Shown: positions 1 to 64,000 of the stretch, piece after piece | How positions within the stretch are numbered: position 1 is the stretch's first letter | How the letters are laid out: each line of letters starts with the position of its first letter | Origin: Candidatus Enterousia sp. | GTDB lineage: Bacteria > Pseudomonadota > Alphaproteobacteria > Rs-D84 | Assembly: GCA_045593685.1 (NCBI GenBank) | Contig: JAZNXD010000023.1 | Location: 1,715-65,714 of the forward strand | DNA: 64,000 nucleotides | Direction: 5' to 3' | The notes under the pieces: generated by a model | Databases searched by the model: none | Told to the model about the DNA's origin: nothing | Seen by the model: only the letters and a program-made list of their open reading frames with translations | Translations under genes and position numbers: made by a program

Positions 1-870
1 CCGCGTGTTGGGTCGACCGGTACGACCGCGGGGCGTTCTTATTATCAGCCTGCGGACTATGAACGCCTGGCGGACAGTGGACTGTACGTTGGGTTGTCTG
101 TTGCCTATACCGCATCTGTTATGGGGGATATATCCGCCGACTATACCGGCGAAGAAGATGCGTATACCGTGCCCGGTGCGTTCCAGGGGGCGGATTTTGA
201 TTCGGACAGTGTAATACCATTACAGTTGTCGGTTGGTGCGGCGATTAATAATGATATCAGAATTGATTTTTCGTATTTGCGTTATTCGGGTATTGGCTAT
301 CCCAAGACGGTTCAGACATCCGACGGCGCCGGCGATTTTGTCGAGGCCCAGGTTGACGGTGGTGCCATCACCGCAAATTCAACCATGTTAAATGTATATT
401 ATAATATTGATTCATTTACCGGATATTTGGCGGGCGGGTCTTTACGCCCATATGTTGGTGCGGGTGTTGGTATATCGCTAAATACGATTGCGGATTATGT
501 CGTGTATGACAATACGTTCTATTCGGTTATGGATCCGGCATATGCGGGTGCGGGTCAATTAACGGGGATTTCCGATATTTATGCATATCACAACGGCGGC
601 ACAAGTGAAGAATTCGCCTTTATGCTAGAAGGTGGTGTTACGACCGAAATGGAGGGTGGAATAAAACTGGACTTCTTTGTGCGTTACGCCAACCTGGGCA
701 AGGTCAAGACATCGGGCAGTATTGTCCTTTCGCAAATTGAATGGTTGGGTGACGGTGCCGGTGGCGAATACGAAGCCCCATACGACAGTGTGTTCCATTA
801 TACCAACTGGTATGAAAGTGGACGTTTGGGGTTGGTTGATGTCGGCATCAGGATGAGATTGCAATTCTAA
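1..870 (+). CDS. outer-membrane beta-barrel protein (porin/OmpA-like barrel family), N-terminus outside window
   Basis: The frame of ORF 94..870 is open back to base 1 (PRVGSTGTTAGRSYYQPADYERLADSGLYVGLSVAYT...), so codon 94 (TTG) is probably not the start. Alternating-hydrophobic strands, Gly/Tyr/Asn loops and a C-terminal ...IRMRLQF ending in Phe resemble an OMP beta-signal. Same style as 29720..30490 and 30507..31142. Confidence 0.6.
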   Translation, partial: PRVGSTGTTAGRSYYQPADYERLADSGLYVGLSVAYTASVMGDISADYTGEEDAYTVPGAFQGADFDSDSVIPLQLSVGAAINNDIRIDFSYLRYSGIGYPKTVQTSDGAGDFVEAQVDGGAITANSTMLNVYYNIDSFTGYLAGGSLRPYVGAGVGISLNTIADYVVYDNTFYSVMDPAYAGAGQLTGISDIYAYHNGGTSEEFAFMLEGGVTTEMEGGIKLDFFVRYANLGKVKTSGSIVLSQIEWLGDGAGGEYEAPYDSVFHYTNWYESGRLGLVDVGIRMRLQF

Positions 871-933
871 GGGAATATTGTGTGCCGGGCATGTCCCGGT
901 TCCACACGTTTTTAACATTGGGCGGCAGAGAGA

Positions 934-2655
934 ATGAAAACCAAAAAATCTATCTTGTATTATTCTTTATTGGCGGCGGTATCTTGTATGCCGGTCATAT
1001 CCCACGCGGGTATCCGTGTTGGAAATCTGTCGCGCACCAATGCCCAGGGCTATCAGCAGGTAAACGAAATGCGTTATAATGCCGCCGCAAATAATGCCGC
1101 GGCGATGGCCAATACGGTTGCTGCAATCCCGGTCGATTTACCTGTGCCGGTTGATAATCCGGATTTGGCGGCCCAGGTACGTTCTGCGCATGCTGACTCA
1201 CCGGTTTCCATGGCGCAACTGGAACGCTGCTCGATGATATATCCAAATGGTGAATTTAAGTGGGCAACCCCCACCGTTGGGCGTGGTGCGGGTGGTGCAT
1301 CAACATGCACGGCGGTTGTCGAATTGCGTGCATACCAGGCCGGACAAAATGGTGAAGATTTGGTTGTCGCACGTGCAAATTTACCCGCGGGCGAAGCGGT
1401 ACGTTGTAACATATCTGACTTCCCCGAGGTTACATGGCAACCGGCCGCCGAACAGGTTGAATTCCCCGCCGACCACGAACCGACCATGGATGATGTGGTG
1501 GCCGTCATGAACCACGAACAAAAACAGGATGCGGGCTTTAAGATTGCTGCCGGTGCGATTTTGGGTGGCCTGGGGGGCAACGCCATGGGCAAAAACGAAC
1601 CGGGCAAAGATGGAATTTTGGGTGGTGGAAAACACAAAACGCAAAGCACGATTATTGGCGCCCTGGGTGGTGCCGCATTGATGGTTGGGCATACCCAAAC
1701 GGGCAAGGTTGCGGGTGACACAATATTATCTGCGGGTGTTAATGCGACCGCCGGTGCGGTTGTGGGAAACATGGTGGCCACCGGGGATGCGGTTATGCGT
1801 ATCGAAGATTGTACGGTCGATGGCCGTGATACAACATGTCTGTGGGGCGTCGTTGCCACGGTCAAAGAAGATGGCCTGGGGACAGAAAAGAAGGGCGATA
1901 AAGAGTATTCATATGTTGGGTTTTATCACTCGGAAAACGAAAGTACGATAAAGTGTTTGGAACGCGATGGCAAGTATACAAATTGCGTCCCCCAGGAATT
2001 AATATCTATCTGTCTTGACGGATCCAGCGCAAATATCGAATGCACGGATTTAGATAAACTGAAATCGCAAAATTATCCAGGGATCAGTTATTATACATAT
2101 GTCACAGAAGGCTATAATACCCGTGGCCTGGGCAATCATTTATCAGCCCCCAGTTCGTCTGGACCCGGTTATATAAAAATAAAAAGTGCCAAGATTGCAG
2201 ATAAAAAAGAACCCGCAATGATTGTCGGTGTCAAGGATTCTGCCTTTGGTCATAAAAGGTCGGATTGGGCCAGTATTAAAAAGAATATAAAAAATGAAGA
2301 CATCTATTTACGCAGCACATCAAACCAACCGTACCGTCCCGATATCAAAGGGCAAGATCCAATAGTCTATGATATCCAAAATTTCTATCCGATGTATCGT
2401 GATGCCGAAGATGGTGCCCTTATTGACTTTGGGAACAAGGCACGCTTAAAATCCACATTGACCGGTGCGGGGGTTGGTGGTGCGCTGGGGGCGTTTGCTG
2501 GATATCAGGGCGCACAACAAGATGTCGAAGAACGCTGGGTTACCGCCGTGCGCGAATACAAAGATTCCCTGCAAAAGTTTTATTGTGCAACCGGCACGCG
2601 TTTCCTGACCCAGTATAATGATTTGGTTACAATTCCGGCATTGATTTTGGAATAA
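934..2655 (+). CDS. secreted hypothetical protein with glycine-zipper-like Gly/Ala-rich segments
   Basis: 573-aa ORF with signal peptide MKTKKSILYYSLLAAVSCMPVISHAG. Central GGLGGNAMG...GALGGAALMVG and C-terminal GAGVGGALGAFAG segments, several Cys. Followed by an intrinsic terminator. I recognise no family. Confidence 0.55.
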   Translation: MKTKKSILYYSLLAAVSCMPVISHAGIRVGNLSRTNAQGYQQVNEMRYNAAANNAAAMANTVAAIPVDLPVPVDNPDLAAQVRSAHADSPVSMAQLERCSMIYPNGEFKWATPTVGRGAGGASTCTAVVELRAYQAGQNGEDLVVARANLPAGEAVRCNISDFPEVTWQPAAEQVEFPADHEPTMDDVVAVMNHEQKQDAGFKIAAGAILGGLGGNAMGKNEPGKDGILGGGKHKTQSTIIGALGGAALMVGHTQTGKVAGDTILSAGVNATAGAVVGNMVATGDAVMRIEDCTVDGRDTTCLWGVVATVKEDGLGTEKKGDKEYSYVGFYHSENESTIKCLERDGKYTNCVPQELISICLDGSSANIECTDLDKLKSQNYPGISYYTYVTEGYNTRGLGNHLSAPSSSGPGYIKIKSAKIADKKEPAMIVGVKDSAFGHKRSDWASIKKNIKNEDIYLRSTSNQPYRPDIKGQDPIVYDIQNFYPMYRDAEDGALIDFGNKARLKSTLTGAGVGGALGAFAGYQGAQQDVEERWVTAVREYKDSLQKFYCATGTRFLTQYNDLVTIPALILE

Positions 2656-2684
2656 AAAACGCCCGGTCTTACCGGGCTTTTTTA
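2655..2684. terminator. bidirectional intrinsic terminator
   Basis: Hairpin GCCCGGTCTTACCGGGC (2661-2677) flanked by an A-run and a T-run, between convergent genes 934..2655 and sodB. Confidence 0.7.
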
Positions 2685-3269
2685 ATTGCGCAAATTTTCC
2701 GCCACAAAATTCCAATTAACTAAATTGTCCAAAAAGTTATCTATAAAATCCGCGCGCTTGTTTTTATAGTCCAAATAATACGCGTGTTCCCATACGTCCA
2801 GGTTTAATAGTGGCTTCATATTATATACCATCGGGGTATCTGCATTTGCTGTATTTATAATTTTTAATCTGTCGCCATCACGAACCAGCCACGTATAACC
2901 ACTGCCAAAAAGTGAAGTCGCGGCGGATTTAAATTGGTCTTTAAAGTTTTGGGCGCTGCCAAAAGAATCAATTATTTCCTGGGGGATTTGCGCGGTACAT
3001 TTCGGACACATGCCCTGAAAGAAAAAGTTATGATTGTATATCTGTGCGGCATTATCAAAAATCTTTTTTTCTGATGGTTTGCCGGCCGATTGAATAATTA
3101 TTTCATCCAGTGACACAGATTCATACGGCGTATTTTCGATTAATTTATTCAAGTTGTCTATATACGTTGCCACGTGTTTGCCGTGATGCGTTTCCAGCGT
3201 TTCCTGGGATATATAGGGCGCCAACGCATCCGTTGTATATGGCAAGGGAAATTGACTCAGTGCGAACAT
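2682..3269 (-). CDS. sodB: superoxide dismutase (Fe/Mn family, Fe-type likely)
   Basis: MFALSQFPLPYTTDALAPYISQETLETHHGKHVATY...DVWEHAYYLDYKNKRADFI are hallmark Fe/Mn-SOD motifs. Start moved to the ATG at 3269, preceded by AGGAGAAAAAT (SD). The upstream extension of the ORF track has no support. Confidence 0.9.
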   Translation of the reverse strand: MFALSQFPLPYTTDALAPYISQETLETHHGKHVATYIDNLNKLIENTPYESVSLDEIIIQSAGKPSEKKIFDNAAQIYNHNFFFQGMCPKCTAQIPQEIIDSFGSAQNFKDQFKSAATSLFGSGYTWLVRDGDRLKIINTANADTPMVYNMKPLLNLDVWEHAYYLDYKNKRADFIDNFLDNLVNWNFVAENLRN

Positions 3270-3402
3270 ATTTTTCTCCTTTTGTTTTTTAATAATGCAA
3301 TATGTGCATGCCAATCACAACAGGAATAAAATTTTATTTACAAAAGCACTTGCGCCCATTGCAAAATATTGTCTATAATCATCGTGCGAAAGGAGTCTAA
3401 AT

Positions 3403-4065
3403 ATGAAAAAAATATCAATTTTATCTGCGATTTTTGGGTTAACTGTTTTTGGCACGGCATCTGCGGCCGATATTACCATATATCACTCACCATCATGCCC
3501 ACATTGCCATCATGCCCGTGAATTTATTTCCAGTACATTGATTTATGAATACCCGGACCTAAAAGTGACCGAGGTTAATGTTACCGACCCCGCCAATATG
3601 GAAAAGTTCCAGGCTGCTTTAACCAAATGTGAATTTGAATCCGGCGGTGTGCCCGTGTTGGTAATTGGTGACAAATGTGAACAGGGCTATGCCGATTTTA
3701 TGCAGGACACATTGCGTCAGCATATTGAAATCGATTTGACCGATGAACAAAAGGCCACGGCCGCCGCAAACAAACAGGCAATGGCCACAGATGCGGAAAA
3801 ATTTAAATCCGAACATGCCGACCGTGTAAATGCTATTTCTGAATATGTTCCCGCGAATGCGGAACCGGCGGCCAAACCAGCCGACGGGGCGGCATCAGAA
3901 ACCACTTCTGACCAGTCTGCCAACACAACCACAGAATCCGACACAACCGCCGCCGCACCGGTTAAAAATGATGGTGGTGTTATTTGGTTCTGGGGTCTGT
4001 TGATTGTATTGGTCGCGGGATTGGGTTATGTCCTGGTTCGTGGTGACAAGAAAAAGAAAAAATAA
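3403..4065 (+). CDS. thioredoxin-fold thiol:disulfide oxidoreductase (DsbA-like CPHC motif), signal peptide plus C-terminal membrane anchor
   Basis: Signal peptide MKKISILSAIFGLTVFGTASA. Active-site-like SPSCPHCHHAREF (CPHC as in DsbA). Low-complexity Ala/Thr/Glu linker. C-terminal TM VIWFWGLLIVLVAGLGYVLV followed by KKKKK. Confidence 0.55.
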   Translation: MKKISILSAIFGLTVFGTASAADITIYHSPSCPHCHHAREFISSTLIYEYPDLKVTEVNVTDPANMEKFQAALTKCEFESGGVPVLVIGDKCEQGYADFMQDTLRQHIEIDLTDEQKATAAANKQAMATDAEKFKSEHADRVNAISEYVPANAEPAAKPADGAASETTSDQSANTTTESDTTAAAPVKNDGGVIWFWGLLIVLVAGLGYVLVRGDKKKKK

Positions 4066-4090
4066 TAACACACAATAAATCGGAACGAAT

Positions 4091-4852
4091 ATGTTTGATT
4101 TAACTGTACTTGATTATATATATGTGGGCGTCATATTGGCGTCCACAATTTGGGCAACAATTCGTGGTGGTGTCTTTGAAACGATTGCGACATTATCGTG
4201 GGTCGTTGCGGCCGTCTCTGCCCGTTTTGCATCGCCTTGGTTGGACGGATTGTTTCAATCGTGGTTTGATTTGCCGGAATCCACCGTTGGTACATTGGTT
4301 GCGTCTTATTTTGTTATCTTTTTTGCCGTGTTAATTTTGGTTGGTTTTGTAAACCAAAAATTGCGCGATAAAATCCAGGACAGCATTATGAACGTCACCG
4401 ACAAGACGTTGGGGGTTATATTTGGCATTATTCGCGGTGTTGTTGTTATGGGTGTTTTTTACTGGGGGGCGTTGTGGTATTATTCTGATATGCCCACATT
4501 GCCTCAGTGGTTGGCCCAGGCACGTACACGCCCAATCATGCAAATGACGGCGGTAAAATTGGATGACTGGTTTTTTCCCGGTCCCGAAAACAGGTTGTTG
4601 GCCCGTGATGTCGCCGGTACACATCATGCGATTGAAATCTATAATAATCTGATAAATCCGGCCATAGGCGCGTCCAAAAAGGCGGACACGCCCGATGCCC
4701 CCACAAAGGCCAACGATGCGGACACCGGATACAAATCGTCTGAACGTGCCGCCCTTGAAAATCAATTACTGCAAATCGAAAGTGTTGCCCGTGCCGTGGA
4801 ACAGCGCGAAGCGCAACAAAACGATTCCGAAACTGTTGAAGAAACAGAATAA
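4091..4852 (+). CDS. cvpA: CvpA-family membrane protein (colicin V production protein homolog)
   Basis: N-terminus MFDLTVLDYIYVGVILASTIWATIRGGVFETIATLSWVVAAV and four predicted TM segments are typical of CvpA. Acidic C-terminal tail. Confidence 0.75.
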   Translation: MFDLTVLDYIYVGVILASTIWATIRGGVFETIATLSWVVAAVSARFASPWLDGLFQSWFDLPESTVGTLVASYFVIFFAVLILVGFVNQKLRDKIQDSIMNVTDKTLGVIFGIIRGVVVMGVFYWGALWYYSDMPTLPQWLAQARTRPIMQMTAVKLDDWFFPGPENRLLARDVAGTHHAIEIYNNLINPAIGASKKADTPDAPTKANDADTGYKSSERAALENQLLQIESVARAVEQREAQQNDSETVEETE

Positions 4853-4854
4853 CA

Positions 4855-4879
4855 AAATCCCCAATCGGGGATTTTTTTG
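4855..4879 (+). terminator. intrinsic terminator after cvpA
   Basis: ATCCCCAATCGGGGAT hairpin followed by TTTTTTT. Confidence 0.7.
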
Positions 4880-4895
4880 TTGTTGAAATATTTAT

Positions 4896-5978
4896 TTGTC
4901 AATATATAATTGTACAGTAGTAAAGGTGTATATATTGTCAAAGTTTTGTGTTTTTTGTGGAAATCCACCAACCGATAAAAATATGGAACACGTTGTTCCA
5001 CAATGGTTGATTAAAATGACGGGTGATGAAAAACGTCTTTGTAATTTAAAGACCATCCTGCCGCGTGATATACCATTTATTCAATTTAAATTCCCCGCGT
5101 GCGAGGCTTGTAATTCCAAGTATTCTGATATGGAGGGCTCGGTCAAGAACATTATTGTTAAAATCCTGGACGGCCAATCTGTAAACGCATCCGAAATAAA
5201 CCTTCTGATGGATTGGATGGACAAGGTTCGCATAGGCCTGTGGCTGGGGGCGTTATATCTGAAAAAACAGGTTGACCAAATATCGCCACACATGCACATA
5301 GAATCCCGCATGGGGCTAAAAGATCGCATACTGATTATAGAACGACAAAATCACCGGGACAAACGCCTTTCGTTTGCGGGACCTGCCCAGCAAACATTTA
5401 TGCACAATCCGTGCGCGTTTCAAATGATAATAAATAATTATATCTTTACAAATGTTTCGGAATACGGATTGGTGTCACGACGTCTGGGGTTTCCATATTG
5501 TGACCGGGTCAAGTTTCTTGACATAGATAACGCCCAGTTTAACACATACAAACGTGCCCCGGGTCGTGTTATCAATCCTGTGGTTCGTGGGCTTAATGGC
5601 GCACCTGACAAAACTATAATCTATCAATCTTGTTCCCCCGCCCAGGCGAACATGTTCCCAGATTTATACAAAAGTGATTATGTCACGGCGCACAGTCTGG
5701 ATGCGGCCACTGGTCTTGGCGGGATTTTTTATCAGAAAAATGCCAACGGTGCACTTTATTTGCCACCCACGGCCCGGGTAAATCTGACACCAAAATTTAC
5801 CACCAAAACCAACGGTCAAATTGTTTCGCAGGTATTTGAATTGCAAAACTATGTTATCGATAATACATATACCCTAAAATTTGCATCCCCCGACGTTGCC
5901 GCCGCCCAGCAAAAAATGAATCAACAATTAATGGCGTTAAATAATATGTATATTCGCGCCTGTCAGAACAAGAAATAG
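4896..5978 (+). CDS. HNH-type (CxxC...EH..P...CxxCN) nuclease-domain protein with large uncharacterised C-terminal domain
   Basis: N-terminal CVFCGNPPTDKNMEHVVPQWL...FPACEACNSKY matches the zinc-ribbon/beta-beta-alpha-Me arrangement of HNH endonucleases (HNH_5-like). The remaining ~270 aa are unrecognised. The true start may be an internal TTG near 4935. Confidence 0.45.
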   Translation: MSIYNCTVVKVYILSKFCVFCGNPPTDKNMEHVVPQWLIKMTGDEKRLCNLKTILPRDIPFIQFKFPACEACNSKYSDMEGSVKNIIVKILDGQSVNASEINLLMDWMDKVRIGLWLGALYLKKQVDQISPHMHIESRMGLKDRILIIERQNHRDKRLSFAGPAQQTFMHNPCAFQMIINNYIFTNVSEYGLVSRRLGFPYCDRVKFLDIDNAQFNTYKRAPGRVINPVVRGLNGAPDKTIIYQSCSPAQANMFPDLYKSDYVTAHSLDAATGLGGIFYQKNANGALYLPPTARVNLTPKFTTKTNGQIVSQVFELQNYVIDNTYTLKFASPDVAAAQQKMNQQLMALNNMYIRACQNKK

Positions 5979-6058
5979 TGCGGGGAATTCATACCTGCTG
6001 ACATTATGGTGGGGTTATTGTATCCTTTATCTTGTACCAGAAGGAGAGAGAACCCACC

Positions 6059-6574
6059 ATGTTACTAAAATCAAAAATATGTTTTACCGTATTGGCCGTT
6101 TATGAAATGGTCGCGGTGTCTGTTTTGCATTTTCAGCGTATCTGTGACGCTATGTTTCCGACCGCCTTTTGCGACAGTTGGTATCGTTACTTTTTGTTTT
6201 GCGTCATTGTTCCATTAATTGCCGGATTGATATTAATGTGGATACGTGAAATAGTTCGCGCCCATCGTCGTCGCAAATTTTTTCGTCGTGCCCGCAATAC
6301 GGTTCGAACGGTAATGTCTACAATCCGCGGCCGCGTATCTGAACACATTGATATGCACGATATGGAACGGATTGTTACGGCGGCTGTGTTGGTCGGTATA
6401 AAAAAATACGCAGACAAACATCCCGGCCTGCGTCAGAACGTAAATCATATAATGGATGTTGCAACCGGTGAAGCCGAACTGGACATCATGGCAACGTCCG
6501 ATGAAATTCGTGCGCCCCGTTCGCGTGGGACATCAAATAAACGCACCAAGGGCACAGCCCCCCGGCGTAAATAA
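6059..6574 (+). CDS. hypothetical membrane protein with basic C-terminal tail
   Basis: ATG at 6059 is preceded by AAGGAGAGAG. Two hydrophobic segments, then Arg-rich stretches (RAHRRRKFFRRARN, ...RSRGTSNKRTKGTAPRRK). Confidence 0.5.
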   Translation: MLLKSKICFTVLAVYEMVAVSVLHFQRICDAMFPTAFCDSWYRYFLFCVIVPLIAGLILMWIREIVRAHRRRKFFRRARNTVRTVMSTIRGRVSEHIDMHDMERIVTAAVLVGIKKYADKHPGLRQNVNHIMDVATGEAELDIMATSDEIRAPRSRGTSNKRTKGTAPRRK

Positions 6575-6593
6575 TATTAATTTCCTTTCCTAA

Positions 6594-6622
6594 TAAAAAA
6601 TCCCCATACGGGGATTTTTATT
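6594..6622. terminator. bidirectional intrinsic terminator
   Basis: AATCCCCATACGGGGATT hairpin flanked by A- and T-runs, between convergent genes. Confidence 0.7.
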
Positions 6623-7205
6623 TTGTTTTTTGTAATTCCTGTGCCAATCGATAAAAATTTTTTGCAACGGTGCACTTTGCTTTGATGCAAATATCCTTAG
6701 ATTTTTTATCATCAATGGGTACGACGATTTTATCGCATGGTTGTCCTGTTATCCGACAATACGGCTGTTTTTGTTTTTGGGTTATCAAAGAAAAGGGTTT
6801 TCTTTCCTGATAGGTTCCTTCCATTTTTTCATACAGTTCACGAAAAACATCGACAACCGGTTCCATAAGTGTGGTGGCCAGTAACATCATTGTCCCAACC
6901 TGTTCGACCGAAGTTACAGGCATTGATATGGTTGCTTTTGGATCTACTTTGGTTAGCTTTGATATGTAAAACGTTGTCTCGCGAAACGCGTTTTTTAGAT
7001 TTCTAATATTTTCATCTTGTTCCAAGGAATCACAAACCGATTCCACAAGTGCGTTCGCCAATACCATCATTGTTCCGGCCTGTTCACTTGAAGTTATACG
7101 CACTGATAGATATGCATTTGGATCTACCCCGGTTATTTTTATTATTTTGTCTAATGTCTCACGAAGCGCTGTTTGTTTATCCTTATTTGCTGCTGCCTTA
7201 CTCAT
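6618..7205 (-). CDS. hypothetical protein with internal tandem duplication
   Basis: 195-aa ORF. Two ~45-aa repeats (KITGVDPNAYLSVRITSSEQAGTMMVLANALVESV / KLTKVDPKATISMPVTSVEQVGTMMLLATTLMEPV) followed by a Cys-containing C-terminal segment. Confidence 0.5.
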   Translation of the reverse strand: MSKAAANKDKQTALRETLDKIIKITGVDPNAYLSVRITSSEQAGTMMVLANALVESVCDSLEQDENIRNLKNAFRETTFYISKLTKVDPKATISMPVTSVEQVGTMMLLATTLMEPVVDVFRELYEKMEGTYQERKPFSLITQKQKQPYCRITGQPCDKIVVPIDDKKSKDICIKAKCTVAKNFYRLAQELQKTK

Positions 7206-7255
7206 ATTTTTTACCCTTTTTGCGCAGCATTATAGTGACAAATTTGTAACCTGTC

Positions 7256-7283
7256 AAACAAAAACCCGCCTTTTGGCGGGTTG
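7256..7283 (-). terminator. intrinsic terminator downstream of the ferredoxin gene
   Basis: ACCCGCCAAAAGGCGGGT hairpin followed by a T-rich run (TTTTTGTTTG) on the minus strand. Confidence 0.6.
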
Positions 7284-7287
7284 TGAA

Positions 7288-7467
7288 TTATGCATCTGGT
7301 GTAATTGCGCCCACCGGACAAATCGATGCGCATGTTCCGCACGAAATGCACTTTGCCGGGTCAATCACGCATTTGCCATCGGGGCCAACAGATATTGCGC
7401 ATACTGGACACATTCCTATACATGTATGACATCCAATGCAGTTACCCTGATTAATTTTATAAGCCAT
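7288..7467 (-). CDS. 2x[4Fe-4S] ferredoxin (59 aa; below ORF-track cutoff)
   Basis: Hand translation of the minus strand gives MAYKINQGNCIGCHTCIGMCPVCAISVGPDGKCVIDPAKCISCGTCASICPVGAITPDA*. It has two CxxCxxCxxxCP motifs and an AGGAG SD 9 nt upstream. The plus-strand ORF 7147..7575 is its antisense artefact. Confidence 0.85.
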   Translation of the reverse strand: MAYKINQGNCIGCHTCIGMCPVCAISVGPDGKCVIDPAKCISCGTCASICPVGAITPDA

Positions 7468-7487
7468 TTTATTATACTCCTATTTTT

Positions 7488-8201
7488 TTATTCACGATTA
7501 AACAGACTTAACAGATACTGGAACATTGCAACAAAAGATATGTATAAATGCAATGCGCCCAACACGGCCAACTGATTCTTTTGGTTTTCATCACCTATAA
7601 CCGCATATGCGCGTTTCAGGTTTTGCATATCGTATGCCGTAAACAGCGCAAATACCAACACTCCAATAAAGCAAACGATTGTGCCGAATGTGCCACCCAT
7701 CATCGCCGGCCATATAAATGACAGCAATCCAACCAAAATCAAACCTATCATCCCCATGGTTAAAAAGATTCCCAAAAATGACAGGTCTTTTACCGTTTTA
7801 TATCCGAATATCGCCATGCATGCAAACATTAATGCCGCAACAACAAACGCCATTAATATGGACGCAGGATTCACCGACAAAGCCACCGCAATCAACGGTG
7901 TCATGGTCACACCTATCAATATTGCGTACAGCATTAATAACCCTGCCGCCGTCGTTGGCTTCATGTTGAATACGCGCACCTGGGCCCAAATGGACAATGC
8001 CAATCCGCCAAACAATAACACATAGTACAACCCCGACATGCCGCCCGTGTTAAAATTAAACAGATACTGTAACCCGCCACCCCAAATTGTCATATATGCG
8101 GCCACGGCCGTGACGCCAACCGCCCCAAACATTAATGCAAATATACGTTTCAGATATAATTCCAGACCACCTGATGCCCGGGCCGATTTAATTTTATTCA
8201 T
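7488..8201 (-). CDS. BAX-inhibitor-1/YccA-family membrane protein
   Basis: 237 aa with ~7 TM segments. N-terminus ...LELYLKRIFALMFGAVGVTAVAAYM and overall pattern are typical of the Bax1-I/YbhL/YccA family. Confidence 0.75.
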   Translation of the reverse strand: MNKIKSARASGGLELYLKRIFALMFGAVGVTAVAAYMTIWGGGLQYLFNFNTGGMSGLYYVLLFGGLALSIWAQVRVFNMKPTTAAGLLMLYAILIGVTMTPLIAVALSVNPASILMAFVVAALMFACMAIFGYKTVKDLSFLGIFLTMGMIGLILVGLLSFIWPAMMGGTFGTIVCFIGVLVFALFTAYDMQNLKRAYAVIGDENQKNQLAVLGALHLYISFVAMFQYLLSLFNRE

Positions 8202-8276
8202 AAATCTTTCTCCTTGTTATTTATCAAATATATAATACAATAAAGTGTGTATTTCAAGATTAAAAGGATATAAATT

Positions 8277-8507
8277 ATGTCATCAAAATATGATAGAGAA
8301 CGTAAACAGCGCCGTGCGGAGCTTGAAGAACGTGTGGACTTGGTACACAATCCCAGAAAAAGCGACAGTATTGCTGCACTCTGCAAAGAACTGGAACGCG
8401 CGAAAAAAACGCTTGCAGGAAAAATGGAACTGGGCGATGACAAGGCGATAACAAAACTGCGCGAGATAATAGATAACTTAAATAGAACAATAGAACGTTC
8501 CAAATAA
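8277..8507 (+). CDS. small coiled-coil hypothetical protein
   Basis: 76-aa charged helical ORF. Its C-terminus (ITKLREIIDNLNRTIERS) resembles that of the next ORF. Confidence 0.4.
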   Translation: MSSKYDRERKQRRAELEERVDLVHNPRKSDSIAALCKELERAKKTLAGKMELGDDKAITKLREIIDNLNRTIERSK

Positions 8508-8521
8508 TTCAGGGGTATATC

Positions 8522-8779
8522 ATGCAAGATTTTAAATACGGACAAACGCGCTATGATATCAGTCGCGCCGCCACTGCGGTTGAGATTCAAAGCATTGCCG
8601 AGTGTTTTGACAGCAAACGTCGTCGCGCCGCATCTCTGTGCGAGATACAAAAACGCGCAGCAGAAATTAAAGAACAGCTTTTAAAATTAAATCCAGACGC
8701 ACATGATTATGCGTCGCGCTATGCCCGCCTGACCGAGATTTTAAATAATTTGCGGGGCACCCTGGAAAGATGTCACTAG
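8522..8779 (+). CDS. small coiled-coil hypothetical protein (weak paralog of 8277..8507)
   Basis: 85-aa ORF with C-terminus ARLTEILNNLRGTLERC. Overlaps the lgt start by 10 nt, suggesting co-transcription. Confidence 0.4.
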   Translation: MQDFKYGQTRYDISRAATAVEIQSIAECFDSKRRRAASLCEIQKRAAEIKEQLLKLNPDAHDYASRYARLTEILNNLRGTLERCH

Positions 8780-9567
8780 TTCTAGATCCTATTTCACCGG
8801 TTGCGTTTAGCGTGCTGGGCCTGGATGTGCGCTGGTACGCGTTGGCGTATGTCGCGGGTTTTGTTATTGGGTATTGGTTATTTAAACGCCTGATGAACGC
8901 CAATAACAGCGCGATAAGACTTAGCCGGAAACAACTGGATGATTTGTTAACCTGGGTTGTGTTCGGGGTTATTTTGGGCGGTCGCCTGGGGTATGTCCTG
9001 TTTTATGACCTGGGATATTTTTTATCGCATCCGCTGGAAATTTTTGCCGTTTGGCATGGCGGGATGAGCTTTCATGGTGGCTTGCTTGGTGTTATCATCG
9101 CAACATTTTTATTTGCGCGTTCACAAAAGTTAAACCCGTGGTCTGTGCTGGATATAATGGCGGTTTGTGCGCCAATCGGGTTGTTTTTCGGTCGCATTGC
9201 AAACTTTATTAACCGTGAAGTTATGGGCCGCCCCAGTGATGCGCCATGGGCGGTTGTGTTTCGTGGTGACACTCCAATCCCACGTCACCCCAGCCCCCTG
9301 TACGAAGCCATGACCGAAGGCGCGCTGTTATTTGTGATTATGTATTGCCTGTATCGATATACCCGATTGCGTAATCGTCCCGGTGCATTGGCGGGCATTA
9401 TGGGCATGGGGTATGCGATATTTCGTGGCTTTTGTGAGTTATTTCGTGCGCCCGATGCCCAGATTGGTTTCTTGACATCCTGGGGATTGACAATGGGACA
9501 ATTATTATCGGCGATAATGTTTTTTGCGGGCGCATCAATTTTTGTGTTTGCAATACGCAAAAAATAA
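8770..9567 (+). CDS. lgt: prolipoprotein diacylglyceryl transferase
   Basis: ISPVAFSVLGLDVRWYALAYVAGFVIGYW, HGGMSFHGGLLGV, GRIANFINREVMGR and HPSPLYEA are classic Lgt motifs. Confidence 0.9.
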   Translation: MSLVLDPISPVAFSVLGLDVRWYALAYVAGFVIGYWLFKRLMNANNSAIRLSRKQLDDLLTWVVFGVILGGRLGYVLFYDLGYFLSHPLEIFAVWHGGMSFHGGLLGVIIATFLFARSQKLNPWSVLDIMAVCAPIGLFFGRIANFINREVMGRPSDAPWAVVFRGDTPIPRHPSPLYEAMTEGALLFVIMYCLYRYTRLRNRPGALAGIMGMGYAIFRGFCELFRAPDAQIGFLTSWGLTMGQLLSAIMFFAGASIFVFAIRKK

Positions 9568-9643
9568 TGTACAATACACGCCGTTCGGTTATTGTGACAA
9601 AGCGACCAAAACCGTAGGTTGAAAGACCGACGGACACAGTTTC

Positions 9644-9733
9644 GGATGGTTGGCAGAGCGGTCGAATGCGGCGGTCTTGAAAACCGTTGTGGGGGCAACT
9701 CCACCGGGGGTTCGAATCCCTCACCATCCGCCA
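9644..9733 (+). tRNA. tRNA-Ser (anticodon UGA), class II with long variable arm, CCA encoded
   Basis: 90 nt. Acceptor GGATGGT/ACCATCC, anticodon stem GCGGT/ACCGT with loop CTTGAAA, long variable arm, T-loop TTCGAAT. Confidence 0.9.
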
Positions 9734-9743
9734 TAAATAAAAA

Positions 9744-9768
9744 ATACACCCATGGGGTGTTTTTTTAT
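9744..9768 (+). terminator. intrinsic terminator after tRNA-Ser
   Basis: ACACCCATGGGGTGT hairpin plus TTTTTTT. Confidence 0.65.
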
Positions 9769-9894
9769 TTATGTTGATGTGTGTCTTGGGATTTGGCCCG
9801 CAACAAAGTTGCGCCTGGTTCGACAATGAGTAGGTTTTGCAAGCATCGTACAGCAAAACCGTCAGGAATGCCCCGCAGGCATGACATGCCGAGG

Positions 9895-9917
9895 GAATCC
9901 TCACCATCCGCCATAAA
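9895..9917 (+). repeat. direct repeat of the 3' end of tRNA-Ser (att-like scar)
   Basis: GAATCCTCACCATCCGCCATAAA matches GAATCCCTCACCATCCGCCATAAA at 9713-9736 with a single 1-nt indel. Confidence 0.6.
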
Positions 9918-9942
9918 AAACAAATGCCCAAACGGGCATTTT

Positions 9943-10188
9943 TTATATTCTGTTTTCTTTCAAAGCCGAAAATATTTCCGCAAATTCTGTCAAACTGGTA
10001 TCGGTTGCGTTTATAATTTTTGCAATCGTTGCGCACGATGGCCAACGCGGGGTTCCATCTGGGGAAAATTGTTTGCTTTTGTTAAAGGTTGTGGCATCCA
10101 GTCCGCTAAGCCGTGCCAAGCCCGAACAGGTTAACCCCCGTGATTTTGCCAGTCTTTCGATTGTTTTCCAAAGTAATTTATGCTGCAT
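9943..10188 (-). CDS. short HTH DNA-binding protein (phage-repressor N-terminal-domain-like)
   Basis: 81 aa from the ATG at 10188, preceded by AGGGGGAA. MQHKLLWKTIERLAKSRGLTCSGLARLSGLDATTFNKSK...PRWPS. Clear paralog of 44348..44593. Confidence 0.6.
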   Translation of the reverse strand: MQHKLLWKTIERLAKSRGLTCSGLARLSGLDATTFNKSKQFSPDGTPRWPSCATIAKIINATDTSLTEFAEIFSALKENRI

Positions 10189-10391
10189 AATTCCCCCTTT
10201 CGCGTTGTTTGTAATTAGAATCACGATGTCGTTTCGCGCACAAGTTGAATTATTTCATAAATAATTGTGTTAATCAAGGACAAAAAGAGAAAAAGAACGT
10301 TGCGGCAACCGTTGGTTGAAATGGTTTTTTATTTTCTTCATTGTCAATATATGATATAATCATCGTGATGAAAGATTGAAAGGATATAAGT

Positions 10392-10799
10392 ATGGACGAT
10401 AAGAAACAGAATTTTAAACGGGCACAGCAACGGGTTATTACATATGGGGCTGTTATGAATACACTTAATGCTATTGCTAAACGCTCGGGAACAGATACGG
10501 CATCCTATAATCATAATCTGAAAGATTTCGAAGGACGCTCTGTGTCCGGGTTTGAATTTTCATCTAATGAATTGGCGGCTCAGTTGGCGAAATTGTTGGA
10601 TGATTTGGGTATAAAATATTCGCATGCCTATGACGGAATCAAATCCCGGGCGGGGCGTTTGGAAATTGCCGCTGCTGATCGTACGCGTGCAGACGAACTA
10701 TTTAAAAATTGGTCATCATGGATTATTGTTGAACCACGTATTACAGGTAACGCAGAACTGGATGCGAAATGGCAACGTGTGGTCAGTAAATCAAGATAA
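10392..10799 (+). CDS. hypothetical protein
   Basis: 135-aa ORF, divergent from the HTH gene and followed by a terminator. I recognise no family. Confidence 0.45.
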   Translation: MDDKKQNFKRAQQRVITYGAVMNTLNAIAKRSGTDTASYNHNLKDFEGRSVSGFEFSSNELAAQLAKLLDDLGIKYSHAYDGIKSRAGRLEIAAADRTRADELFKNWSSWIIVEPRITGNAELDAKWQRVVSKSR

Positions 10800-10801
10800 A
10801 A

Positions 10802-10828
10802 GAACGGTGCAAATTGCACCGTTTTTAA
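10802..10828. terminator. bidirectional intrinsic terminator
   Basis: ACGGTGCAAATTGCACCGT hairpin with flanking A/T runs, between convergent genes. Confidence 0.65.
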
Positions 10829-11526
10829 TCACGCCATACAACTGATTTAAACATTGTGTTTATTTTGCTTATCAACTCAGAATCTGTAAAGAACTGATTC
10901 CGCATAGCGTCTGTTGTTTTATTCTCATCGGTTTCAAAGTGCGGAATATACTTTTGTATCGCAATATTTTTTACATCACGCATCGCCAGGATTTCCGCAA
11001 TTTCGATTAAGTCGTTTTTACTAATAAAACGCGGATCGCATGTTACGCGAACCTCGAAATCTTTATTGTGGGAAATTAATATATCCAAACTGCGCACCAT
11101 ATTGTCGTACGCAATATGTTGACCCGTCAAATCCGGATATTTATCGCGCGTAGCCTTGAAATCCAGCCCGACCCAGTCAATTACATCAATCACTTTTTCC
11201 AGTATATTTGGATAAAAACCATTGGTGTGCAGTCCGATTTTAAACCCCAATTCACGCACACGCCGCATGTAATCAACCGCGACATCACCTTGCATTAACG
11301 CTTCGCCACCTGAAAAAACAATGGCTTCCAGTTTTCCAACACGTGATTTTATCCAATCAAAGACACGCGTCGGATCATAATCCCCGTCCCCGGGGCATAA
11401 TAAATGGGGATTGGAACAATACACGCACCGCAAAGGACAACCCGTCAGAAACAAAACCGCGGCCAGTTTCCCTGGGTAGTCAATGGTGGTAAATGAAACC
11501 AATCCCCCAATTTGAACTTCACGCAT
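10825..11526 (-). CDS. nrdG: anaerobic ribonucleoside-triphosphate reductase activating protein (radical SAM)
   Basis: FTTIDYPGKLAAVLFLTGCPLRCVYCSNPHL carries the CxxxCxxC radical-SAM cluster motif. Located immediately downstream of nrdD. Confidence 0.85.
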   Translation of the reverse strand: MREVQIGGLVSFTTIDYPGKLAAVLFLTGCPLRCVYCSNPHLLCPGDGDYDPTRVFDWIKSRVGKLEAIVFSGGEALMQGDVAVDYMRRVRELGFKIGLHTNGFYPNILEKVIDVIDWVGLDFKATRDKYPDLTGQHIAYDNMVRSLDILISHNKDFEVRVTCDPRFISKNDLIEIAEILAMRDVKNIAIQKYIPHFETDENKTTDAMRNQFFTDSELISKINTMFKSVVWRD

Positions 11527-11531
11527 GATAA

Positions 11532-11714
11532 TTATGCCGCACGCTTCAACAAATCACAATGGCGGGCGCCCGCAGACAGACAGTTGCCCTCGGTAAAGGT
11601 TTTACGTTCACAGAATTCAGAATATTTACCAATATTGAAATTTTTAACGGGGCGAATAAATCCCATTGAACGTGAAAAAACTTCGCATGGTGTTCTGTTT
11701 GCTGTATTTGTCAT
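11532..11714 (-). CDS. stand-alone glycyl-radical segment of class III RNR (NrdD C-terminal-like, 60 aa)
   Basis: EVFSRSMGFIRPVKNFNIGKYSEFCERKTF matches the conserved C-terminal glycyl-radical region of NrdD (EV.SR..GY.RPV.NWN.GK..EF..R). It has its own SD, AAGGGAGGAA, 7 nt before the ATG, and is in a different frame from nrdD. Confidence 0.7.
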   Translation of the reverse strand: MTNTANRTPCEVFSRSMGFIRPVKNFNIGKYSEFCERKTFTEGNCLSAGARHCDLLKRAA

Positions 11715-11755
11715 AATAATTTCCTCCCTTTCTGATTTGTTTATGACGTTAACTT

Positions 11756-13792
11756 TTATTGTTCATTGTTGTCCTGGTTTGCGGCATTTTCTGCATCACA
11801 CTTTGGACAGAATTCGTGTTTGCCCGGCAAATATCCATGTTTTGGACAGATTGAAAATGTCGGTGTCAGTGTCATATATGGCACTTTGTAATTTTCAAAT
11901 ATTGTCCGCACAATCTTTTGGGCGGCATCCCCACTTGACACGGGTTCCCCCATATACAGGTGCAACATTGTGCCCCCGGTATATTTACGTTGTAGTTCTT
12001 CCTGGTGTTCCAGTGCAACAAACGGATCATCCGTAAAGTTCACCGGCAACTGGGTTGAATTTGTATAGTATGGTGCATCCTTGGTTCCCGCGGTGATGAT
12101 ATCCGGAAAATTCTTGACGTCTGTCTTGGCAAAGCGATACGAACATCCTTCGGCCGGCGTTGCCTCCAAATTATACAGATTTCCTGTTTGTTCCTGGAAA
12201 GTGGCCAGGTTTTCACGAATAAAGTCCATCACATCCAAAACCAACTTCTTACCCATTGGTGTTGCAATGTTTTCGCGGTCGCCCGTAAAGTTACGAACCA
12301 TTTCATTTGCGCCATTTACGCCGATTGTTGAAAAGTGATGATTCCAATCACCCAAATAGCGTTTTGTAAACGGATACAACCCACGTTCCATGTTCTTGGA
12401 TATAATATCGCGTTTGATTTCCAATGCATCACGTCCCAAATCCAACAGGCGCTTTAATTCCGTAAACAATCCTTCGCGATTACCGCGGTGGATATATCCC
12501 AACCGTGCCAGGTTGATTGTTATAACCCCAATCGAGCCCGTTTTTTCGGCCGATCCAAACAACCCGCCCCCACGTTTTAGTAATTCACGCACATCCAATC
12601 TCAGACGACAGCACATTGAACGCACGTCCGTCGGATTTAAATCAGAATTCAAGAAATTTTGGAAATTCGGGATTCCGTACTTTGCCGCCAAATCAAACAA
12701 AGGCTTTACATTTGGATGTTCCCATGGAAAGTCCGGCGTAATGTTATATGTCGGAATAGGGAACGTAAACGGACGTCCCAACGCATCCCCTTCGGTCATA
12801 ACATCCAAAAATGCCTTGTTAATCAAATCCATTTCGGGTTGCAGTTCACCATATGTGAAATCGACCTGCTTTTTTCCAACAAACGGACGCTGATTCTTTA
12901 AATCTTCTGGGCATGTCCAATCGAACGTAAAGTTAATAAATGGCGTCTGTGTTCCCCAACGACATGGAACGGCACAGTTAAAGATAAGTGTTTGCATCGC
13001 GTTCTTTACATCCGCGTACGTCAAATTATCAATACGCACATACGGTGCCAAATATGTATCTACGGATGAAAACGCCTGGGCGCCTGCAAATTCATTTTGC
13101 AATGTCCCCAAGAAATTCACCATATGTGAAATGGCCGTTGCCATATGACGCGCGGGTTGGCACTGTAAATAGCCTTCAACGCCGTTAAAACCTTCGTACA
13201 ACAATTCACGCAGGGACCATCCCGCACAATATCCGGTCAACCATCCCAAATCATGGACGTGAATCGCCGCTGTTTTATGTGCCTCAGCAACCGCCCGCGG
13301 ATACAGGCTTAACCAATATTCCGCGGTAACGCGTTCGCTGGTACGCAATATCAGGCCACCGATGGAATAGCCGACATTTGCATTTTCTTTGATGCGCCAA
13401 TTTGACCCACCAACATAACCTTCGATAATATCAACCGCATCAACCATAGATTCACGAATTTCCGTTCGTTTTTGACGATATATAATATATGCTTCGGCGG
13501 TTTTGTATGCACGATTATCCATCAAGGTCTGAATAACAACATCTTGAATCGCTTCGACCGTTGGTGTTTTTTCTGCAAATTTGTTATCCAGGCGCTTTAA
13601 AACATCCTGGGTTATCTTGACGATTTCGACATCTGATATTTCTGTTGTAACGGCAACGGCCTTTTTAATCGCATCATAAATCTTTTTGGAATCAAAAGGC
13701 ACTGTTTCACCGCTGCGCTTTTGAACCGCCACCAGGTGCGTGGTCAACGTAGGTGTAATCTGAATTTTTATTTCATTTTGTGTTTCTGACAT
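11756..13792 (-). CDS. nrdD: anaerobic ribonucleoside-triphosphate reductase large chain (lacks the glycyl-radical tail)
   Basis: N-terminal ATP-cone (VQKRSGETVPFDSKKIYDAIKKAV), a long class III RNR core, and a C-terminal Zn-ribbon-like CPKHG...CPKCD followed by a stop. Start set at the ATG at 13792 (GGAG SD) rather than the GTG at 13819. Confidence 0.9.
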   Translation of the reverse strand: MSETQNEIKIQITPTLTTHLVAVQKRSGETVPFDSKKIYDAIKKAVAVTTEISDVEIVKITQDVLKRLDNKFAEKTPTVEAIQDVVIQTLMDNRAYKTAEAYIIYRQKRTEIRESMVDAVDIIEGYVGGSNWRIKENANVGYSIGGLILRTSERVTAEYWLSLYPRAVAEAHKTAAIHVHDLGWLTGYCAGWSLRELLYEGFNGVEGYLQCQPARHMATAISHMVNFLGTLQNEFAGAQAFSSVDTYLAPYVRIDNLTYADVKNAMQTLIFNCAVPCRWGTQTPFINFTFDWTCPEDLKNQRPFVGKKQVDFTYGELQPEMDLINKAFLDVMTEGDALGRPFTFPIPTYNITPDFPWEHPNVKPLFDLAAKYGIPNFQNFLNSDLNPTDVRSMCCRLRLDVRELLKRGGGLFGSAEKTGSIGVITINLARLGYIHRGNREGLFTELKRLLDLGRDALEIKRDIISKNMERGLYPFTKRYLGDWNHHFSTIGVNGANEMVRNFTGDRENIATPMGKKLVLDVMDFIRENLATFQEQTGNLYNLEATPAEGCSYRFAKTDVKNFPDIITAGTKDAPYYTNSTQLPVNFTDDPFVALEHQEELQRKYTGGTMLHLYMGEPVSSGDAAQKIVRTIFENYKVPYMTLTPTFSICPKHGYLPGKHEFCPKCDAENAANQDNNEQ

Positions 13793-13815
13793 TTTAAAAC
13801 TCCAATCTTGTAAAA

Positions 13816-13864
13816 ACACAACATATAGTGGTTATTTGTTTTGTTTGATAACAATATATAGTGT
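13816..13864 (-). promoter_or_regulatory. two putative NrdR boxes upstream of nrdD
   Basis: ACACAACATATAGTGG (13816-13831) and TAACAATATATAGTGT (13849-13864) each match 14/16 positions of the published NrdR-box consensus acaCwAtATaTwGtgt. Centre-to-centre spacing is 33 bp. Confidence 0.45.
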
Positions 13865-14211
13865 ATGGCAAAAACTATCAACCGATAAAAAGCAAAAAAA
13901 ATTTTATTTTTCGCTTTACTTTTAAAAAGGCGGATATTCCGCATGGTTGAGCGTATAAACAGAATCGGAAAATCTGTACTAATCATACATTTGTGTATAA
14001 AAAGGCAATTTTTTTTATTGGGCACGATTCGTTTTTTTGATGTTTTTACAAAATATAGACAAGAATATTCGATTCGAATACTATATATTGTGTTGGTTCT
14101 GATTCGGGGCGGATTTATATTATGTGTTGTTTTTCCTATTAAAAATGGCTATATTCAATATATCGTAACCATGGTGGTTGCGTATGTGTTTAACGAAATT
14201 AAGGCATTATT

Positions 14212-15801
14212 ATGATTAAAAACATATATGAAATGCTGCAAGATGTATGTTCACGGAACAAGGACGGTATTTTCTTTGTACGTCAGAACGAAACCTATGC
14301 AGATTTGTTAAAGCGTGTGAAACAGCGTGCCGTATTATTGGCCCAGCGTTTCGGTATTAAAAAGGGTGACACGGTTGCAATTTTATCGGGCAATACGCCG
14401 GATTTTTTGCGTTCGTACTTTGCCATTACGTCCCAGGGTGCACGTGCATTGATGTTGGATACGGGTTTAAATACCACGGAACATATTAACATGATGAAGC
14501 GCACAGACTGTAAATTGGTCTTGGCGCAAAAGCATATGTTTATCGAAGATGCGCCATGTGAAATGTTTGATATCGAAAGCGTTGATGACACGGATGAAAA
14601 TGATTTTGTTATGGCGCAAACCGAACGTTCCGACATTGCACAGTTATCGTTTACATCTGGTTCAACCGGCAACCCCAAGGTTGTGGGATTAACGCATGAA
14701 AATTTGATTTCATTATCCGATGGCGCCCAGTTTTACAAGGATGTGATTTTGCCGGGCTATACCTTTTATGGATTTTTGCCCCTGTATCATATATATGGTG
14801 TTGTTATTAACATCATTGTCCCGGTCGCATTACAGGGCAAACTGTTGTTACAGCCCGTCTTAAAACCCCAAGAATTCATCAAGGATTTCAAGCAATACAA
14901 ACCCGAAGTCATCCCCGCGGTTCCCCGCATATGGGAAGTGTTCTATAAAAAGATTGTGGACAGCGCGCGGGACAAGCATGTTTGGACATTAATGCGTGTG
15001 ATTGTATCCATGCGCAAAATATTGCGTGCCATCGGCCTGGGGGGATTGGTCGCTAGGGTAACAAAACCCGTTCACGATGCCTTTGGTGGCAATACGCGCG
15101 TATTGGTTTCGGCCGGCGCAACGTTAAAACCGTCTATTCGCAAATTCTATGAAAGTATGGGATTTGTTGTTGGGGATTGTTATGGTTTGACCGAAACGAC
15201 GGGGCCGGCGAACTTTAATTTTGCATTTCGTAAACCTGACGGTTCAATGTATTATGCCGGACCATTGCCCGGGAACGAGATTCAGATTCACAATCCTGAC
15301 AAGAACGGCATTGGTGAAATTTGGGTTCGTGGTAATATGGTTATGCCGGGATATTTGGAAAATGATACCGCCAACGCCGAAGCGTTTGAAAACGGCTGGT
15401 TTAAAACCGGTGATATCGGCTGCCTGGACAAATATGGCCGTCTGACGGTCAAGGGACGCCAAAAACAGGTTATTGTTTTGGACAGCGGTAAAAACGTATA
15501 TCCCGACGAACTGGAAGATTTGTACATGCAAAATGACGAAATCTTGAACGCGGCGGTTTTCGAATACGTTATCAAGGATAAAATCGTGCCTTTTGCGGTA
15601 TTTCAGGTAAAACCCGGCACGACAATCGAACGTGTCGCATTATTGATTAAGAAGTCAAATTTGGCCATCGCGCAATATAAATGGGTAAAGCATTTTGCCA
15701 TTACCGAAGAAGAATTGCCTTCTACGTCTGCGAAAAAGGTGAAACATTTTGCCGTTCGCGATATGTTGGATGGCGGTGCATTTACGCGTGCCGATAACTA
15801 A
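14212..15801 (+). CDS. AMP-dependent synthetase/ligase (long-chain fatty acid-CoA ligase-like)
   Basis: AMP-binding motif LSFTSGSTGNPKVVGLTHENL, plus GDCYGLTETTG and WFKTGDIGCLDKYGRLTVKGRQK. Confidence 0.8.
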   Translation: MIKNIYEMLQDVCSRNKDGIFFVRQNETYADLLKRVKQRAVLLAQRFGIKKGDTVAILSGNTPDFLRSYFAITSQGARALMLDTGLNTTEHINMMKRTDCKLVLAQKHMFIEDAPCEMFDIESVDDTDENDFVMAQTERSDIAQLSFTSGSTGNPKVVGLTHENLISLSDGAQFYKDVILPGYTFYGFLPLYHIYGVVINIIVPVALQGKLLLQPVLKPQEFIKDFKQYKPEVIPAVPRIWEVFYKKIVDSARDKHVWTLMRVIVSMRKILRAIGLGGLVARVTKPVHDAFGGNTRVLVSAGATLKPSIRKFYESMGFVVGDCYGLTETTGPANFNFAFRKPDGSMYYAGPLPGNEIQIHNPDKNGIGEIWVRGNMVMPGYLENDTANAEAFENGWFKTGDIGCLDKYGRLTVKGRQKQVIVLDSGKNVYPDELEDLYMQNDEILNAAVFEYVIKDKIVPFAVFQVKPGTTIERVALLIKKSNLAIAQYKWVKHFAITEEELPSTSAKKVKHFAVRDMLDGGAFTRADN

Positions 15802-15819
15802 GAAAAACAAACCTGATGG

Positions 15820-15853
15820 GGCAGGGCGGAAAAACCGCCCTGTGTATTTTTTA
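15820..15853 (+). terminator. intrinsic terminator
   Basis: CAGGGCGGAAAAACCGCCCTG hairpin followed by a T-run. Confidence 0.7.
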
Positions 15854-15921
15854 TTCTTTATATTGACAAAATGATATTATGTACTATAATATAGAGTGTA
15901 ATAAAGAGTACGGAGGCTTAT

Positions 15922-16494
15922 ATGTCGAACCCGAAAAAACGCACCCCAATCGGTGTGTTCGAAGTTTTAAAATCAATCATGGATGCCAAGGTGGTGCCCC
16001 TGCGTGAAGCGGTAAATACGGGCAATCGTGCCCAAACGGAATTACCGGTTTTATGTGAACGCATTTCAAATCTGCAAACATTTATTCGTAACAGTCGTTA
16101 TGACCCGGCCGATGTACGCGAAGCGGAAACAGAAATTACAGAATATGAATATCAGTTGCATGGTGTTCAGAAAAAAATTGCCCGTGGTCAATCGGCCGAA
16201 AAAGATTTGGTTTATGCCGATAATTTTTATGCATCATATGCGGACACGTGTCGTCAAATTCGCAATATGCCAATGGTTGATGAACTGCGCCGTCAATGCA
16301 GGGCATTGGAAGACAAATTGTCGCGCCTGGAAGATAATATGTTCGCATGTGAAATAAATTTGGATGAAACCGCGCGCTCGTCTGCGGTTGTCGCCCAATC
16401 CCGTGATGACTTGGACGCTTATTCCCGTGAATACCAGGAACAAAGTGCCCAGTTGGATTTGTTGCGTGCCCAACTGGCCACATTACAAAAATAA
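15922..16494 (+). CDS. hypothetical coiled-coil protein
   Basis: 190-aa charged ORF with heptad-like C-terminal half. Has its own terminator. I recognise no family. Confidence 0.45.
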   Translation: MSNPKKRTPIGVFEVLKSIMDAKVVPLREAVNTGNRAQTELPVLCERISNLQTFIRNSRYDPADVREAETEITEYEYQLHGVQKKIARGQSAEKDLVYADNFYASYADTCRQIRNMPMVDELRRQCRALEDKLSRLEDNMFACEINLDETARSSAVVAQSRDDLDAYSREYQEQSAQLDLLRAQLATLQK

Positions 16495-16520
16495 AGAACG
16501 CCCGTTTGGGCGTTTTTTAT
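16495..16520. terminator. bidirectional intrinsic terminator
   Basis: AACGCCCGTTTGGGCGTT hairpin with flanking A/T runs. Confidence 0.7.
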
Positions 16521-17764
16521 TGATTGCATACCACAACAAAAGGTGGTCGTGATGCAGACTGATTGATTCCCAACGGACCACAGTCCATACAGTTAAATCT
16601 TCTGTTTTGTGAATGTGCAGAATCCATGGGTACTTCTATGCCCTTGACACCTTCAACGCCACTGATATATGTCCGACTGGGGAATCCAAAGTAAAATGCG
16701 CGTGTTGCGCCATCGCACTCGGACACATTTCCCGGATAACAACGCGGATCCGTCAATTTATTTGGGTCGGGTACACATGAACTGACACAGGTTTCAGGGT
16801 CTGTAATCATTTGCTCGCAATCTGTACACGAAGTGTGTGGTACGCGCAACGTAGCGCCCAAGGCCCCCCCATAAACCGCATCCCCAACAACATGTGCGCA
16901 TTTTGTTGTTGTTGTATTTAATGTTGGATCCATCACGCATTCCCACTCCAATGTATTGTAATTCAGTCGCGCAATCATTTTATTCGGGCAACTTTTTTCC
17001 GGAAAAGGATTTATGCATTCCCAAACATCTTCCACGATAACGGCGGTCTGATTATCTGCGCACAGTGGTTTTCTGGATTCGTCCGGTACACATTCATACA
17101 AATCAGAATCCCAAATCATATCCCCGCCACAGTCTGTTTTAGTATTATATGTCACACATTGCCAACGTCCAAAGCGATACACCTTGGTTGTGCCAACGGG
17201 GCATATAACATCCGGGGCTGTGGCGATTTCATATTGTTTCCCAACGTCTGGTGTTTCATACTGGGTCAGATATACCAACTGGCCATCTTCTAATTTCATT
17301 TCTTCTATAATTGCATTTGGGACTTTTCTTTTTGTAACGGTTCCGCCCGACATAATCATCTTGTCCTGAAATATTCCAAAAGTCCCCGCGTCTGCATAGT
17401 GCTTTTCCAGTATTTCCATCATGCCATTATAAATATTTTCATCCAATGGCGCGGTCGCAGTTATGATATAGTTAAATATCTTCTTTTTTGTATTATCTGT
17501 CCCACAATCAACTTTTTTAAATCTGTTGTCCAGGCATACAAATCGACTGACGATACCGTTTTGTTCAATACATATATCGTCAAAAACCATATCATTGATT
17601 TGCGCGTTATGCACGGCGGTTGCGCACTGTGCGATTGTTCGCAAATCAGATTGAGTAATCGCATACCCTGTTTCGTGTTTTTCCATGCGCTGGCTGGGGC
17701 TGTCCAACATATAGTATCCTGCCATAAAGACGGCGACCAAAATCATGATAAAAATATTCATCAT
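16517..17764 (-). CDS. membrane-anchored/secreted cysteine-rich protein with repeated [WY]-[QE]-C-[VI] modules
   Basis: N-terminal hydrophobic anchor MMNIFIMILVAVFMAGYYML. About 30 Cys. Four modules: RWQCVTYNTKTDC, LYECVPDESRKPLC, VWECINPFPEKSC, EWECVMDPTLNTTTTKC. Confidence 0.55.
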   Translation of the reverse strand: MMNIFIMILVAVFMAGYYMLDSPSQRMEKHETGYAITQSDLRTIAQCATAVHNAQINDMVFDDICIEQNGIVSRFVCLDNRFKKVDCGTDNTKKKIFNYIITATAPLDENIYNGMMEILEKHYADAGTFGIFQDKMIMSGGTVTKRKVPNAIIEEMKLEDGQLVYLTQYETPDVGKQYEIATAPDVICPVGTTKVYRFGRWQCVTYNTKTDCGGDMIWDSDLYECVPDESRKPLCADNQTAVIVEDVWECINPFPEKSCPNKMIARLNYNTLEWECVMDPTLNTTTTKCAHVVGDAVYGGALGATLRVPHTSCTDCEQMITDPETCVSSCVPDPNKLTDPRCYPGNVSECDGATRAFYFGFPSRTYISGVEGVKGIEVPMDSAHSQNRRFNCMDCGPLGINQSASRPPFVVVCNQ

Positions 17765-17834
17765 TCCCCCTTGCGATTTATAAAAAGTCTAGGTAATATA
17801 CAAATAAATTGCAACAGGAAAAACGGATTTGTCG

Positions 17835-18320
17835 ATGAAAAAATTTTTTATAATATTGTTTGTGCTGATTATTTCCGCCTGTGGATTTCATCCTATGTTT
17901 TCTGGCACAGATACGGATATTTATGTTGCCCCAATTTCCGGGATTAACGGGATTGATTTGCGCAATGCGCTGTGGGCGCGCTTTGGTGGTCAACGTGGTC
18001 CCGACGCAACATATACCCTGACCGTAAAATTGGATGAACCTGTGACCCAGTACAAGGCACTGGAACGAACGGGCGATGCCACCTGGCAGGAAATATCCCT
18101 GACTGCAACATATACGTTGGCGCATAATGGTGTAACGATTGCGACGGGTATGGAACGTGCATCGGAATCTTATACCTTTGTGCGTTATTTGGTTGCTTCT
18201 AATGCATCGTATAACAATGCGGTTCAAAACACAATTCGCGTATTGGCGGAAAAAATCAGTGCACGCGCCATCGCGGAAACATACAAAGATTCGCATAATA
18301 ACCCGGGGACACAAAAATAA
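17835..18320 (+). CDS. lptE: LPS-assembly lipoprotein LptE
   Basis: Lipobox FVLIISACGFHPMF, ~160 aa, directly upstream of holA (conserved lptE-holA synteny). The ATG at 17835 is preferred over the TTG at 17829. Confidence 0.7.
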   Translation: MKKFFIILFVLIISACGFHPMFSGTDTDIYVAPISGINGIDLRNALWARFGGQRGPDATYTLTVKLDEPVTQYKALERTGDATWQEISLTATYTLAHNGVTIATGMERASESYTFVRYLVASNASYNNAVQNTIRVLAEKISARAIAETYKDSHNNPGTQK

Positions 18321-19309
18321 TGAAATGGCGTGATTCAGATTTTAAATCGGGTATTGAAAAAATTCGCGCGGTATTAATTTATGGCCCCGACGCCGGTCAG
18401 ATAGATGAATATTGTGATATGGCGATTGAAAAACTGGGGATTGAAAAAGACAATATGTTTGCGCTGGATTCGGACGATTTGCGCGAAAAACAGGACGCCC
18501 TTTTTGCCGAGGCTTGTACCCCCTCCATGTTTGGTGGTCGCAAAATGGTTATTATTTCCAATGCGGGTGATGCCTGTGCAAAACAGGTGGCGGATTTGGT
18601 GTCCCATTCCGGGTTGTGTGCAACGGTAATTGTGACGGGCACTGATTTGCGTGCCGGTGGTGGATTACGTTCATTGTTCGAAGGGGCCACGGACATGGCG
18701 GCCTTGGCGTGTTATACCGATGATGCAAAAACCCTGGCGACATTGATTCGCAATGAATTATCGGCCGCGTCCGGTATTCAACAGATAACCCCCGATGCAA
18801 TGGCGTATATGACAACGCATCTTGGTGGGGATCGTGGGATAACGCGTGGTTTCCTGCGCAAGATTGCGCTATATGTCGACGATAAACGTATTGTGGATTT
18901 GTCGGACGTTGAAAAATGTTTGCCGGATACGGGCGCGGCGGATATTGATGACTTTTTGTATTCGTTAACCGCCGGTCATATTCAACAGACCATGATGGCC
19001 CTGGACAGACTGTTGTACGATAACAAAGAACCGAATATGTTAATACGCATGTTGGACGGGCATTTCAAGAAATTACAAACTGCGATTGTAAACGGTCAAT
19101 TACCCCGCCTGTTTTGGAAGGTAGAAGACAAGTTTAAAATGGCGATGCGCATTTGGTCCGAAGCCGAAGTTACGGCCGTTCTTATGCGACTTAATGAATT
19201 GGAACGTCAATTACGCACCACCGGCATGCCGGGTGAAATTTTGTTGCGTGATTTCGCGCTTAAATTATCTATGCGTGCCGCCAAATTGGCAATAAAACGA
19301 AGGAATTAA
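18320..19309 (+). CDS. holA: DNA polymerase III subunit delta
   Basis: 329 aa. N-terminal ...AVLIYGPDAGQIDEY..., helical C-terminal domain, position after lptE. Confidence 0.75.
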   Translation: MKWRDSDFKSGIEKIRAVLIYGPDAGQIDEYCDMAIEKLGIEKDNMFALDSDDLREKQDALFAEACTPSMFGGRKMVIISNAGDACAKQVADLVSHSGLCATVIVTGTDLRAGGGLRSLFEGATDMAALACYTDDAKTLATLIRNELSAASGIQQITPDAMAYMTTHLGGDRGITRGFLRKIALYVDDKRIVDLSDVEKCLPDTGAADIDDFLYSLTAGHIQQTMMALDRLLYDNKEPNMLIRMLDGHFKKLQTAIVNGQLPRLFWKVEDKFKMAMRIWSEAEVTAVLMRLNELERQLRTTGMPGEILLRDFALKLSMRAAKLAIKRRN

Positions 19310-19311
19310 TA

Positions 19312-20073
19312 ATGTTATCATCTGTTTACGCCCCCAAAGATTTCAAGCGTTTACGTGCCGCAGGCGATGTTGTTGCGCGCTGTTTTGATTATATATCTCC
19401 GTATATCCGTGCGGGCATTTCCACGGGCGAAATTGATCGTATGGTTGCCGAATTTTTAAAAGAAAACGGTGCCCGTTCATCTGATTTGGGGTATATGGGG
19501 TATCCAAAACATATATGCACGTCTGTTAATGATGTTATTGTTCATGGCATCCCCAGTGATGAAGTAATATTAAAGGATGGCGATATTGTAAATGTCGACC
19601 TTACTGCCGAGTACAAGGGATTCCACGGCGATGCGTCACGCATGTTTACAATCGGTCGTGTTTCCCCCCAGGCGCAAAAACTGGTAAATGTATGCCAGGA
19701 TGCATTAAATGCCGCGATTTCGATTTGTGCGCCTGGTGTGCCCTTATCTGAAATTGGAAAAACCATAGAATCTGTGGTAACGCCGCACGGTTTTTCGATA
19801 TCACGTGACTTTGTTGGTCACGGCATTGGCAAGGTTATGCATGACGAACCCCAAATTTATCATTTTTATGATCGTCGCTGGGACCGGGTCAAGATGGTTC
19901 CCGGATTGGTATTTACGATTGAACCTATGATAAACACTGGCTCGCCCGATTGTAAAATAGATGAAGATGGCTGGACCGCCCGCACGGTTGATGGCGGATT
20001 ATCGGCCCAGTGGGAACATACAATCGGCATTACCGAAGATGGTGCGATAATATTTACTGAAAAAATGGTTTGA
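19312..20073 (+). CDS. map: type I methionine aminopeptidase
   Basis: VIVHGIPSDEVILKDGDIVNVDLTAEYKGFHGDASRMF, GHGIGKVMHDEP and EPMINTG...WEHTI are metal-ligand motifs of MetAP-I. Confidence 0.92.
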   Translation: MLSSVYAPKDFKRLRAAGDVVARCFDYISPYIRAGISTGEIDRMVAEFLKENGARSSDLGYMGYPKHICTSVNDVIVHGIPSDEVILKDGDIVNVDLTAEYKGFHGDASRMFTIGRVSPQAQKLVNVCQDALNAAISICAPGVPLSEIGKTIESVVTPHGFSISRDFVGHGIGKVMHDEPQIYHFYDRRWDRVKMVPGLVFTIEPMINTGSPDCKIDEDGWTARTVDGGLSAQWEHTIGITEDGAIIFTEKMV

Positions 20074-20079
20074 TTATTC

Positions 20080-20781
20080 ATGCCAAAAACAGACGAATTA
20101 TTTCATGCCGGCCATCGCGAACGTCTGAAACAGAAATTGTTGGAAGGCAAATTAACGGGACCAGAAAAACTGGAACTGTTATTGACCTATGCGATACCGC
20201 GTCGTGATGTGCGCGTATTGGCACGAACATTGATTGAAAAATTTGGCGGGGTATATTTTGTTTTGTCTGCCCCATACGAAGAATTGATACGTGTCCCCGG
20301 CGTTGGTCACAATACGGCCGTTGCTATTCGGCTGTTTCATGAATTGTCCCTGGTGTCATATCAGGAACGTGCGGTTCGTGCAGATTATATGACGGATGAC
20401 AAATTTATTCGTGATTATTGTCGCAGATTGGTATCCGGCGCCACCGTCGAAGAATTCCATGTGCTATACCTGGATGGGAACCGCCGTCTGATTACCGAAG
20501 AAACACACAGTCGTGGCACCTTTGACCAGACCGACGTTTATCCACGCGAAGTGGCACGTCGTGCATTGTCCCTGAATGCGATATTTGTGATATTGGTTCA
20601 TAATCATCCCGTGTCCGACGATAATTTTTCGGCCGATGATGCCACCGCCACTTCCCGTATCGAAGCGTGCCTGAACACATTTGGAATTGCCCTGATTGAT
20701 CATTATGTTGTAACGTCTGGTGGGATTGTTCACTCTATGCGTGCGACACCATTTCTGAACAAATCGTCATTTTTTAAATAA
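20080..20781 (+). CDS. radC: RadC-family JAB-domain protein
   Basis: GHRERLKQKLLEG N-terminus, HhH region, and JAMM-like motif ILVHNHPVSDDNFSADD. Confidence 0.85.
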   Translation: MPKTDELFHAGHRERLKQKLLEGKLTGPEKLELLLTYAIPRRDVRVLARTLIEKFGGVYFVLSAPYEELIRVPGVGHNTAVAIRLFHELSLVSYQERAVRADYMTDDKFIRDYCRRLVSGATVEEFHVLYLDGNRRLITEETHSRGTFDQTDVYPREVARRALSLNAIFVILVHNHPVSDDNFSADDATATSRIEACLNTFGIALIDHYVVTSGGIVHSMRATPFLNKSSFFK

Positions 20782-21240
20782 TTATTCTGCGTTTAGCGTA
20801 TCCAAATCCGGTCCCGAATCCTGGATGTCTAAAACTTCATAGTACTGGGCCATTTCTTTTAATTTTGGGCCGCGCGCATCCAGTAATTTGTTAACCTCGG
20901 TCATTGGGACTGCTATTGTTCTGCATCCGCGTGCAAACAGGTCCTGGCCATAAATCATATTTATGACGGGTTTTGCCAACGTTAAACCGCCAAAAATCAA
21001 GATTAAATTACGCATGTTGATTAATATGTTGTCGTACTTGGCGCCACGAATCATCGATATTGCCCACCCAAATATCAACACCCCGGTCAGCACCGCTATT
21101 GCAACCCATGCGTATTCAATAAATGTTTCAAAACTGCGTAATATGCACGAAGGATCTTCTACATAAAGAAAACCCGAATCCGCACGAATATTGTGGAATC
21201 CGGAATTTTCAAGCAGTCTAAAAATCGTATCTGTATTCAT
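20782..21240 (-). CDS. hypothetical membrane protein
   Basis: 152-aa ORF with two predicted TM helices. 9 nt downstream of 21250..22296 on the same strand. Confidence 0.45.
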   Translation of the reverse strand: MNTDTIFRLLENSGFHNIRADSGFLYVEDPSCILRSFETFIEYAWVAIAVLTGVLIFGWAISMIRGAKYDNILINMRNLILIFGGLTLAKPVINMIYGQDLFARGCRTIAVPMTEVNKLLDARGPKLKEMAQYYEVLDIQDSGPDLDTLNAE

Positions 21241-21249
21241 TTTGTTATA

Positions 21250-22296
21250 TCAGGCACCTTGTTTTTTTGCATTTGCAAAAAATCCCGGTATTGAAAAGTC
21301 TTCATCGTTCGCGGCAATCCCCGCCCATCCGAACAAATCACCCATCAATCCACCATCATCACGCTTGGCCTTTTTAAAGGGCAGTATATTTTTTAATTTT
21401 CCAATTTTTCCCTGATGCTCTGCCTTGGGGGCGCTGGGGATTTTATCTTCGTTTTCTGCAAATTCCGATGCCAGTTGTGCCAATGTTGCATCCGTGTCGT
21501 TATCGTCCAAGACTTCGATTTGCGCATCTGCCGTGTCTTCAATCTGATTGTTCACAATGTCTTCACGCAACGGTGTCATGCTTTCCAGCAACTGTTCCAG
21601 TGTCTTTTCCATTGGCGCAGCGGGGACCTCTTCATCAATCATGTCGCCAATCGTGACCTGTTCGATTTCTGCATCTTGCGTCCCGGTGTCTTCCATCACA
21701 GGTGCCATCAATGGCGCATCGATATTGACTTCTGCGATTATTTCCTGGGGGATATCCTGTGTTGTTGCATCTTCTGTAACTTCAACTGCGGTCATGGGCG
21801 CTGTTTCCGATACGGGCTCAGCGACCTCTGGCTGGGCTTCCTCGTGCGTTCCCCCCAGTATGGATAAAATAGGTATAACCTTGTCTTCTGTATTTTCCGC
21901 CTCAACCGACACGATTTCTTTGATGTCTTCTGTGGCATCCACGATATCATCGGCGCTTTCTGTTTCTAAAACTTCGGTGATTTCCGCATGTTCATATTCT
22001 GCAACGGTTTCAGAATTTGTCTCGGAAATGACCGGAGTTTCTATTGGCCTCTGTTCTTCCTGTTGGGGCGTGTCCTGGTGCACATCGTCTGATAAAACGG
22101 GGGCAACGGCCGCCGCAGTTACATACGCGCTGTCTTCCATCTTGTTGGCCAGGGCATTATCTGAATCGACCGGAACACCAAATAATATTGTATCCTTGTC
22201 CAATCCCAATGCATCGCGTACTTCGTCAAAAGCCGCGCGAATTTCAGACATTTCAAACACTTCGTTCCCAGAAATATAGATTATTTTTGTTTTCAT
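21250..22296 (-). CDS. highly acidic low-complexity hypothetical protein
   Basis: 348 aa. Structured N-terminus (MKTKIIYISGNEVFEMSEIRAAFDEV), long Glu/Asp/Thr/Val-rich middle, basic/amphipathic C-terminus. Plus-strand ORFs across it are antisense artefacts. Confidence 0.45.
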   Translation of the reverse strand: MKTKIIYISGNEVFEMSEIRAAFDEVRDALGLDKDTILFGVPVDSDNALANKMEDSAYVTAAAVAPVLSDDVHQDTPQQEEQRPIETPVISETNSETVAEYEHAEITEVLETESADDIVDATEDIKEIVSVEAENTEDKVIPILSILGGTHEEAQPEVAEPVSETAPMTAVEVTEDATTQDIPQEIIAEVNIDAPLMAPVMEDTGTQDAEIEQVTIGDMIDEEVPAAPMEKTLEQLLESMTPLREDIVNNQIEDTADAQIEVLDDNDTDATLAQLASEFAENEDKIPSAPKAEHQGKIGKLKNILPFKKAKRDDGGLMGDLFGWAGIAANDEDFSIPGFFANAKKQGA

Positions 22297-22379
22297 ATAA
22301 CGTAACCCCCACAGTACATAGACATACTATATCACATTTTGGGGTTGAACGCATATAAAAAATATCTTAAACTGGAAAC

Positions 22380-22592
22380 ATGGCAGATATAAAACAACAA
22401 ATTTTTCAGGAATTGACCCATTTGGAAGAGGCCGCCGCCCGTCTTCGTGGCACCGCCATCCACGCCGGCAAGCAAACAGATTTAGAGGTCGCCATCCTGA
22501 CCGAACAGGTTCGTTCCCTGCGTGACAAGAATGCCCGCGCATCGGACATGATTGATAAATCCATATCCATATTAAAGAAGTTAAAGAAATGA
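22380..22592 (+). CDS. small coiled-coil protein upstream of zapA (ZapB/DUF4164-like by position)
   Basis: 70-aa helical ORF overlapping the zapA start by 4 nt. The functional call rests on position only. Confidence 0.35.
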   Translation: MADIKQQIFQELTHLEEAAARLRGTAIHAGKQTDLEVAILTEQVRSLRDKNARASDMIDKSISILKKLKK

Positions 22593-22867
22593 GTGTTGTT
22601 TCCATACCTATTGTCAATAAAAATTACCCCATGGGATGCGAAGATGGCCAGGAATCCCGACTAATCGAACTGGGTAAAATGGTGGATGCCCGCGCCCGTG
22701 AAATTTTGGATAAAATCGGCCCATTGCCGGAAAGTGCGCTGTTGGCAACGCTGTGTATTGTGTTGGCGGACGAAGTACGCAACCGCCCCGCGCCCGCCGC
22801 GACCGAGGCTGACCTGCGTGAAATCCTGGCCCGTATTCGCGAGATTAAGCATAAAATCGCACAATAA
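22589..22867 (+). CDS. zapA: cell division protein ZapA
   Basis: 92 aa. VVSIPIVNKNYPMGCEDGQESRLIELGKMVDARAREI... fits the ZapA pattern (V.I.G..Y.L.C..GEE..L..LA..VD). Confidence 0.7.
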   Translation: MSVVSIPIVNKNYPMGCEDGQESRLIELGKMVDARAREILDKIGPLPESALLATLCIVLADEVRNRPAPAATEADLREILARIREIKHKIAQ

Positions 22868-22892
22868 AAACCCGCATTTGCGGGTTTTTATT
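22866..22892. terminator. bidirectional intrinsic terminator
   Basis: AACCCGCATTTGCGGGTT hairpin with flanking A/T runs. Confidence 0.7.
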
Positions 22893-24276
22893 ATGCCATG
22901 CGCTGCGTTTGTTTTTGCAACATCGCCAGTTGTGTTTCACGGCCCGTTTTCCAGCCTTCCAAAACGCATATTGCATCAATCACAGATTCCATCTGTCTGG
23001 GGGTCAGGTCTGAAATCTTGGTATTGATATTCAAACCTGTCATTTTTTGAATCTGTCTTTTATAGGCGTTTGTGTTATTTTCGTGTGGTGGTGCATACAC
23101 AAAAATTGCGCGTGCAATGGTCAGGTTTCTGTATGAATCTGATCGCAACAGTTCGGCCAATGCCGCACGCCCCTTTTCAACGCTTGGGAATACTGCAAAA
23201 CCACCGGCTTTGCCGATTGCGCCGTTTTCGCGTGACAAAGAGGTATAGCGCAAATTGCCCGGGTTTTGATTTCGCCATGCGCGTGTTCCGCCACTGCGTT
23301 TTACCTTTTTGCCGTTATCAAATATGTATATCACATCCTGGCCTGCCTCGGTCGAATGGGTTACCATTGGCTCAGCTTTTTTTGTTGGGGTGGCAACCAA
23401 TTTTTTTTGTCCGAAATGCGCCTGTTCATAACCCAGTGCGGCAATTTTTTTAATGTCCGCGGCAAAAACGTTGGACGTATTATACGTTGCAAACAGGTTG
23501 CCAATGCTTTCACGGTTGTGCCCCGCGTACATATGTTGGCCATTTGCATCTGGAACAAAGGCGCCGTTCTTTACGTGCCCACGCCCCAGGTACATTACCG
23601 CATGAAACATATTGCGACTGTTGCGAAAGCGCGGAACGATAACAATCGACCCCGGTGTAATGCTGTCGGCGCTAAAATTCTTGGTGGCAAATTGCTGAAT
23701 TGCGGTTTGGCGCACGGAATCCGGCGTGTTTACATTAATTTTACGCTTTACCAAATAGTTTGCCAATGCCGCATTATATGCAGAATCTGATTCAAACATC
23801 ACGCCTTCACGGATGCAACCCGGTGTATTTGCATATTTTGTACGCATTTGGTTTTTGAATTCTTTACATGCCATGCGTGCGCAATCTGGGATAATTGTTG
23901 TTGTATCACCAATTTCATCCTGCGCGCGTGTCAGATGGGTGTACTGTCCATACATACAATGCTGACCAACCGGTGCGCCCGGCAATTCACGTCGCACGGC
24001 CGCACGATACCCATGTTTGCCGACAAAAGGTTTAATGTTTTTTTGTGCCGTTAACATATTTTCCATATACGCATCACATAAACTATCGGCCCGTTGTTCT
24101 GTCTTTAACTTTAATTCGCGTTCTTGTGCTTTTTGTGTCGAATCAAGGCGCAGGGCATACTCGTACAGGTTGAAATGACCGTCGTCCTTGTCTCCGTTGT
24201 TCAACGCACCGGACGCACTGGGTAAAACAAAAGTACCGCCAAACAAAATGTACGGCAAAGTCCATTTTAAAGTCAT
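22891..24276 (-). CDS. secreted hypothetical protein (possible Cys/His hydrolase-like middle domain; C-terminal NPGNLRY-motif domain)
   Basis: Signal peptide MTLKWTLPYILFGGTFVLPSASG. Candidate catalytic Cys (GQHCMYGQY) and His (FHAVMYLGRGH). C-terminal WRNQNPGNLRY...GFAVFPS segment. The domain calls are weak. Confidence 0.45.
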   Translation of the reverse strand: MTLKWTLPYILFGGTFVLPSASGALNNGDKDDGHFNLYEYALRLDSTQKAQERELKLKTEQRADSLCDAYMENMLTAQKNIKPFVGKHGYRAAVRRELPGAPVGQHCMYGQYTHLTRAQDEIGDTTTIIPDCARMACKEFKNQMRTKYANTPGCIREGVMFESDSAYNAALANYLVKRKINVNTPDSVRQTAIQQFATKNFSADSITPGSIVIVPRFRNSRNMFHAVMYLGRGHVKNGAFVPDANGQHMYAGHNRESIGNLFATYNTSNVFAADIKKIAALGYEQAHFGQKKLVATPTKKAEPMVTHSTEAGQDVIYIFDNGKKVKRSGGTRAWRNQNPGNLRYTSLSRENGAIGKAGGFAVFPSVEKGRAALAELLRSDSYRNLTIARAIFVYAPPHENNTNAYKRQIQKMTGLNINTKISDLTPRQMESVIDAICVLEGWKTGRETQLAMLQKQTQRMA

Positions 24277-24522
24277 TTTTTACTCCTTTGCAATCAAACA
24301 GATACCACAACGCATAATCTGCGTATGTATCTTCTGCCGTTATTTGTTTTGATTGGTTCACCGCGATAAAGAAAATTCGCGATGTACATTCAGACAAATT
24401 GACGAATCAAGATGCCCCGACTTGCCATATAACTCTTTTGGCAGCCCGCCCCACGACTGGGGAACCAAAGTCTGTTCGTTATATATATAATAAAAATATG
24501 GTTTTTGTCAAGCGTTTTTGAT

Positions 24523-24552
24523 AAGAAAAAATCCCGTGCGGGGATTTTTTCT
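24523..24552 (-). terminator. intrinsic terminator after parC
   Basis: ATCCCCGCACGGGAT hairpin plus T-run on the minus strand. Confidence 0.7.
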
Positions 24553-24553
24553 C

Positions 24554-26785
24554 TTATTTGCTAAATTTTCCACTGCGCGGGAACCCGACCGGAACGGTTC
24601 GGCCCTGGGACGCGCGCTTGCCACGCCATGGGGCCCAATTTTCCAACTTGGTCGTCCCGCGACCGGTTGTCCATCCAAAGCCATCGGCTTCGTCAAAGAA
24701 CATTATATCCAAAACATAGGTACGTTCGGCGTTATATTTTTGTAAAATTACGCCTTTGCCACGCGACATTTGTGGAACTTCGGCCGTTGGGAATATCAAC
24801 AGTTTGTCATTTGAACCCGACATGGCGACCGTATCACCGGTAACCGCAACACACATATGGGCGGGATTTTTTGCATCCACGTTCATAACCTGTTTGCCGT
24901 TCTTGGTCTGGGCAACGCACGCATCGCCGGAAATGATAAAGCCATTTCCATGTCGTGATACCAACATATATTTCGCATTAACATCCAAAACAAAGGCATG
25001 CACAATGTCTTCGTCGGCGCCAATATCGGCCATCATACGCACAGATTCGCCAAACCCACGTGCCGACGGCAATTCGTTCGCGGACAGTGTGAACATTTTG
25101 CCCATTGCGCCAAATAAATTAATTTTTTCGGTTGACTGTGCATGGAAAGCAGTTTGTAATTCGTCGCCTTCTTTGAATTTTAAATCCAACGAATTCAAAT
25201 CCATATGTCCCTTGGCGGCACGTATCCACCCCATTTTTGACAGTATAATGGTCAACGGTTCTTTTTCGATAAATTCATCTGCATTAACGACGATTTCTTC
25301 GGTCTGCTCCGCCCAGGTGGTACGACGCCGTCCCAACTTGGTCTTTTTATCATATGTCTTTTTTATATCCGTAAACCATGCCTTTAACTGTTCGTTTTGT
25401 GCATCGTCACTGGCCAACAGTGCCTGTAACTTCTCTTGTTCTTCACGCAGGGCGGCATCTTCGCGCTTAATCTCCATTTCTTCCAGTTTGCGCAGGGAAC
25501 GCAGACGTGTATTCAAAATCGCTTCGACCTGAATTTCGGTCAGGTTAAATTCCGCAATCAATACCGCCTTGGCATCATCTTCGTTTCTAATGATTTCAAT
25601 AACCCTGTCCAGGTTTAAATACACCACCAACAATCCGCCCAGGATTTCCAACCGGCGCGCAATATTATTCAAACGCCATTGTGTTCGCCGACACAGAACG
25701 CTTTTCTGATGCGCAATAAATTCGCGCAAAACATCGCCAATCGGCATAACGCGTGGTGCACCCTTGGAATCGATAACGTTAAAGTTCATGTTAAAGCGCG
25801 ATTCCAAATCCGTCATCGCAAACAGGTGCGCCATCATTTTATCGGCGGGAATATTGCGTGATTTTGGTGTGATAACGATACGGACATCGGTTGTTGATTC
25901 ATCGACGATATCATCGACCAATGGTAATTTCTTGCCGTCAATCAATGTTGCAATCTGTTCCACCAACTTAGATTTAACAATCCCGTATGGGATTTCGGAA
26001 ATAACAACCTGCCATGCGCCGCGTTCCAATTCTTCGACCGCCCATCGTGCGCGCACACGAAACGCCCCGCGCCCCGTGTCATAGTTTTTAACAATTGTAT
26101 CAAAACTGTCGATTAATACGCCGCCTGTTGGGAAATCCGGACCGGTCATTTTTTTGATAATCTGGGCGGTTGTTGCGCCGGGATTATCCACCACCAGGTT
26201 CAGTGCATCACAAACCTCGGCCACGTTGTGTGTTGGGATATTGGTTGCCATACCCACGGCAATCCCCATACCACCATTTGCCAACAGGTTCGGAAACGCC
26301 CCCGGCATAACGACGGGTTCTATTGTTGTGCCGTCAAAGTTCGGCATCATATCAACACTGTCTTCGTCCAACCCCTCCATAATCAGCATGGCGGCTTCGG
26401 TCATTTTGGATTCGGTATATCGATATGCCGCCTGGGGGTCGCCGTCAATGTTGCCAAAGTTTCCCTGGCCATCGATTAATGGATATCGCACAGAAAAATC
26501 CTGGGCCAGGCGCACCATCGCATCATACACAGAACTGTCCCCGTGTGGGTGATAGTGACCCAACACATCCCCAACCACGGTCGCACATTTACGGAACGCG
26601 GCGTTTGGTGCCAATTTTTGGCGCAACATAGAATACAGTATGCGTCGATGAACCGGCTTTAATCCGTCGCGCACATCGGGCAGGGCGCGTGATACAATCG
26701 TGCTGACCGCATACGACAGGTATCGTTCCGACAGCGCATCTGATAATTGTTGTGAATCAATATTTTCGATAATTTCTTTACTCAT
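24554..26785 (-). CDS. parC: DNA topoisomerase IV subunit A
   Basis: [40 protein letters not shown]..., active-site region AAYRYTE. Called ParC rather than GyrA on its 743-aa length. Confidence 0.85.
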
Positions 26786-26825
26786 GATGATGAAAATTTA
26801 GAACATTTCAAAAAAAATAACAACA

Positions 26826-26852
26826 CAAAAATTCCCCCAAACGGGGGATTTT
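26826..26852 (-). terminator. intrinsic terminator
   Basis: ATCCCCCGTTTGGGGGAAT hairpin plus T-run on the minus strand. Confidence 0.7.
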
Positions 26853-26854
26853 AT

Positions 26855-28033
26855 TTATTTGTTTTTATTTGTGTTCATGACGCATTCTTTGTATTCGTCC
26901 GGACTGGTTTTTGTCCAGCATTGATCATTAACGGATTGTGTGTCACCATAACTGGCTTTTGTTTTTCCGCGCCCATACATTAAATCTAACTTGGTCAGTC
27001 CGATTGCCTTGGCGCAATAATTGTTTGTTGCATTGTTTTTATTGAATATATATCCGGTGTCGCACTTTACGCACGTCCCATCAATCGGATGCGGTCCACC
27101 ACGATTGTTGGTGGCGCAATCAATACATGTGTGGTCGGTTACGCTGGCAAAGGTTTGTCCGGCGTTTTTGCATTTGTATTTGTAACAGTTGTCGACCATT
27201 TCCAATGCGTGCATATCATCGCGATATCCCGATATGCTCCATCCATTGCACATATTGGTCGATGCCTGCGCCATGGAACATGTCGATGCATTAATGGGCT
27301 CGCAATCTGTATTGCTGATATTTGGTTGATAACCATTTTTACAAACCAATATTCGCGAGCTAGCATTTGCAGGATATACTTGCAGGTCTTTACCCATGGC
27401 GCTAAATTCCATCTGGCGTGCCCATGCCCCATTCCCACTGGGCAGAAATTTATCAATCGCCAATAAAATATCGTGTTCTACATTACCTACATTTTTTTCT
27501 GCGTTCGGGGCATAACATTTTCTACGTTTTGATGTTTGAAAATATGAAAAAGTATATTCGATATTTGACCAGTTTTCATTAGGTTTGATGTTATTGTAAT
27601 TTTCGCGCAGAAATGGTGTTATGTCGCATGTTCCGGCGTAATCTGAAACCTTGGTCAGACATTTGTCGCCCGTATATCCTGCGCGACACAGCCATATACA
27701 TGTATTATTCCCCAACGGTTCCGCAAAGAGCGAAGAATTGTCGTCGTTCCCCATAAACTGGGTTGGGCAAAAATACGCCCCATATTGATTAACCTGCCTG
27801 GCCAACATAAACAAATACGCATAGCCGTCGCTGATTTCTAATTTTGCCTTGTACGCATTACAGTCTGCGGCAATTAATTCTTTGCCGATGCAGCCCTGGG
27901 TGTTTGTTTCGTTGCAAAGAATCCAATTTAACTTACCGCCCCATGCATTTTGTATGTCGGTTGACAATATCGTGTGCGCAAATGCCGATGTTGACAGTAA
28001 TGCATACGAAAACAAGAATACTAATCGTTTCAT
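26855..28033 (-). CDS. secreted cysteine-rich protein with C-x-x-G-Y-type (EGF/furin-repeat-like) motifs
   Basis: Start set at the ATG at 28033 (GGGGGAAATTC upstream) giving signal peptide MKRLVFLFSYALLSTSAFA. Motifs CIWLCRAGYTGDKC, VCKNGYQPNISNTDC, CVKCDTGYIFNKNNATNNYC. More than 30 Cys. Confidence 0.55.
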   Translation of the reverse strand: MKRLVFLFSYALLSTSAFAHTILSTDIQNAWGGKLNWILCNETNTQGCIGKELIAADCNAYKAKLEISDGYAYLFMLARQVNQYGAYFCPTQFMGNDDNSSLFAEPLGNNTCIWLCRAGYTGDKCLTKVSDYAGTCDITPFLRENYNNIKPNENWSNIEYTFSYFQTSKRRKCYAPNAEKNVGNVEHDILLAIDKFLPSGNGAWARQMEFSAMGKDLQVYPANASSRILVCKNGYQPNISNTDCEPINASTCSMAQASTNMCNGWSISGYRDDMHALEMVDNCYKYKCKNAGQTFASVTDHTCIDCATNNRGGPHPIDGTCVKCDTGYIFNKNNATNNYCAKAIGLTKLDLMYGRGKTKASYGDTQSVNDQCWTKTSPDEYKECVMNTNKNK

Positions 28034-28049
28034 GAATTTCCCCCTGTGT

Positions 28050-28326
28050 AAAAAAAGACCGCCAGGGATTATTGACGGTCGGGGTGCTAGAAAAATCATA
28101 TCAAAGAATGACCCCGTTGGTCTTTGGGGCATATGCCCCTGTTGTATAACCAACGGCACCCCGACATTTAAACGGGGAAACATAACAAAAGGCGCATCCG
28201 CGCCATTTTTATGCGGATATCAGTGTACGTATCATACACCGCTTTGATAAAGGCTTTTCTAAGGCCCCGAACCCACATCCCTGTGGATTCATAAAAATTT
28301 TAACAAATAATCAAACCCAATGTCAA
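28050..28326 (-). promoter_or_regulatory. promoter plus ~240-nt structured leader with two intrinsic terminators (leader family copy C)
   Basis: On the minus strand: TTGACA (28321-28326), 18-nt spacer, TAAAAT (28297-28302); 5' hairpin CCACA/TGTGG; internal terminator GGCGCGGATGCGCC+T-run (28191-28204); complementary segments CCCCG / GTCGGGGTGC / GCACCCCGAC; terminal hairpin GACCG..CGGTC + T7 (28050-28080) immediately before the RBS. Confidence 0.45.
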
Positions 28327-28366
28327 TCAATTAGATAAATAAAAGTTTAGTAAATAATTTATCACA

Positions 28367-28674
28367 TTTGTCATCCCGTGGCTTGACCCCGGAACCCAGG
28401 TTGTATCTTCCTTTTGTCATCCCGTGGCTTGACCCCGGAACCCAGGTTGTACCTTCCTTTTGTCATCCCGTGGCTTGACCCCGGAACCCAGGTTGTATCT
28501 TCCCTTTGTCATCCCGTGGCTTGACCACGGAACCCAGGTTGTATCTTCCTTTTGTCATCCCGTGGCTTGACCCCGGCTCCCAGGTTGTATCTTCCCTTTG
28601 TCATCCCGTGGCTTGACCACGGGACCCAGGTTATACATCAACTTTGTCATTCCCGCGCAGGCGGGAACAGGGTC
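28367..28674. repeat. tandem array of six 46-bp repeats plus one variant unit
   Basis: The unit TTTGTCATCCCGTGGCTTGACC(C/A)CGG(A/G)ACCCAGGTTGTATCTTCC(T/C) starts at 28367, 28413, 28459, 28505, 28551 and 28597 (exact 46-bp period). A seventh unit at 28643 is the variant TTTGTCATTCCCGCGCAGGCGGGAACAGGGTC. Units contain the palindrome CCCGTGG..CCACGGG. Confidence 0.9.
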
Positions 28675-28797
28675 AAAAAAGTTAACAAACAGATGGATAA
28701 AAGTTTGGTTGTTTTTTTTACAATTTTTATTCACAAAACATAAAATGATTTTGTAAATTATTTACCAAACTAAGCTTTCATTTGTTGTGACAACAAA

Positions 28798-29625
28798 CTA
28801 CTCGTCCAATGCCAATATAAAGATGCCGCGCTTATTTGCCTGGGCGATAACGGCGGGTTTGTTTACAACAAAGCATGTTTTGGTATTAACGACAATTCCG
28901 CGCAGATGTGCGTCCGCCACCGCGTTTACCGTGTCAACACCAATCGCGGGGATGTCTATTCTTAAATCCTGGCCCGGTTTTGTCATCTTGGCAAAGACCC
29001 CACTTGCCTTGCGTTTATTCTTTCGCATTGCGACAACCCGTTCCAGCATTTTTGCCGTTCCTTCGGCGGCTTCGACCGCTATGACCTGTTTATCGACCAC
29101 GACCGATGCGCCAATGTCCGCCATGCCAATGGTGTGTGAAACCTCAATCGCGCGTTCGATATTTTTGTTGTCATCTGCGCTGGGTTTTGTTTGGGTCTGA
29201 ACCCCCGCATTTTCAAAGGCCAATTCCGGTGCCAAATCCTGGGCGGCAACAATTTCAAATCCCTGTTTTTCCAAAACACTATTCAATGCAACAGCCATAG
29301 AATCATACCCCCGTTGATGCTTCATTATTTTCATCAGTGTTATAAATGTCCACAAATCCGGTCGCAAATCCGTCAAATTCGGATGCCCCAGTGAGCCCAC
29401 AAAAACCAATTTTTTAATTTTACGTCTTTTAAATTCGCGTATCGCGCGTCCCGCCCCCCCCAGGCGCACAACCATATCCGGTTTTAAATCGGGGTTAACA
29501 AAATTTTTTAATCCCACCACGAATACGTCCCAGCCCGCGCGGCGCAACGCATCCCGCGTAAAAAACGGCAGGTCCAACGCCCCCGCAACCATTGCGATTT
29601 TATTATCTTGGTTTTTACTTGTCAT
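28798..29625 (-). CDS. lpxI: UDP-2,3-diacylglucosamine pyrophosphatase LpxI (DUF1009 family)
   Basis: KIAMVAGALDLPF..., KKLVFVGSLGHPN, GMADIGASVVVDKQVIAVEAAEGTAKMLERV and IDIPAIGVDTV match LpxI. The ATG at 29625 is preferred. Confidence 0.75.
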   Translation of the reverse strand: MTSKNQDNKIAMVAGALDLPFFTRDALRRAGWDVFVVGLKNFVNPDLKPDMVVRLGGAGRAIREFKRRKIKKLVFVGSLGHPNLTDLRPDLWTFITLMKIMKHQRGYDSMAVALNSVLEKQGFEIVAAQDLAPELAFENAGVQTQTKPSADDNKNIERAIEVSHTIGMADIGASVVVDKQVIAVEAAEGTAKMLERVVAMRKNKRKASGVFAKMTKPGQDLRIDIPAIGVDTVNAVADAHLRGIVVNTKTCFVVNKPAVIAQANKRGIFILALDE

Positions 29626-29719
29626 ATCCACATGGTACGAATAAATCAGACTGGAATCAAGTTGCAATTTATGTTAAAATCAATTATCAATACTAAGAAT
29701 AATAATGGGTATGGTCAAA

Positions 29720-30490
29720 ATGAAGAAAATATCATATTTGGGTATCTTGTTGGCTGTGTTTGGTGTGTCATGCGCCAATGCCGACTATGACGATGCAAAA
29801 TTTATGCGTGAAATTGGACGCGGCCTGGATTTAATCAGCGCCCAAACCACCGCCCCAGTTATAGAAGAGGTGGCGCCCGGTGAACTGGGGGCCGAAGTAT
29901 ATGAATTTGCCGGTGCGGTATCTGATACAAATATTCAAATGTTTATCCCCGCGTCCATGTATATGCGTATTGGTGGTGGGCTGAATTTGGGTTTTGCAAC
30001 GGACCGTGCGCAATACAATGGTCGCGAATATGAATCTTCGGGATCGTACACAACACAAATCGGTTTGGGGTGGAATTTGTCGTCCTATGTTCGCACGGAA
30101 ATAGATTTTCAAAATTCTGCGTTTAAATTTTCCGACCTGGACAATCATCGGGCGACATATCAAACGATTGGTGGTATGCTGTACTTTGATTTTGCACGTC
30201 GCTATGTTCAAACCGGTGACGTAACACATCGTCGTACATTTGTGCCGTACATGGGAATTGGCGTGGCGTTTGGTGCATATGAATTTCAGGGCGCAAACGG
30301 TGCCCATGGCGCGGTTATTGCGGCGCCACGTGCCACATTGGGCTTTAACGTTATGCTGACGGATTTGTTTGGTGTCGATATCGCGTACCAGTATCAGATG
30401 ATGATTGGTGACGGCTTTGGTTGGGATGTTCGCGCCGGTGGCGTTGATAACATCAGCAACATTATGGCATCAATTCGTATGAATTTCTAA
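29720..30490 (+). CDS. outer-membrane beta-barrel protein (porin/OmpA-like barrel family)
   Basis: Signal peptide MKKISYLGILLAVFGVSCANA (ORF opens at 29705). Beta-strand periodicity and C-terminal MASIRMNF. Confidence 0.6.
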   Translation: MKKISYLGILLAVFGVSCANADYDDAKFMREIGRGLDLISAQTTAPVIEEVAPGELGAEVYEFAGAVSDTNIQMFIPASMYMRIGGGLNLGFATDRAQYNGREYESSGSYTTQIGLGWNLSSYVRTEIDFQNSAFKFSDLDNHRATYQTIGGMLYFDFARRYVQTGDVTHRRTFVPYMGIGVAFGAYEFQGANGAHGAVIAAPRATLGFNVMLTDLFGVDIAYQYQMMIGDGFGWDVRAGGVDNISNIMASIRMNF

Positions 30491-30506
30491 ATCGGGGGTG
30501 TTTGAT

Positions 30507-31142
30507 ATGAATTTTAAGTTTTTATTACCTGTATTATTTGTTGTTCCCGCTGTGGCGGATGCGGCGATTCCATATCGCGTGGAACAGTTGAAGATGCCGA
30601 CCCCGCAAAACGAAGACCTGTCTGATCTGAACCGTTTTTATATCGGTGGCGCCTATAACTTTTCCATGTGGTCGGATTATACCGATGATACGGATGTTTC
30701 CATCGCTGGAAAAAACACATCCAGTTTCGAAGTCATGGCCGGTCTGCGTATTTATGATACTTTCCGTATCGAAGCGAACTATCTGCGCACCACGGCGGAT
30801 TGGAACGCATTTTCATTTACCGGGGACACGTTTTTTATAAACGCAGTTTGGGATGCGCGCATTGATTCTATGTATCGTCTGTTCCGTACCCAGATGTTGG
30901 TCCCATATGTTGGATTTGGTGCCGGTCTGTCATGGAACAGTGCCGATGATGGCGTCCATCTGGATAACAAGATTGCGCCGGCCGTGGCCGCCCTGGCGGG
31001 GGTCAGTGTTGAATTTAACAAAATATTTGCCCTGGATTTCGGGTACAGATATTTTTACATGTTTAATCCGGGCGTGGACGTTGTGTCCGACCTGAATCCG
31101 GCCGCGCATCAGTTCCGTGCCGGTGCACGTATCAGTTTCTAA
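30507..31142 (+). CDS. outer-membrane beta-barrel protein (paralog of the preceding gene)
   Basis: Signal peptide MNFKFLLPVLFVVPAVADA (GGGGG SD 8 nt upstream of the ATG at 30507). C-terminal FRAGARISF. Confidence 0.6.
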   Translation: MNFKFLLPVLFVVPAVADAAIPYRVEQLKMPTPQNEDLSDLNRFYIGGAYNFSMWSDYTDDTDVSIAGKNTSSFEVMAGLRIYDTFRIEANYLRTTADWNAFSFTGDTFFINAVWDARIDSMYRLFRTQMLVPYVGFGAGLSWNSADDGVHLDNKIAPAVAALAGVSVEFNKIFALDFGYRYFYMFNPGVDVVSDLNPAAHQFRAGARISF

Positions 31143-32068
31143 TGGCAAATACATGTCCTTTTTTTGGAATATGCGGTGGATGCAAATATGATTTTGCATC
31201 CACTGATTACAGAACGAAAAAAATGGATGAATTGCGTGGCATCCCAACAACCGGCGCGCCCGTGTGGGTTGGGGCGGGGCTGCGTCGTCGCGCCGATTTT
31301 GCATTTGCGCCCGGTCAATTTGGTTTCTTTGCGCGCGGTTCTAAAAATATAGTTCCTGTACGAAATTGTCCAAATCTGGTGCCGGAAATAAATCAAATTT
31401 TACCATCGGTTGCAGATTTGCCATGGATTGTGGCGGGCGCATGCCTGGTGACCGCGTGCGACAATGGTATCGATATTGCAATTACGTCCAACGTATCCTA
31501 TTTTTCGCCCGAATTTCGAAACGCGGTTTCGCGTCTGCCGGCAATTCGTATTACATGGAACGGTCATGTAATAAAACAAACCGCCATGCCAATAATTAAT
31601 TTTTCCGGTCGCTCGGTTGAATATCCCGTTGGCGCCTTTTTACAGCCCAGTATTCCCGGCGCCGACGCACTGCGCGATTTGGTTACATCGCGTGCGGGTG
31701 GTGCGGGACGTGTGGCGGATTTGTTTTGTGGGTTGGGGAATTTTACATTTGCATTAAATGCCGACGGCTTTGATATTGTGGGTACGGGCGTTCAGCGCGA
31801 TTTGTTCAAACGGCCCCTGACGGTCGGTATGCTGAATCAATACGATTGTGTGGTTATGGATCCGCCCCGTGCCGGCGCCATGGCCCAGTGTCAAGAATTG
31901 GTTCGCAGCAACGTTCCGCGCATAATCTATGTGTCGTGCAATCCGCAGACATTTATGCGTGATATGGAAATTTTGACCCGTGGCGGATATAAAAACACCG
32001 AATTGATTCCCGTTGATCAATTTGCCGGCTCGCAACATTGGGAACTGTTCGGTGTTTTTGAAAAATAA
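31142..32068 (+). CDS. class I SAM-dependent RNA (uracil-5)-methyltransferase, TrmA/RlmD family, without TRAM domain
   Basis: N-terminal Cys cluster CPFFGICGGCKY, SAM motif DLFCGLGNFTFAL, VVMDPPRAGA, IIYVSCNPQTFMRD. Confidence 0.7.
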   Translation: MANTCPFFGICGGCKYDFASTDYRTKKMDELRGIPTTGAPVWVGAGLRRRADFAFAPGQFGFFARGSKNIVPVRNCPNLVPEINQILPSVADLPWIVAGACLVTACDNGIDIAITSNVSYFSPEFRNAVSRLPAIRITWNGHVIKQTAMPIINFSGRSVEYPVGAFLQPSIPGADALRDLVTSRAGGAGRVADLFCGLGNFTFALNADGFDIVGTGVQRDLFKRPLTVGMLNQYDCVVMDPPRAGAMAQCQELVRSNVPRIIYVSCNPQTFMRDMEILTRGGYKNTELIPVDQFAGSQHWELFGVFEK

Positions 32069-34135
32069 TTATTTTGTGTTCTTCAAAGATTGGATTTTCA
32101 TCTGTGTCTCAGTCGACAGACCGTATGGCACATAATTTTTCCTGATAAATTTACGCGCCACGGCCATGCAGTGTTCGTGATTGTTGGGCGATGTGTCGCG
32201 CAAAGAAGATTGCACAAATCCACAAAACACCCGCCCCCAGTACCAGTCTTTTTGTACCTCGAACATATCGTATTTGTTCAGATACTTAAACAGTTCGATT
32301 GCAACCTTGATATAATTTAAATCTAATTTATCCCTGCCGGCATTATTCATAATTGAACCGGGACGTCTGCGATATTCGTATACAATCTTTGGTATGAAAC
32401 TTGCCTTGCGTACCCATGTACAGTATGCGCGAAAGAAGAACTCATCTTCCCGCTTCATGCCAACCGGAAATTTTATACCGTATTTTTCAATAATATCGCG
32501 GCGGTAAATCTTGCCCCATGTGCATGGATAGCACAATTCCTGCATGGGTCCCGCTGCGACCATGGTTCTGTCGTACGGGACCGCAAAATACTGCTCGTCG
32601 ATTTTTCTCAGATGTTCGTCGGCCTCGTATGTAATATGTGGGGCCCCAACGGCCAAATCGGCATTTTTTTCGATTATTCTGTTGTACAACGTTTCGCATG
32701 TATCCGGCATAAACATGTCATCGGAATCGCAGAACATAATATATTGCCCCATTGCATGACCCAGGCCATTATTGTACGCGGCGGGAACGCCACCGTTTTG
32801 CTTGTTTTGTACTATCTTTACGCGGTGATCTTTTTTTGCGTATTCGCGCACAATTTGCATGGAACCATCGGTGCCACAATCGTCCACGCATATTATTTCA
32901 ATGTCCCCCATTGTCTGATTTACCAAAGATTTCATACAGCCATCAATATACTTTTCAACATTGTAAACGGGGACGATAATCGATATTTTTGGCGCATTTG
33001 GATATGTTTTTACGCTATTGACGGGTACTTTGAACTTAACTTTATCTTTTGTTTTTTTTAACAATGGCAAAAATCCAAACAATTTAAAATATGCATATAC
33101 GCGCGAAAAATAGATTTTTACAAATCCATTGGCTTTTTCCCTGCGTGACAGGATTGTTCTTGTGAATTCCTTGTAAACATCTGGGGCGTAGCTGTGCATG
33201 ATTTTCAGTATCTTTTTGCCCGGCACATAATACATTGGCAGACTCCAACGCAATTTCATAAAATTATCACACATCAACGCCCTTGATTCGTCCGGATTGC
33301 GGGATTGATTGCATATGTTTATCAGGGTTGCCTCGATAACCATGGCATCTAATTTATCGGCTTTGTTTATATTCTTTATCAGCGTGTTGAATATAAAATC
33401 TATCATATGTGTGTAATCAATCGCGGGCATATCGGGGATTTTGTTGCCCCAGTTAATTAATTCACGACTGATGGTCAGCACGGATTCAACCTTCTTGTGA
33501 CTGACGGTGTTATTCGATGCGGAATCCGGTCGCAGTGGATAAAAATACGCCGTTTGATAATCTGAAACATGTATCTTGTTGCATAAATATACCGCCTTGA
33601 ACAAAAAGCATATATCTTCGGCCAGGACCACCCCCACCGGAAAACGCAGGTTGTGCGCATCCAAAAAAGACTTTTTATAAATTGCGGATTGAAAGTCGTA
33701 ATTAAAAAGCGTTTTTCGTTTTTTTGCCTCGGTGCTGTATGGGGTAATCCATCTGCGGCCGTCGGGTTCAATAACGACGAACAGGCCTTTGGATATTTCG
33801 GCTTCGTCTTTTATTGCGCCGTTGTATAATTTTTTATAATAATCCAAATCGACATAATCGTCCGCATCGACAAAGCCAATGTATTCACCGGTTGCGGCAT
33901 CGATTGCGGTGTTGCGTGCCGCCGACACGCCCATATTTTTTTCTTGTTCAATAATGCGAATTCGTGAATCTTTTTCTGCGCGTGACTTTAATATGGACAA
34001 AGTATTGTCTGTTGATTTGTCGTCAACGCATATAATTTCAATATCGTTTAATAACTGTTTCTGGACGCTGTCCAAACAGCGTTCGATATATTTTTCCATA
34101 TTATAGCATGGGATAATAATGGATACTTTTGGCAT
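32069..34135 (-). CDS. two-domain family-2 glycosyltransferase (tandem GT2 modules)
   Basis: Module 1: MPKVSIIIPCYNMEKYIERCLDSV...IICVDDKSTD...FVDADD. Module 2: PKISIIVPVYNVEKYIDGCMKSL...IICVDDCGTD...FCDSDD. Start moved to the ATG at 34135 (AGGAAAGG SD) because the longer ORF runs into rpmA. Confidence 0.75.
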   Translation of the reverse strand: MPKVSIIIPCYNMEKYIERCLDSVQKQLLNDIEIICVDDKSTDNTLSILKSRAEKDSRIRIIEQEKNMGVSAARNTAIDAATGEYIGFVDADDYVDLDYYKKLYNGAIKDEAEISKGLFVVIEPDGRRWITPYSTEAKKRKTLFNYDFQSAIYKKSFLDAHNLRFPVGVVLAEDICFLFKAVYLCNKIHVSDYQTAYFYPLRPDSASNNTVSHKKVESVLTISRELINWGNKIPDMPAIDYTHMIDFIFNTLIKNINKADKLDAMVIEATLINICNQSRNPDESRALMCDNFMKLRWSLPMYYVPGKKILKIMHSYAPDVYKEFTRTILSRREKANGFVKIYFSRVYAYFKLFGFLPLLKKTKDKVKFKVPVNSVKTYPNAPKISIIVPVYNVEKYIDGCMKSLVNQTMGDIEIICVDDCGTDGSMQIVREYAKKDHRVKIVQNKQNGGVPAAYNNGLGHAMGQYIMFCDSDDMFMPDTCETLYNRIIEKNADLAVGAPHITYEADEHLRKIDEQYFAVPYDRTMVAAGPMQELCYPCTWGKIYRRDIIEKYGIKFPVGMKREDEFFFRAYCTWVRKASFIPKIVYEYRRRPGSIMNNAGRDKLDLNYIKVAIELFKYLNKYDMFEVQKDWYWGRVFCGFVQSSLRDTSPNNHEHCMAVARKFIRKNYVPYGLSTETQMKIQSLKNTK

Positions 34136-34223
34136 GACCTTTCCTATATCTATGTAACACACGGCTATCCTAGGAAAAAGATATTTATTTTGCAATAAAA
34201 AAACCGCCAAACGGCGGCTTTTA

Positions 34224-34490
34224 TTATTTTGCTTCGTCTTCTGGAACGACGGAAACCGTTCTGCGGTCGCCATTGCCCTTTTTGAACTTAACAATACCCG
34301 CAATCTTCGCAAAGATTGTATGATCTTTACCCATACCAACATTCAGGCCCGGGTGCACGGATGTGCCGCGCTGGCGAATAATGATATTGCCTGGGATTAC
34401 GCGGGACCCGCCAGACTTTTTAATACCTAATCTGCGCCCTTCCGAGTCGCGTCCGTTCGTTGATGCCGAACCAGCTTTCTTATGTGCCAT
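34224..34490 (-). CDS. rpmA: 50S ribosomal protein L27
   Basis: [28 protein letters not shown]...IIRQRGT..HPG.NVG.GKDHT.FA. Confidence 0.95.
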
Positions 34491-34502
34491 AGTTCTGCCT
34501 CC

Positions 34503-34802
34503 TTATGCTTTGATTTCTTTGATTTTCAAAACAGTAATAAACTGACGATGACCGGCTGTGCGGCGATAGTTTTGGCGACGTTTTTTCTTGAACACCAAAA
34601 TTTTGTCAGCGCGTTTCTGTTCAATAACTTCTGCAACAACCTTGGCGCCTTCTACAAAAGGTGTGCCAATTTTGTCTGCGACCATTAAAACCTGGTCAAA
34701 TTCAACCGTACCTTCGGCACTCAGTTTTTCAACCTTGATAATATCGCCCTGTGCAACGCGATATTGTTTGCCGCCGGTTTGAAAAATTGCAAAATCGCTC
34801 AT
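34503..34802 (-). CDS. rplU: 50S ribosomal protein L21
   Basis: [27 protein letters not shown]...[15 protein letters not shown]. rplU-rpmA operon order. Confidence 0.95.
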
Positions 34803-34956
34803 TTTCTTTCTCTTGTGTTTGTTTTGTTAAACATATTTTTACGTCATTTGACGAAAAGTTTATGCAAATTTTATGTTTTTTTATATAAAAGTCAAGCGTT
34901 TTGTCGAAAAAATTATGCAAAATTGCTGTTTTTTGTGCGTAAAAGAATTTTTTGCA

Positions 34957-34983
34957 TAAAAAACACCCCAAACGGGGTGTTTT
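34957..34983 (-). terminator. intrinsic terminator after rpmG
   Basis: ACACCCCGTTTGGGGTGT hairpin plus T-run on the minus strand. Confidence 0.65.
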
Positions 34984-35008
34984 AATAAACCGAAAAACGC
35001 AAACCGTA

Positions 35009-35188
35009 TTAGTGCGAAACCTTCGCTTCGGTCATGACAACATGCTTGCGCAGTTTTTTGTCATATTTGCGGAATTTCATTTTGCCCTGAGTATTTTCGG
35101 ACTTAGTATTTTTAGTCGTAATATAGAAAACGCCAGTTTCGTTGTTTCTTAACTGTACAACTTCTTTGCTGCCTTTTTTAGATGCCAT
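35009..35188 (-). CDS. rpmG: 50S ribosomal protein L33 (59 aa; below ORF-track cutoff)
   Basis: Hand translation gives MASKKGSKEVVQLRNNETGVFYITTKNTKSENTQGKMKFRKYDKKLRKHVVMTEAKVSH*, which fits the L33 pattern (...Y.T.KN......KLE..KY....RKH....E.K). Confidence 0.85.
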   Translation of the reverse strand: MASKKGSKEVVQLRNNETGVFYITTKNTKSENTQGKMKFRKYDKKLRKHVVMTEAKVSH

Positions 35189-35284
35189 TTTATTTGCCTT
35201 TTAATTATTCTGCGCCGATTGTATGTTAAATTTTACTGGAAATCAAGTTTTTTTTATCATAAAATATAAAAACAGTAAAAAAAG

Positions 35285-35369
<85 letters not shown>

Positions 35370-35446
35370 AAACTCACCTTGTTTGCGCGTATAACATCGG
35401 GCCATAGGCGACTACGAAGTGCTGCGAAGCGACTAGGAAGCGCAAC

Positions 35447-35478
35447 GCGACACCACGGTCAAGCGTCGGAATGACAAG
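35447..35478 (-). repeat. dispersed palindromic element (same family as the 28367 array, inverted)
   Basis: The reverse complement reads CTTGTCATTCCGACGCTTGACCGTGGTGTCGC (compare TTGTCATCCCGTGGCTTGACCACGG). Confidence 0.6.
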
Positions 35479-35576
35479 TTTGTTTAATTTAAAACAAATT
35501 TTAAATTTACGGACTGACAGAATTTTTTGCAAAAATTCTGTGGGGCGTTCAACTAAACTTTTATTCATTTTTCTAA

Positions 35577-35828
35577 TTGACATTTTGGTTGTGCGTTTAC
35601 TACAATACCCATGTCATGGCGGGTTGCCATGATGGGGTGTGAAGACCCGTTTATTGGCGTCAGAATAAGAACCTGTGGCGCATGCGTGCGCTGTTTTTTT
35701 ATTCTGATGATATTCTCCTGATCAATCCCACTTGGTCAGGAGGGCTTGTGAATATATTGAATAAGCAGCACAATTCCAATAAATTGTCTTCAACCTCCTG
35801 ACCACCTGAATAATTCGGTGGTTTTTTG
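35577..35828 (+). promoter_or_regulatory. promoter plus ~215-nt structured leader ending in an intrinsic terminator (leader family copy A)
   Basis: TTGACA (35577-82), 18-nt spacer, TACAAT (35601-06). Hairpin CATGGC/GCCATG. Conserved block GATGGGGTGTGAAGACCCGTTTATTGGCGTC. Internal GCGCA/TGCGC hairpin+T-run (35678-35700). CTCCTGA / GGTCAGGAGG / CCTCCTGACC triple. 17-nt loop GTGAATATATTGAATAA (35748-64). Terminator CCACC..GGTGG+T6 (35802-27). Confidence 0.55.
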
Positions 35829-35856
35829 TTTGTTATAACGGGGGAAATGTACGGGT

Positions 35857-36585
35857 TTGCGTCGTTTTTTGTTAATTTTTGCGATATTATTTATTGCGCC
35901 AATTGTTGGGCGCGCGGCCACATGTACATCAACCGAAACCGTCACCAAATGTGCCAAAATTCCGACAGAGATATATGCGTATGAATATGAAAACGGTCAA
36001 TATACTTCTGACTCATGGTTCGTTGGATACAATGATGTTGTATTATCGGGTAATTCTGCATCAAAAAATTTCGTTTCTAGTATTTTAGGAGCAACATGTA
36101 CGATAAATTCCCCCTTTAACGCAAGTATTGATGGCTCATTTGGACCGGCGGTGCCTGATTTTTATACTGCATACCAGGCGTGTGCAGAAATTGGTGCTTG
36201 GGAGATAAGAACTTTCTCTTTTATCAGCAAACTGGATGGTGATATATGCCCGGACGGTTTTTATACGGTTCCATACAATGTTTCCTGTGGCACCGGCATG
36301 GTTGATACGGCCAATGTGCCGAATTGCAGCGATGATACATCTGGCGAATCATGTTTAATTCCCGCCACATCAGCCCCCGCACCAGAGGTTTTATGCACCA
36401 TTGGTATCAGCCAAATTAAAACATCAACCGGATTATCCTTTGCGTTATATGCAGAAAAAAAGACCCAGCCATCATTGGCAATAAAATATAATAATGGCAT
36501 TTGCTATGGCAAGTTAGAATCTGGAAGTGCATCTAGTACAATAAATTTCAACTATAATGACGCCGTTTATCATCTGGTAAACTAA
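35857..36585 (+). CDS. secreted cysteine-containing hypothetical protein
   Basis: TTG start with GGGGGAA SD upstream. Signal peptide MRRFLLIFAILFIAPIVGRAA. 242 aa, ~12 Cys. I recognise no family. Confidence 0.55.
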   Translation: MRRFLLIFAILFIAPIVGRAATCTSTETVTKCAKIPTEIYAYEYENGQYTSDSWFVGYNDVVLSGNSASKNFVSSILGATCTINSPFNASIDGSFGPAVPDFYTAYQACAEIGAWEIRTFSFISKLDGDICPDGFYTVPYNVSCGTGMVDTANVPNCSDDTSGESCLIPATSAPAPEVLCTIGISQIKTSTGLSFALYAEKKTQPSLAIKYNNGICYGKLESGSASSTINFNYNDAVYHLVN

Positions 36586-36662
36586 CCGCTCTCTTTGTCT
36601 CGCTTGCCGGGAACCGCCCATGCAAATACTTATTTGTGCGGGCCCCAGGGGCATAACACCAC

Positions 36663-36690
36663 TTTTGTCATTCCCGCGACGGCGGGGACC
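36663..36690 (+). repeat. dispersed palindromic element (GTCATTCCCGCG...CGGGGAC type)
   Basis: TTTTGTCATTCCCGCGACGGCGGGGACC resembles the variant unit at 28643. Confidence 0.6.
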
Positions 36691-36726
36691 ATTGCCTTTA
36701 CTTGCATTAAGCCACCACTAACCACT

Positions 36727-36757
36727 AAAAAAATCCCGCCAATTTGGCGGGTGTTTT
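36727..36757. terminator. bidirectional intrinsic terminator
   Basis: CCCGCCAATTTGGCGGG hairpin flanked by A7 and T5. Confidence 0.7.
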
Positions 36758-37758
36758 TATTTGATTAATTTGCCCATCGCAACGGCGGTATCTGACATGC
36801 GGTTTGAAAAACCCCACTCGTTATCATACCATGCGGTTACGTGCGCCAATTTATCGCCCAAAACCTTGGTCTGTCCCGCATCAAAGATGGAACTGTGCGC
36901 ATCATGGGTAAAGTCAATCGATACCAAAGGCAAATCATTATATCCAAATGTTTCGGATTGTGCGGCCTTCATCGCGCCGTTGATTTCTTCGACACTTGCA
37001 TCTTTGTTCAGGTTCACAACCAATTCCACAACCGATACGTCCGGTGTTGGAACGCGTATCGCCATACCGTCCAGTTTGCCCGCCAATTCCGGCAATACCA
37101 ATCCGATTGCCTTGGCTGCGCCCGTACTGGTCGGAATCATGGACAGGTTTGCCGCGCGTGCACGACGAAAGTCCTTGTGATTCTTGTCTAATAACTGTTG
37201 GTCGCCCGTGTATGCATGAACGGTCGTCATCCATCCCGACAAAACACCAAATTTATCATTTAACACTTTGACCACCGGGGCCAAGCAATTCGTTGTGCAC
37301 GATGCATTTGACACAATCAAATCATCTGCGGTCAGTGTATCTTGGTTAACACCATAGACAATCGTTTTATCTGCCCCCGCCGATGGTGCGGACACCAATA
37401 CGCGTTTCGCGCCCGCGTCCAAATGCACGCGTGCTTTGTCCGCCGCTGTAAAGATACCGGTACATTCCATAACGACATCTATATCTAATTCGCCCCATGG
37501 TAATTTTTCCGGGTCGCGTTCGGAAATGCACTTAATTTTTTGATTGCCAACCAAAATATATTCGCCTTCTAATTTGACATCCATCGGTAAATTTCCGTGC
37601 ACAGAATCATACTTTAACAGATATGCATTTTGTTCCGCCGGCGCCAAATCATTTACCGCCACAAATTCGATATCATCACGTTTTGATTCCAACGCCGCCC
37701 GCAACACCAAGCGTCCGATACGTCCGAAACCATTAATTGCTACTCTTAATTTTGACAT
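36757..37758 (-). CDS. gap: type I glyceraldehyde-3-phosphate dehydrogenase
   Basis: MSKLRVAINGFGRIGRLVLRA, active site SNASCTTNCLAP, WYDNEWGFSNR. ATG at 37758 with AAAGGAA SD. Confidence 0.92.
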   Translation of the reverse strand: MSKLRVAINGFGRIGRLVLRAALESKRDDIEFVAVNDLAPAEQNAYLLKYDSVHGNLPMDVKLEGEYILVGNQKIKCISERDPEKLPWGELDIDVVMECTGIFTAADKARVHLDAGAKRVLVSAPSAGADKTIVYGVNQDTLTADDLIVSNASCTTNCLAPVVKVLNDKFGVLSGWMTTVHAYTGDQQLLDKNHKDFRRARAANLSMIPTSTGAAKAIGLVLPELAGKLDGMAIRVPTPDVSVVELVVNLNKDASVEEINGAMKAAQSETFGYNDLPLVSIDFTHDAHSSIFDAGQTKVLGDKLAHVTAWYDNEWGFSNRMSDTAVAMGKLIK

Positions 37759-37869
37759 AAATATTTCCTTTCGTTTTTTATAATTGGACAAATTTATCAT
37801 AGCACCAGAATTTTCAAATTTACAATATTTTATTTACATTTGGGATAATTTGACTATAATCAACGCCAA

Positions 37870-38757
37870 ATGAAGCGCAGTGCATATATCATAGCCGGTC
37901 CGACCGCATCGGGTAAATCAGAATTTGCCCATCGTCTGGCGCGCCGTATCAATGGCACCATAATAAATTGTGACAGTGTTCAAATATACCGCGGAATTGA
38001 AAACATTTCGGCCAGTCCTTTTGCCTCCCGCCCATTATCTGACAACATAGACGGTATTCCGTATCGGTTGTTTTCCATATTGCCATTATCGGAACAAATA
38101 TCGGTTATGGATTATTTAAAATTGGCGCAATCAGAATATATGGCGGCGCACGCGGCGGGGCGTACCCCAATATTTGTTGGTGGAACGGGGTATTATATCA
38201 ATGCGTTGGTTCACGGTATTTCGCCGATGCCGGACATTTCGGACGAAAACCGCGCCCGTGCCCGTGACATGGTTGCGCGCGATTTACCCGGGGCGTTACA
38301 GTTATTACCTTCGGATTTCACCGCAACCGACCCCCAGCGTGTTTCCCGCGCGCTAGAGGTGTTTTTTCAAACCGGCCGTCACATCACAGAATTTCATGCG
38401 TCACCGCGCACGGGTGCGGTTGCGCCCGATGCATTTCGGGTTTTAATTAATCCTGATATTAATATATTGCGTGAACGTATCGCATCGCGTATACCTGAAA
38501 TGTTATCTGGTGGCGCCATGGACGAAGCAGGGCGGGTTATTGAATCTGGTTGGGATGAAGACCGCGCGATTGGCGCATCCCAGTTATGCAAGTTTATTCG
38601 TGGTGAACTGTCCCGGGACGAGTGTATAAAAAATTGGATAACCAAAACCAACCAATATGCCAAGCGTCAACGCACATGGTTTCGTACCCAGTATTCGCCC
38701 GACGTAATAATAAACTGCGCCGGCGGAACCGACGCAGACATTGACCTGATTGTTTAG
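37870..38757 (+). CDS. miaA: tRNA dimethylallyltransferase
   Basis: P-loop IIAGPTASGKSEFAHRLA, INCDSVQIYRG, FVGGTGYYINAL, TKTNQYAKRQRTWFR. Confidence 0.88.
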   Translation: MKRSAYIIAGPTASGKSEFAHRLARRINGTIINCDSVQIYRGIENISASPFASRPLSDNIDGIPYRLFSILPLSEQISVMDYLKLAQSEYMAAHAAGRTPIFVGGTGYYINALVHGISPMPDISDENRARARDMVARDLPGALQLLPSDFTATDPQRVSRALEVFFQTGRHITEFHASPRTGAVAPDAFRVLINPDINILRERIASRIPEMLSGGAMDEAGRVIESGWDEDRAIGASQLCKFIRGELSRDECIKNWITKTNQYAKRQRTWFRTQYSPDVIINCAGGTDADIDLIV

Positions 38758-38768
38758 TCTTTTGTATT

Positions 38769-39326
38769 TTATTTTTTCTTTGTATAAACTAAAACCTTAA
38801 CGAATCCGCACAGAACATCTTGTTCCGTTTTATAATCGTGCATTGCGCGTGCAACGGAATGTTTGGTATTATTTTTTTGTTTTCTGCGTGGGGATATCTG
38901 TGCAGAATAGCGCTTGGCGGCCTGACGTGCCAACAATCTATTAATATATTGGTTTTCATCCCATAACAGTTGTTGCAGTCTTTTGTATTCTGCTTCCTTG
39001 GTTTGATTTGGGTTTTTTCTGACGGTGTATTCGGCCAAATATTGTGAAATCAAATCGATAAGCGGATACAAGAAGTTGGGATCCGTTGCCATACCATCGC
39101 GCAGATCCAGCATTCGAATATACAATTTTGTTTCACGCAAAGCATAGTCTTCAATCTTTGGGGAATATGTAAAACATGTGCGCCAAGAATCGCCCAGTAC
39201 TTCATATGTTTGGTACGAACCGCCATATGTTTCGATAACGTGTTCTGAAATATTGCGTGCATATTGGCGCAACTGTTCCGAAACTATTGCGCTCTTTTTT
39301 TTGGGGTGCTTGCTTGTGTTTGGCAT
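38769..39326 (-). CDS. hypothetical protein
   Basis: 185-aa ORF downstream of the kinase-like gene on the same strand, in a stretch that looks AT-rich by eye. I recognise no family. Confidence 0.45.
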   Translation of the reverse strand: MPNTSKHPKKKSAIVSEQLRQYARNISEHVIETYGGSYQTYEVLGDSWRTCFTYSPKIEDYALRETKLYIRMLDLRDGMATDPNFLYPLIDLISQYLAEYTVRKNPNQTKEAEYKRLQQLLWDENQYINRLLARQAAKRYSAQISPRRKQKNNTKHSVARAMHDYKTEQDVLCGFVKVLVYTKKK

Positions 39327-39379
39327 AATGTCCTCTTTTTATTATTTATGATTACATTATAGTCCAAAAATATAATTTG

Positions 39380-40099
39380 TCAAGCCTTGGCTTGTAACTT
39401 CTCGTATTCACGCCGAATTTCATCGCCTATGCCGGATTTTCGCATTTTTTCAGAAAATTGCACACAGTTTTCCAGTTCTGTTTCCAAAGTTCCCCATCCG
39501 GAATATTCCCAATCGATAATTCCGACTATTTTCATTGTTTTTTCATCAACGATGATATTGTTACATATATCATTATGATTCCAGCCATCACCGTCCCCGT
39601 TTTTCAGGTCCGATATTTCCGCCGGATCTGTGTTATGCATTGCATTTATAAATCCCGCCAACTGTCTGCCCCAGCGTTTTTTATACTTTACGATGGTTTT
39701 CAGTGGCAGACGATTTAAATTCTTCCCGGGAATAAAGTTGTATTTATAAAAAGTATATTTGTCTGTATTTAAAATATCTATATTTAATATTTGCAACGGC
39801 ACAATATTGGCAAACGCATCCGTGATACGTTTTTCGCGCATAATTTTTTCTGTTGGTATTTCGCGGTCAAAGTGTTTGCGAATTTTACACACATATTTAT
39901 TATCAACGATAAATCCGATGTTCCATCCGCCCTTGATGACGCGCACGTGTTTAAATTCTGCATTTGTCAGGGTCGCCCGCAACGCGTTATATTTTTTGCG
40001 GTAATCATATAAATCCACGCGTCGAATTTTTTCACGCAATGTTTTGTTCGGAATCAATCCGACCAAGAAATCACAAACTTCAAAATACAGACGCCACAT
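39380..40099 (-). CDS. aminoglycoside/choline-kinase-like phosphotransferase (APH family fold)
   Basis: Catalytic-loop-like WNHNDICNNIIVDEKTMKIVGIIDWEYSGWG (H.D....N ... D.E motif of APH/ChoK kinases). Confidence 0.6.
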   Translation of the reverse strand: MWRLYFEVCDFLVGLIPNKTLREKIRRVDLYDYRKKYNALRATLTNAEFKHVRVIKGGWNIGFIVDNKYVCKIRKHFDREIPTEKIMREKRITDAFANIVPLQILNIDILNTDKYTFYKYNFIPGKNLNRLPLKTIVKYKKRWGRQLAGFINAMHNTDPAEISDLKNGDGDGWNHNDICNNIIVDEKTMKIVGIIDWEYSGWGTLETELENCVQFSEKMRKSGIGDEIRREYEKLQAKA

Positions 40100-40167
40100 T
40101 ATAAATCCACCCCTTTGGACAACATGTCATAAATGGTATTGAATTTTATGAAAAAAACAAGTATTTT

Positions 40168-42366
40168 ATGACTATGTTTAATTCCGGCACAGTTGTCAAA
40201 GTCTTGGTATCTAATATTCCAAATGCGGGTTACGATTATCGTCTGACCACGCCGGCGGACATTGGCGCCTTTGTATCGGTACGTGTTATGAACCGCCCAT
40301 GTGTTGGTGTTATTTGGGGATTGGGGGACAGTGGTCTGGCGCCCGAAAAAATCAAGAACATATCTGCGGTACACGATGCCAAATTGAACATCACAGATTT
40401 ACAGTGGATTAAACGCATGTCAGATTGGACACTGATTCCGCCCGGCATGGTATTGCGTTTAATTGTAAATATTCCCGATGCTTTTTCGCCCCCCCGCACG
40501 GAACAGTTGTATTCTTTTAACTTTGACACACCGGCCCGCATGACGGAAAATCGTATTGCGGTAATGGATGCGTTTACATCAAATGATAACGAACCCATGA
40601 CGATATCGGATATACAAAACATTTCACATGTATCGGGTGCGGTTATTCGGGGGATGATTAAGAACGAAACATTAATTGCATGTGATGTTCGCGAAAAGCG
40701 CGCGGACGATTTTTCATATACCTATACGGATTCGGGCTCTGTCACATTAAATCCGGAACAGCGTATTGCCGCGGATAAAATTGGCGATGCGATAACCACG
40801 GGCGGTTTTTCGGTGTATTTATTGGACGGCATCACGGGCAGTGGCAAGACCCAGGTATACTTTGATTCGGCATTTCGCGCATATCGGGCCGGCAAATCTG
40901 TTTTGCTGATGATGCCGGAAATTGCCCTGACTGCGCAATTTATGACGCGTTTCACCCGGCGTTTTGGTGCCCCCCCCGTAATTTGGCACAGTAATCTGAC
41001 CGCCGCCCGCCGTCGTCAAATATGGCGTGGTGTTTTAAGTGGCAAAATCCGCATGGTTGTCGGCACGCGCAGTGCATTGTTTTTGCCGTGGATGGATTTG
41101 GGATTAATCGTAATTGACGAAGAACACGACACGTCTTATAAACAGGAAGACATGGGCAATTACCATGCACGTGACATGGCGATTTTACGTGCCAAGATTT
41201 CGGGCTTTCCGGTTGTGTTGGCATCGGCGACACCTGCGGCGGAAACGCTGGAAAATGTAAATGCGGGCAAATATACGCGATTGTGCCTGACGTCGCGATT
41301 TGGCGGGGCGCAAATACCGGAAATAAAAACGATTGATTTACGTGAATCGCGTCCCACGCCATATGTTGCCGATAATGCCGAACAGACGGGTTTTCTGTCT
41401 GCGCCCCTGTGCGATGCGATTGGCGAAACACTAAATGCGGGGCGTCAAACGATGTTATTTATCAATCGTCGTGGTTTTGCGCCGATTACCCAATGTAAAA
41501 AGTGCGGTTGGACGGCGACCTGTCCGGATTGCAGTGTTGGCATGACCTATCACAAGCGCGTTGGAAAATTATTATGTCACATGTGTGGCCGAACCGCGCC
41601 ACTAAACAGGGCGTGTCCCGATTGCGGCACCGATGTATCGATGCGTGGTGTTGGCCTGGAAAAGATTCAGCAAGAGGTTGCCGTTCGTTTCCCCACCGCG
41701 CGCACCGCATTGGTGTCCAGTGATATTATCACGTCGCGCATGGCGCTGGAACGCTTGGTAAATAAAATGGAATCCGGGGAAATAGACATTGTTATTGGCA
41801 CACAAATCCTGGCCAAGGGACATCATTTTCCGAATCTGACATTGGTTGGTGTTGTTGATGCCGATATGGGATTGTTCGGTACCGATTTTCGCGCCGCCGA
41901 ACATACTTTTCAACAGTTATTCCAGGTCGCCGGTCGTGCCGGCCGTGGCGAATTCCCGGGGCGCGTATTACTGCAAACGTATCAGCCCGAACATCCCGTC
42001 CTAACTGCGATATGTGCGGGCGATCGTGACACCTTTATGGCCGATGACATGGCGGCCCGTCGCGTGGCGCAAATGCCACCCTATGGTCAGTTAATTGCGA
42101 TTATTATCGAAGGTCAACGCGAATCGGTCTTGCAACGTTACTGTGCCGACCTGGCATCCGTTGCGCCGGTTGTAAACGGTGCCCGCATAATGGGCCCCAT
42201 CACCGCCCAGGTATATCAAATACGTAATTGGTATCGCATGCGTTTTTTAATTGCGGGTGGCGCGACCGCGGGATTGCAACCGATTGTATCGCGTTGGTTG
42301 GGCAAAATAAAAACGCCCGCCAATATTCGGATTAAGATAGATGTAAATCCGATTAATTTTATGTAA
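40168..42366 (+). CDS. priA: primosomal replication-restart helicase PriA
   Basis: Walker A LLDGITGSGKTQVY, DEEHDTSYKQ, Zn-finger CKKCGWTATCPDCSVGMTYHKRVGKLLCHMCG...CPDCG. 732 aa. Confidence 0.9.
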   Translation: MTMFNSGTVVKVLVSNIPNAGYDYRLTTPADIGAFVSVRVMNRPCVGVIWGLGDSGLAPEKIKNISAVHDAKLNITDLQWIKRMSDWTLIPPGMVLRLIVNIPDAFSPPRTEQLYSFNFDTPARMTENRIAVMDAFTSNDNEPMTISDIQNISHVSGAVIRGMIKNETLIACDVREKRADDFSYTYTDSGSVTLNPEQRIAADKIGDAITTGGFSVYLLDGITGSGKTQVYFDSAFRAYRAGKSVLLMMPEIALTAQFMTRFTRRFGAPPVIWHSNLTAARRRQIWRGVLSGKIRMVVGTRSALFLPWMDLGLIVIDEEHDTSYKQEDMGNYHARDMAILRAKISGFPVVLASATPAAETLENVNAGKYTRLCLTSRFGGAQIPEIKTIDLRESRPTPYVADNAEQTGFLSAPLCDAIGETLNAGRQTMLFINRRGFAPITQCKKCGWTATCPDCSVGMTYHKRVGKLLCHMCGRTAPLNRACPDCGTDVSMRGVGLEKIQQEVAVRFPTARTALVSSDIITSRMALERLVNKMESGEIDIVIGTQILAKGHHFPNLTLVGVVDADMGLFGTDFRAAEHTFQQLFQVAGRAGRGEFPGRVLLQTYQPEHPVLTAICAGDRDTFMADDMAARRVAQMPPYGQLIAIIIEGQRESVLQRYCADLASVAPVVNGARIMGPITAQVYQIRNWYRMRFLIAGGATAGLQPIVSRWLGKIKTPANIRIKIDVNPINFM

Positions 42367-42375
42367 TTTTTGTTG

Positions 42376-42582
42376 TTGAAAATCATACACGATTTTTTTA
42401 TCATGACAACGTCGCAATGGTGTTTATTGCGATGGGGCGTCGAAACCCGTTATAAGGCATCGATTCAGATGAAAAAAAACTCCAACCCCGGGTTGGAGGG
42501 CGGTGAATATATTGAATAAACCCGCTATTCCTTATAATAGTTTCGAACCTCCAACCGCTTTGACCAACAATGCGGTTTTTTT
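42376..42582 (+). promoter_or_regulatory. promoter plus ~175-nt structured leader ending in an intrinsic terminator (leader family copy B)
   Basis: TTGAAA (42376-81), 17-nt spacer, TATCAT (42399-404). Hairpin CGCAAT/ATTGCG. Block GATGGGGCGTCGAAACCCGTTATAAGGCATC (42431-61). CTCCAACC / GGTTGGAGG / CCTCCAACC triple. Identical 17-nt loop GTGAATATATTGAATAA (42503-19). Terminator ACCGC..GCGGT+T7 (42554-82). Confidence 0.55.
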
Positions 42583-42600
42583 GAAAGAAAGGGGGAAATT

Positions 42601-43857
42601 TTGAAACGCTATTTTGTTCGGTTTGTGGGTACGGTTTTATCTGCGTTAACGGCATTTTTGACAACGGATCGTGCCGAATCCGCGCCACATTTTGATTATG
42701 AAAAAACATTCACATTGGGCAATGATAAATATACAATCACCGTTTACACCGGTGCGGCATGGTACGTTGGTTGGGTAAACCTAAACCCAAAAACAAATTC
42801 CGATGCCACGGTGGATTCAAGATGGAACAATGTATGGCGCTCTTATAATGCAGAATATTATGATCAGCCAATGGTTATCGATTATAACGCCACATCGGGC
42901 AGTTCGTCATCTGGGTATACCGGGGTTTTGATATCCGAACGCAGATTCACACGACAAATGGACTCTTATAACCCGATAAAGTTTAGCCGTTATGTGGATT
43001 CCGATGCCGAGCAGTATTTGCTGTTTGATAAATGGGTCAATTGGATTATTGATATGCCATTACTGGCATATTCGCGCAGCAGCAGTACATTTACCAATGT
43101 TGGTTGTTGTCAATATACCCCGACCGGACACACCCCGGGCAGTTACGGCTTTTCATACAGTGGTGATGGCCGTGCTGCGGATGTATGCCCGTGTTTCTAT
43201 ACCACCGCGGACAAGGTTTATACCGGTAATTCTTGCGAACAATATCAAGGCAGGGGCAAAGATTTTTGTACCGGTACATCGGTAATGGGTGTTGGTGATG
43301 AAACCAGTTCTAATTGGCCCGCCGTGGTGCGCGACGTGTTCTTTTGCTATACATATTCGGGCTGCACCAGCAGTGACACAATGTATAAATCATTTGACCC
43401 TGTAAATTATACGGGGCTAAGTGGTTGTCACATGATACGTGTCCCAATGGTCGGTTTGGTTGGTGCATATGAAAATGATTTGCAATATAATGTCGATTAT
43501 GTTTTGTTCGCAAACGGCAGTGTTGGTTTTAACGTGTTTAACCCCGAATTGGTCGAAGAAATGGATTGCGAAGCGGGCTCTAACAATCAAAAGTTCATGA
43601 GTTGCGCATCCGGCGCCACGCCAAATCTTGGTTATTTAACGTACGGTGGAACGGATGGTTGCTATACATGCCCAACTGTTGCTGGGATTTCGGTTGGTGG
43701 TTATGCGCTAAGTAATACTTCCTTCTATGTGGACGAAGAAACCGCGGGTGTTGGTGCGTGTAAATTTATAAAGCCAACATCGTCGGACACCGGTGGTGTA
43801 TTTGAGTTGACCACGTACGCGGGCGCCAGCCAAACCTGTTATGGATTTGAATCATAA
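42601..43857 (+). CDS. secreted cysteine-containing hypothetical protein
   Basis: TTG start after GGGGGAAATT. N-terminal signal/anchor MKRYFVRFVGTVLSALTAFLTT. 418 aa, ~20 Cys, Tyr/Gly/Ser/Thr-rich. I recognise no family. Confidence 0.55.
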   Translation: MKRYFVRFVGTVLSALTAFLTTDRAESAPHFDYEKTFTLGNDKYTITVYTGAAWYVGWVNLNPKTNSDATVDSRWNNVWRSYNAEYYDQPMVIDYNATSGSSSSGYTGVLISERRFTRQMDSYNPIKFSRYVDSDAEQYLLFDKWVNWIIDMPLLAYSRSSSTFTNVGCCQYTPTGHTPGSYGFSYSGDGRAADVCPCFYTTADKVYTGNSCEQYQGRGKDFCTGTSVMGVGDETSSNWPAVVRDVFFCYTYSGCTSSDTMYKSFDPVNYTGLSGCHMIRVPMVGLVGAYENDLQYNVDYVLFANGSVGFNVFNPELVEEMDCEAGSNNQKFMSCASGATPNLGYLTYGGTDGCYTCPTVAGISVGGYALSNTSFYVDEETAGVGACKFIKPTSSDTGGVFELTTYAGASQTCYGFES

Positions 43858-43865
43858 AATAAAAA

Positions 43866-43893
43866 CTTGCCCACCACACGGTGGGTTTTTTTA
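43866..43893 (+). terminator. intrinsic terminator
   Basis: CCCACCACACGGTGGG hairpin plus T7. Confidence 0.7.
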
Positions 43894-43913
43894 TGTGTTT
43901 TTTCAAAAATAAC

Positions 43914-43951
43914 TGTCATCCCACGGCTTGACCGCGGGACCCAGGTTTGTC
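43914..43951 (+). repeat. dispersed palindromic element (same family as the 28367 array)
   Basis: TGTCATCCCACGGCTTGACCGCGGGACCCAGGTTTGTC. It is the source of the spurious VIPRLDRGTQ peptide in ORF 43867..44172. Confidence 0.7.
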
Positions 43952-44145
43952 AAAAAAAACACCGCCGTTGCCGGCGGTATTTCCGAGTGCCCCGAAAGGA
44001 AGGAAAGGAGAAAAAGAAATTGGGCACTCTAAACTTGTTTCTGGGGTCCCAGAGTCCAGAGGAGAGAGAATGTAGGAGGGAGTCTGAACCTCTGGTCCCC
44101 ACAGATGCTTTCGCACCTGGTCATCGGGATTTGTCCCCTCTGACG
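43952..44145 (-). ncRNA. candidate ~190-nt small RNA with CU-rich (anti-SD-like) hairpin loops
   Basis: On the minus strand: TTGACA (44175-80), 17-nt spacer, TATATT (44152-57). Two long hairpins (GGGGACCAGAGG...CCTCTGG...CCCC with loop containing CTCCCTCCTAC; GAGTGCCC...GGGCACTC with loop TTTCTTTTTCTCCTTTCCTTCCTTTC). Terminator ACCGCCGGCAACGGCGGT + T8 (43952-43978). No convincing ORF or RBS. Confidence 0.5.
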
Positions 44146-44347
44146 AATCGAAATATAGTATACAAAAAATGATTTGTCAAGACTTTTGTCAAAAAAATTT
44201 TTTGTGTGGTGAATTTTTTCTTTCTTGTGCCCCGGTTCCTAGGAAATGCTACTGCTTGTAAGGCGTGCCTGTGTGGAATAAAATCAACATATACTAGACG
44301 GCGGATGTTTTGTTCTAGTGAATTAAAAAAATAACAGGGAGAGAATA

Positions 44348-44593
44348 ATGACACACGAAGAAGTATGGCGCGCAATCGAACGCTTTGCAACCGAACACGG
44401 CATGTCCTGTTCCGGGTTGGCGAAATGCAGCGGACTGGATCCAACAACGTTTAATCGTTCCAAACGCTGGTCCAAAGAGGGCCAGCCCCGTTGGCCATCG
44501 ACAAACAGCATTTCCAAAATTTTGGCATCCACCGGTGCCAAGATAACGGATTTTACCAAGTTTATCGGTGCCACCGACGGCGCCCGGGATTAA
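44348..44593 (+). CDS. short HTH DNA-binding protein (paralog of 9943..10188)
   Basis: MTHEEVWRAIERFATEHGMSCSGLAKCSGLDPTTFNRSKRWSKEGQPRWPSTNSISKIL aligns along its full length with the 9943 protein. SD GGGAGAG upstream. Confidence 0.6.
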   Translation: MTHEEVWRAIERFATEHGMSCSGLAKCSGLDPTTFNRSKRWSKEGQPRWPSTNSISKILASTGAKITDFTKFIGATDGARD

Positions 44594-44686
44594 CACACAT
44601 ACGGATTTCGACACCCCAAACCACGGCCATATTTTGTCCGTGGTTTTTTATTGGACAATAATGATAATGTTCGCTAATATAAACAT

Positions 44687-45106
44687 ATGCTAAATGGCGT
44701 TCGTATTTTTGCATCTGATAAAATATGGCGACAAATCTTGGCGGATTTTGGGGCAACTGTTTTGGACGCGCCAACCGCTGTGGATATAAATTTTGATGAA
44801 TTGGATATCCACGATATTATTTCCCCCTTGCGGTTAAAGGCACTGATTCTGTCCGCCACGGATGGCGCAGATGTTCTTGTTCATATCTTTGGTCGGCATG
44901 TATCATTGCCACATTTGCAATCACAAATAGTCATATTGTTGTATAAAACGGGTGGGTTATCTGCATCCGGGTTGCGTGGCGCACTGGGGTTTGCACCGGA
45001 CGTTACCACACATACGATTGATACGGCGATATATCAACTGCGTCAAAAATATGGACGTGATTTTATCAAAAATATTGATGGGGTGTATAAAATTGGCCGG
45101 TTATAA
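44687..45106 (+). CDS. winged-helix (OmpR/PhoB C-terminal-type) DNA-binding protein without a recognisable receiver domain
   Basis: C-terminal LQSQIVILLYKTGGLSASGLRGALGFAPDVTTHTIDTAIYQLRQKYGRDFIKNIDGVYKIG resembles a trans_reg_C winged helix. Confidence 0.5.
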   Translation: MLNGVRIFASDKIWRQILADFGATVLDAPTAVDINFDELDIHDIISPLRLKALILSATDGADVLVHIFGRHVSLPHLQSQIVILLYKTGGLSASGLRGALGFAPDVTTHTIDTAIYQLRQKYGRDFIKNIDGVYKIGRL

Positions 45107-45758
45107 ATTAATATCTTTTGACAAAATCCCCAGCACCCAGGACTATGCCCACGAATTAATTGCGCGTGGCGGTGCATCCGATCACACCGCCATTTGGGCA
45201 TTGGCGCAATCGGCGGGGCGGGGGCGTTTTCGTCGTGCATGGGTTTCACACCATGGTAATTTGTACGTCAGTTTTATTTTTGATTGTCCCGAACGTGATC
45301 CGCGCATATCATACGCGGTTGCGGTTGCGGTGGCTGAAACGATTGCTTCGTTTGGAATTGGTCCAACTATAAAATGGCCAAACGATATTTTGGTTGATGG
45401 GAAAAAAATTGCGGGTTGCTTGATTGAATATTCGGGGCGCTTTGTTGTTGTTGGCGTTGGGATAAATATAAAATCAAATCCGACCGTCGAACGTTATAAA
45501 ACCACCAAGATGGATAATTTTTCTGATGTGCCATTGGAATCGCTATTAAATCGTTTGATGCGCAATATAGACCGTTGGCGTCGCACGGATTTTCGTGCCG
45601 TGCGTGAACGGTGGCTGGAATTGGCGGCGTGTTTAAATTGCCCCGTCCGGTACCAGGGACAAATGGCAACATTGGTTGGGATAAACGAAAATGGTGCACT
45701 GATTTTGCGTCGTGATACGCGCTATTTATTGGTATACGGTGATGAAATAAGTGTTTAA
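45051..45758 (+). CDS. birA: biotin-[acetyl-CoA-carboxylase] ligase (group I BirA)
   Basis: FDKIPSTQDYA, AQSAGRGRFRRAWVS (GRGR.GR.W motif), KWPNDILVDGKKIAGCLIE. The start is uncertain (ATG at 45051 or 45078); both overlap the upstream gene. Confidence 0.8.
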   Translation: MDVILSKILMGCIKLAGYKLISFDKIPSTQDYAHELIARGGASDHTAIWALAQSAGRGRFRRAWVSHHGNLYVSFIFDCPERDPRISYAVAVAVAETIASFGIGPTIKWPNDILVDGKKIAGCLIEYSGRFVVVGVGINIKSNPTVERYKTTKMDNFSDVPLESLLNRLMRNIDRWRRTDFRAVRERWLELAACLNCPVRYQGQMATLVGINENGALILRRDTRYLLVYGDEISV

Positions 45759-45793
45759 AAAGCCCGGAAACCCGGTTGTGTGAAAATAAATAC

Positions 45794-45905
45794 TTGACTT
45801 TTTATTAAAAATATGATAGTATGCAAGACATAAACAGCACAAATTATATCCACATTTGGTGTGGAATTTTTTTTTACCCATGTTTCGACATGGGTATTTT
45901 TTTTA
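45794..45905 (+). promoter_or_regulatory. promoter followed by two tandem intrinsic terminators ahead of the lysis/structural genes
   Basis: TTGACT (45794-99), 17-nt spacer, TAGTAT (45817-22). Hairpin CCACA/TGTGG + T9 (45850-75). Hairpin ACCCATG/CATGGGT + T8 (45876-45904). The first gene starts at 45920. Confidence 0.5.
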
Positions 45906-45919
45906 CCTGTGGGGGGAAC

Positions 45920-46330
45920 ATGCAACTGACATTAATAAATAATCCGGATGCGTCCGCGGGATTGGCGTATCAAATTGCGCGCATTGTTTATGCGCAAACG
46001 GGCGCCCAAACCCTGACCGGTGTCGAAGCGATGACGTCTATGATAAAAAATCTGTCGGACAAATCCGGTATTGCGATTGAACAAATAATCGGGGATAAAA
46101 ATATCTTTGATGCGCTGTCACCGGATTCGCCACGTCATGAACGTATGCGCATATTTGCAAATGATCGTGCGTTTCAAATGTGCCTGCGGGTGGCGCGACG
46201 CATGTTGCGCGGTGGCCTGGGGGATACGTGTTATGGTGCGACATGTTTTCACTATGCGGATCAAATGCCGGATTGGGCACGTGCCCGTGGTTATATTGCG
46301 GACGTGGATGGCATGCTGTTTTATCTTTAA
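45920..46330 (+). CDS. cell-wall hydrolase (SleB/Hydrolase_2-like), putative endolysin
   Basis: The ATG at 45920 follows GGGGGGAAC. ...AYQIARIVYAQTGAQTLTGVEAMTSMIKN... and C-terminal GATCFHYADQMPDWA...DGMLFY resemble the Hydrolase_2 end motif (YFH...P.WA....G.H.FY). Confidence 0.5.
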   Translation: MQLTLINNPDASAGLAYQIARIVYAQTGAQTLTGVEAMTSMIKNLSDKSGIAIEQIIGDKNIFDALSPDSPRHERMRIFANDRAFQMCLRVARRMLRGGLGDTCYGATCFHYADQMPDWARARGYIADVDGMLFYL

Positions 46331-46342
46331 AGCGGGGGAAAT

Positions 46343-46540
46343 ATGACACGAATAATACGTGGTGGATATCTGTCGGGATATCGCACATACATAATTTCTG
46401 CGACTGGCATAATATCTGCGATTGGTGCCTATCTTGTTGGCGAAGCCGATTTGTTTGTCATGTTGCAATCTGTATTTACATTGGCGGGAATTTATTTCCT
46501 GCGTCGTTCAAATGAAACCAAAGGAAAAGAAAATGGATAA
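46343..46540 (+). CDS. holin-like small membrane protein
   Basis: 65 aa with two TM helices and a charged C-terminus (RRSNETKGKENG). Sits directly after the hydrolase gene. Confidence 0.45.
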   Translation: MTRIIRGGYLSGYRTYIISATGIISAIGAYLVGEADLFVMLQSVFTLAGIYFLRRSNETKGKENG

Positions 46541-47189
46541 CATCCCAGAAAAATTTTTAAACACAGACGGTACGGTTAATACATCTGCATTGATAAAATC
46601 GTATACGGAATTGGAAAAAAAGATGGGGACAATGGTAACTGTTCCAACCGCGCAATCGGATGCATCTGTCCAAGAAAAATTTAATCGTGCGATTGGTGTC
46701 CCACTTAGTCCATCAGAATATCCGACACATGATTTGTATGATGATGAAAATCTGCGTGAAAAATTTTTTCAAATTGGATTAACCAGTACCCAGGTTGAAA
46801 AAATTTATGACATTGCAAATGAATTTTTATCACCAATAATTTCAGATTTATTTTCTGTTCGTGATGAAACAAATGCAATAAATGAATTAAAAAATTTTTT
46901 TGGTGGCACAGAAAAAATGAACGAAGCATTAAACGCAATAAATGCATTTGGCCAGCGATTTTTACCACGCGATGCATTTGAAACTATGTGCGCCACACCC
47001 CAGGGAATCCAAGGCATCTACCGCATGATGCAATCGATGGAACCCGATGTAAAAACAGATACAAACGAAACAAAAAATTTATCAGATTCTGATTTGCGTC
47101 GCATGATGCGTGATCCAAAATATTGGCGTGATGGTGATGCCGAATATATTCGCAAAATAGAAAATGGATTTAAAAAATTATATTCATAA
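46533..47189 (+). CDS. phage scaffold/capsid-assembly-like protein
   Basis: The ATG at 46533 follows AAGGAAAAG. MDNIPEKFLNTDGTVNTSALIKSYTELEKKMG is typical of podovirus scaffold N-termini. Acidic and helical, positioned before the capsid gene. Confidence 0.45.
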   Translation: MDNIPEKFLNTDGTVNTSALIKSYTELEKKMGTMVTVPTAQSDASVQEKFNRAIGVPLSPSEYPTHDLYDDENLREKFFQIGLTSTQVEKIYDIANEFLSPIISDLFSVRDETNAINELKNFFGGTEKMNEALNAINAFGQRFLPRDAFETMCATPQGIQGIYRMMQSMEPDVKTDTNETKNLSDSDLRRMMRDPKYWRDGDAEYIRKIENGFKKLYS

Positions 47190-47301
47190 ATAAAAAAATA
47201 ACTTTTCTTCTTTACTAATATTCATATTTCATGATAAAATATACAGTAAGAACAAAACGGATTTGTTCTGTCCAAAAAACTTTAGTAAAAGGAGAGAAAG
47301 G

Positions 47302-47763
47302 ATGGGATTTTTATTTAAAAGATCTGCAAAAAAAGTAGAAGCAGCAAAACCGGTTGCAAAACCTGCTGCCAAGAAAGCACCTGCGAAAAAAGTAGCGGCA
47401 AAACCTGCTGCCAAGAAAGCACCTGCGAAAAAAGTAGCGGCAAAACCTGTTGCGAAGAAAGCACCTGCGAAAAAAGTGGCGGCTGCAAAACCTGTTGCAA
47501 AAAAAGCACCTGCGAAAAAAGTAGCGGCAAAACCTGTTGCGAAAAAAGCACCTGCGAAAAAAGTAGCGGCAAAACCTGTTGCAAAAAAAGCACCTGCGAA
47601 AAAAGTAGTGGCAAAACCCGTTGCGAAAAAAGCACCTGCGAAAAAAGTAGCGGCAAAACCAGTTGCAAAAAAAGCACCTGCGAAAAAAGTAGCGACCAAA
47701 CCGGTTGCAAAAAAGCCATGCGCCAAAAAGGCATGTGCAAAAAAAGTTTGCAAGAAAAAATAA
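47302..47763 (+). CDS. histone H1-like Lys/Ala-rich repeat protein
   Basis: The ATG at 47302 follows AAAGGAGAGAAAGG. About 8.5 copies of [14 protein letters not shown] and a Cys-containing [17 protein letters not shown] tail. Has its own promoter-like TTTACT-18-TAAAAT and its own terminator. Confidence 0.7.
47341..47718 (+). repeat. 42-bp in-frame tandem repeat (coding, ~9 copies)
   Basis: GCAAAACCTGTTGCGAAAAAAGCACCTGCGAAAAAAGTAGCG-type units. They generate long antisense ORF artefacts (47229..47753, 47315..47740). Confidence 0.9.
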
Positions 47764-47774
47764 TCTAATCTTTA

Positions 47775-47848
47775 CCCCGCGTTTGCGGGGTTTTATTTAA
47801 ATCAGTATCAGTCAGATAATCGTGCACAGTCTGACTGATATTTTTTTA
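47775..47848 (+). terminator. two consecutive intrinsic terminators between the H1-like and capsid genes
   Basis: CCCCGCGTTTGCGGGG + TTTT (47775-94). An 11-bp stem TATCAGTCAGA/TCTGACTGATA + T7 (47806-47). Confidence 0.6.
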
Positions 47849-47986
47849 TGGACAATCCATATCGCATGTGGACCCGAATTTTATTTTTGTTTTTATGGCG
47901 CATTAATTTGCATAACCAAAACACAAAATCTTATGCGCGTTGTTTTATAACAATGCAGTTTAATTTTTTTACCAAAGGATTTTTGT

Positions 47987-48811
47987 ATGTCTGTTTCCAT
48001 AGATAATGTATTTGTGAAACATTTCGAAGCCGATGTTCACCTGGCGTATCAGCAAACTGGTACCAAACTGCGTTCGACCGTTCGCAGCAAATCGGGTGTT
48101 GTTGGTGCGTCTACTACTTTTCAAAAGGTTGGTCGTGGCACGGCCAGTACTAAATCACGTCATGGCATTGTACCCGTTATGAATTTGAATCATGAACCGG
48201 TTGAATGTTTGTTAATGGATTATTATGCCGGCGATTGGGTTGACAGTTTGGACGAATTAAAGACAAACATTGATGAACGCCGTGTTGTTGCATCAGCCGG
48301 TGCATATGCATTGGGACGAAAAACCGATGAATTGATTATCGCGGCAATGCAGGGCGCAACCGCAAATGTCGGTGATTATACATCGGGCCTGACCAAAGAT
48401 TTGGTTTTATCTGCACTGGAAATATTAAATACAAATGACGTACCCGATGATGGTCGTCGTTTTGCCGTTGTTGGCGTGCACCAGTGGAACGAACTGTTGT
48501 CGATGGATGAATTTGTGTCTGCCGATTATGTTTCTGATACCCCGTTGTTAAACGGATTCGAAGCACGCAAATGGTTGGGTATTACATGGGTATTGCACAA
48601 TGGTTTACCAATCAGTGAAAACAACCGTGATTGTTTTATCTATCATGCATCCAGTATCGGTCATGCCTGTGGCCAGGAAGTTAAAACAGATATTTCATGG
48701 CATGGTGAACGTGCTGCGCACTTTATCAGCAACAGCATGTCCCAGGGCGCGGTCCTGATTGATGGCGACGGCATTGTACGTGTCAAATGTTCTGACACGC
48801 AGTCTGCGTAA
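47987..48811 (+). CDS. phage major capsid protein
   Basis: 274 aa. The N-terminal pattern F.K.FEADVHLAYQQTGTKLRSTVR....G....FQKVG and the position after the scaffold are typical of small podovirus/P22-BPP-1-type capsid proteins, as far as I recall. Confidence 0.6.
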   Translation: MSVSIDNVFVKHFEADVHLAYQQTGTKLRSTVRSKSGVVGASTTFQKVGRGTASTKSRHGIVPVMNLNHEPVECLLMDYYAGDWVDSLDELKTNIDERRVVASAGAYALGRKTDELIIAAMQGATANVGDYTSGLTKDLVLSALEILNTNDVPDDGRRFAVVGVHQWNELLSMDEFVSADYVSDTPLLNGFEARKWLGITWVLHNGLPISENNRDCFIYHASSIGHACGQEVKTDISWHGERAAHFISNSMSQGAVLIDGDGIVRVKCSDTQSA

Positions 48812-48851
48812 AATTTCACAATACATAACCATAACCCAAAGGAATAAACAT

Positions 48852-49085
48852 ATGGCTTTTCAGAATAAAAATTTATCTGTCATTGCGTATGCAAATGGAT
48901 TTACATTGTGGCATTACAGCAGTGCTTCTGAGACATTGGCAACAATTTCCGCCAACGGATATTTCAACAGTGTTAAAACATTGATGAATATTGGCGACAT
49001 TATCATCATCAATGCATCAGATAATACCGCGATTAAGAAAATCAATGTCACGGAACTAAATGTGACGACGGTTGCATTGGCATAA
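48852..49085 (+). CDS. small phage structural-module protein (possible decoration/cement or head-completion protein)
   Basis: 77 aa from the ATG at 48852 (AAAGGAA SD). MAFQNKNLSVIAYANGFTLWHY... The call rests on position only. Confidence 0.35.
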   Translation: MAFQNKNLSVIAYANGFTLWHYSSASETLATISANGYFNSVKTLMNIGDIIIINASDNTAIKKINVTELNVTTVALA

Positions 49086-49155
49086 TATACCAATCTTTAT
49101 AAATTGGCCGGTAATAAATGCCGGCCTGATTTTTACTAATTAAAAAAGGGACAAA

Positions 49156-49674
49156 ATGCTTACGAAAATAGACCTTTGTACCATGGCGTTATTAAAACTG
49201 GGCGAAGCGCCAATTCAATCTTTGTCTGATGATGTTGCATCTGCGAAATTATCGCGTACTTTATTTGACCCTGTTATGGATGCGTTAATCAGTATTCATC
49301 CATGGCGTTTTGCAACGGCCGAAATAAAATTGACCAAGAACACAGACGGCAATTTTTTGATACCGTCCAATGTGTTGCGTGTGCTAAGGGCATCTGGGCG
49401 TATTATTGGCGACCGCGTAATTTCTGATGCGCAAACCGTCACGATTACGGCGACTGTGCGTACGGAACCGGACAAGTATCCTTCGTATTTTATTTCGTTG
49501 GCGGCCACCCGCCTGGCTATGGAGTTTTGTATCCCGCTGTTGGGCGACCAGTCTGTATTTCGTATGTTGGTCGCGTTGTATGAAACAGAATTACAAACGG
49601 CCAAATTTATTGACAGCACGACATCCATATCCGGCGCCATAGAAGATTTTTCATTAATTAATTCGCGTTATTAA
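49156..49674 (+). CDS. phage head-tail adaptor / tail tubular protein A-like
   Basis: MLTKIDLCTMALLKLGEAPIQSLSDD...HPWRFA matches the N-terminal pattern (N.AL..LG...I.S......W.FA) I associate with podovirus adaptor/tubular-A proteins. Confidence 0.4.
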   Translation: MLTKIDLCTMALLKLGEAPIQSLSDDVASAKLSRTLFDPVMDALISIHPWRFATAEIKLTKNTDGNFLIPSNVLRVLRASGRIIGDRVISDAQTVTITATVRTEPDKYPSYFISLAATRLAMEFCIPLLGDQSVFRMLVALYETELQTAKFIDSTTSISGAIEDFSLINSRY

Positions 49675-49699
49675 ATATTTTTTAAAGGGGGGGACAGTA

Positions 49700-51415
49700 A
49701 TGGCTGATTTTATTAAAACACAAAACTCTTTTGCAAATGGCGAAGTTGGATCGGAATTTTATGTGCACGATGGCATCAATGGCCTGTCCAAATTGGAAAA
49801 TATGGATGTGTTGTCGGGCGGTGGACTGACACGGCGTTCTGGTTTGCGAACGGTTTGCGCTTTGCCGGGCGCGGCGCGTTTAATATCGTTTTCTGTGTCC
49901 GATGGCGAAGAATATCTGATTGCGCTGACCGATGGGCATATGTACATATATCGTGACGATAAAAAGTACCAAGATTTAATAACGCCATGGGCATATGATG
50001 ATTTGTCGCATGTACAATACGCGCAGCGATTTGGGACGATGATATTTGTTCATCCCAATTTCATCCCCCAGGTTTTACGGAAATCCGGCGACAGATTTTA
50101 TATCTCGGATTTTTCTTTTTCGCGCAATGATGCGGACATGACTCTGCGGGTTCCGTTTGTTTCGTTTGATGATACCACAGATATCAGCATAACGGTTACA
50201 TCATGTGTCCTGGGTAACAACTATGCGACATTTACAACCAATCTAGATTTTTGGACACCGGATAATGTTAATGGCCGCCTTTTTTTATTGGAACGCCAAT
50301 GGGTCGTCCATGAATACATATCGCCGACCCAGATTATCGCATACACAAATGGCACATATTCCATCCCGTCCAGTCCCGTAACCGATTGGCGCGAATCCGC
50401 GTTCAGTGCGCGTCGTGGTTGGCCACGCAGTATCACCTTTCACCAGGACCGATTGGTCTTTGGCGGGTCGCGTGATTGGCCGTCTGGGATTTGGATGTCC
50501 CAGGTTGGGCGCCACAATAATTTTGACATTGGTACGGGCCTGGATGACGAAGCGATATTTGTGTCACTAATGTCGCAGCAGCGTCAACATATCTGCGCCA
50601 CGGTCAGCAGTGATAACCTGCAAATATTAACCAACGTCGGCGAATGGGCAATATCGAATTCGCCACTGACACCATCTGCGGTTGATGTGAAACAGCATAC
50701 TTCGGTCGGATCGTACGTTACGCGACATTTGCCGCCCCAAACCATAGAAGGTGCAACCATTTTTGTTGCCGCAAATGGTTGTGATATTCGCGAATTGGGG
50801 TTGGATGAACTGGGGGAAAATTATCGTGCAAATGATTTATCGGCTTTTTCCAAACATATTATGCACAATCCCATTGATATGGCATACAATTCTGCAACGC
50901 GAAAATTGTACGTGGTTCGTACCGATGGCATTATGGCGGTATTGAACCAAAATGCGGCATTGGGTATTTCGGCATGGGGAACGTACACGACGTCGGGACG
51001 TTTTATGTCGGTGTCTGTGTGCGATAAAAAAACGTACGTTGTCGTATCACGTGGTGATGATGTATTTTTGGAATACTTTGATGCATCCGCTTTGCGCGAT
51101 TGTGATAAATATGATTTTTCATTTATTGCATCGGGTATTCCGTTGCGGTCATCGGGGCACAGCGCCACACGCCTCCGCCTGCGTAAAATCAGTGCCCGTG
51201 TATTACAAACCAAATCACTGAATATAAATTCGCATCGTATTACATTACCAAATGAAATTTATACGATTGATTCCCCCGAATTCAGTGGGGACGTTTCCAT
51301 AAATCTGCTGGGGACCGTGCACGACTGTATGAATTCCCCGTGGACAATACATGGCACAGACCCGCAACCGGCAACGATTTTATCGGTAACAATGCACGGT
51401 TGGTATTCGGTATAA
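49700..51415 (+). CDS. phage nozzle / tail tubular protein B-like (stabilisation protein)
   Basis: 571 aa. N-terminal NSFANGEVGSEFYVHDGINGLSKLENMDVLSGGGLTRRSGLR pattern and position after the adaptor-like gene. Confidence 0.45.
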   Translation: MADFIKTQNSFANGEVGSEFYVHDGINGLSKLENMDVLSGGGLTRRSGLRTVCALPGAARLISFSVSDGEEYLIALTDGHMYIYRDDKKYQDLITPWAYDDLSHVQYAQRFGTMIFVHPNFIPQVLRKSGDRFYISDFSFSRNDADMTLRVPFVSFDDTTDISITVTSCVLGNNYATFTTNLDFWTPDNVNGRLFLLERQWVVHEYISPTQIIAYTNGTYSIPSSPVTDWRESAFSARRGWPRSITFHQDRLVFGGSRDWPSGIWMSQVGRHNNFDIGTGLDDEAIFVSLMSQQRQHICATVSSDNLQILTNVGEWAISNSPLTPSAVDVKQHTSVGSYVTRHLPPQTIEGATIFVAANGCDIRELGLDELGENYRANDLSAFSKHIMHNPIDMAYNSATRKLYVVRTDGIMAVLNQNAALGISAWGTYTTSGRFMSVSVCDKKTYVVVSRGDDVFLEYFDASALRDCDKYDFSFIASGIPLRSSGHSATRLRLRKISARVLQTKSLNINSHRITLPNEIYTIDSPEFSGDVSINLLGTVHDCMNSPWTIHGTDPQPATILSVTMHGWYSV

Positions 51416-51441
51416 CAATCAACACAAACAAAGGATAAAAT

Positions 51442-51789
51442 ATGGGACAACTTGTATCAGATGTAACAGAAATACTGGATTATAAAGACGCCAAGAAACA
51501 GGCAAAATCACAACGCCAAGAAATCTTGGCCCAGATGGCATCAGACGAAAAAGAAAAAAAGAATTTGATAAAAAAAGCCCTGGCCACCCAGCGTGCAAAA
51601 TTTGGTGCATCTGGCATGTCGGGCACAGGCATTACCGAAGGCGCCGTGTTGCGTCGTCTAAAAAATGAAACATCCGCACCATATGAAAAAAAGCGTCGCG
51701 AAAATTTAACCAGGTTAAAACAGACCCGTGCATCCAGACCAAACCTGTTAAAATCGATTTTATCACGGTTTGACGATTTGGTTGGCTAA
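51442..51789 (+). CDS. phage internal/ejection-like small basic protein
   Basis: 115 aa, Lys/Arg-rich and helical. The call rests on position only. Confidence 0.35.
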   Translation: MGQLVSDVTEILDYKDAKKQAKSQRQEILAQMASDEKEKKNLIKKALATQRAKFGASGMSGTGITEGAVLRRLKNETSAPYEKKRRENLTRLKQTRASRPNLLKSILSRFDDLVG

Positions 51790-51809
51790 TCACGGGGCAG
51801 GGGGATAAA

Positions 51810-52010
51810 ATGTACAAAATATCTTATACCGCCGAAATTGATTGTACCCACGCGGTTATCCAAGACAAACTGTCCGGCGGGGCGGTTTTGGGATTATATC
51901 GCAATCTGTTGGGGGTATTGGAAAACGCATTGCCAAAATTAATAAATGATTATGGCTATATAACCGAAAGCGCACCAAACGAAAATGCTGATGACTATGG
52001 GGTATTATGA
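51810..52010 (+). CDS. small hypothetical phage protein upstream of terL
   Basis: 66-aa ORF overlapping the start of the TerL ORF. It sits where a small terminase subunit would be, but I see no motif support. Confidence 0.3.
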   Translation: MYKISYTAEIDCTHAVIQDKLSGGAVLGLYRNLLGVLENALPKLINDYGYITESAPNENADDYGVL

Positions 52011-52596
52011 ATTTTTGGACCAATGGAATCGGATTTTGGGGTACAAGACCCCCGCGCATCACAGGCGTATTATGGAATTTCTGGTTGACGTTTGGACAAA
52101 TTCGCCACGCCGTGGTTTGTTGATGGCATTTCGACATTCGGGCAAGTCCACGGTTGTTGGGATTTTCGTTGCCTGTGTTTTATATATGCACCCGGAAACC
52201 CGAATTTTGGTATTGTCGGCGGAAAATGGTTTGTCGGGTCGTATGGTGGCGCACGTTCGGCATATCCTTGAAAATCATCCGTGGTGTGCCGATTTGGTGC
52301 CCCAGAATAAAAAGGAATGGGCCGCCGGTCGCATCACGATAAATCGCCCCATTGGTATTCGCGAACCATCGGTCATATGCCAGGGGATTCATGGTAACAT
52401 AACGGGTATGCGTGCGGATTTAATTATTTGCGACGATGTCGAAGTGCCAAATACCATCAACACCCCGCAAAAGCGTGAAAACCTGCGTGAAAGATTACGG
52501 GAATTGGATTTTATCCTGTCACCAAATGGGGCCATGATTTACATTGGAACGCCCCATACGCACGACACGATATATCGCACATCGGACACGGACTAG
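51985..52596 (+). CDS. terL: terminase large subunit, N-terminal ATPase half (gene interrupted)
   Basis: Walker A LLMAFRHSGKSTVVG, Walker B ADLIICDDVE, then IGTPHTHDTIY, then a stop after 6 more codons. Confidence 0.75.
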   Translation: MLMTMGYYEFLDQWNRILGYKTPAHHRRIMEFLVDVWTNSPRRGLLMAFRHSGKSTVVGIFVACVLYMHPETRILVLSAENGLSGRMVAHVRHILENHPWCADLVPQNKKEWAAGRITINRPIGIREPSVICQGIHGNITGMRADLIICDDVEVPNTINTPQKRENLRERLRELDFILSPNGAMIYIGTPHTHDTIYRTSDTD

Positions 52597-53231
52597 TTAA
52601 TACTGCTGACAAACGTGCGCAGTTTTTCCAACAATTCTGTCCCGGCATCGCCGAACATCGGCAAATATGTTTCGTATTCCGGCATATCGGCCTGAACCTG
52701 GGCCCGCGCCCGCTCTGACAGCGGACTAGATATAATCTCGTTTGCGGTGGCCCACAGTCTGTATGCATCATATGTTTGCTTTACAATGCGCCATTTGTCC
52801 AATAACTGGGGTCGTGCCCCCAGTGCCGATTGAATGGCAACGGGCCACTCTTCGCCAAATTTTCGTACAATCGGCAAAGAAACGAACATATCCAATCCAT
52901 GTTGATCCGGTGTAAAAGAATCCAGGCCTTCCTGTAATTCACGCCATTGTGCATCGGTCAGGGCAATCGAAGTCATGGCATCACTCATCATGCCACCATA
53001 CGGTAACAGTTCACGCTCAATGGAATCCATTGGGGTTTTGCCGCTGCGTAAATTTTCAATATGTTGAATCAGGTTTTTACCCGCCGGCATATCACGCAAT
53101 TCGGCAATTACATCATCGGTCGCATCCTGGACAAGAATTGGGTTAATCGCCAACCATCCGCCGACTATAACATGTTCTTGGCGATACAGGTTTAACAGTC
53201 TTTGTGCCGTTGTTCTGATTTTTGCCTTCAT
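52593..53231 (-). CDS. hypothetical protein (last gene of the dnaB-repressor block)
   Basis: 212-aa ORF. Its stop overlaps the TerL-N stop within CTAG (52593-52596). I recognise no family. Confidence 0.45.
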   Translation of the reverse strand: MKAKIRTTAQRLLNLYRQEHVIVGGWLAINPILVQDATDDVIAELRDMPAGKNLIQHIENLRSGKTPMDSIERELLPYGGMMSDAMTSIALTDAQWRELQEGLDSFTPDQHGLDMFVSLPIVRKFGEEWPVAIQSALGARPQLLDKWRIVKQTYDAYRLWATANEIISSPLSERARAQVQADMPEYETYLPMFGDAGTELLEKLRTFVSSIN

Positions 53232-53257
53232 GGTAATCTCTCTCCTGTGTGTGGTGT

Positions 53258-54271
53258 TTATTCCATAACAATCATAACAACTTTATGCATTGTCTGTCCG
53301 TTAATCTTTTCGTCGGGACCGGAAATTTGACCATAAATTTTTCCCTTGGAATCCTGGCGAACACTGACGATTTGTGCGCTGACCGATGTTTCAGAATCCA
53401 ACGCATCAAAATCCGCATCAATGCATACTGCCATGTCACCCGGTTTGGCGGGGGTTAACGCATCCGCAAAAACATAAGATTTTTCTGGGATAAATCCGCC
53501 CAGTCTTTTTGTGTTTGGCACAACTGCGTATATGCCCGCGCGTCCTTCCAATGTCATTGGCGACACAATCATTGTTTTGTCGGACTTTTTAAATGCGATT
53601 GATTTTCCCGACGGCGTACCAAATACAGGCACCAATTTTTTACGTGCACTGTCATACAACTTGGCACCATACAGACCGCCGTGCATATCAATACTGGACA
53701 TAGGGTTCCCCGGCACCAAAACAGATTTTACGCGTTCTTTGACCTTGCTGATATGTTTGTTTAATTCGCCCGATTTATACAGGTTTGCAATTTTATCAAA
53801 CAAATCTTCGGCCCCCATCGCAAAGGATTTTGCCAATGGTTCAATTTCATTTTTATAGATTTCGCGTTGACCAACTTCGATTTTATGATACACCGACAAT
53901 GTCATCCCGGCTTCTTTTGCGGCCTGGGCGATTGTTTTTCCGGACTGCTGACGAATTTTGCGCAGACCACTGCCGAATACTTTCAGTCCGCTGTTTTCAT
54001 TGTCGTTCAGGCGACGTTTGATTTCATTTTGCCATTGCCCCGCAACATCATCAGATTCTTTGATGAATATATCGGATAATTTACACCCCAGGATATTACA
54101 AATATTCAATAACTGTTTTTGGTTCAGGCGTCGCACCCCTTTTTCAATTTTTGAAACCGCGGACAGCGACAAACCCGCCTGGCGTGCCAGTTCGGTCATT
54201 TTCATACCGTTTGCCAAACGTATGTTACGGATATTATTTGGAAAAATAATTTCTTCTTGGGCCATGTGCAA
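53258..54271 (-). CDS. tandem XRE-family HTH regulator with C-terminal beta-rich (LexA/S24-like, apparently non-catalytic) domain
   Basis: Two HTH_3-like modules (IRNIRLANGMKMTELARQAGLSLSAVSKIEKG; LRKIRQQSGKTIAQAAKEAGMTLSVYHKIEVG). The C-terminal ~130 aa has no GDSM/Ser-Lys dyad that I can see. Confidence 0.65.
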   Translation of the reverse strand: MHMAQEEIIFPNNIRNIRLANGMKMTELARQAGLSLSAVSKIEKGVRRLNQKQLLNICNILGCKLSDIFIKESDDVAGQWQNEIKRRLNDNENSGLKVFGSGLRKIRQQSGKTIAQAAKEAGMTLSVYHKIEVGQREIYKNEIEPLAKSFAMGAEDLFDKIANLYKSGELNKHISKVKERVKSVLVPGNPMSSIDMHGGLYGAKLYDSARKKLVPVFGTPSGKSIAFKKSDKTMIVSPMTLEGRAGIYAVVPNTKRLGGFIPEKSYVFADALTPAKPGDMAVCIDADFDALDSETSVSAQIVSVRQDSKGKIYGQISGPDEKINGQTMHKVVMIVME

Positions 54272-54342
54272 ACTCCTAAATAACTATTTCTTGACAAAAT
54301 AATAGTCAATTTAGGAACGCGGTGCAAGGAAATAATTATAAA

Positions 54343-55908
54343 TTACAACGGCATATCGTCCGGGATATCGTCTGGGTTAATCGCGGTTGGTGCAAAATCG
54401 GCATCGTTCCCCAGGCTGGCCGCAGAAATCGTTGGTGCGGGCTGGGCGAATTCATTGTCGCCACGCGATTCAAACTCGTCCAAGTTATCGAACAGACTGT
54501 AATCACCAAAGAACGCGGTTCGTACGGTTTCCGGGCGTCCATGGCGGTTTTTTCCGATGATGATATCAGCTTTGCCCTTGGCACGTTCATATCGTTTTTG
54601 CCATGATTCGACCATTGCATTATTTGTTGTATTTGATATACGTTCGGATGGATCACGGTTTTGCAGATAGTATTCTTCACGATACGTAAACATAACGATG
54701 TCGGCGTCTTGTTCAATGGAACCCGATTCACGCAAATCCGACAGCATTGGTCGTTTATCATCACGTGATTCCACACTACGTGACAACTGGGACAGGGCAA
54801 TAACCGGCACATCCAATTCCTTGGCCAGCATCTTTAACCCACGGGTGATTTCGGAAATTTCCTGGACGCGGTTATCGCTATGTTTGCCCCCCGGGGACGT
54901 CATCAACTGTAAATAGTCAATTACAATCAGTGCGATTCCACCATGCTTGCGCGACAGGCGTCGTGCACGTGTTCGCATCATTGGGACCGACATGCCCGGT
55001 GTATCATCGATAAACAGTGGCACCTTGCCGATTGCGGCGGAATATTGTGACATTTTCAAGAAATCTTCATCCGTCAGGTTTCCTTCGCGCATTGCGGATG
55101 CCGGTACCTTGGACTGGGAAGACAGCACACGTGCCGCCAACTGGGATGCCGACATTTCAAGGCTGAAAAACACAACTGCGCCCTTGTAATTTTTATTGGC
55201 GCGACCATATGCGATTGCGTTTGCCGCATTAAAGGCCATATTCATCGCCAGTGTTGTTTTTCCCATCGCGGGTCGTCCCGCAATGATAATCAGGTCGGAA
55301 TGATGCAACCCACTGATTGATTTATCCAATGCGTTCAACCCGGTGGTCAATCCCGACAACTGACCGTCTGCCTTGTACGCAATTTCCGCTTCGGCCAGGG
55401 CGCTTTGCAACGCGGTTGAAATTGATGTGATTTCGCGTTCCGAAGACCCCGTTGTTGCCATATCGAACAATTTTTGTTCCGCGATTTCTATTTGTCGCGT
55501 CACAGGATTGTCCAGGTCTTCTATGAACGCCTTGTCTGTAATTTCCTGGCCCAGTGCAATCAGGTCGCGCCGCAATGCGTGTTCGTATACGATGCGTCCA
55601 TATTGTTCAACATTAACAACCGTTGCGCCCGCGCCAGATAACTGGGTTAAATAGTCCACGCCGCCCACGGACTCCAAAACCCCTTGTTGGTCCAGATAGT
55701 TCTTGGCGGTAATAATATCAAACGGGATGCCTGCGGCAAATTGACGTTCGGCCAGTTTATATATTTCCTGGTGCGCGGGGTGTGAAAAATGCGTGTGACT
55801 CAGGAATTCTCCCACCCGTTCCAACGCGCGATTATTCATCAACACCGCCGCCAATACGGCCTGTTCGGCTTCTAGATTTGTCGGTAACGTTTTGGGGGTA
55901 AAATCCAT
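54343..55908 (-). CDS. dnaB: replicative DNA helicase DnaB with ~45-aa acidic C-terminal extension
   Basis: LPTNLEAEQAVLAAVLMNN, Walker A IIAGRPAMGKTTLAMN, LIVIDYLQLM, VIALSQLSR. Ends ...NPDDIPDDMPL. Confidence 0.92.
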   Translation of the reverse strand: MDFTPKTLPTNLEAEQAVLAAVLMNNRALERVGEFLSHTHFSHPAHQEIYKLAERQFAAGIPFDIITAKNYLDQQGVLESVGGVDYLTQLSGAGATVVNVEQYGRIVYEHALRRDLIALGQEITDKAFIEDLDNPVTRQIEIAEQKLFDMATTGSSEREITSISTALQSALAEAEIAYKADGQLSGLTTGLNALDKSISGLHHSDLIIIAGRPAMGKTTLAMNMAFNAANAIAYGRANKNYKGAVVFFSLEMSASQLAARVLSSQSKVPASAMREGNLTDEDFLKMSQYSAAIGKVPLFIDDTPGMSVPMMRTRARRLSRKHGGIALIVIDYLQLMTSPGGKHSDNRVQEISEITRGLKMLAKELDVPVIALSQLSRSVESRDDKRPMLSDLRESGSIEQDADIVMFTYREEYYLQNRDPSERISNTTNNAMVESWQKRYERAKGKADIIIGKNRHGRPETVRTAFFGDYSLFDNLDEFESRGDNEFAQPAPTISAASLGNDADFAPTAINPDDIPDDMPL

Positions 55909-56776
55909 GTCAAATTCCTTTACTTCTATGCCAATGGTATATGAAAAAAATGCTTTTTCAACGCCTTTTTTGCGCGGATATAAATTGTTGAAAATTCCGA
56001 TAGTTAACGCGTGTGGCGCGCCCGCATGGCCCGAATTATATCCGTTGGATAAAATCGATGAATTGCGCCAAATTGTGGGCGCGCGCCATTTTATGTCGCA
56101 AATGATGTTGGAATTTGTCCCAACGGAACGTGCGCGATTGGATCCGGGCGGATTGCGTTTTTATGACGACCAATTCGATACGCATACTGCGCGCATAGGC
56201 GCACATCAGATTACGGGCGTCACGCTATATTGGGATCCGTCCACCGGGCGACGTAAACGTGACGGCAGTGCCTGTGTCCTGTTGTATCGTGATGATAAAA
56301 ACCGGAACGTTTTTATTCACGATATTTTATATCTGACCGTATCTGACAGCGAACAGTTCCCATTATCGTGCCAATGTGACATGGTATTGAATTTTATGCA
56401 TACACGTCATTTAAATCGTATAACGATTGAAACAAATGGGATTGGTGGCGGTTTGCCCGAAATTATGCGCGATTGCGCCACCCGCACCGGTCAGAACATA
56501 TATGTAAACCGCGTTCAAAATACGAAATCAAAATCAGAACGCATACTAGATGCCATAGAACCCCTGTTAAGCACCGGTCGCCTGCATGCCCACACGCACG
56601 TGCGAAACACGCCGCTGTTGGCGGAAATGTTGGGGTGGACGCCGGTTGGCGCGTATGGTACGCACGATGATGGTCTGGATGCGGTGGCGGGCGCGATTGC
56701 CCAACCCCCGATTATCGTACGTCCATCGGGTCACGTGATAAAAACCTTTACCGCGAACACAAACTTTTCTGTTTAA
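55892..56776 (+). CDS. terL: terminase large subunit, C-terminal nuclease half (gene interrupted; homology probably begins near 55970)
   Basis: ...AWPELYPLDKIDELRQIVGARHFMSQMMLEF, VTLYWDPSTGRRKRDGSACVLL, ITIETNGIGGG and THDDGLDAVAGAI resemble RNaseH-like TerL nuclease motifs. The first ~25 codons of the ORF overlap the dnaB start/RBS antisense and are probably not TerL. Confidence 0.7.
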   Translation: MGVKSMSNSFTSMPMVYEKNAFSTPFLRGYKLLKIPIVNACGAPAWPELYPLDKIDELRQIVGARHFMSQMMLEFVPTERARLDPGGLRFYDDQFDTHTARIGAHQITGVTLYWDPSTGRRKRDGSACVLLYRDDKNRNVFIHDILYLTVSDSEQFPLSCQCDMVLNFMHTRHLNRITIETNGIGGGLPEIMRDCATRTGQNIYVNRVQNTKSKSERILDAIEPLLSTGRLHAHTHVRNTPLLAEMLGWTPVGAYGTHDDGLDAVAGAIAQPPIIVRPSGHVIKTFTANTNFSV

Positions 56777-56797
56777 TTAACCAAAAGGACAAAATAA

Positions 56798-58036
56798 ATG
56801 CAAAAAAATTTACAAAATCTGTATAAACGCGCCCTGGATATGCGTGGTCCCTGGATTGCCCGTTGGGATGCGGCGCGACGGTATGCAATGCCGGCCGCCG
56901 ACGATGATGCGGCGACATTGTTTGATGCAACCGCGATGGATGCATCAGATAACCTGGCGGCATCGATTTATACATTGTTAACGCCACCTGAATCCATGTG
57001 GTTGCAACTGGTTGGTGAAAGTGACCTGTCCCAAAATGCAGATTATGCGACGGCCATTTTGCGTGCAAACCTGAACGATTCAAATTTTTACACCACGATA
57101 CATCAGTGCTATATGGATCTGGTTGTATTGGGAACTGCGTGTTTATTTATGGCTGAATCTCCGATTGGGGCATCATCTGCATTTACATTTACCGCAATTC
57201 CGATGTCGGACATTGCCGTATTACCAAATGCGGTATTTCATACGACATCAATGTCCGCGCGTGAAGTCATGGATAAGTATCCCACGTGGACGGCGCCCTC
57301 AAATCTGCGTGATACGATTAAGCAAGACCCCGAAACGCCATTAAAATTGGTACAAAGTCTGGTTGATAATGAATTTACCGCATGGTTGGACGTTGGTGGT
57401 GATATTGAAAATAATATTGTTGCAACGGGAACATTTGAAACCAATCCGTATATAATATTCCGTTGGTCTGTGGCCAGTGGTGAATTATACGGTCGCGGTC
57501 CGGTTTTGCGCGCATTGCCCGATATCAAGACCGCAAACAAAGTCGTTGAATTGGTGCTGAAAAACGCGACGATTGCCGTTTCGGGTATATGGATGGCGGA
57601 TGACGATGGCGTAATTAATTTGCAGAACATTAATCTGACCCCCGGCGCAATTATACCCAAGGCGGTTGGTTCTTCGGGGCTGACCCCATTGACCAGTGGC
57701 GCCAACTTTGACGTGTCCCAGTTAATATTAAAAGACCTGCGCGAACGTATTCGTCATGCATTGTTGGCAGACCGGCTGGGGTTGTTGTCTGACAAAGAAA
57801 TGACGGCCACAGAAATAGTTGCCCGTAATGCCGATATGATGCGGATTTTGGGGGCGACGTACGGGCGGCTGTTGCATGAATTTATCCGTCCACTGTGCGA
57901 TCGTGGGTTACAGATTTTGTCGCGTCGTGGTGTAATCGAACCTATTCGTTTAAACGGGGATGCCGAATTAAAATACATTGCACCTATTGCACAAATGACG
58001 GCGATGGACGGTATGCTTGGGGGGACTGAATTATGA
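56798..58036 (+). CDS. phage portal (head-to-tail connector) protein
   Basis: 412 aa. N-terminal LYKRALDMRGPWIARWDAARRYAMP...LFDATAMDASDNLAASIYTLLTPPESMWLQL fits the podovirus connector family pattern. Directly follows terL. Confidence 0.65.
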   Translation: MQKNLQNLYKRALDMRGPWIARWDAARRYAMPAADDDAATLFDATAMDASDNLAASIYTLLTPPESMWLQLVGESDLSQNADYATAILRANLNDSNFYTTIHQCYMDLVVLGTACLFMAESPIGASSAFTFTAIPMSDIAVLPNAVFHTTSMSAREVMDKYPTWTAPSNLRDTIKQDPETPLKLVQSLVDNEFTAWLDVGGDIENNIVATGTFETNPYIIFRWSVASGELYGRGPVLRALPDIKTANKVVELVLKNATIAVSGIWMADDDGVINLQNINLTPGAIIPKAVGSSGLTPLTSGANFDVSQLILKDLRERIRHALLADRLGLLSDKEMTATEIVARNADMMRILGATYGRLLHEFIRPLCDRGLQILSRRGVIEPIRLNGDAELKYIAPIAQMTAMDGMLGGTEL

Positions 58037-58233
58037 CAACGCCGGAACATGATTATGCCCGTTGTTTTTCGACGCCTGCGGGCATACGGGTATTACAGCA
58101 TATGAAATCAATAACCCATGGGCGAACATTTGGCCCAAACGCAACCGATAACGAATTGCGCTGGGCGGAATCCCAGCGCGCATTTGTTCGTCACATCGAA
58201 ACCATGATTTCGCGGGGCAGGGGGGACGGATAA
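58033..58233 (+). CDS. small Bbp19-like phage protein
   Basis: 66 aa. ...FSTPAGIRVLQHMKS...ELRWAESQRAFVRHIETMI resembles the small conserved protein found after the portal in BPP-1-like podoviruses (from memory). Confidence 0.4.
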   Translation: MTTPEHDYARCFSTPAGIRVLQHMKSITHGRTFGPNATDNELRWAESQRAFVRHIETMISRGRGDG

Positions 58234-58469
58234 TGAAAACATTGGATTTTTTACGCAACAGTTGGTTTTTAATAGTTTTTATCGGCGGTCTGATTTATTG
58301 GGCCGCCCGCCAGGATTTATCCGTTGCCGAACATGAACACTTTGACAGTCGTATAACATCCCTTGAAAATCGGACCACGATATTAGAGACGGGCATCGGT
58401 CAAATTCAAATAAAAATCGACGACATCAAAGAAGATTTAACCCTGATTAAGGGCGCGGTTATAAAATAA
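58233..58469 (+). CDS. small membrane-anchored coiled-coil protein (spanin/holin-like by architecture)
   Basis: 78 aa. N-terminal TM WFLIVFIGGLIYWA followed by a coiled coil. Confidence 0.35.
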   Translation: MKTLDFLRNSWFLIVFIGGLIYWAARQDLSVAEHEHFDSRITSLENRTTILETGIGQIQIKIDDIKEDLTLIKGAVIK

Positions 58470-58498
58470 GATAAAATCGGTAAATGGTATTTTTGTAT

Positions 58499-58825
58499 CT
58501 AGTGCGCCAATAAATGCACAATAATACTGATAAAAAACGCCACACTTATTACCCCCAACAGTATTTTTTGTGTTCTGTGTGATCCCGCGCCATCACAGTG
58601 TTCACACGCGCATCTGCAATCGCGCCCAACCATCCACCATGACACCCCCAGCATCACGCCCGAAAAAACAAACAGCCATGGCTCTAACCAATGGGGCAAT
58701 ATATGCATATGTGCCATATCTGGGGCAAATACCCCGATAATGGCCAACAGCAACGGCAACCCACAACAAAATATATGTGGCGCAATCGTCGCAATAATTC
58801 CAATCTTAACAGCCTTGTTTTTCAT
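58499..58825 (-). CDS. MerC-like small membrane protein
   Basis: 108 aa, 4 TM. IAPHIFCCGLPLLLAI and CRCACEHCDG Cys clusters resemble MerC-domain proteins. Confidence 0.4.
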   Translation of the reverse strand: MKNKAVKIGIIATIAPHIFCCGLPLLLAIIGVFAPDMAHMHILPHWLEPWLFVFSGVMLGVSWWMVGRDCRCACEHCDGAGSHRTQKILLGVISVAFFISIIVHLLAH

Positions 58826-58913
58826 AATAAACCTTTGCGCACAATTATATCGCAGAATAAAATATTATCAATATAAAAAAGTTGACAATGTTCCTATTTG
58901 TGGTACTTTTTTG

Positions 58914-59804
58914 ATGATGACATCACACAGAATAGATTTTGACATCCCCGCCAATTATGCCTTTCAGGATGAATCTGCGGTATATCAATTCACCAATGAA
59001 AATATATCTGGATATCTGGGGGCGTGCGATAATTTGCGCGATGGCAATGTTTTGGCGGTCGGTGCATCGGGGGATCATGCGTTCGAAGCGTACCTTGCCG
59101 GTGCCAAACATGTCGATACATTTGACATAAATTCTTATCAAAGACATATGATTGAATTAAAGACCCATATGATACGGAATTTAAAGTATTCCGCTTTTAT
59201 GGATTATTTTTTTTATGGGCAACCCGCATCCAATGAAAAGATATTAAAGCCGATATTGCCCCTGTTTTCATTTGGATTAATGCGTTTCTTTAAATCTGGA
59301 TTATTGGCAAATTTTTGTCTTCACAATAACCCATGTTATGATATTTCTAACTTGCAGTATTTATCTTCTGAATCCAAGTATAATGAATTGGCGTCCAAAT
59401 TGCCGGAACATATAAATTTCGTGCATTGCCCACTGGAATATATACCGACCGTATTTAATAAAAAATACAACGTCGTAATGCTGTCAAACATTTTTGATTA
59501 TATGTATACAAACATTGCCCCCAGGGAAGAAAGAATACATCACTTTTACAATCAAATACTGTCCCCGATAACAAACAACATATTAACACCCGATAATGGG
59601 ACGATATTTTTCAACTACATATGGAATTGCAAAAATCCAGATAGTTGGGTTGATTTCTTTTATTGTTTTCGTGAAAAGCATCAAATTTCAGACAATCAAA
59701 CCTTCTCGGTTCGTTGTACGTTGCCCGCGCTTATCGGCGATGATATTGATGTCGCGTTAATGTTACGCACGCGTCAGATGCAAAATCGCACCAGGTTAAA
59801 ATAA
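58914..59804 (+). CDS. DUF3419/BtaA-like SAM-dependent transferase-fold protein
   Basis: VLAVGASGDHAFEAYLAGAKHVDTFDINSYQRHMIELK resembles the BtaA/DUF3419 N-terminal SAM-binding region. The ATG at 58914 is chosen because the longer ORF overlaps the convergent MerC-like gene. Confidence 0.45.
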   Translation: MMTSHRIDFDIPANYAFQDESAVYQFTNENISGYLGACDNLRDGNVLAVGASGDHAFEAYLAGAKHVDTFDINSYQRHMIELKTHMIRNLKYSAFMDYFFYGQPASNEKILKPILPLFSFGLMRFFKSGLLANFCLHNNPCYDISNLQYLSSESKYNELASKLPEHINFVHCPLEYIPTVFNKKYNVVMLSNIFDYMYTNIAPREERIHHFYNQILSPITNNILTPDNGTIFFNYIWNCKNPDSWVDFFYCFREKHQISDNQTFSVRCTLPALIGDDIDVALMLRTRQMQNRTRLK

Positions 59805-59872
59805 TCGTGACAAATTTGAATTTTTATGGTAAACCTGTGGGTGAATTCTAATCATAACCCAGGAAGTCACAC

Positions 59873-60841
59873 ATGCCCAAGGTATCAATTATTGTTCCAA
59901 TATACAACGTAGAAGAATTTATTCGCCCCTGCATAGACAGCATTTTATCCCAAACATTAAAGAATATTGAAATCATATTGGTTGACGACGGTTCAACAGA
60001 TTTATGTCCTGCGATTTGTGACCAATACGCCAAACGCGACAAACGTGTCCGTGTTATACACAAGGAAAACCAGGGCCTGGGCGCAACATACAATCGTGGC
60101 ATAGATGCCGCAACCGGTGACTATATCGGTATTGTCGAAGCGGACGATATTGCCCGTCCGGAAATGTTTGAACATTTGTACGAATTGGCCAAAAGGCACG
60201 ATGCCGACATTGCCAAATGTGAATGGTATAATTGGCACAGTCGCAACAACGCACTTTACAAAGATAACAATTTTTATTGGGCCAACAGTTACGAAGTTAT
60301 AAATGCCCGCACACATCCCCAAATGCTTCAGGCAACCGCATCAATTTGGTCTGCGATATACAATCGTAAATGGTTAAAGAAATCGGGCGTTCGTTTTTTG
60401 GAAACCCCCGGGGCCAGTTACCAGGATGTATCCTTTACCATCAAGGCGTTTTGCATGGCCGAACGTATGGTTATAACAACCGACGCGTTCTATCTGTACC
60501 GCCAGGATAACGAAAACGCATCCGTCAAATCACGTGCCAAGGTTCGTGTTATTTTCGACGAATTTGCCGAAGTGGATCGTTTCTTTAACGATTATCCGGA
60601 ATACAAGCGTTCAATGATGTGGGTGCACAAAATGTTTAAACAGTGGAAAGATTTTACATGGAATTTGGAACGCATCGCACCCGAATTCAAGGTGGAATTT
60701 TTACAGGAATTTTCCCGTATTTTCAATGGGTATTTGGCCGAAGGCGTTTTGCCAATGGAATTCATGCATCAAATAGATTGGCGACAAATGATGGCGATTA
60801 TGCGTGAACCGGTGTTGTATTGCCACTTAAATTATGCATAA
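59873..60841 (+). CDS. family-2 glycosyltransferase
   Basis: MPKVSIIVPIYNVEEFIRPCIDSILSQTLKNIEIILVDDGSTD...GIVEADD. Confidence 0.8.
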   Translation: MPKVSIIVPIYNVEEFIRPCIDSILSQTLKNIEIILVDDGSTDLCPAICDQYAKRDKRVRVIHKENQGLGATYNRGIDAATGDYIGIVEADDIARPEMFEHLYELAKRHDADIAKCEWYNWHSRNNALYKDNNFYWANSYEVINARTHPQMLQATASIWSAIYNRKWLKKSGVRFLETPGASYQDVSFTIKAFCMAERMVITTDAFYLYRQDNENASVKSRAKVRVIFDEFAEVDRFFNDYPEYKRSMMWVHKMFKQWKDFTWNLERIAPEFKVEFLQEFSRIFNGYLAEGVLPMEFMHQIDWRQMMAIMREPVLYCHLNYA

Positions 60842-60922
60842 TACACGATTTTTTCTTTGACAGATGCGCTTTGTCGGTTTAACATCGCGGTGAAATAAGT
60901 TTTTTTTCAAGAGAAGGGTATC

Positions 60923-61870
60923 ATGGCGGAAACAGTATTGGTAACAGGTGGTGCGGGCTTTATAGGTTCGCATTTATGTAATCGTTTGGTGAACGAAGGC
61001 AAAGAAGTTATCTGTTTGGATAATTTTTTTACAGGGTCCAAGGATAATATACGACATTTGTTGGGGCGGCCAAATTTTGAATTGGTGCGTCATGATGTAA
61101 CGGAAAAATACACCGCCGAAGTTGATCAGATTTACAATTTGGCATGCCCGGCCAGTCCCCCCCACTATCAATACAATGCGATAAAAACAATTCAGACATC
61201 TGTATTGGGAACACTGAACATGCTGGAATTGGCGAACTATCGCTGGTGTCCGATACTTCAGGCATCCACATCCGAAGTCTATGGCGACCCACAAATTCAT
61301 CCCCAGGTTGAAACATATTGGGGCAATGTAAACCCTATTGGCGTGCGCAGTTGTTATGACGAAGGTAAACGTTGCGCGGAAACGTTAATGATGGATTATC
61401 ACAGACAATGTGGCGTAAAATCGCGTATTATTCGTATCTTCAATACATATGGTCCGAATATGGCCCTGAATGACGGGCGTGTTGTTTCCAATTTTATTGT
61501 CCAGGCCCTTAAAAACCAGGATATAACCATATATGGCGATGGATCCCAGACCCGTTCTTTTTGCTATGTCGATGACCTGGTCGAAGGTATGGTTCGCATG
61601 ATGAACAATAAAAACGACTTTGTTGGACCGGTTAATTTGGGTAACCCATCTGAACGCACAATTATGGAATTTGCAAAATTGATAATAGAATTAACAAATT
61701 CAAAATCCAAGATTGTGTACCAACCATTGCCCGGTGATGATCCGACCCAACGTAAACCGGATATCAGTTTGGCCAAGAAACAACTGGATTGGGAACCGCG
61801 CGTAGATATTCGTACGGGACTGGCAAAAACAATCGAATATTTTGACGGAATTTTATCAAAACAGCGCTAA
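60923..61870 (+). CDS. UDP-glucuronate decarboxylase (UDP-xylose synthase), SDR family
   Basis: [91 protein letters not shown]. Confidence 0.88.
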
Positions 61871-61873
61871 TTA

Positions 61874-61949
61874 TGGCGTCCCCAGCAGGACTCGAACCTG
61901 CATCTAATTCTTAGGAGGAATTTGTTCTATCCTGTTGAACTATGGGGAC
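61874..61949 (-). tRNA. tRNA-Arg (anticodon CCU), CCA encoded
   Basis: 76 nt. Acceptor GTCCCCA/TGGGGAC, anticodon stem AATTC/GAATT with loop CTCCTAA, T-loop TTCGAGT. Confidence 0.9.
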
Positions 61950-62048
61950 GAATTCTGGGGTATTTTATTCTTAACAATAAAATATTGCAACCGATAAATT
62001 CGAACTGTATAATACCCTGGCAATTTTATTCGGAAAGGATTTGTTTTA

Positions 62049-62987
62049 ATGGGCAGCAAACTTATCGGTTACGGTTCCTATTTACCGGAACGCACGGTGA
62101 CCAACCGGGAATTTGAACACATAATGGATACGTCGGACGAATGGATAACGACACGCACGGGAATTCGTGAACGCCATTTTGCACGCCCCGATGAAACGGT
62201 TGTTGACATGGCAACGATTGCGGCCCGTCGTGCATTGGAAAATGCCAATTTAACCCCAGAAGATATTGATTTGGTTATCGTTGCCAATGTTACCGCCGAA
62301 TTACCTTTCCCATCCATCGGGGTCCAGGTTTTGGGAAAACTGGGGGTACAAAATAATATTCCCGCCTTTGACGTTCGTGGCGCATGTACCGGTTTTATAT
62401 ATGCATTACATTGTGCACGTGGCTTTTTTACGGCCGGTATGCATCATCGCATTATGCTGATTGGGGCGGAAAAGATGTCCCGTTTTGTGGATATGTCTGA
62501 CCGATCGACTGCGATATTATTTGGCGACGGGGCGGGTGCATTGATATTTGAACACAGTTCGTCCGGCTATTCCGGCATCATTGATACGATTGTTATGTCA
62601 AATGGCGCCGACTTTAAGTATCTGCACGGCACGCCCGATAACAAGATTGTAATGAACGGTCCCGAAACATATAAAAAGGCGGTCCAATGCATGCCCGATG
62701 CCGCCCGCTATATAATGGAACATGCGGGGATTACGGCCCAAAACATAGACTGGATAATCCCGCACCAGGCGAACCTGCGCATAATACAAAGTTGTGCGGA
62801 AAAATTGGAATTCCCATTGGACAAGATTTTGGTGACGGTTGACCGACACGCGAACACCAGTGGCGCATCCGGCGTCTTGGCTTTGGCCTATGCGTTGGAT
62901 AACGGGCTTATAAAACATGGTCAATTAATTTTATATCCCGCCTTTGGCAGTGGATTGACATGGGGCGCCGCATTGATTAGAATATAA
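62049..62987 (+). CDS. fabH: 3-oxoacyl-ACP synthase III
   Basis: GSYLPERTVTNREFEHIMDTSDEWITTRTGIRERHFA, active-site RGACTGFIYAL, IPHQANLRI, GNTSGASG. Confidence 0.92.
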   Translation: MGSKLIGYGSYLPERTVTNREFEHIMDTSDEWITTRTGIRERHFARPDETVVDMATIAARRALENANLTPEDIDLVIVANVTAELPFPSIGVQVLGKLGVQNNIPAFDVRGACTGFIYALHCARGFFTAGMHHRIMLIGAEKMSRFVDMSDRSTAILFGDGAGALIFEHSSSGYSGIIDTIVMSNGADFKYLHGTPDNKIVMNGPETYKKAVQCMPDAARYIMEHAGITAQNIDWIIPHQANLRIIQSCAEKLEFPLDKILVTVDRHANTSGASGVLALAYALDNGLIKHGQLILYPAFGSGLTWGAALIRI

Positions 62988-63017
62988 TTAACACAAGAAA
63001 CACAAAAGGGTATTGAT

Positions 63018-63311
63018 ATGGCAACAGTAACAAGAAGTGATTTTGCAAACAGATTGCGTGAACGTTTTGGATTGACAACGGCGGATGCATATAAAATGGT
63101 CGATGTTGTCTTTGATGAAATTCGTGCGGCCCTGATTCACGGGGAAGAGGTTAAATTTGCCGGTCTGGGCAGTTTCAAGATTTTAGAGAAAAATGCGCGC
63201 ATGGGGCGCAATCCCAAAACAGGCGAGAGTGCAATTATCTCTGCACGTCGTGTTGCCACCTTTCGCCCCAGCAATGAATTCCGTGAACGTGTCGCGGCGG
63301 GCACAAAATAA
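63018..63311 (+). CDS. ihfA: integration host factor subunit alpha
   Basis: TVTRSDFANRL...GLGSFKILEKNARMGRNPKTGESAIISARRVATFRPS. fabH-ihfA synteny is typical of Alphaproteobacteria. Confidence 0.85.
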   Translation: MATVTRSDFANRLRERFGLTTADAYKMVDVVFDEIRAALIHGEEVKFAGLGSFKILEKNARMGRNPKTGESAIISARRVATFRPSNEFRERVAAGTK

Positions 63312-63340
63312 AAATCCCCCGTTTGGGGGATTTTTTTTAA
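63309..63340. terminator. bidirectional intrinsic terminator
   Basis: AATCCCCCGTTTGGGGGATT hairpin flanked by A5 and T8. Confidence 0.7.
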
Positions 63341-64000
63341 CCGACTATCTTCTGCCACAATGTCTTTTTCTTTGGGGCTTTCTTACGCTTGCGTCGTTGT
63401 GCATTTACGGTTGTCTTTTTTGCATCAACATGTTGCGCATTTTTCTTTTTTGCATCGGTTGACGGTGTATATGCCCCCAATAAATCTTCGGTTTTATTCT
63501 GTTCTGGGGCGACACGTTGGATTGAATATTGATCAATATTCATCAAACTATCATCGCCAACGATAACAATTTCTGTTTCAAATTCGGCCTCCATCTTGGC
63601 CAATTCTGCGCGTTTATGATTTAACAGATAGATTGCAACATCGGTTGGCACCGTCATAATAATTTTCTGTGCGGCCTTGGCCAACAGTTTTTCCTGTAAA
63701 TGACGGAACAAGATGACCGCCGCCGTCTGAATTGATGGCACAACACCCGCACCCATACAGTGTGGGCACGCCACATAGGACGATTCCATAAAACTGCTGC
63801 GCAGACGCTGGCGCGACAACATCAACACGCCAAAGTTGTTAATTTTTGCAACTTGGGTACGTGCACGATCGCGTTTCATAACTTCGCGCATTTTCAATTC
63901 CAATTTACGGTTGTTCTTCTCTTCTTCCATATCGATAAAGTCAACCGCAACAATTCCCGCCAAATCACGCAGGCGTAATTGCAATGCGATTTCTTCGGCC
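63337..64000 (-). CDS. rne: ribonuclease E/G, C-terminal part (N-terminus outside window)
   Basis: LRDLAGIVAVDFIDMEEEKNNRKLE...RDRARTQVAKINNFGVLMLSRQRLR...CPHCMGAGV (Zn-link). Lys-rich tail. The frame stays open to the window edge. Confidence 0.85.
   Translation of the reverse strand, partial: AEEIALQLRLRDLAGIVAVDFIDMEEEKNNRKLELKMREVMKRDRARTQVAKINNFGVLMLSRQRLRSSFMESSYVACPHCMGAGVVPSIQTAAVILFRHLQEKLLAKAAQKIIMTVPTDVAIYLLNHKRAELAKMEAEFETEIVIVGDDSLMNIDQYSIQRVAPEQNKTEDLLGAYTPSTDAKKKNAQHVDAKKTTVNAQRRKRKKAPKKKTLWQKIVG

Follow-up and report, generated by a model that had tools for sequence, protein, structure and literature searches.

The minus strand of the 64-kb window analysed here, a stretch of contig JAZNXD010000023.1 from Candidatus Enterousia sp., raises the question of why the gene of a secreted cysteine-rich protein is preceded by ~255 nt of structured leader (257 nt as folded) that ends in a putative intrinsic terminator directly before the ATG at 28033. 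The preliminary description of this leader, copy C, had listed its elements, all of which were recovered at the minus-strand positions given below, and had grouped it with two further leaders of the window, copy A (~35577-35856) and copy B (~42380-42600), both on the plus strand. Copy C is a real, conserved RNA. We consider it probable that it acts as a three-layer transcription-attenuation switch, in which a terminator, an antiterminator and an anti-antiterminator together form the leader of the secreted-protein gene.

Promoter, gene and metatranscriptome coverage of copy C

The sigma-70-type promoter TTGACA-18-TAAAAT (28326-28297), already proposed from the sequence, matches 11 of 12 consensus positions, carries a TG before the -10 element and ranks second among the promoter-like sites in the 20 kb scanned. 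The spacing between promoter and 5' hairpin is kept in L001, L002, L004 and L005, and transcription is inferred to start near ~28290. The conserved box ACTAAACTTTTATTTATC adjoins the -35 element on its upstream side (28334..28351). It occurs three times in the window, as against 0.08 expected, with one further site before copy A (35552-35569); a diverged copy lies at 28692-28709. The leaders of L001, L210 and L211 are preceded by it as well, and its role could be that of a regulator site or of an UP-like element. Leader-peptide attenuation was considered and rejected: the sole ORF of the leader begins no later than the inferred transcription start, and in L005 it is interrupted by a UAG.

Between the leader promoter and the ATG, the minus strand holds no other promoter-like site at 9/12 matches or better; thus, expression of the downstream gene needs read-through of the terminator. 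The Shine-Dalgarno sequence (GGGGGAAA; GGGGGAA at 28040-28046) begins ~4 nt past the terminator U-run and, together with the gene, occupies 26855..28046. Protein C has 392 aa, 22 of them cysteines, and a Sec-type signal peptide (MKRLVFLFSYALLSTSAFA). Pfam gave no match for proteins A, B or C, and a BLASTP search of protein C against the ORFs of the window found no paralogues, so that the three proteins belong to three unrelated families. The AF2 model of protein C (pLDDT 87.6) found no fold match in the PDB, and 36 homologues of the protein were found in uncultured Alphaproteobacteria. The neighbours of copy C are the housekeeping genes parC and lpxI.

One gut metatranscriptome contains a 169-nt contig that is identical to positions 28053-28221, ends inside the terminator U-run and spans the internal hairpin at 28191-28204, at a depth of only 2.3; coverage of the copy C coding sequence is zero. 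This contig, which stops short of the predicted start, could derive from contaminating DNA. In the same metatranscriptome, copy A has no RNA match; the one for copy B is partial and belongs to a paralogous copy.

Two alternative folds of the leader

Copy C folds at -102.9 kcal/mol, compared with -74.2 +/- 5.0 for 200 shuffled sequences, none of which was as good (z = -5.7); the z-scores of copies A and B are -5.6 and -4.4. The leader opens with the hairpin H0 (CCACA-GGGA-UGUGG, 28273..28286), whose GNRA-type tetraloop GGGA is invariant across eight C-type members and whose stem is paired in 55/55 cells, with all five pairs changed on both sides among the 11 members aligned. It is followed by the 5' block GGGGCCUUAGAAAAGCCUUUAUCAAAGC (28268-28241). 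The G-run of this block can close a local hairpin, Hb (28252..28268), in which GGC and GCC enclose C and UUAGAAAA; the stem takes the forms GGC/GCC, GGAC/GUCC, GGGC/GCCC and GGG/CCC in different members. In the long-range helix P1b, the 5' strand is supplied by the Hb loop (28255-28262), and in its neighbour P1c by the strand AUCAAAG further along (28242..28248), while the alternative partner of the G-run itself is the CCCC of segment D (helix P1a). The GGGG..GAA..UUAU block had been recognized in the preliminary description and is indeed present, but its dominant role had been missed: it provides the 5' strand of the heavily covarying helix P1b/P1c, whose partners are the loop of a small hairpin, h2, and the junction just 5' of D.

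The region that follows (H1, 28179..28241) is variable and, in copy C, consists of a hairpin GGUGUA..UACACU and the terminator-like hairpin GGCGCGGAUGCGCC (28204-28191), with an A-run before it and the U-run UUUUGUUAU after it. The latter had been listed as one of the parts of the leader. It occurs in copies C and A and in L001, L002, L004 and L005, is weak in L210 and L211, and is absent from copy B, L212 and L103. The internal terminator does not define the family, nor is it conserved across it, and the RNA contig runs through it.

Three short segments make up the core of the putative switch. The segment U (UCCCCGU, 28172..28178, with CCCCG as its centre) can form pairs with the GGGG at the centre of X, a role in which it would be the anti-antiterminator strand; four U:X pairs are present in 11/11 members and a fifth in 10/11, with pairs that alternate between CG and UA or among AU, CG and UA. 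X (GUCGGGGUGC, 28165-28156, that is GUCGGGGUG at 28157..28165 plus C at 28156) can pair with either U or D. D (GCACCCCGAC, 28087-28078, that is CACCCCGAC at 28078..28086 plus G at 28087) can pair with X, as antiterminator, or with the 5' GGGG, as P1a. As had been noted, X:D is a perfect 10-bp helix in copy C and D shares its last 3 nt (GAC) with the stem of the terminal terminator. Between X and D lie two hairpins: H3 (CCGUUGG/CCAACGG, 28114..28156), with an inner hairpin GGGGCAUAUGCCCC and internal loops UUAUACAACA and AAAGA, and h2 (GUCAU and AUGAU around U CUUUGAU, 28095..28112), whose loop at 28100-28106 is the 3' strand of P1c. The 3' strand of P1b, UUUUCUAG (28087..28094), is the junction strand of the three-way-junction fold. 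Finally, the putative intrinsic terminator GACCGUCA-N8-UGGCGGUC + U7 (28050..28080) has a stem of 8 bp (28080-28057), and a hairpin with a U-run is kept in 11/11 members.

These elements can be combined into two mutually incompatible folds. State I is built from a long-range helix, in which the 5' block pairs with the segment before D, together with the U:X hairpin and the full terminator. State II comprises the local 5' hairpin and the X:D three-way junction, at the expense of 3-4 nt of the terminator arm. Compensatory changes are numerous in the helices of both states, and 97-100% of their cells are paired. Among the 11 members, of which ~7-8 are independent sequences, changes on both sides affect six pairs of P1b (80/80 cells paired), all seven of P1c (74/74 cells; nine distinct helix sequences), six of H3 (68/68), four of h2 (53/54) and five of X:D (95/98). 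The alignment was segmented by hand with pairing as a guide, a bias that is limited, although not removed, by the use of ungapped contiguous helices. Controls with displaced strands gave clearly lower values: helices that are 98-100% paired in register fall to 24-69% when the partner is slid and to 45-76% when it is taken from another member (P1b, 100% against 31-69% slid; P1c, 47-56% slid). On the covariance-model alignment, the three-way junction is paired in 93.8% of cells, and in 97.5% for its helix 1 (X:D), with 14 of 24 pairs changed on both sides; none of 500 shuffles was as high on four of five measures, and slid partners gave 38-46% pairing. As judged by this covariation, both folds are shown to be under selection.

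According to the proposed mechanism, state I would be the default, OFF state, in which the 5' block reaches across ~150 nt to the segment just upstream of D through P1a (GGGG:CCCC), P1b (UUAGAAAA:UUUUCUAG) and P1c (AUCAAAG:CUUUGAU). U would hold X in a local hairpin, leaving the terminator GACCGUCA/UGGCGGUC+U7 complete, and transcription would stop 17 nt before the ATG. In state II, the ON state, the 5' G-run would close Hb instead and X would exchange U for D, closing the three-way junction with H3 and h2; the first 3-4 nt of the 5' arm of the terminator would be taken up in this way and RNA polymerase would read into the gene. The shift towards state II would be brought about by some factor, whether a small ligand, an RNA-binding protein, temperature or the kinetics of transcription. 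The unpaired nucleotides that are invariant (the GGGA loop, UUC, GAUAUCCG, UAUACAACA and GGUCAU/AUGAU, in the junction and loops), together with the GNRA tetraloop, suggest a compact, binding-competent fold.

In silico, a mutually exclusive terminator and antiterminator are present as in a riboswitch expression platform. If the final 4 nt of D are made unavailable, the terminator hairpins of all members lose stability, their energies shifting from a range of -8.7 to -15.6 kcal/mol to one of -0.8 to -7.8 kcal/mol (in copy C, from -12.8 to -5.0 kcal/mol), and the cost of state II to the terminator amounts to 6-10 kcal/mol. State I is the minimum-energy fold in 11/11 members (within 0.6 kcal/mol in copy A), and state II lies 10-19 kcal/mol above it in a nested model, which cannot score P1b as the pseudoknot that could persist in state II. 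Since state II is much less stable in silico, the switch may rarely flip without a strong stabiliser or a kinetic trap.

The same energetics could be read to mean that the leader does not switch at all and is a constitutive structured 5' UTR, acting as an mRNA stabiliser, a processing site or an insulator, with X:D as a by-product of the C-rich character shared by U and D. In its favour, mRNAs can be stabilised by leaders that are long and structured, state I is preferred everywhere and this leader has no established ligand or regulator. Nevertheless, we regard this reading as improbable. State I alone would impose only 4-5 nt of complementarity, whereas X:D extends over 9-11 bp and has compensatory changes of its own, in L211 (GUCGGGAAG/CUUCCCGAC; GGGGUG/CACCCC to GGGAAG/CUUCCC); Hb and h2, which are specific to state II, covary as well; and a full intrinsic terminator placed right before the Shine-Dalgarno sequence would be self-defeating in a constitutive leader. 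For the attenuation switch, we infer that the terminator is functional, that the balance between the two folds would set expression of the gene and that a factor would shift this balance to state II.

A family of leaders with several subtypes

The covariance-model comparison that had been suggested as a check was carried out in two forms. A model built from C-type members only (R1) retrieves copy A with 27.9 bits (E 0.0016), copy B with 19.9 bits (E 0.11) and L212 with 16 bits (E 0.85), all full-length, as the best non-training matches in 198 kb, and those to A and B fall at the expected coordinates. The joint model (R2) scores C at 91.8, A at 52 and B at 42.8 bits, the next match being at 15.7, and with filters off it finds exactly three copies in the window. 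L210 and L211 bridge the subtypes by combining C-type helices with the loop motif of A and B. With A and B as the best other matches of R1, and with these bridging members, A, B and C are one family, as had been proposed. The three-segment logic of U, X and D, with D overlapping the terminator, is likewise borne out, in 11/11 members.

Copies A and B have the same element order as C (H0, Hb, P1b, P1c, H1, U:X, H3, h2, D, T), and each leader is followed by a Shine-Dalgarno sequence and a gene for a secreted cysteine-rich protein. They differ from C in having CCUCC-type rather than CCCC-type X/D segments and a simple H3 hairpin with a GAAUAUAUUGAAUAA loop, whereas the H3 of copy C carries an extra inner hairpin. 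H1 contains two hairpins in C and is devoid of the internal terminator-like hairpin in B. Through L210, the H3 loop of copy C can nevertheless be linked to the AAUAUAUUGAA motif that A and B carry. The 17-nt loop motif GUGAAUAUAUUGAAUAA is indeed absent from copy C, as the preliminary description had stated. Its absence does not mark divergence from the family: L210 has C-type X/D and otherwise C-type helices together with part of the motif (UAUAUAUUGAA), so that the motif marks a subtype. Nor is copy C the odd member that it had been taken for, the C-type being the commonest form among the members recovered, in a sampling that is biased towards it.

At five loci, the leader precedes homologues of protein C of 42-85% identity; leader-bearing homologues that are 85, 60, 49 and 42% identical have different gene neighbourhoods. 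It also precedes orthologues of protein A, L210 and L211 being among these loci. The association with a gene is not universal. L103, a metagenome copy, is a complete ~230-nt form with its own promoter-like site and terminator and no downstream ORF, while L209, an orthologue of gene B, has lost its leader and more distant homologues of gene C (loci P0014, P0032, P0035 and P0015) lie inside operons without one. The leader can thus be dispensed with, and it may in addition work as a free RNA. L103 was the only real member among the 120 stretches returned by a metagenome scan for the pattern CGGGGTG..GGTCAT..ACCCCGAC, nearly all of which were chance matches in G+C-rich genomes; a genome scan with the A/B 5' block GGGGYGTNGAARACCCGTT gave 79 chance matches and no relative.

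Could the resemblance to A and B be coincidental, or the region a remnant of a repeat or mobile element and not a functional RNA? REP-like tandem repeats do lie directly upstream of the copy C region, and its X and D share little sequence with those of A and B. The cross matches between covariance models, the bridging members L210 and L211 and covariation in all helices speak strongly against this view, as do the fixed orientation to the downstream gene, the lack of terminal inverted repeats and the restriction to three copies in 64 kb, and we consider it very improbable.

Relation to sRNA-Xcc1 and to known attenuators

A search of the whole window against 4227 Rfam families returned three tRNAs and no leader match at gathering score. 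Below this score, there is a resemblance between the three-way junction of sRNA-Xcc1 (RF02221) and the X:D helix together with the two hairpins inside it, a resemblance that had gone unnoticed in the preliminary description. Copy C scores 34.9 bits, copy B 37.0, L005 40.9 and L103 49.0 against a gathering score of 53, with alignments that cover model positions 1-87 and place all three helices; copy A does not match this model at E < 10. With 35-49 bits, under the gathering score, the leader junction is a distant relative of sRNA-Xcc1 and not a member. Both have a 9-bp G+C-rich outer helix (X:D in the leader) around two inner hairpins, the first with an AUACAA-type internal loop and the second, smaller one with a CUUUG-type loop that is followed by a UUU..AG junction strand.

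In Xanthomonas campestris, sRNA-Xcc1 is 88 nt long and is described as a trans-acting sRNA; homologues occur upstream of symE in integron cassettes, and Xylella carries others in prophage regions and genomic islands. Like the leader family, it is multi-copy within a genome (PMC12189769), and in Xanthomonas cassettes a gene of the same orientation lies downstream of it (bioRxiv 10.1101/2025.06.18.660453). The differences are substantial. In contrast to the stand-alone RNA of ~88 nt, the junction forms only the 3' third of a ~250-nt leader, which adds a 5' domain, a long-range competing helix, the U segment and a separate terminator. The leader is found in an uncultured gut alphaproteobacterium, before genes for secreted cysteine-rich proteins and outside any cassette, island or prophage context, whereas sRNA-Xcc1 belongs to Xanthomonadaceae mobile elements and precedes symE. 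BLASTN of the sRNA-Xcc1 consensus against E. coli genomes and plasmids found no match.

Classical attenuators (riboswitch platforms, T-box, PyrR and trp-type leaders) use mutually exclusive helices, and the 3' side of their antiterminator shares nucleotides with the 5' arm of the intrinsic terminator. The leader is similar in that D overlaps the terminator arm, that U and the long-range P1 would sequester the antiterminator and that the site lies directly before the Shine-Dalgarno sequence of the downstream gene. It differs from them in having no conserved leader peptide, no ANTAR- or T-box-like signature and a strand exchange among four partners, the G-run pairing with Hb or D and X with U or D.

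The literature search found no paper joining Alphaproteobacteria, RF32 and riboswitch, and a search of the first 200 of the 408 supplement files of a human-microbiome RNA survey (PMC8040213) did not turn up the core sequences; the leader family appears to be undescribed. As a structured RNA family below every Rfam gathering score, it offers unusually clear comparative support for two folds, a first handle on how the surface or secreted repertoire of uncultured gut Alphaproteobacteria is regulated and a testable cis-regulatory model for the fold of sRNA-Xcc1, which has been connected with virulence regulators. Should a ligand or a protein partner be found, it would define a new sensor class. 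One may even speculate, and we hold this to be rather doubtful, that the sRNA-Xcc1 fold is the sensor/antiterminator domain of a widespread cis switch and not primarily a trans-acting sRNA, the ~88-nt sRNAs of Xanthomonas and Xylella being terminated or processed leaders. The present family would then be the first version in which this mechanism can be read from the sequence, with an intact 5' competitor and an explicit terminator, and would reveal a new riboswitch-like class that senses a ligand or protein and controls toxin-like genes of mobile elements as well as surface or secreted proteins of gut Alphaproteobacteria.

The kinship with sRNA-Xcc1 also bears on the converse proposal, namely that copy C is a stand-alone gene for a trans-acting small RNA of ~240 nt, a longer relative of sRNA-Xcc1, with its position before a gene being secondary and expression of that gene a matter of leaky read-through. 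It is consistent with the detection of sRNA-Xcc1 as an 88-nt RNA on Northern blots (PMC2996969), with the restriction of the metatranscriptome contig to the leader and with L103, whose geneless copy has the top score against the sRNA-Xcc1 model. We nonetheless find it unlikely. The X:D helix overlaps the terminator in every member, which would be needless for a pure sRNA, and the sequences of X/D, P1b and P1c differ between copies, leaving no shared seed for a common target. Moreover, in 10 of the 11 members a secreted-protein gene follows the terminator closely, with 17-36 nt (~6 nt in L212) up to the start codon and no space for a separate promoter. A role as a cis switch, which we prefer, and one as an sRNA are not mutually exclusive.

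Two mutually exclusive folds of the copy C leader

On the minus strand of 27400-28700, all the elements attributed to copy C (the leader of about 28034-28290 before the gene of the secreted Cys-rich protein C) in the preliminary description are present, from the promoter through the ATG at 28033. The promoter TTGACA-18-TAAAAT (28326-28297) agrees with the consensus at 11 of 12 positions, with a TG just ahead of the -10. The leader comprises a 5' hairpin, H0 (CCACA-GGGA-UGUGG), a 5' block (GGGGCCUUAGAAAAGCCUUUAUCAAAGC), an internal hairpin (GGCGCGGAUGCGCC, then UUUUGUUAU), the exchanging segments U (CCCCG), X (GUCGGGGUGC) and D (GCACCCCGAC), and a nested hairpin, H3 (CCGUUGG...CCAACGG, inner GGGGCAUAUGCCCC); the terminal terminator is an 8-bp stem (GACCGUCA/UGGCGGUC) followed by U7, with GAC common to the stem and D, and a Shine-Dalgarno sequence accompanies the start codon. 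Copies A and B were located on the plus strand at 35577-35856 and about 42380-42600 from their previously quoted sequences.

The folding energy of the 257-nt leader C lies 5.7 standard deviations below the mean of its shuffled versions. The minimum-energy fold is common to window copies A, B and C and includes a long-range helix that joins the 5' block to a segment about 150 nt further 3', located between H3 and D (in copy C, P1a GGGG:CCCC, P1b UUAGAAAA:UUUUCUAG and P1c AUCAAAG:CUUUGAU). This helix encloses the hairpins of the variable region H1, the U:X hairpin and H3, and the terminator follows directly. Some pairings are exclusive: U and D compete for X, D and the 3' strand of the local hairpin Hb compete for the G-run, P1c takes up almost the whole loop of the small hairpin h2, and the terminator includes the final 3-4 nt of D. 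Two sets of helices result, namely state I (H0, P1a/b/c, H1, U:X, H3 and the full terminator) and state II (H0, Hb, H1, a three-way junction of H3 and h2 closed by X:D, and a shortened terminator). In constrained folding, state I is the minimum-energy fold of every member and state II lies 10-19 kcal/mol above it; the terminator hairpins, at -8.7 to -15.6 kcal/mol when complete, retain -0.8 to -7.8 kcal/mol once the last 4 nt of D are blocked. When state II is forced on copy C, U is released and also pairs with the 5' GGGG. In state II, P1b might be retained as an H-type pseudoknot between the Hb loop and the junction strand, and the real gap between the states may thus be smaller, since nested folding cannot score such a pairing.

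Both sets are supported by covariation among the 11 family members, whose leaders were each divided into 28 segments and checked against the source DNA, all helices being ungapped runs. Every cell is paired in H0 (55/55, with 5 pairs changed on both sides), P1b (80/80, 6), P1c (74/74, 7, with nine different sequences among the members) and H3 (68/68, 6), as are nearly all in h2 (53/54, 4) and X:D (95/98, 5); in locus L211, for instance, X:D has changed from GGGGUG/CACCCC to GGGAAG/CUUCCC. The U:X core consists of 4-5 pairs, four found in 11/11 members and the fifth in 10/11, and extends to 8-11 bp in the A/B type, while Hb occurs as GGC/GCC, GGAC/GUCC, GGGC/GCCC or GGG/CCC. In register 98-100% of cells are paired, versus 24-69% when the 3' strand is slid by 1-3 nt, and 45-76% pair when this strand is swapped in from another member. 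In the covariance-model alignment the three-way junction is 93.8% paired with 14 of 24 pairs changed on both sides, and its slid versions are 38-46% paired; the observed value was reached by 0/500 shuffles on four of five measures and by 2/500 on the fifth. The proposed U/X/D three-segment logic is thereby upheld, and the leader is very probably a selected two-state RNA, with both folds under selection.

The second, internal terminator, which had been considered part of the architecture, did not hold up in the same comparison. The internal hairpin with its U-run is present in C, A and four C-type relatives (L001, L002, L004, L005), weak in L210 and L211, and absent from B, L212 and L103; it is optional and lies outside the family definition. 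Because an upstream A-run pairs with the U-run in C and A, the element is at the same time just a long hairpin. Within 28186-28220 of copy C, AUCCGC (28215-28210) is complementary to GCGGAU (28201-28196), and as the latter shares nucleotides with both the 5' arm and the loop of the internal hairpin, this hairpin has a possible competitor of its own. A similar pairing occurs in L005 and L002, though not every member shows it clearly.

One leader family before unrelated genes

The claim that C belongs with A and B was borne out by covariance models. Among sequences outside its training set, R1, built only from C-type junctions, scored A, B and L212 highest in 198 kb, full-length and at the expected coordinates, and the joint model R2, run with filters off, found exactly three copies in the window, namely C, A and B (91.8, 52 and 42.8 bits, respectively; next match 15.7). 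A weak partial match to the family model at 49105-49156 (11.8 bits, E 1.8) is a hairpin (GGCCGGTAATAAATGCCGGCC) with a U-rich tail, 30 nt 5' of a 172-aa ORF, and is probably unrelated.

Leaders clearly homologous to C, at an equal distance to the start codon, precede homologues of protein C with 85, 60, 49 and 42% identity (L001, L002/L003, L004, L005/L006). The leader is more conserved than the downstream protein, and the gene neighbourhoods differ from that of the window except in L001. More distant homologues are the second gene of an operon and have no leader. In two other MAGs (L210, L211), orthologues of protein A are preceded by leaders with C-type X/D, and the L210 leader has the UAUAUAUUGAA loop, the hallmark of A and B; leaders A, B and C thus represent subtypes of a single family. 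The family moves between unrelated genes for secreted proteins, as no similarity exists among proteins A, B and C.

Homologues of protein C (392 aa, signal peptide, 22 Cys; gene at 26855-28033, minus strand) number 36 and derive exclusively from MAGs of uncultured Alphaproteobacteria and from gut-type metagenomes; matching DNA runs come from gut, wildlife and sheep metagenomes. The protein family seems restricted to uncultured gut Alphaproteobacteria. Cys accounts for 13 of its 29 invariant columns. The AlphaFold model is confident (pLDDT 87.6) and mostly beta; it has no fold match in the PDB (best E 0.07), and the protein has no Pfam domain.

Other members vary in context. L212, a further protein A homologue, has an A/B-type leader; its gene probably starts at the ATG at 1378, about 6 nt past the terminator U-run, giving MQKINIFLLTILIPCSAYA and a signal peptide, and the database start at 1467 looks wrong. 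As there is no separate Shine-Dalgarno sequence, the 3' arm of the terminator may double as the ribosome-binding region. In L209, a protein B orthologue (47% identity) likewise located after priA, the intergenic region is just 90 nt (5743-5834) and keeps a promoter-like TTGTTG..TACCAT and a remnant (ATGAATATATT), the leader having been lost. The metagenome contig L103 carries a complete member (6036-6299) with promoter-like site and terminator; no ORF lies downstream of this terminator and the next gene, an accD/accA fusion, is convergent. Several metagenome contigs (runs X7, X19) match just the 64-nt X-H3 core (28105-28168) and then diverge, and a metatranscriptome contig matches just D and the terminator of copy B (42537-42583) with 3 differences; these communities thus contain additional paralogous copies of the family.

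A putative switch around an sRNA-Xcc1-like junction

The leader would act as a terminator/antiterminator (X:D)/anti-antiterminator (U:X plus P1) switch, with termination as the default. We favour, with moderate confidence, a role in switching transcription of the downstream gene. Such a cis role is supported by the Shine-Dalgarno sequence lying within a few nt of the terminator, by the lack of any other promoter-like site between the leader promoter and the ATG of gene C, and by the D/terminator overlap, kept in 11/11 members despite differing sequences. A gut metatranscriptome contains one contig identical to 28053-28221, which spans the internal hairpin and ends within the U-run of the terminal terminator. 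Its depth is 2.3, and depth over the gene C coding sequence is zero; this fits an abundant terminated leader, short of proof. The invariant junction and loop nucleotides and the GNRA-type GGGA loop of H0 suggest a compact tertiary fold, which could bind a ligand or a protein.

No Rfam family reached its gathering score. At relaxed thresholds, the X:D junctions match the full model of sRNA-Xcc1 (RF02221), with 37.0 bits for B, 34.9 for C, 40.9 for L005 and 49.0 for L103, the closest copy, versus a gathering score of 53. The alignments have in common a 9-bp outer helix, both inner hairpins and the unpaired motifs AUACAA and UUU..AG. From these alignments we take the likeness as a distant relationship or strong convergence, not membership. 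In the literature, sRNA-Xcc1 is described as an 88-nt sRNA from X. campestris (PMC2996969); Xylella islands carry multiple copies (PMC12189769), and in Xanthomonas integron cassettes it precedes symE, with both oriented alike (bioRxiv 10.1101/2025.06.18.660453). The earlier interpretation was incomplete because it missed this junction and the long-range helix; the family appears to be a previously undescribed, terminator-based attenuation variant around an sRNA-Xcc1-like fold.

Repeats around the leader promoters

Directly 5' of the -35 in leaders A and C and their relatives, and not in B, is a box (ACTAAACTTTTATTTATC) that occurs three times in the window versus 0.08 expected (28334-28351 and 28692-28709, minus strand; 35552-35569, plus strand), as well as in L001 (2683-2700), L210 (9715-9732) and L211 (9694-9711 and, on the minus strand, 9338-9355). 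The box may bind a regulator or mark the edge of an insertion. The second box, a diverged copy in the window and an inverted one in L211, flanks a REP-like cluster. In the window, a 46-nt unit is present in 5.8 tandem copies (94% matching) at 28367-28632 (and 28640-28680); on the minus strand, the unit is a hairpin (CCGUGGUCAAGCCACGG) followed by GAUGACAAA, and a related single unit (TTCCCGCCTGCGCGGGAATGACAAAG) adjoins the array. In L001 the corresponding place holds only about 2 units; similar 'hairpin + (A/G)ATGACAA' units are found in L211 (9370-9660) and 5' of copy A (35440-35475). They look like REP-like elements of variable copy number.

Follow-up and report, generated by a model that had tools for sequence, protein, structure and literature searches.

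We identified in Candidatus Enterousia and related gut alphaproteobacterial MAGs a family of structured leader RNAs that has not been described previously and that has both a terminator fold and an anti-terminator fold. Two sets of helices covary across its members, the two sets exclude each other, and the terminator-permitting set (fold I) is much the more stable. With moderate confidence, we propose that these leaders are transcription attenuators of a new family, off by default, which a trans-acting factor would turn on by capturing the second fold (fold II). Members of Candidatus Enterousia (order Rs-D84) live in the gut, are uncultured, and combine genomes of about 0.75-1.0 Mb with a strongly reduced metabolism (PMC12306168). 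The window, that is, the whole 64-kb stretch of DNA analysed here, contains three leaders, A, B and C, and copy A is laid out as follows, with the rows for copies B and C after it.

35577-35856, plus strand: copy A leader, one of the three leaders in the 64-kb window.
35577-35606, plus strand: sigma-70 promoter of copy A, TTGACA 35577-82, 18-nt spacer, TACAAT 35601-06 (direct reading).
35613-35633, plus strand: P1, the 5'-terminal hairpin GUCAUGGC / GCCAUGAU with loop GGGUU (MFE fold).
35634-35657, plus strand: 5' strand of the closing stem, consisting of G1 GGGG (P2), UGAAGAC (P2b), a CC bulge and GUUUAUUGG (P3).
Within 35634-35657, plus strand: Pa, in which GGG of G1 pairs locally with the CCC after P2b in fold II (covariation).
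35658-35709, plus strand: P4, a long hairpin with complementary A-rich and U-rich arms flanking its tip (MFE fold).
About 35676-35700, plus strand: P4 tip, a terminator-like GC hairpin with a U-run.
35715-35743, plus strand: P5, the U:X hairpin, with a proposed anti-antiterminator role (direct reading, MFE fold).
35715-35721, plus strand: U, CTCCTGA; extended form CUCCUGAUCAA at 35715-25.
35734-35743, plus strand: X, GGTCAGGAGG / GGUCAGGAGG.
35744-35766, plus strand: P6, hairpin GCUU/AAGC with the conserved loop GUGAAUAUAUUGAAUAA / GAAUAUAUUGAAUAA / GTGAATATATTGAATAA (direct reading).
35770-35787, plus strand: P7, local hairpin ACAAUU / AAUUGU around the P3 3' strand (covariation).
35776-35784, plus strand: P3 3' strand, CCAAUAAAU.
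35786-35803, plus strand: P2b 3' strand GUCUUCA, then D (covariation).
35794-35803, plus strand: D, CCTCCTGACC / CCUCCUGACC, partner of G1 (fold I) or of X (fold II).
35800-35827, plus strand: intrinsic terminator GACCACC / GGUGGUU plus U-run (T6), the GACC of its 5' arm being common to D.
35840-36585, plus strand: RBS GGGGG at 35840-44, then the ORF from TTG 35857.
42376-42600, plus strand: copy B, promoter TTGAAA-17-TATCAT, leader 42410-42582, U/X/D of the CCAACC class (140.7 bits).
42601-43857, plus strand: gene after copy B, encoding a 418-aa secreted protein.
28034-28326, minus strand: copy C, with U CCCCG, X UCGGGGUGC, D GCACCCCGA and terminator GACCGUC/GGCGGUC.

Every coordinate that an earlier note on this DNA had given for the promoter and its spacer, U, X and D, the GCTT/AAGC hairpin and its 17-nt loop, the T6 terminator and the TTG at 35857 was right on re-reading, and the 5' hairpin, the GATGGGG... 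block and the GC hairpin with its U-run (inside 35658-35709) were all present. The note had recognised the block GATGGGGTGTGAAGACCCGTTTATTGG but missed that it pairs with 35776-35798 and so forms the 5' strand of a long closing stem. The ORF at 35857-36585 encodes a Cys-rich protein of 242 aa with a signal-peptide-like N terminus and without a Pfam domain. All three leaders folded far better than dinucleotide-shuffled sequences, with z-scores of -6.5 for copy A, -4.3 for copy B and -5.4 for copy C.

The GC hairpin and U-run inserted in P4 also occur in other copies of the CUGACC class, in copy C and in its subfamily. In the long-P4 copies this tip (35676-35700; about 28185-28215 in copy C) looks like a canonical terminator, with 5-7 U and a complementary A-tract, and it could terminate transcription early, at about +90, or act on the opposite strand. 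Elsewhere in the window, a stereotyped gene-end terminator of the form AAAA-CCCC-NNNN-GGGG-TTTT recurs at 4844-4878, 6587-6621, 9911-9945, 26820-26854, 34190-34224, 34951-34985 and 63303-63337; with an A-tract and a T-tract on both sides, it looks bidirectional.

The family proved far larger than the three copies that had been noticed at first. Copies B and C show the same order of elements as copy A, as claimed, and a descriptor without any sequence input (a U-X hairpin, a 9-nt D complementary to X, a terminator 5' arm overlapping D, and a T-run) picked out copies A, B and C and nothing else in the 64 kb, and had no match in 40 shuffled windows. What had been missed was the membership elsewhere, which exceeds 120 further copies. 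A pattern scan covering one genome per species listed more than 115 stretches, a lower bound, nearly all of them from Candidatus Enterousia and gut alphaproteobacterial MAGs; with six stretches from unrelated taxa (taken as chance), three variant copies and one partial copy set aside, 112 true members were among the matches listed. A covariance model, which the note had proposed, was built from 26 members and searched at E<=0.001 over 785 kb of loci from Candidatus Enterousia and related gut alphaproteobacterial MAGs, where it found 124 copies; both helix sets covary in them above shuffles. Single-sequence folds of A, B, C and 25 homologues gave one common architecture.

Conservation of the leader was followed alongside that of protein B, whose homologues are 85-37% identical, homologous leaders preceding the orthologues of 85-56% identity. 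The leader 3' half is almost unaltered before the 85% and 71% homologues; before the latter it differs at 2 positions in ~112 nt (~98% identical), with a locus DNA identity of 77%, and this comparison with a 71% identical protein indicates that the leader is under stronger constraint than the protein. The 56% identical homologue (L002) has a full leader with compensatory changes in P1, P3, P4 and P6, the opposite of the uncompensated homologues that the note had named as evidence against its reading. The two most distant orthologues, syntenic after priA, have a ~55-nt leader that keeps (G/A)UGAAUAUAUU / (G/A)TGAATATATT. The window itself is syntenic with several member-bearing contigs at 66-84% identity.

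These RNAs matched no known class, and the note too had been unable to place the leader in one. Against the 4227 models of Rfam 15, among them T-box leaders, known riboswitches and alphaproteobacterial sRNAs, searches at gathering and at E-value thresholds gave no family: the whole window matched only three tRNAs, region 35500-35900 at E<=10 returned only far sub-threshold noise, and fifteen loci with about 30 copies matched only tmRNA and tRNA. The loop sequence was not found in the literature searched, and the Enterousia literature searched describes no RNA motif.

Fold I consists of a ~20-bp long-range closing stem (P2/P2b/P3) and the U:X hairpin P5, and it leaves the terminator free. In copy A, GGGG 35634-37 pairs with the CCUC of D (P2), UGAAGAC with GUCUUCA (P2b) and GUUUAUUGG with CCAAUAAAU (P3); P4, P5 and P6 lie inside this stem, forming a four-way junction P3/P4/P5/P6. 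In fold II, X:D (9-10 bp) closes a three-way junction with P6 and P7 and takes 3-4 nt from the terminator 5' arm. The pairings are exclusive: X pairs with U or with D, and G1 with D or with CCC, while P3 and P7 cannot coexist because the P7 loop is the P3 strand, without a linker. The earlier reading of U:X, X:D and D:terminator as the competing helices of an expression platform is now backed by covariation over the 124 homologues; its fold logic stands, but it lacked the long-range closing stem of the dominant fold and the covarying hairpins Pa and P7.

Fold I was paired in 88.6% of cells over the 124 sequences, compared with 70.5% after shuffling and at most 54% with slid partners, its counts being favoured by alignment A4, which the model fitted to fold I. 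Its 775 double-change cells were reached by 0 of 500 shuffles, a control that overstates significance because many of the 124 sequences are related. P2b was 96.5% paired, and as many as four pair types occur at a single position (e.g. CG:50 AU:44 GC:19 UA:7). The base of P4 was 97.8% paired (alignment A4) and P5 97.2%; the P5 positions by which the two classes are told apart show AU:84/UA:32 and AU:82/GC:32. Between copies A and B alone, seven base pairs of P2b and P3 are altered on both sides. MAFFT-only alignments misaligned P1, P3 and P4, so P1 was assessed by a partner-swap test and the others by the model-based alignment. The P1 hairpin occurs in 94% of 123 copies, and its cognate arms fold at -10.5 kcal/mol versus -4.2 kcal/mol for swapped arms.

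The helices of fold II covary as well. Pa, X:D and P7 were 92.7% paired in the 124 sequences, compared with 84.8% after shuffling and at most 50% with slid partners, and their 151 double-change cells were likewise reached by 0 of 500 shuffles, with the same overstatement from related sequences. RNAalifold, run on a plain MAFFT alignment, picked X:D and Pa. In Pa, where G1 has changed from G to A, the partner has changed from C to U (GC:69, AU:26, GU:23, other:3); the fold I partner of G1 is an invariant U that accepts either base, so this change speaks specifically for Pa. P7 occurs as CUAUA/UAUAG, CAAUU/AAUUG and GCA/UGC, with a fourth variant, UCAU/AUGA, in copy C, and includes a covarying pair that is UA in 69 and AU in 44.

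By constrained folding, fold I together with the terminator lies below fold II by a median of 12-15 kcal/mol. A fold so much more stable implies that the default should be termination and that any regulator must favour fold II, presumably during transcription. In 77 of 122 copies, a TATAAT-like -10 box precedes the GGGG of P2 at a constant distance of 27-28 nt, which places the predicted TSS at P1, and a hairpin followed by at least 4 T is present in 117 of 123 copies (median 6 T, -10 kcal/mol). The overlap between D and the terminator 5' arm that the note had claimed holds in 105 of 118 copies, where the terminator hairpin takes 3-4 nt of D beyond CCUCC; X:D would thereby remove about half of the terminator stem. 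A hairpin with a U-run thus lies between promoter and ORF and overlaps a covarying alternative helix, the arrangement by which an intrinsic-terminator attenuator is recognised.

From these elements the following mechanism can be proposed. In copy A, a ~215-nt 5' leader RNA would be made from its own strong promoter, P1 first. If the 5' half then zips onto the 3' half and U:X forms, D would be held only at its CCUC end, the terminator would form and transcription would stop before the gene, which is the predicted OFF default. If instead X pairs with the whole of D, forming the three-way junction with P6 and P7, the 5' part would fold locally (Pa); the last 3-4 nt of D belong to the terminator 5' arm, so the terminator would be weakened and RNA polymerase would read into the gene. 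A trans-acting factor that captures the X:D/P6/P7 domain on the nascent RNA would turn expression ON, and the set under such control would be secreted Cys-rich proteins and small XRE regulators. Fold II could also be a mere co-transcriptional folding intermediate. Truncated units comprising only X, P6, P7 and D occur in one locus (L058), which indicates that the fold II domain can stand alone.

The factor would most likely be an RNA-binding protein that recognises the P6 loop (GAAUA...AAUAA). This loop is near-invariant while the stems vary: the 17-mer is identical, including its three free positions, in 91 of the 112 pattern matches listed. Where the loop was not imposed, its first three bases vary (GCG, UCG, CCG, CUG, ACG, CGG), and divergent loops, 13-18 nt overall, keep the 5' GAAUA and the 3' AAUAA; one copy has a GC hairpin inserted mid-loop with both half-motifs kept. 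As read from these sequences, the motif is bipartite and single-stranded. A trans-acting RNA-binding factor is favoured because the loop is the only strongly conserved element unexplained by pairing, because the motif is bipartite and tolerant of spacing, because the loop persists in truncated and minimal leaders, and because fold I forms without help. P6 is present in both folds, so it is not obvious how a protein bound to its loop would distinguish U:X from X:D. The complement of the loop gave only chance-level matches in the window and 0.92 Mb of loci, with no conserved trans partner among them. Kissing between the P1 and P6 loops was considered and dropped, because the P1 loop varies (GUGUU, GAGUU, GGUU) without staying complementary to the P6 loop, which is invariant.

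A riboswitch, a stand-alone small RNA and a non-switching UTR are possible explanations, each of which we rank below an attenuator controlled by a trans-acting factor. In a riboswitch for a small molecule or second messenger, the four-way junction of fold I would be the aptamer, and the ligand would favour fold I and termination. A multi-stem junction followed by a terminator has the right shape, two sensor subtypes on one platform would be in keeping with it, and the leaders stand in many copies per genome before surface or secreted proteins and regulators, as c-di-GMP riboswitches do. Yet fold I is already 12-15 kcal/mol better and has a 20-bp closing stem, so that no ligand is needed to form it, and the conserved unpaired bases of fold I are nearly all explained by pairing in fold II, the exceptions being the AU-rich P6 loop and an A-rich linker. 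The downstream genes indicate no metabolite either, and Rfam offers no match. We therefore regard a riboswitch as rather unlikely. The earlier note had called the leader riboswitch-like; where that word means a small-molecule sensor, the stable terminator-permitting fold instead points to a factor that would promote anti-termination.

Copy C departs from copies A and B at the putative sensor. It keeps all platform elements and has, in place of P6, a longer hairpin with UAUACAACAG...AAAG. The covariance model (R1) does not detect copy C, and its two homologues (L011 and L034; 76% mean column identity) were found by the sequence-independent descriptor; among the three, P1, P2b and the long hairpin in place of P6 carry compensatory changes. 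Judged by these alignments, copy C represents a second subfamily, and its combination of the common platform with another putative sensor hairpin suggests a second input. No relationship could be detected among the proteins downstream of A, B and C, and gene duplication therefore does not account for the leader they have in common. No exact-protein record was found for window proteins B and C.

We then considered what the leaders precede. Ninety-seven non-redundant downstream proteins start within about 110 nt of D. An N-terminal hydrophobic run is present in 62 of the 97, and 40 of those 62 contain at least 3.5% Cys. Any single XRE-type HTH family accounts for up to 10 matches among the 97; HsdM, UvrD-like, Bro-N, ABC and outer-membrane proteins occur in small numbers, and the majority lack a Pfam domain. 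At three loci (L067 1000-1720; L098 1900-2530, minus strand; L058 2960-3850, minus strand), a single gene is preceded by a tandem array of two to four units. Units of these arrays have their own promoter and no ORF between them, and some lack the terminator, others the 5' half.

Tandem promoter-terminator units without an intervening gene fit a stand-alone RNA as well as a leader. On such a reading, the RNA would act in trans as a small RNA, for instance through its CCUCC segments, and the downstream genes would be expressed by incidental read-through only; the strength of the terminators and the restriction to two main U/X/D classes across species, a conservation beyond the needs of cis-pairing, would agree with it. 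Against it, ~90% of copies lie directly upstream of a co-oriented ORF, with the RBS 10-40 nt past the U-run, too close for a further promoter to fit in. In the stable fold the CCUCC segments are base-paired, a trans-acting RNA would have no use for the three-way covariation among U, X and D or for the overlap between D and the terminator, and no complementary target motif was found in 0.9 Mb. A trans-acting small RNA thus appears improbable, somewhat more so than a riboswitch. We give slightly less credit still to a constitutive structured 5' UTR, a stabiliser or fixed-strength 'dimmer' in which nothing switches and the alternative helices guide co-transcriptional folding. The strong preference for fold I would suit it, but covariation maintains X:D, Pa and P7, helices exclusive to the alternative fold, and the near-invariant 15-nt loop would have no role.

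The chromosomal setting of the leaders offers further observations. Window segments 35285-35366 and 35391-36700 were compared with two relatives (L063 and L030). Copy A and its gene lie directly after a tRNA-Leu (anticodon-loop UAG in the Rfam alignment). The corresponding tRNA-Leu/gap slot in the two relatives contains a leader and a small XRE HTH gene in the opposite orientation, and this position may therefore be one where cassettes of a leader and a gene are swapped. Directly upstream of the copy C promoter, at 28321-28688 of the window, stand 6-8 tandem copies of a 46-nt unit (TGTCATCCCGTGGCTTGACCCCGGAACCCAGGTT...); single related copies stand at 43914-43947, after gene B, and at about 35455-35480, before copy A, and similar GTCATTGCGAGG...GTGGCAATCC elements lie beside leaders in the three loci with tandem arrays. 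This unit may be a REP-like repeat tied to the leader cassettes. A separate set of ~11 imperfect 42-nt (14-codon) tandem repeats at 47283-47780, 60-86% identical to a reference copy, is probably a repetitive protein-coding segment.

Multiple copies, long-range inverted repeats resembling terminal repeats and the different cassettes held by the tRNA-Leu/gap slot could all be read as marks of a mobile element or MITE end, and the palindrome AATATATT in the loop as a DNA-level operator, in either case without RNA structure. We rejected a MITE or transposon end, which the note had itself raised as a counter-explanation: the arm sequences differ among copies with compensatory changes that keep complementarity, G-U pairs are frequent and on the sense strand only (e.g. 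GU:92 at P2), and the orientation is fixed relative to promoter, terminator and gene. A two-half-site operator would be intolerant of half-motif spacing that runs from 13 to 18 nt and of the hairpin inserted in one loop, and DNA-level explanations as a whole appear very unlikely.

Leader-peptide attenuation, in which ribosomes would translate MNILNK... from the GUG of the loop behind an SD-like X, was rejected and is the least credible explanation. In its favour, an AGGAGG precedes the GUG by 3-5 nt, a 34-aa ORF was annotated by a gene caller and one distant orthologue has AUG for GUG. Yet ORF length ranges from 7 to 356 codons, the stop codon is scattered between 26 nt upstream and 1025 nt downstream of D, neither fold leaves X unpaired, and divergent copies found without imposing the loop replace the GUG by the triplets listed above, so that it is not a start codon. 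The spurious 34-codon ORF MNILNK... of the public gene caller (L005 2-106; window 42503-42604) extends from the P6 loop across the terminator into the start of gene B, and annotations that contain such calls may hide the leader.

The density of three leaders in the 64-kb window, and of as many as four in one 8-kb locus, suggests dozens per genome, which is a considerable investment at this genome size. Most of the genes they would control encode fast-evolving secreted Cys-rich proteins or small regulators, whose likely place of action is the interface with a host or partner. A family so large, so strongly covarying and without a class is a clean 'orphan' regulatory RNA; the identity of its effector would reveal how surface and secreted proteins are regulated and might add a riboswitch or antiterminator class. 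Tentatively, the leaders may form a clade-specific modular RNA regulon, in which one bistable platform with interchangeable type 1 (GAAUA...AAUAA) and type 2 (UAUACAACAG...AAAG) sensors would control much of the secretome and the small XRE regulators in response to inputs that are new. If so, these inputs would be new riboswitch ligands, a new antiterminator protein family, or cross-talk among the abundant terminated leaders via shared U/X/D.

Among known systems, the trp-type 1-2-3-4, PyrR-controlled pyr and T-box leaders likewise have four successive segments (here U, X, D and the terminator 3' arm) that form overlapping helices, an intrinsic terminator just before the RBS and their own constitutive-looking promoter. 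Unlike trp-type leaders, the Enterousia leader has no conserved leader peptide, and it goes beyond the 1-2-3-4 scheme in that its 5' half is complementary piecewise to the 3' domain (P2, P2b, P3), with Pa and P7 as placeholder hairpins. Unlike the T-box, its X:D helix is a continuous 9-10 bp without a bulge, and it does not match RF00230. The c-di-GMP-I and -II riboswitches also combine a multi-helix junction with a following terminator and stand in many copies before heterogeneous non-metabolic genes; in contrast to them, the Enterousia leaders match no model, have a self-stable 20-bp closing stem and have few conserved junction nucleotides. AbcR/alpha-r15-type 'cuckoo' RNAs are multi-copy alphaproteobacterial sRNAs with CCUCC anti-SD motifs, in promoter-terminator units that are sometimes tandem, as here; the present family differs in having no Rfam match, in its base-paired CCUCC and in lying almost always directly upstream of a co-oriented ORF. 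The targets of BglG/SacY/LicT (RAT), ANTAR and HutP also have a stable default terminator fold and an anti-terminator that would need stabilisation from outside, with a short conserved single-stranded motif beside the anti-terminator helix and several targets per genome. RAT is a 29-nt hairpin and the ANTAR target a pair of hexaloop hairpins; the Enterousia anti-terminator, by comparison, is a three-way junction of ~70 nt, and its GAAUA...AAUAA motif, compared by eye, is unlike the RAT, ANTAR and HutP sites.

Follow-up and report, generated by a model that had tools for sequence, protein, structure and literature searches.

The leader designated copy B occupies positions 42376-42600 on the + strand of the window, by which we mean the whole 64-kb stretch of DNA that was analyzed. 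Together with the gene that follows it, this leader makes up a 1.6-kb variable cassette (42367-43952, + strand) that synteny comparison places between priA and the next conserved block. The window belongs to a Candidatus Enterousia species, with a priA that is 92% identical to that of JAZSNY010000013. The cassette gene, including its GGGGG SD, spans 42591-43857 (+ strand), and its open reading frame (ORF) runs from a TTG start at 42601 to 43857, encoding a protein of 418 aa with 15 Cys residues and no Pfam family. A related leader, copy A (35560-35835, + strand), likewise precedes a protein-coding gene. Pfam searches with the proteins downstream from copies A and B yielded no match, and both N-termini resemble signal peptides on inspection. 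These two proteins also lack significant similarity to each other (BLASTP E value of 0.41), in line with the claim made when the leaders were first noticed that they are non-homologous.

At its 5' end, the leader carries a sigma-70-like promoter, TTGAAA-17-TATCAT (42376-42404; all leader features are on the + strand), that agrees with the consensus at 10 of 12 positions. This is the only match returned by the consensus scan on the + strand, and it is not significant alone (2 sites versus 1.4 expected). TTGACA/TATAAT-like boxes can also be recognized by eye upstream of the 5' hairpin in most family members. The 5' hairpin, termed P0 (42411-42433), comprises 7-9 bp capped by a GGUGUUU loop and is present in the minimum free energy (MFE) fold. 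Its core stem, TCGCAAT/ATTGCGA at 42412-42432, is changed in sequence in copy A and other members with its pairing retained. Directly downstream is a small hairpin called Pa (42434-42448), formed by GGGG/CCC, whose loop presents the segment a1 (UCGAAAC, 42440-42446). The Pa stem covaries among family members, for example to GAGG/CCUC and GGAG/CUCC. The following segment, b1 (GUUAUAAGG, 42449-42457), is a complement of the P3 loop described below, as judged from own versus non-own pairing and from compensatory changes.

The hairpin Hx (42458-42471; CAUC-GAUUCA-GAUG) follows in the MFE fold, and most members have a hairpin of variable sequence at this position. The block at 42431-42461, which is unique in the window, was originally thought to pair CATC (42458-42461) with an upstream GATG. 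We find that its partner is instead the downstream GATG at 42468-42471. Next comes a composite element (42472-42487) consisting of an A-tract (42472-42479) and the U strand CUCCAACC (42480-42487). Covariation between U and X marks this strand as a decoy that can pair with X, the closing stem's 5' strand.

The 3' half of the leader holds a core enclosed by the closing stem P1. The 5' strand of this stem, X (GGUUGGAGG, 42491-42499), begins with GGU and covaries with the 3' strand, D (CCUCCAACC, 42548-42556). Within the stem are the hairpin P2 (42500-42523), which carries a conserved 15-nt loop (GAAUAUAUUGAAUAA, 42505-42519), and the hairpin P3 (42524-42541; GCUAUU-CCUUAU-AAUAGU). The loop of P3 and its 3' flank constitute the segment b' (42530-42538). 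The junction leading from P3 to the P1 3' strand is a' (GUUUCGAAC, 42540-42548), and it complements the Pa loop. An intrinsic terminator, AACCGC-13 nt-GCGGUU plus U7 (42553-42583), is evident from the sequence and the MFE fold and has AACC in common with D. The consensus scan made no terminator call because the loop exceeds 8 nt.

Most of this layout had been anticipated. The promoter, the 5' hairpin, the block at 42431-42461, the 17-mer, and the terminator with its T7 run were all found by direct read at the coordinates originally given for them, as were U (CTCCAACC, 42480-42487), X (GGTTGGAGG, 42491-42499) and D (CCTCCAACC, 42548-42556). The terminator does overlap D as claimed, but by 4 nt rather than 3, because its stem is AACCGC/GCGGTT (42553-42558/42573-42578). 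Likewise, the distance from the T-run to the TTG at 42601 is 17 nt and not 18. The full leader B folds with a z score of -5.35 versus shuffled sequences, and copy A has a z score of -7.1.

Copies of this leader are widespread. A search with the 17-mer at 42503-42519 gave at least 119 genome loci among the matches listed, about 60% of which are from gut or rumen Alphaproteobacteria MAGs, many named Candidatus Enterousia. All Alphaproteobacteria MAG loci found in this way have a common layout. A covariance model had been named from the outset as a way to check the structure, and such a model of the leader's 3' half, termed R1, recovers at E < 1e-6 at least 85 copies in 66 gut or rumen Alphaproteobacteria loci among the matches listed, with the proposed pairing supported. 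Frequently there are two or three copies per 8-kb piece, at times in tandem.

The family had originally been described from two copies, but a third resides in the window and a large family exists outside it. R1 scores are 108.6 bits for copy B, 87.8 bits for copy A, and 25.5 bits for the divergent copy C, which lies on the - strand (28035-28330; R1 match at 28045-28186) upstream of another secreted ORF. As stated originally, the 17-mer of copy B is an exact match to copy A (35748-35764), and there is no further exact copy within the window. Copy A includes an extra terminator-like hairpin (35678-35707). Copy C keeps all of the parts, including its own a and b pairs, and has a hairpin inserted into its P2 loop as well as an internal terminator-like hairpin.

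Alignment of the 85 copies provides strong evidence for the structure. For the P1 stem, P2, P3 and the terminator, 95% of the cells are paired and 22 of 23 base pairs exhibit double changes. None of 500 shuffles matches the family pairing level, and no slid register comes near either. The X:D helix is paired in 98% of cases, with double changes in eight of its nine pairs, and double changes occur in all five pairs of P2 and all six pairs of P3, including UA to AU in 24 sequences. The alternative U:X helix is paired in 86% of cases and has double changes in six of seven pairs. G-U pairs are abundant (e.g., UG in 34 and GU in 44 of the 85 sequences), which indicates that selection acts on the + strand RNA. 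The RNA structure of the leader at 42376-42600 is genuine and under selection, and the original proposal that selection rather than a recent DNA duplication explains the resemblance between copies is borne out. The U:X and X:D alternatives overlapping the intrinsic terminator, which were part of the same proposal, are likewise conserved and covarying across the family.

Sequence conservation is concentrated in a few places. Loops and junctions were initially regarded as conserved between copies A and B, but only the 17-mer loop bears this out: the two copies diverge in the loops of Pa and P3 and in the junction preceding D, and these segments covary with each other. Variants of the P2 loop fit the consensus GAAUA-N3-4-RAAUAA, with indels of 1-2 nt and one hairpin insertion. 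At least 73 of 85 copies begin X with GG, the third base being U in 66, and GGAG is found in the closing stem P1 in more than 90% of copies. A possible kissing dimer formed through the palindrome AAUAUAUU was considered and dismissed, given that the palindrome is lost in variants.

Both the loop of P3 and the P3-D junction are hypervariable and complementary to two copy-specific segments located upstream, one in the Pa (GGGG/CCC) loop and the other directly after Pa. In copy B, the a pair joins a1 (UCGAAAC, 42440-42446) to GUUUCGA (42540-42546), and the b pair joins b1 (42449-42457) to b' (CCUUAUAAU, 42530-42538). The corresponding partners in copy A are UGAAGAC/GUCUUCA (a) and UUUAUUGG/CCAAUAAA (b). 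Complementarity of a1 to a' across the family is 82% for a copy's own partner versus 18% for non-own partners, and for b1 and b' these values are 69% and 22%. Compensatory changes in both a and b distinguish copies A and B, and they also occur in the leaders that two other genomes (L213 and L230) carry at the same genomic site. A search for trans targets of the a' and b' segments of copies A, B and C within the 64-kb window uncovered only single 8-mers, at chance level.

The genomic setting of the chromosomal copies is consistent. About 43 of the 66 copies are followed by an ORF in the same orientation that has an SD and starts within about 40 nt of the terminator. Most of these ORFs encode secreted Cys-rich orphan proteins, some with Listeria-Bacteroides repeats, and the others encode small XRE regulators. 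The cassette formed by leader B and its ORF is absent from 77 of 80 priA-syntenic loci. At one locus (L170), priA is joined to a homolog of the gene at 43953 with only about 10 nt between them, and at L213 and L230 a different leader-gene cassette takes the place of that of copy B.

The motif also occurs in phages. Searching IMG/VR with the same 17-mer located it in 26 uncultivated phage contigs, with scores of 52-68 bits. These phage copies reside 10-20 nt upstream of genes for Bro-N/Ant anti-repressors or Rha-like proteins, and in one contig (L130) the motif and Ant/Bro-N adjoin an integrase. A blastn search of GenBank phages with copy B and one phage copy produced no match. In phage copies, a' and b' additionally match downstream sites, called a2 and b2, at the ribosome binding site (RBS) of the anti-repressor gene, with b2 fused to the SD; examples of such pairs of sites are CUAUGUA / TACATAGGAG and GCUAGUUA / TAACTAGGAG. 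Own versus non-own complementarity is 90% versus 41% for a2 and 90% versus 19% for b2.

From their sequences, the phage members look like full functional analogues of C4, the RNA that stops anti-repressor expression in phage P1 (PMC8198154). For chromosomal copies including B, the equivalent a2 and b2 values of 28% versus 16% and 26% versus 17% are not convincing. An a2-like sequence, UUUUGAAAC, overlies the TTG start of copy B and is not retained in L213, whose a' is identical. Furthermore, no enrichment for pairing of either the P3 loop or the conserved loop with the downstream RBS was observed among chromosomal copies. Downstream of D, 92% of chromosomal copies have a T-rich tract, versus 25% of phage copies.

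The reference for these comparisons is the C4 antisense RNA of phages P1 and P7 with its a1/b1 leader (RF01695 and RF03163, clan CL00128). In the annotated phage P1 immI region, a1 and b1 lie upstream of c4, and a2 and b2 are found just before icd. The 77-nt c4 RNA folds so that a closing stem encloses a UUCG hairpin and then a second hairpin, with b' forming the loop of the latter and a' the 7-nt junction. The leader family has a covariation-supported three-way junction made of the P1 stem, P2, P3 and a 6-nt junction, and its a' and b' segments face upstream a1 and b1 segments in the order a1 then b1, with the geometry of phage P1 C4. The Rfam consensus structures for C4 and c4-a1b1 exhibit an identical layout, in which the first hairpins of c4-a1b1 appear to correspond to P0 and Pa. 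Copy B precedes a secreted Cys-rich orphan gene in a chromosomal cassette rather than occupying the anti-repressor operon of a temperate phage, which is the position of the phage members.

Despite these resemblances, the sequence models barely register the relationship. The Rfam C4 model (RF01695) gave no match even at E <= 10 to the family copies tested, although the phage P1 control scored 68.8 bits, and in the reverse test R1 scored only 3.2 bits on phage P1 c4. Because of these two results, common descent with C4 has architecture as its sole basis. The c4-a1b1 model (RF03163) scored 13.7 bits with copy A and 17.2 bits with another member (L084), below its gathering score of 46.7, and had no match to copy B. 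We set aside these weak c4-a1b1 matches, along with those to isrK, because the scores are too low to serve as evidence on their own. At the gathering threshold, Rfam identifies only three tRNAs in the whole window. On the analogy of architecture and context, the family is a divergent C4-type RNA and not a member of RF01695.

How might such a module act in a chromosomal leader? Covariation shows that two helices would compete for X, one of them predicted to disable the terminator, and that both are under selection. Unconstrained MFE predictions make U the partner of X in 49 of 56 chromosomal leaders, and D takes that role only in three copies, all without U. For leader B, the MFE fold holds U:X, the pairings of a1 and b1 with a' and b', and the complete terminator, at -72.4 kcal/mol versus -53.9 kcal/mol when the closing stem P1 (X:D) is forced. 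The predicted gap favoring the off state in B is large, about 10-18 kcal/mol. The a1 and b1 pairings may either coexist with the closed core or take the place of P3 and Pa; the direct contact of b' with the 3' strand of P3, without a linker, points to at least partial exclusion. By comparison, the binding of C4 to its targets leaves the C4 structure intact. Leader B also has the features of an intrinsic-terminator attenuator: a hairpin with a U-tract, an alternative helix that overlaps the hairpin's 5' arm, and a strand further upstream that competes in turn with this helix.

With confidence only a little better than even, we favor the view that copy B is a C4-type RNA module acting as the 5' leader of the cassette gene. 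The predicted ground state, according to the folding model, is off, with U:X and the terminator formed. In such a default-off attenuator, U:X would form first and leave D free, the terminator would fold, and transcription would end near 42583. If X:D were to form instead, the C4-like core would close and the terminator would be cut to 2-3 bp, such that RNA polymerase could read into the ORF. The closed core starts with GGU and, by analogy with C4, would probably be an RNase P substrate; GGW is given as the RNase P site of C4 RNAs in two papers that each cite earlier work for it (PMC5320573; PMC3858429, both citing Hartmann 1995).

Several triggers could promote the closed fold, among them binding of a protein to the conserved loop of P2, binding of a1 and b1 in trans by the cognate core RNA after its processing, or processing itself. 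A more speculative extension, which we regard as doubtful, is that the a and b segments are barcodes, so that a leader would answer to no processed core RNA but its own. Once free, such a core would bind a1 and b1 of nascent transcripts from the same cassette, thereby favoring the closed, read-through fold.

The chief competing explanation, which is improbable in our estimation yet deserves serious attention, is that each copy is a stand-alone gene for a trans-acting, C4-like sRNA that is processed by RNase P and uses a' and b' on remote mRNAs, with the ORF expressed through leaky read-through. Precedent exists in Acinetobacter baumannii, where 21 C4-homologous sRNAs are GGW-processed and some lack the 5' region (PMC5320573), and the nearest Rfam model, sRNA-Xcc1, represents a stable 88-nt RNA (PMC2996969). 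Minimal copies in our own collection (L044, L117 and L118) have promoter-like boxes of their own without U or a1/b1, and a strong terminator with the off fold as ground state might simply end an sRNA. Against this, in about two-thirds of copies an ORF with an SD and in the same orientation follows about 10-40 nt past the terminator, with no space for a promoter of its own. In phage P1 and in the phage members, moreover, the RNA is co-transcribed with the following gene, and covarying U, X and D strands overlapping a terminator would have no role in a plain sRNA. The only bipartite a/b target in the 64-kb window is a leader's own a1/b1, although this argument is weak given that it covers the window and not the whole genome. 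A strongly favored off state also calls for an active factor, and it is conceivable, if unlikely, that a protein reads the invariant P2 loop (GAAUA..GAAUAA), the P1-stem sequence and the P3 base to lock the closed core and prevent termination, in which case C4 ancestry would be irrelevant to present function. Sequence is indeed conserved beyond the needs of pairing in the closing stem P1, in the P2 loop and at the P3 base, in both Alphaproteobacteria and phage copies. However, copy C lacks the conserved loop while keeping everything else, and such a protein is compatible with the leader attenuator we favor, as one possible trigger within it.

Ligand binding would be a natural suspicion for a multi-copy RNA with a complex fold, a terminator and a competing helix, a conserved P2 loop, and, as with some signaling riboswitches, diverse genes downstream, in this case for secreted proteins. 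The 5' block and three-way junction would then form an aptamer whose ligand steadies X:D and prevents termination. We consider this very unlikely because the would-be pocket positions, in the junction and loops, are hypervariable and are paired with copy-specific partners. Moreover, indels and an inserted hairpin are tolerated in the P2 loop, which copy C has replaced; relatives that precede phage anti-repressor genes would act via antisense sites at the RBS; and no Rfam riboswitch family is matched. Instead of an invariant pocket and a coherent metabolic context, the downstream genes encode unrelated secreted proteins, XRE regulators and anti-repressors. The least credible reading, to which we give hardly any weight, is that the conservation reflects a DNA-level repeat, such as a mobile promoter cassette or recombination site, or an ORF for a leader peptide. 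Leader and gene do constitute a variable cassette, but the numerous strand-specific G-U pairs speak against a DNA-level element. Similarly, an ORF can be read from a GUG at 42503 through the 17-mer (GUG AAU AUA UUG AAU AA); nevertheless, conservation tracks helices and not codons, the small ORFs of copies A and B are completely different, and the 1-2 nt indels and hairpin insertion in the loop rule out such a peptide.

C4 RNA is known as an immunity factor of phages, and multiplied chromosomal C4-like RNAs were already known (PMC5320573). What is new is a C4-type lineage, invisible to curated models, in gut Alphaproteobacteria and their phages. Also new are the conserved 15-nt loop of P2, the presence of a terminator and a decoy strand where antisense targets used to be, and the fixed position ahead of variable secreted-protein cassettes. 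In Rfam 15 and the searchable literature, we found no description of such leaders in Enterousia or of C4 in Alphaproteobacteria. The phage form keeps the classical anti-repressor antisense targets and the bacterial form has swapped them for a terminator and decoy, and the two states can be compared to learn how a cis-acting transcription switch is made from an antisense RNA module. More immediately, the covariance model can be used to annotate leaders in Enterousia MAGs. If the doubtful barcode proposal were true, dozens of secreted-protein cassettes would each have a self-reinforcing RNA on/off switch, and a phage immunity device would have become the means by which an uncultured gut symbiont expresses its variable surface or secreted proteins selectively, in a manner resembling phase variation.

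Among known systems, phage P1 C4 offers the closest architectural parallel. Both RNAs form a three-way junction in which b' is displayed in the loop of the second hairpin and a 6-7 nt junction carrying a' precedes the 3' strand. Upstream, each appears to have a 7-bp hairpin and, immediately after it, a 4-bp G/C hairpin with a1 exposed in its 8-nt loop, and then b1. The closing stem begins with GGU and ends with ..CC-aCC in each case, and each RNA is co-transcribed with the gene it precedes. Phage P1 also has a terminator-like hairpin between b1 and the core, as do copies A and C, and the phage members alone share the a2 and b2 sites at the RBS of the anti-repressor gene. In contrast to C4, there is no detectable sequence or covariance-model similarity, and the closing stem is 9 bp versus 17 in C4. 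Where C4 has a UUCG tetraloop, the first hairpin here has the conserved 15-nt loop, and the family adds Hx, the A-tract and the U decoy. Chromosomal copies such as B depart further in that they lack a2 and b2, have an intrinsic terminator overlapping the closing stem, and precede genes for secreted Cys-rich proteins or XRE regulators rather than anti-repressors.

A second point of comparison is sRNA-Xcc1 (RF02221), which, alone among Rfam models, gave end-to-end alignments with several members of the family. Its scores of 37.0 bits for copy B, 28.1 bits for another chromosomal member (L113) and 36.9 bits for a phage member (L131) are all below the gathering score of 53, and the model has no match to copy A. 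Both RNAs have a 9-bp closing stem, two hairpins, a UUUNGARCC junction and a 3' end of ..CCACC. A leader context in mobile elements is a further likeness: sRNA-Xcc1 has been reported upstream of symE in integron cassettes and upstream of an ORF6N protein gene in APSE phage, so it may belong to the same architectural class as the family described here. It was described as a stable, trans-acting 88-nt sRNA (PMC2996969).

The 21 chromosomal Group 1 sRNAs of A. baumannii that are homologous to C4 (Weiss et al. 2016, PMC5320573) are another instance of a phage C4 structure that has multiplied in a bacterial chromosome and has a variable a' region. In both collections, full-length copies with the 5' region are accompanied by shortened ones without it, and GGW is located at the putative RNase P site. 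Unlike our family, the A. baumannii sRNAs are matched by the Rfam C4 model, are described as stand-alone RNAs, and come from a gammaproteobacterial host, and the report on them includes no terminator-coupled U/X/D switch or fixed position before secreted-protein genes (PMC5320573).

Finally, the mode of action we propose resembles that of classical attenuators and riboswitch platforms, in which three mutually complementary strands, here U, X and D, compete, and the last of these overlaps an intrinsic terminator. As in classical attenuators, a local upstream hairpin would fold first. The leader family differs from these systems in being without a leader peptide, a known ligand or a known protein, and its antiterminator would be the closing stem of a C4-type antisense core.

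The third copy of the leader RNA family in the window, copy C, is a divergent member on the minus strand (28035-28330). Its leader carries a promoter-like TTGACA box, followed by P0 and by Pa, whose loop (CUUAGAAAA) pairs with the junction sequence UUUUUCUAG. The b1 segment is UAUCAAAG, with CUUUGAUA as its partner, and an internal hairpin resembles a terminator. The decoy strand U reads CCCCG, and the two strands of the closing stem, X and D, read GUCGGGGUG and CACCCCGAC, respectively. In the P2 loop, a GGGGCAUAUGCCCC hairpin is inserted where the 17-mer that is identical in copies A and B would stand. The 3' side of this minus-strand leader consists of a terminator, the same SD (GGGGGAAAT) and an ATG at 28033, which opens an ORF encoding another signal-peptide protein.

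Directly adjoining copy C, a palindromic repeat (TGTCATCCCGTGGCTTGACCACGGGACCCAGGTT) forms a 46-bp tandem array (28321-28688). Single repeats related to it are located at the 3' margin of cassette B (43914-43947), which comprises leader B and its secreted-protein ORF, and just 3' of the ORF of copy A (36656-36689). These palindromic repeats may represent insertion sites or the boundaries of cassettes. The segment with copy A and its ORF is flanked by a tRNA-Leu gene (35285-35366) and the gene gap, which is a typical position for a small island, and a short stretch of GCGA/GAAG-rich repeats (35380-35470) occurs after the tRNA gene. Elsewhere in the window, a periodic direct repeat array of approximately 500 nt (47283-47780; family D1) has a period of 42 nt (and 15/27 nt), and presumably represents a repetitive coding region.

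When copy B is read on the minus strand, the hairpin formed by U and X, with the complement of the A-tract next in order, constitutes a textbook intrinsic terminator (42472-42498; 8-bp stem, T8). No minus-strand gene in the window ends at this site, and the A-rich tract 5' of U is kept across the family. Spanning the TTG start codon behind copy B is the sequence UUUUGAAAC (42599-42607), which could form 8 bp, including one G-U pair, with the a' junction. This site, which is similar to the downstream target a2, is present in the orthologous cassette at locus L168, but is absent from L213 despite the same a'. The pairing is probably due to chance or is the remnant of an a2 site.

Family copies also occur as tandem arrays. 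At L044 (2743-3183), L117 (6142-6586) and L118 (129-574), a "minimal" copy lies approximately 175 nt 3' of a full-length leader. Each minimal copy begins at X and has its own promoter-like box, without U, a1 or b1. In L117, b' of the minimal copy could pair with 8 nt in the full-length leader's b1 region. Three consecutive copies are present at L108 (5557-6094).

A temperate phage contig (L130) carries an integrase and two motif-Ant units, and approximately 1.3 kb separate its second motif copy and a reverse transcriptase gene (10157-11452). In phage P1 (AF234172), the interval between b1 and c4 holds a terminator-like hairpin (384-416; ACCGCA-12-TGCGGT, then ATTTTTG) comparable to the "internal terminator" that copies A and C have. 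The 5' strand of the c4 closing stem contains GGGCGU, with which the sequence ACGCCC just 5' of c4 could form base pairs; ACGCCC would be a possible counterpart of the family's U strand.
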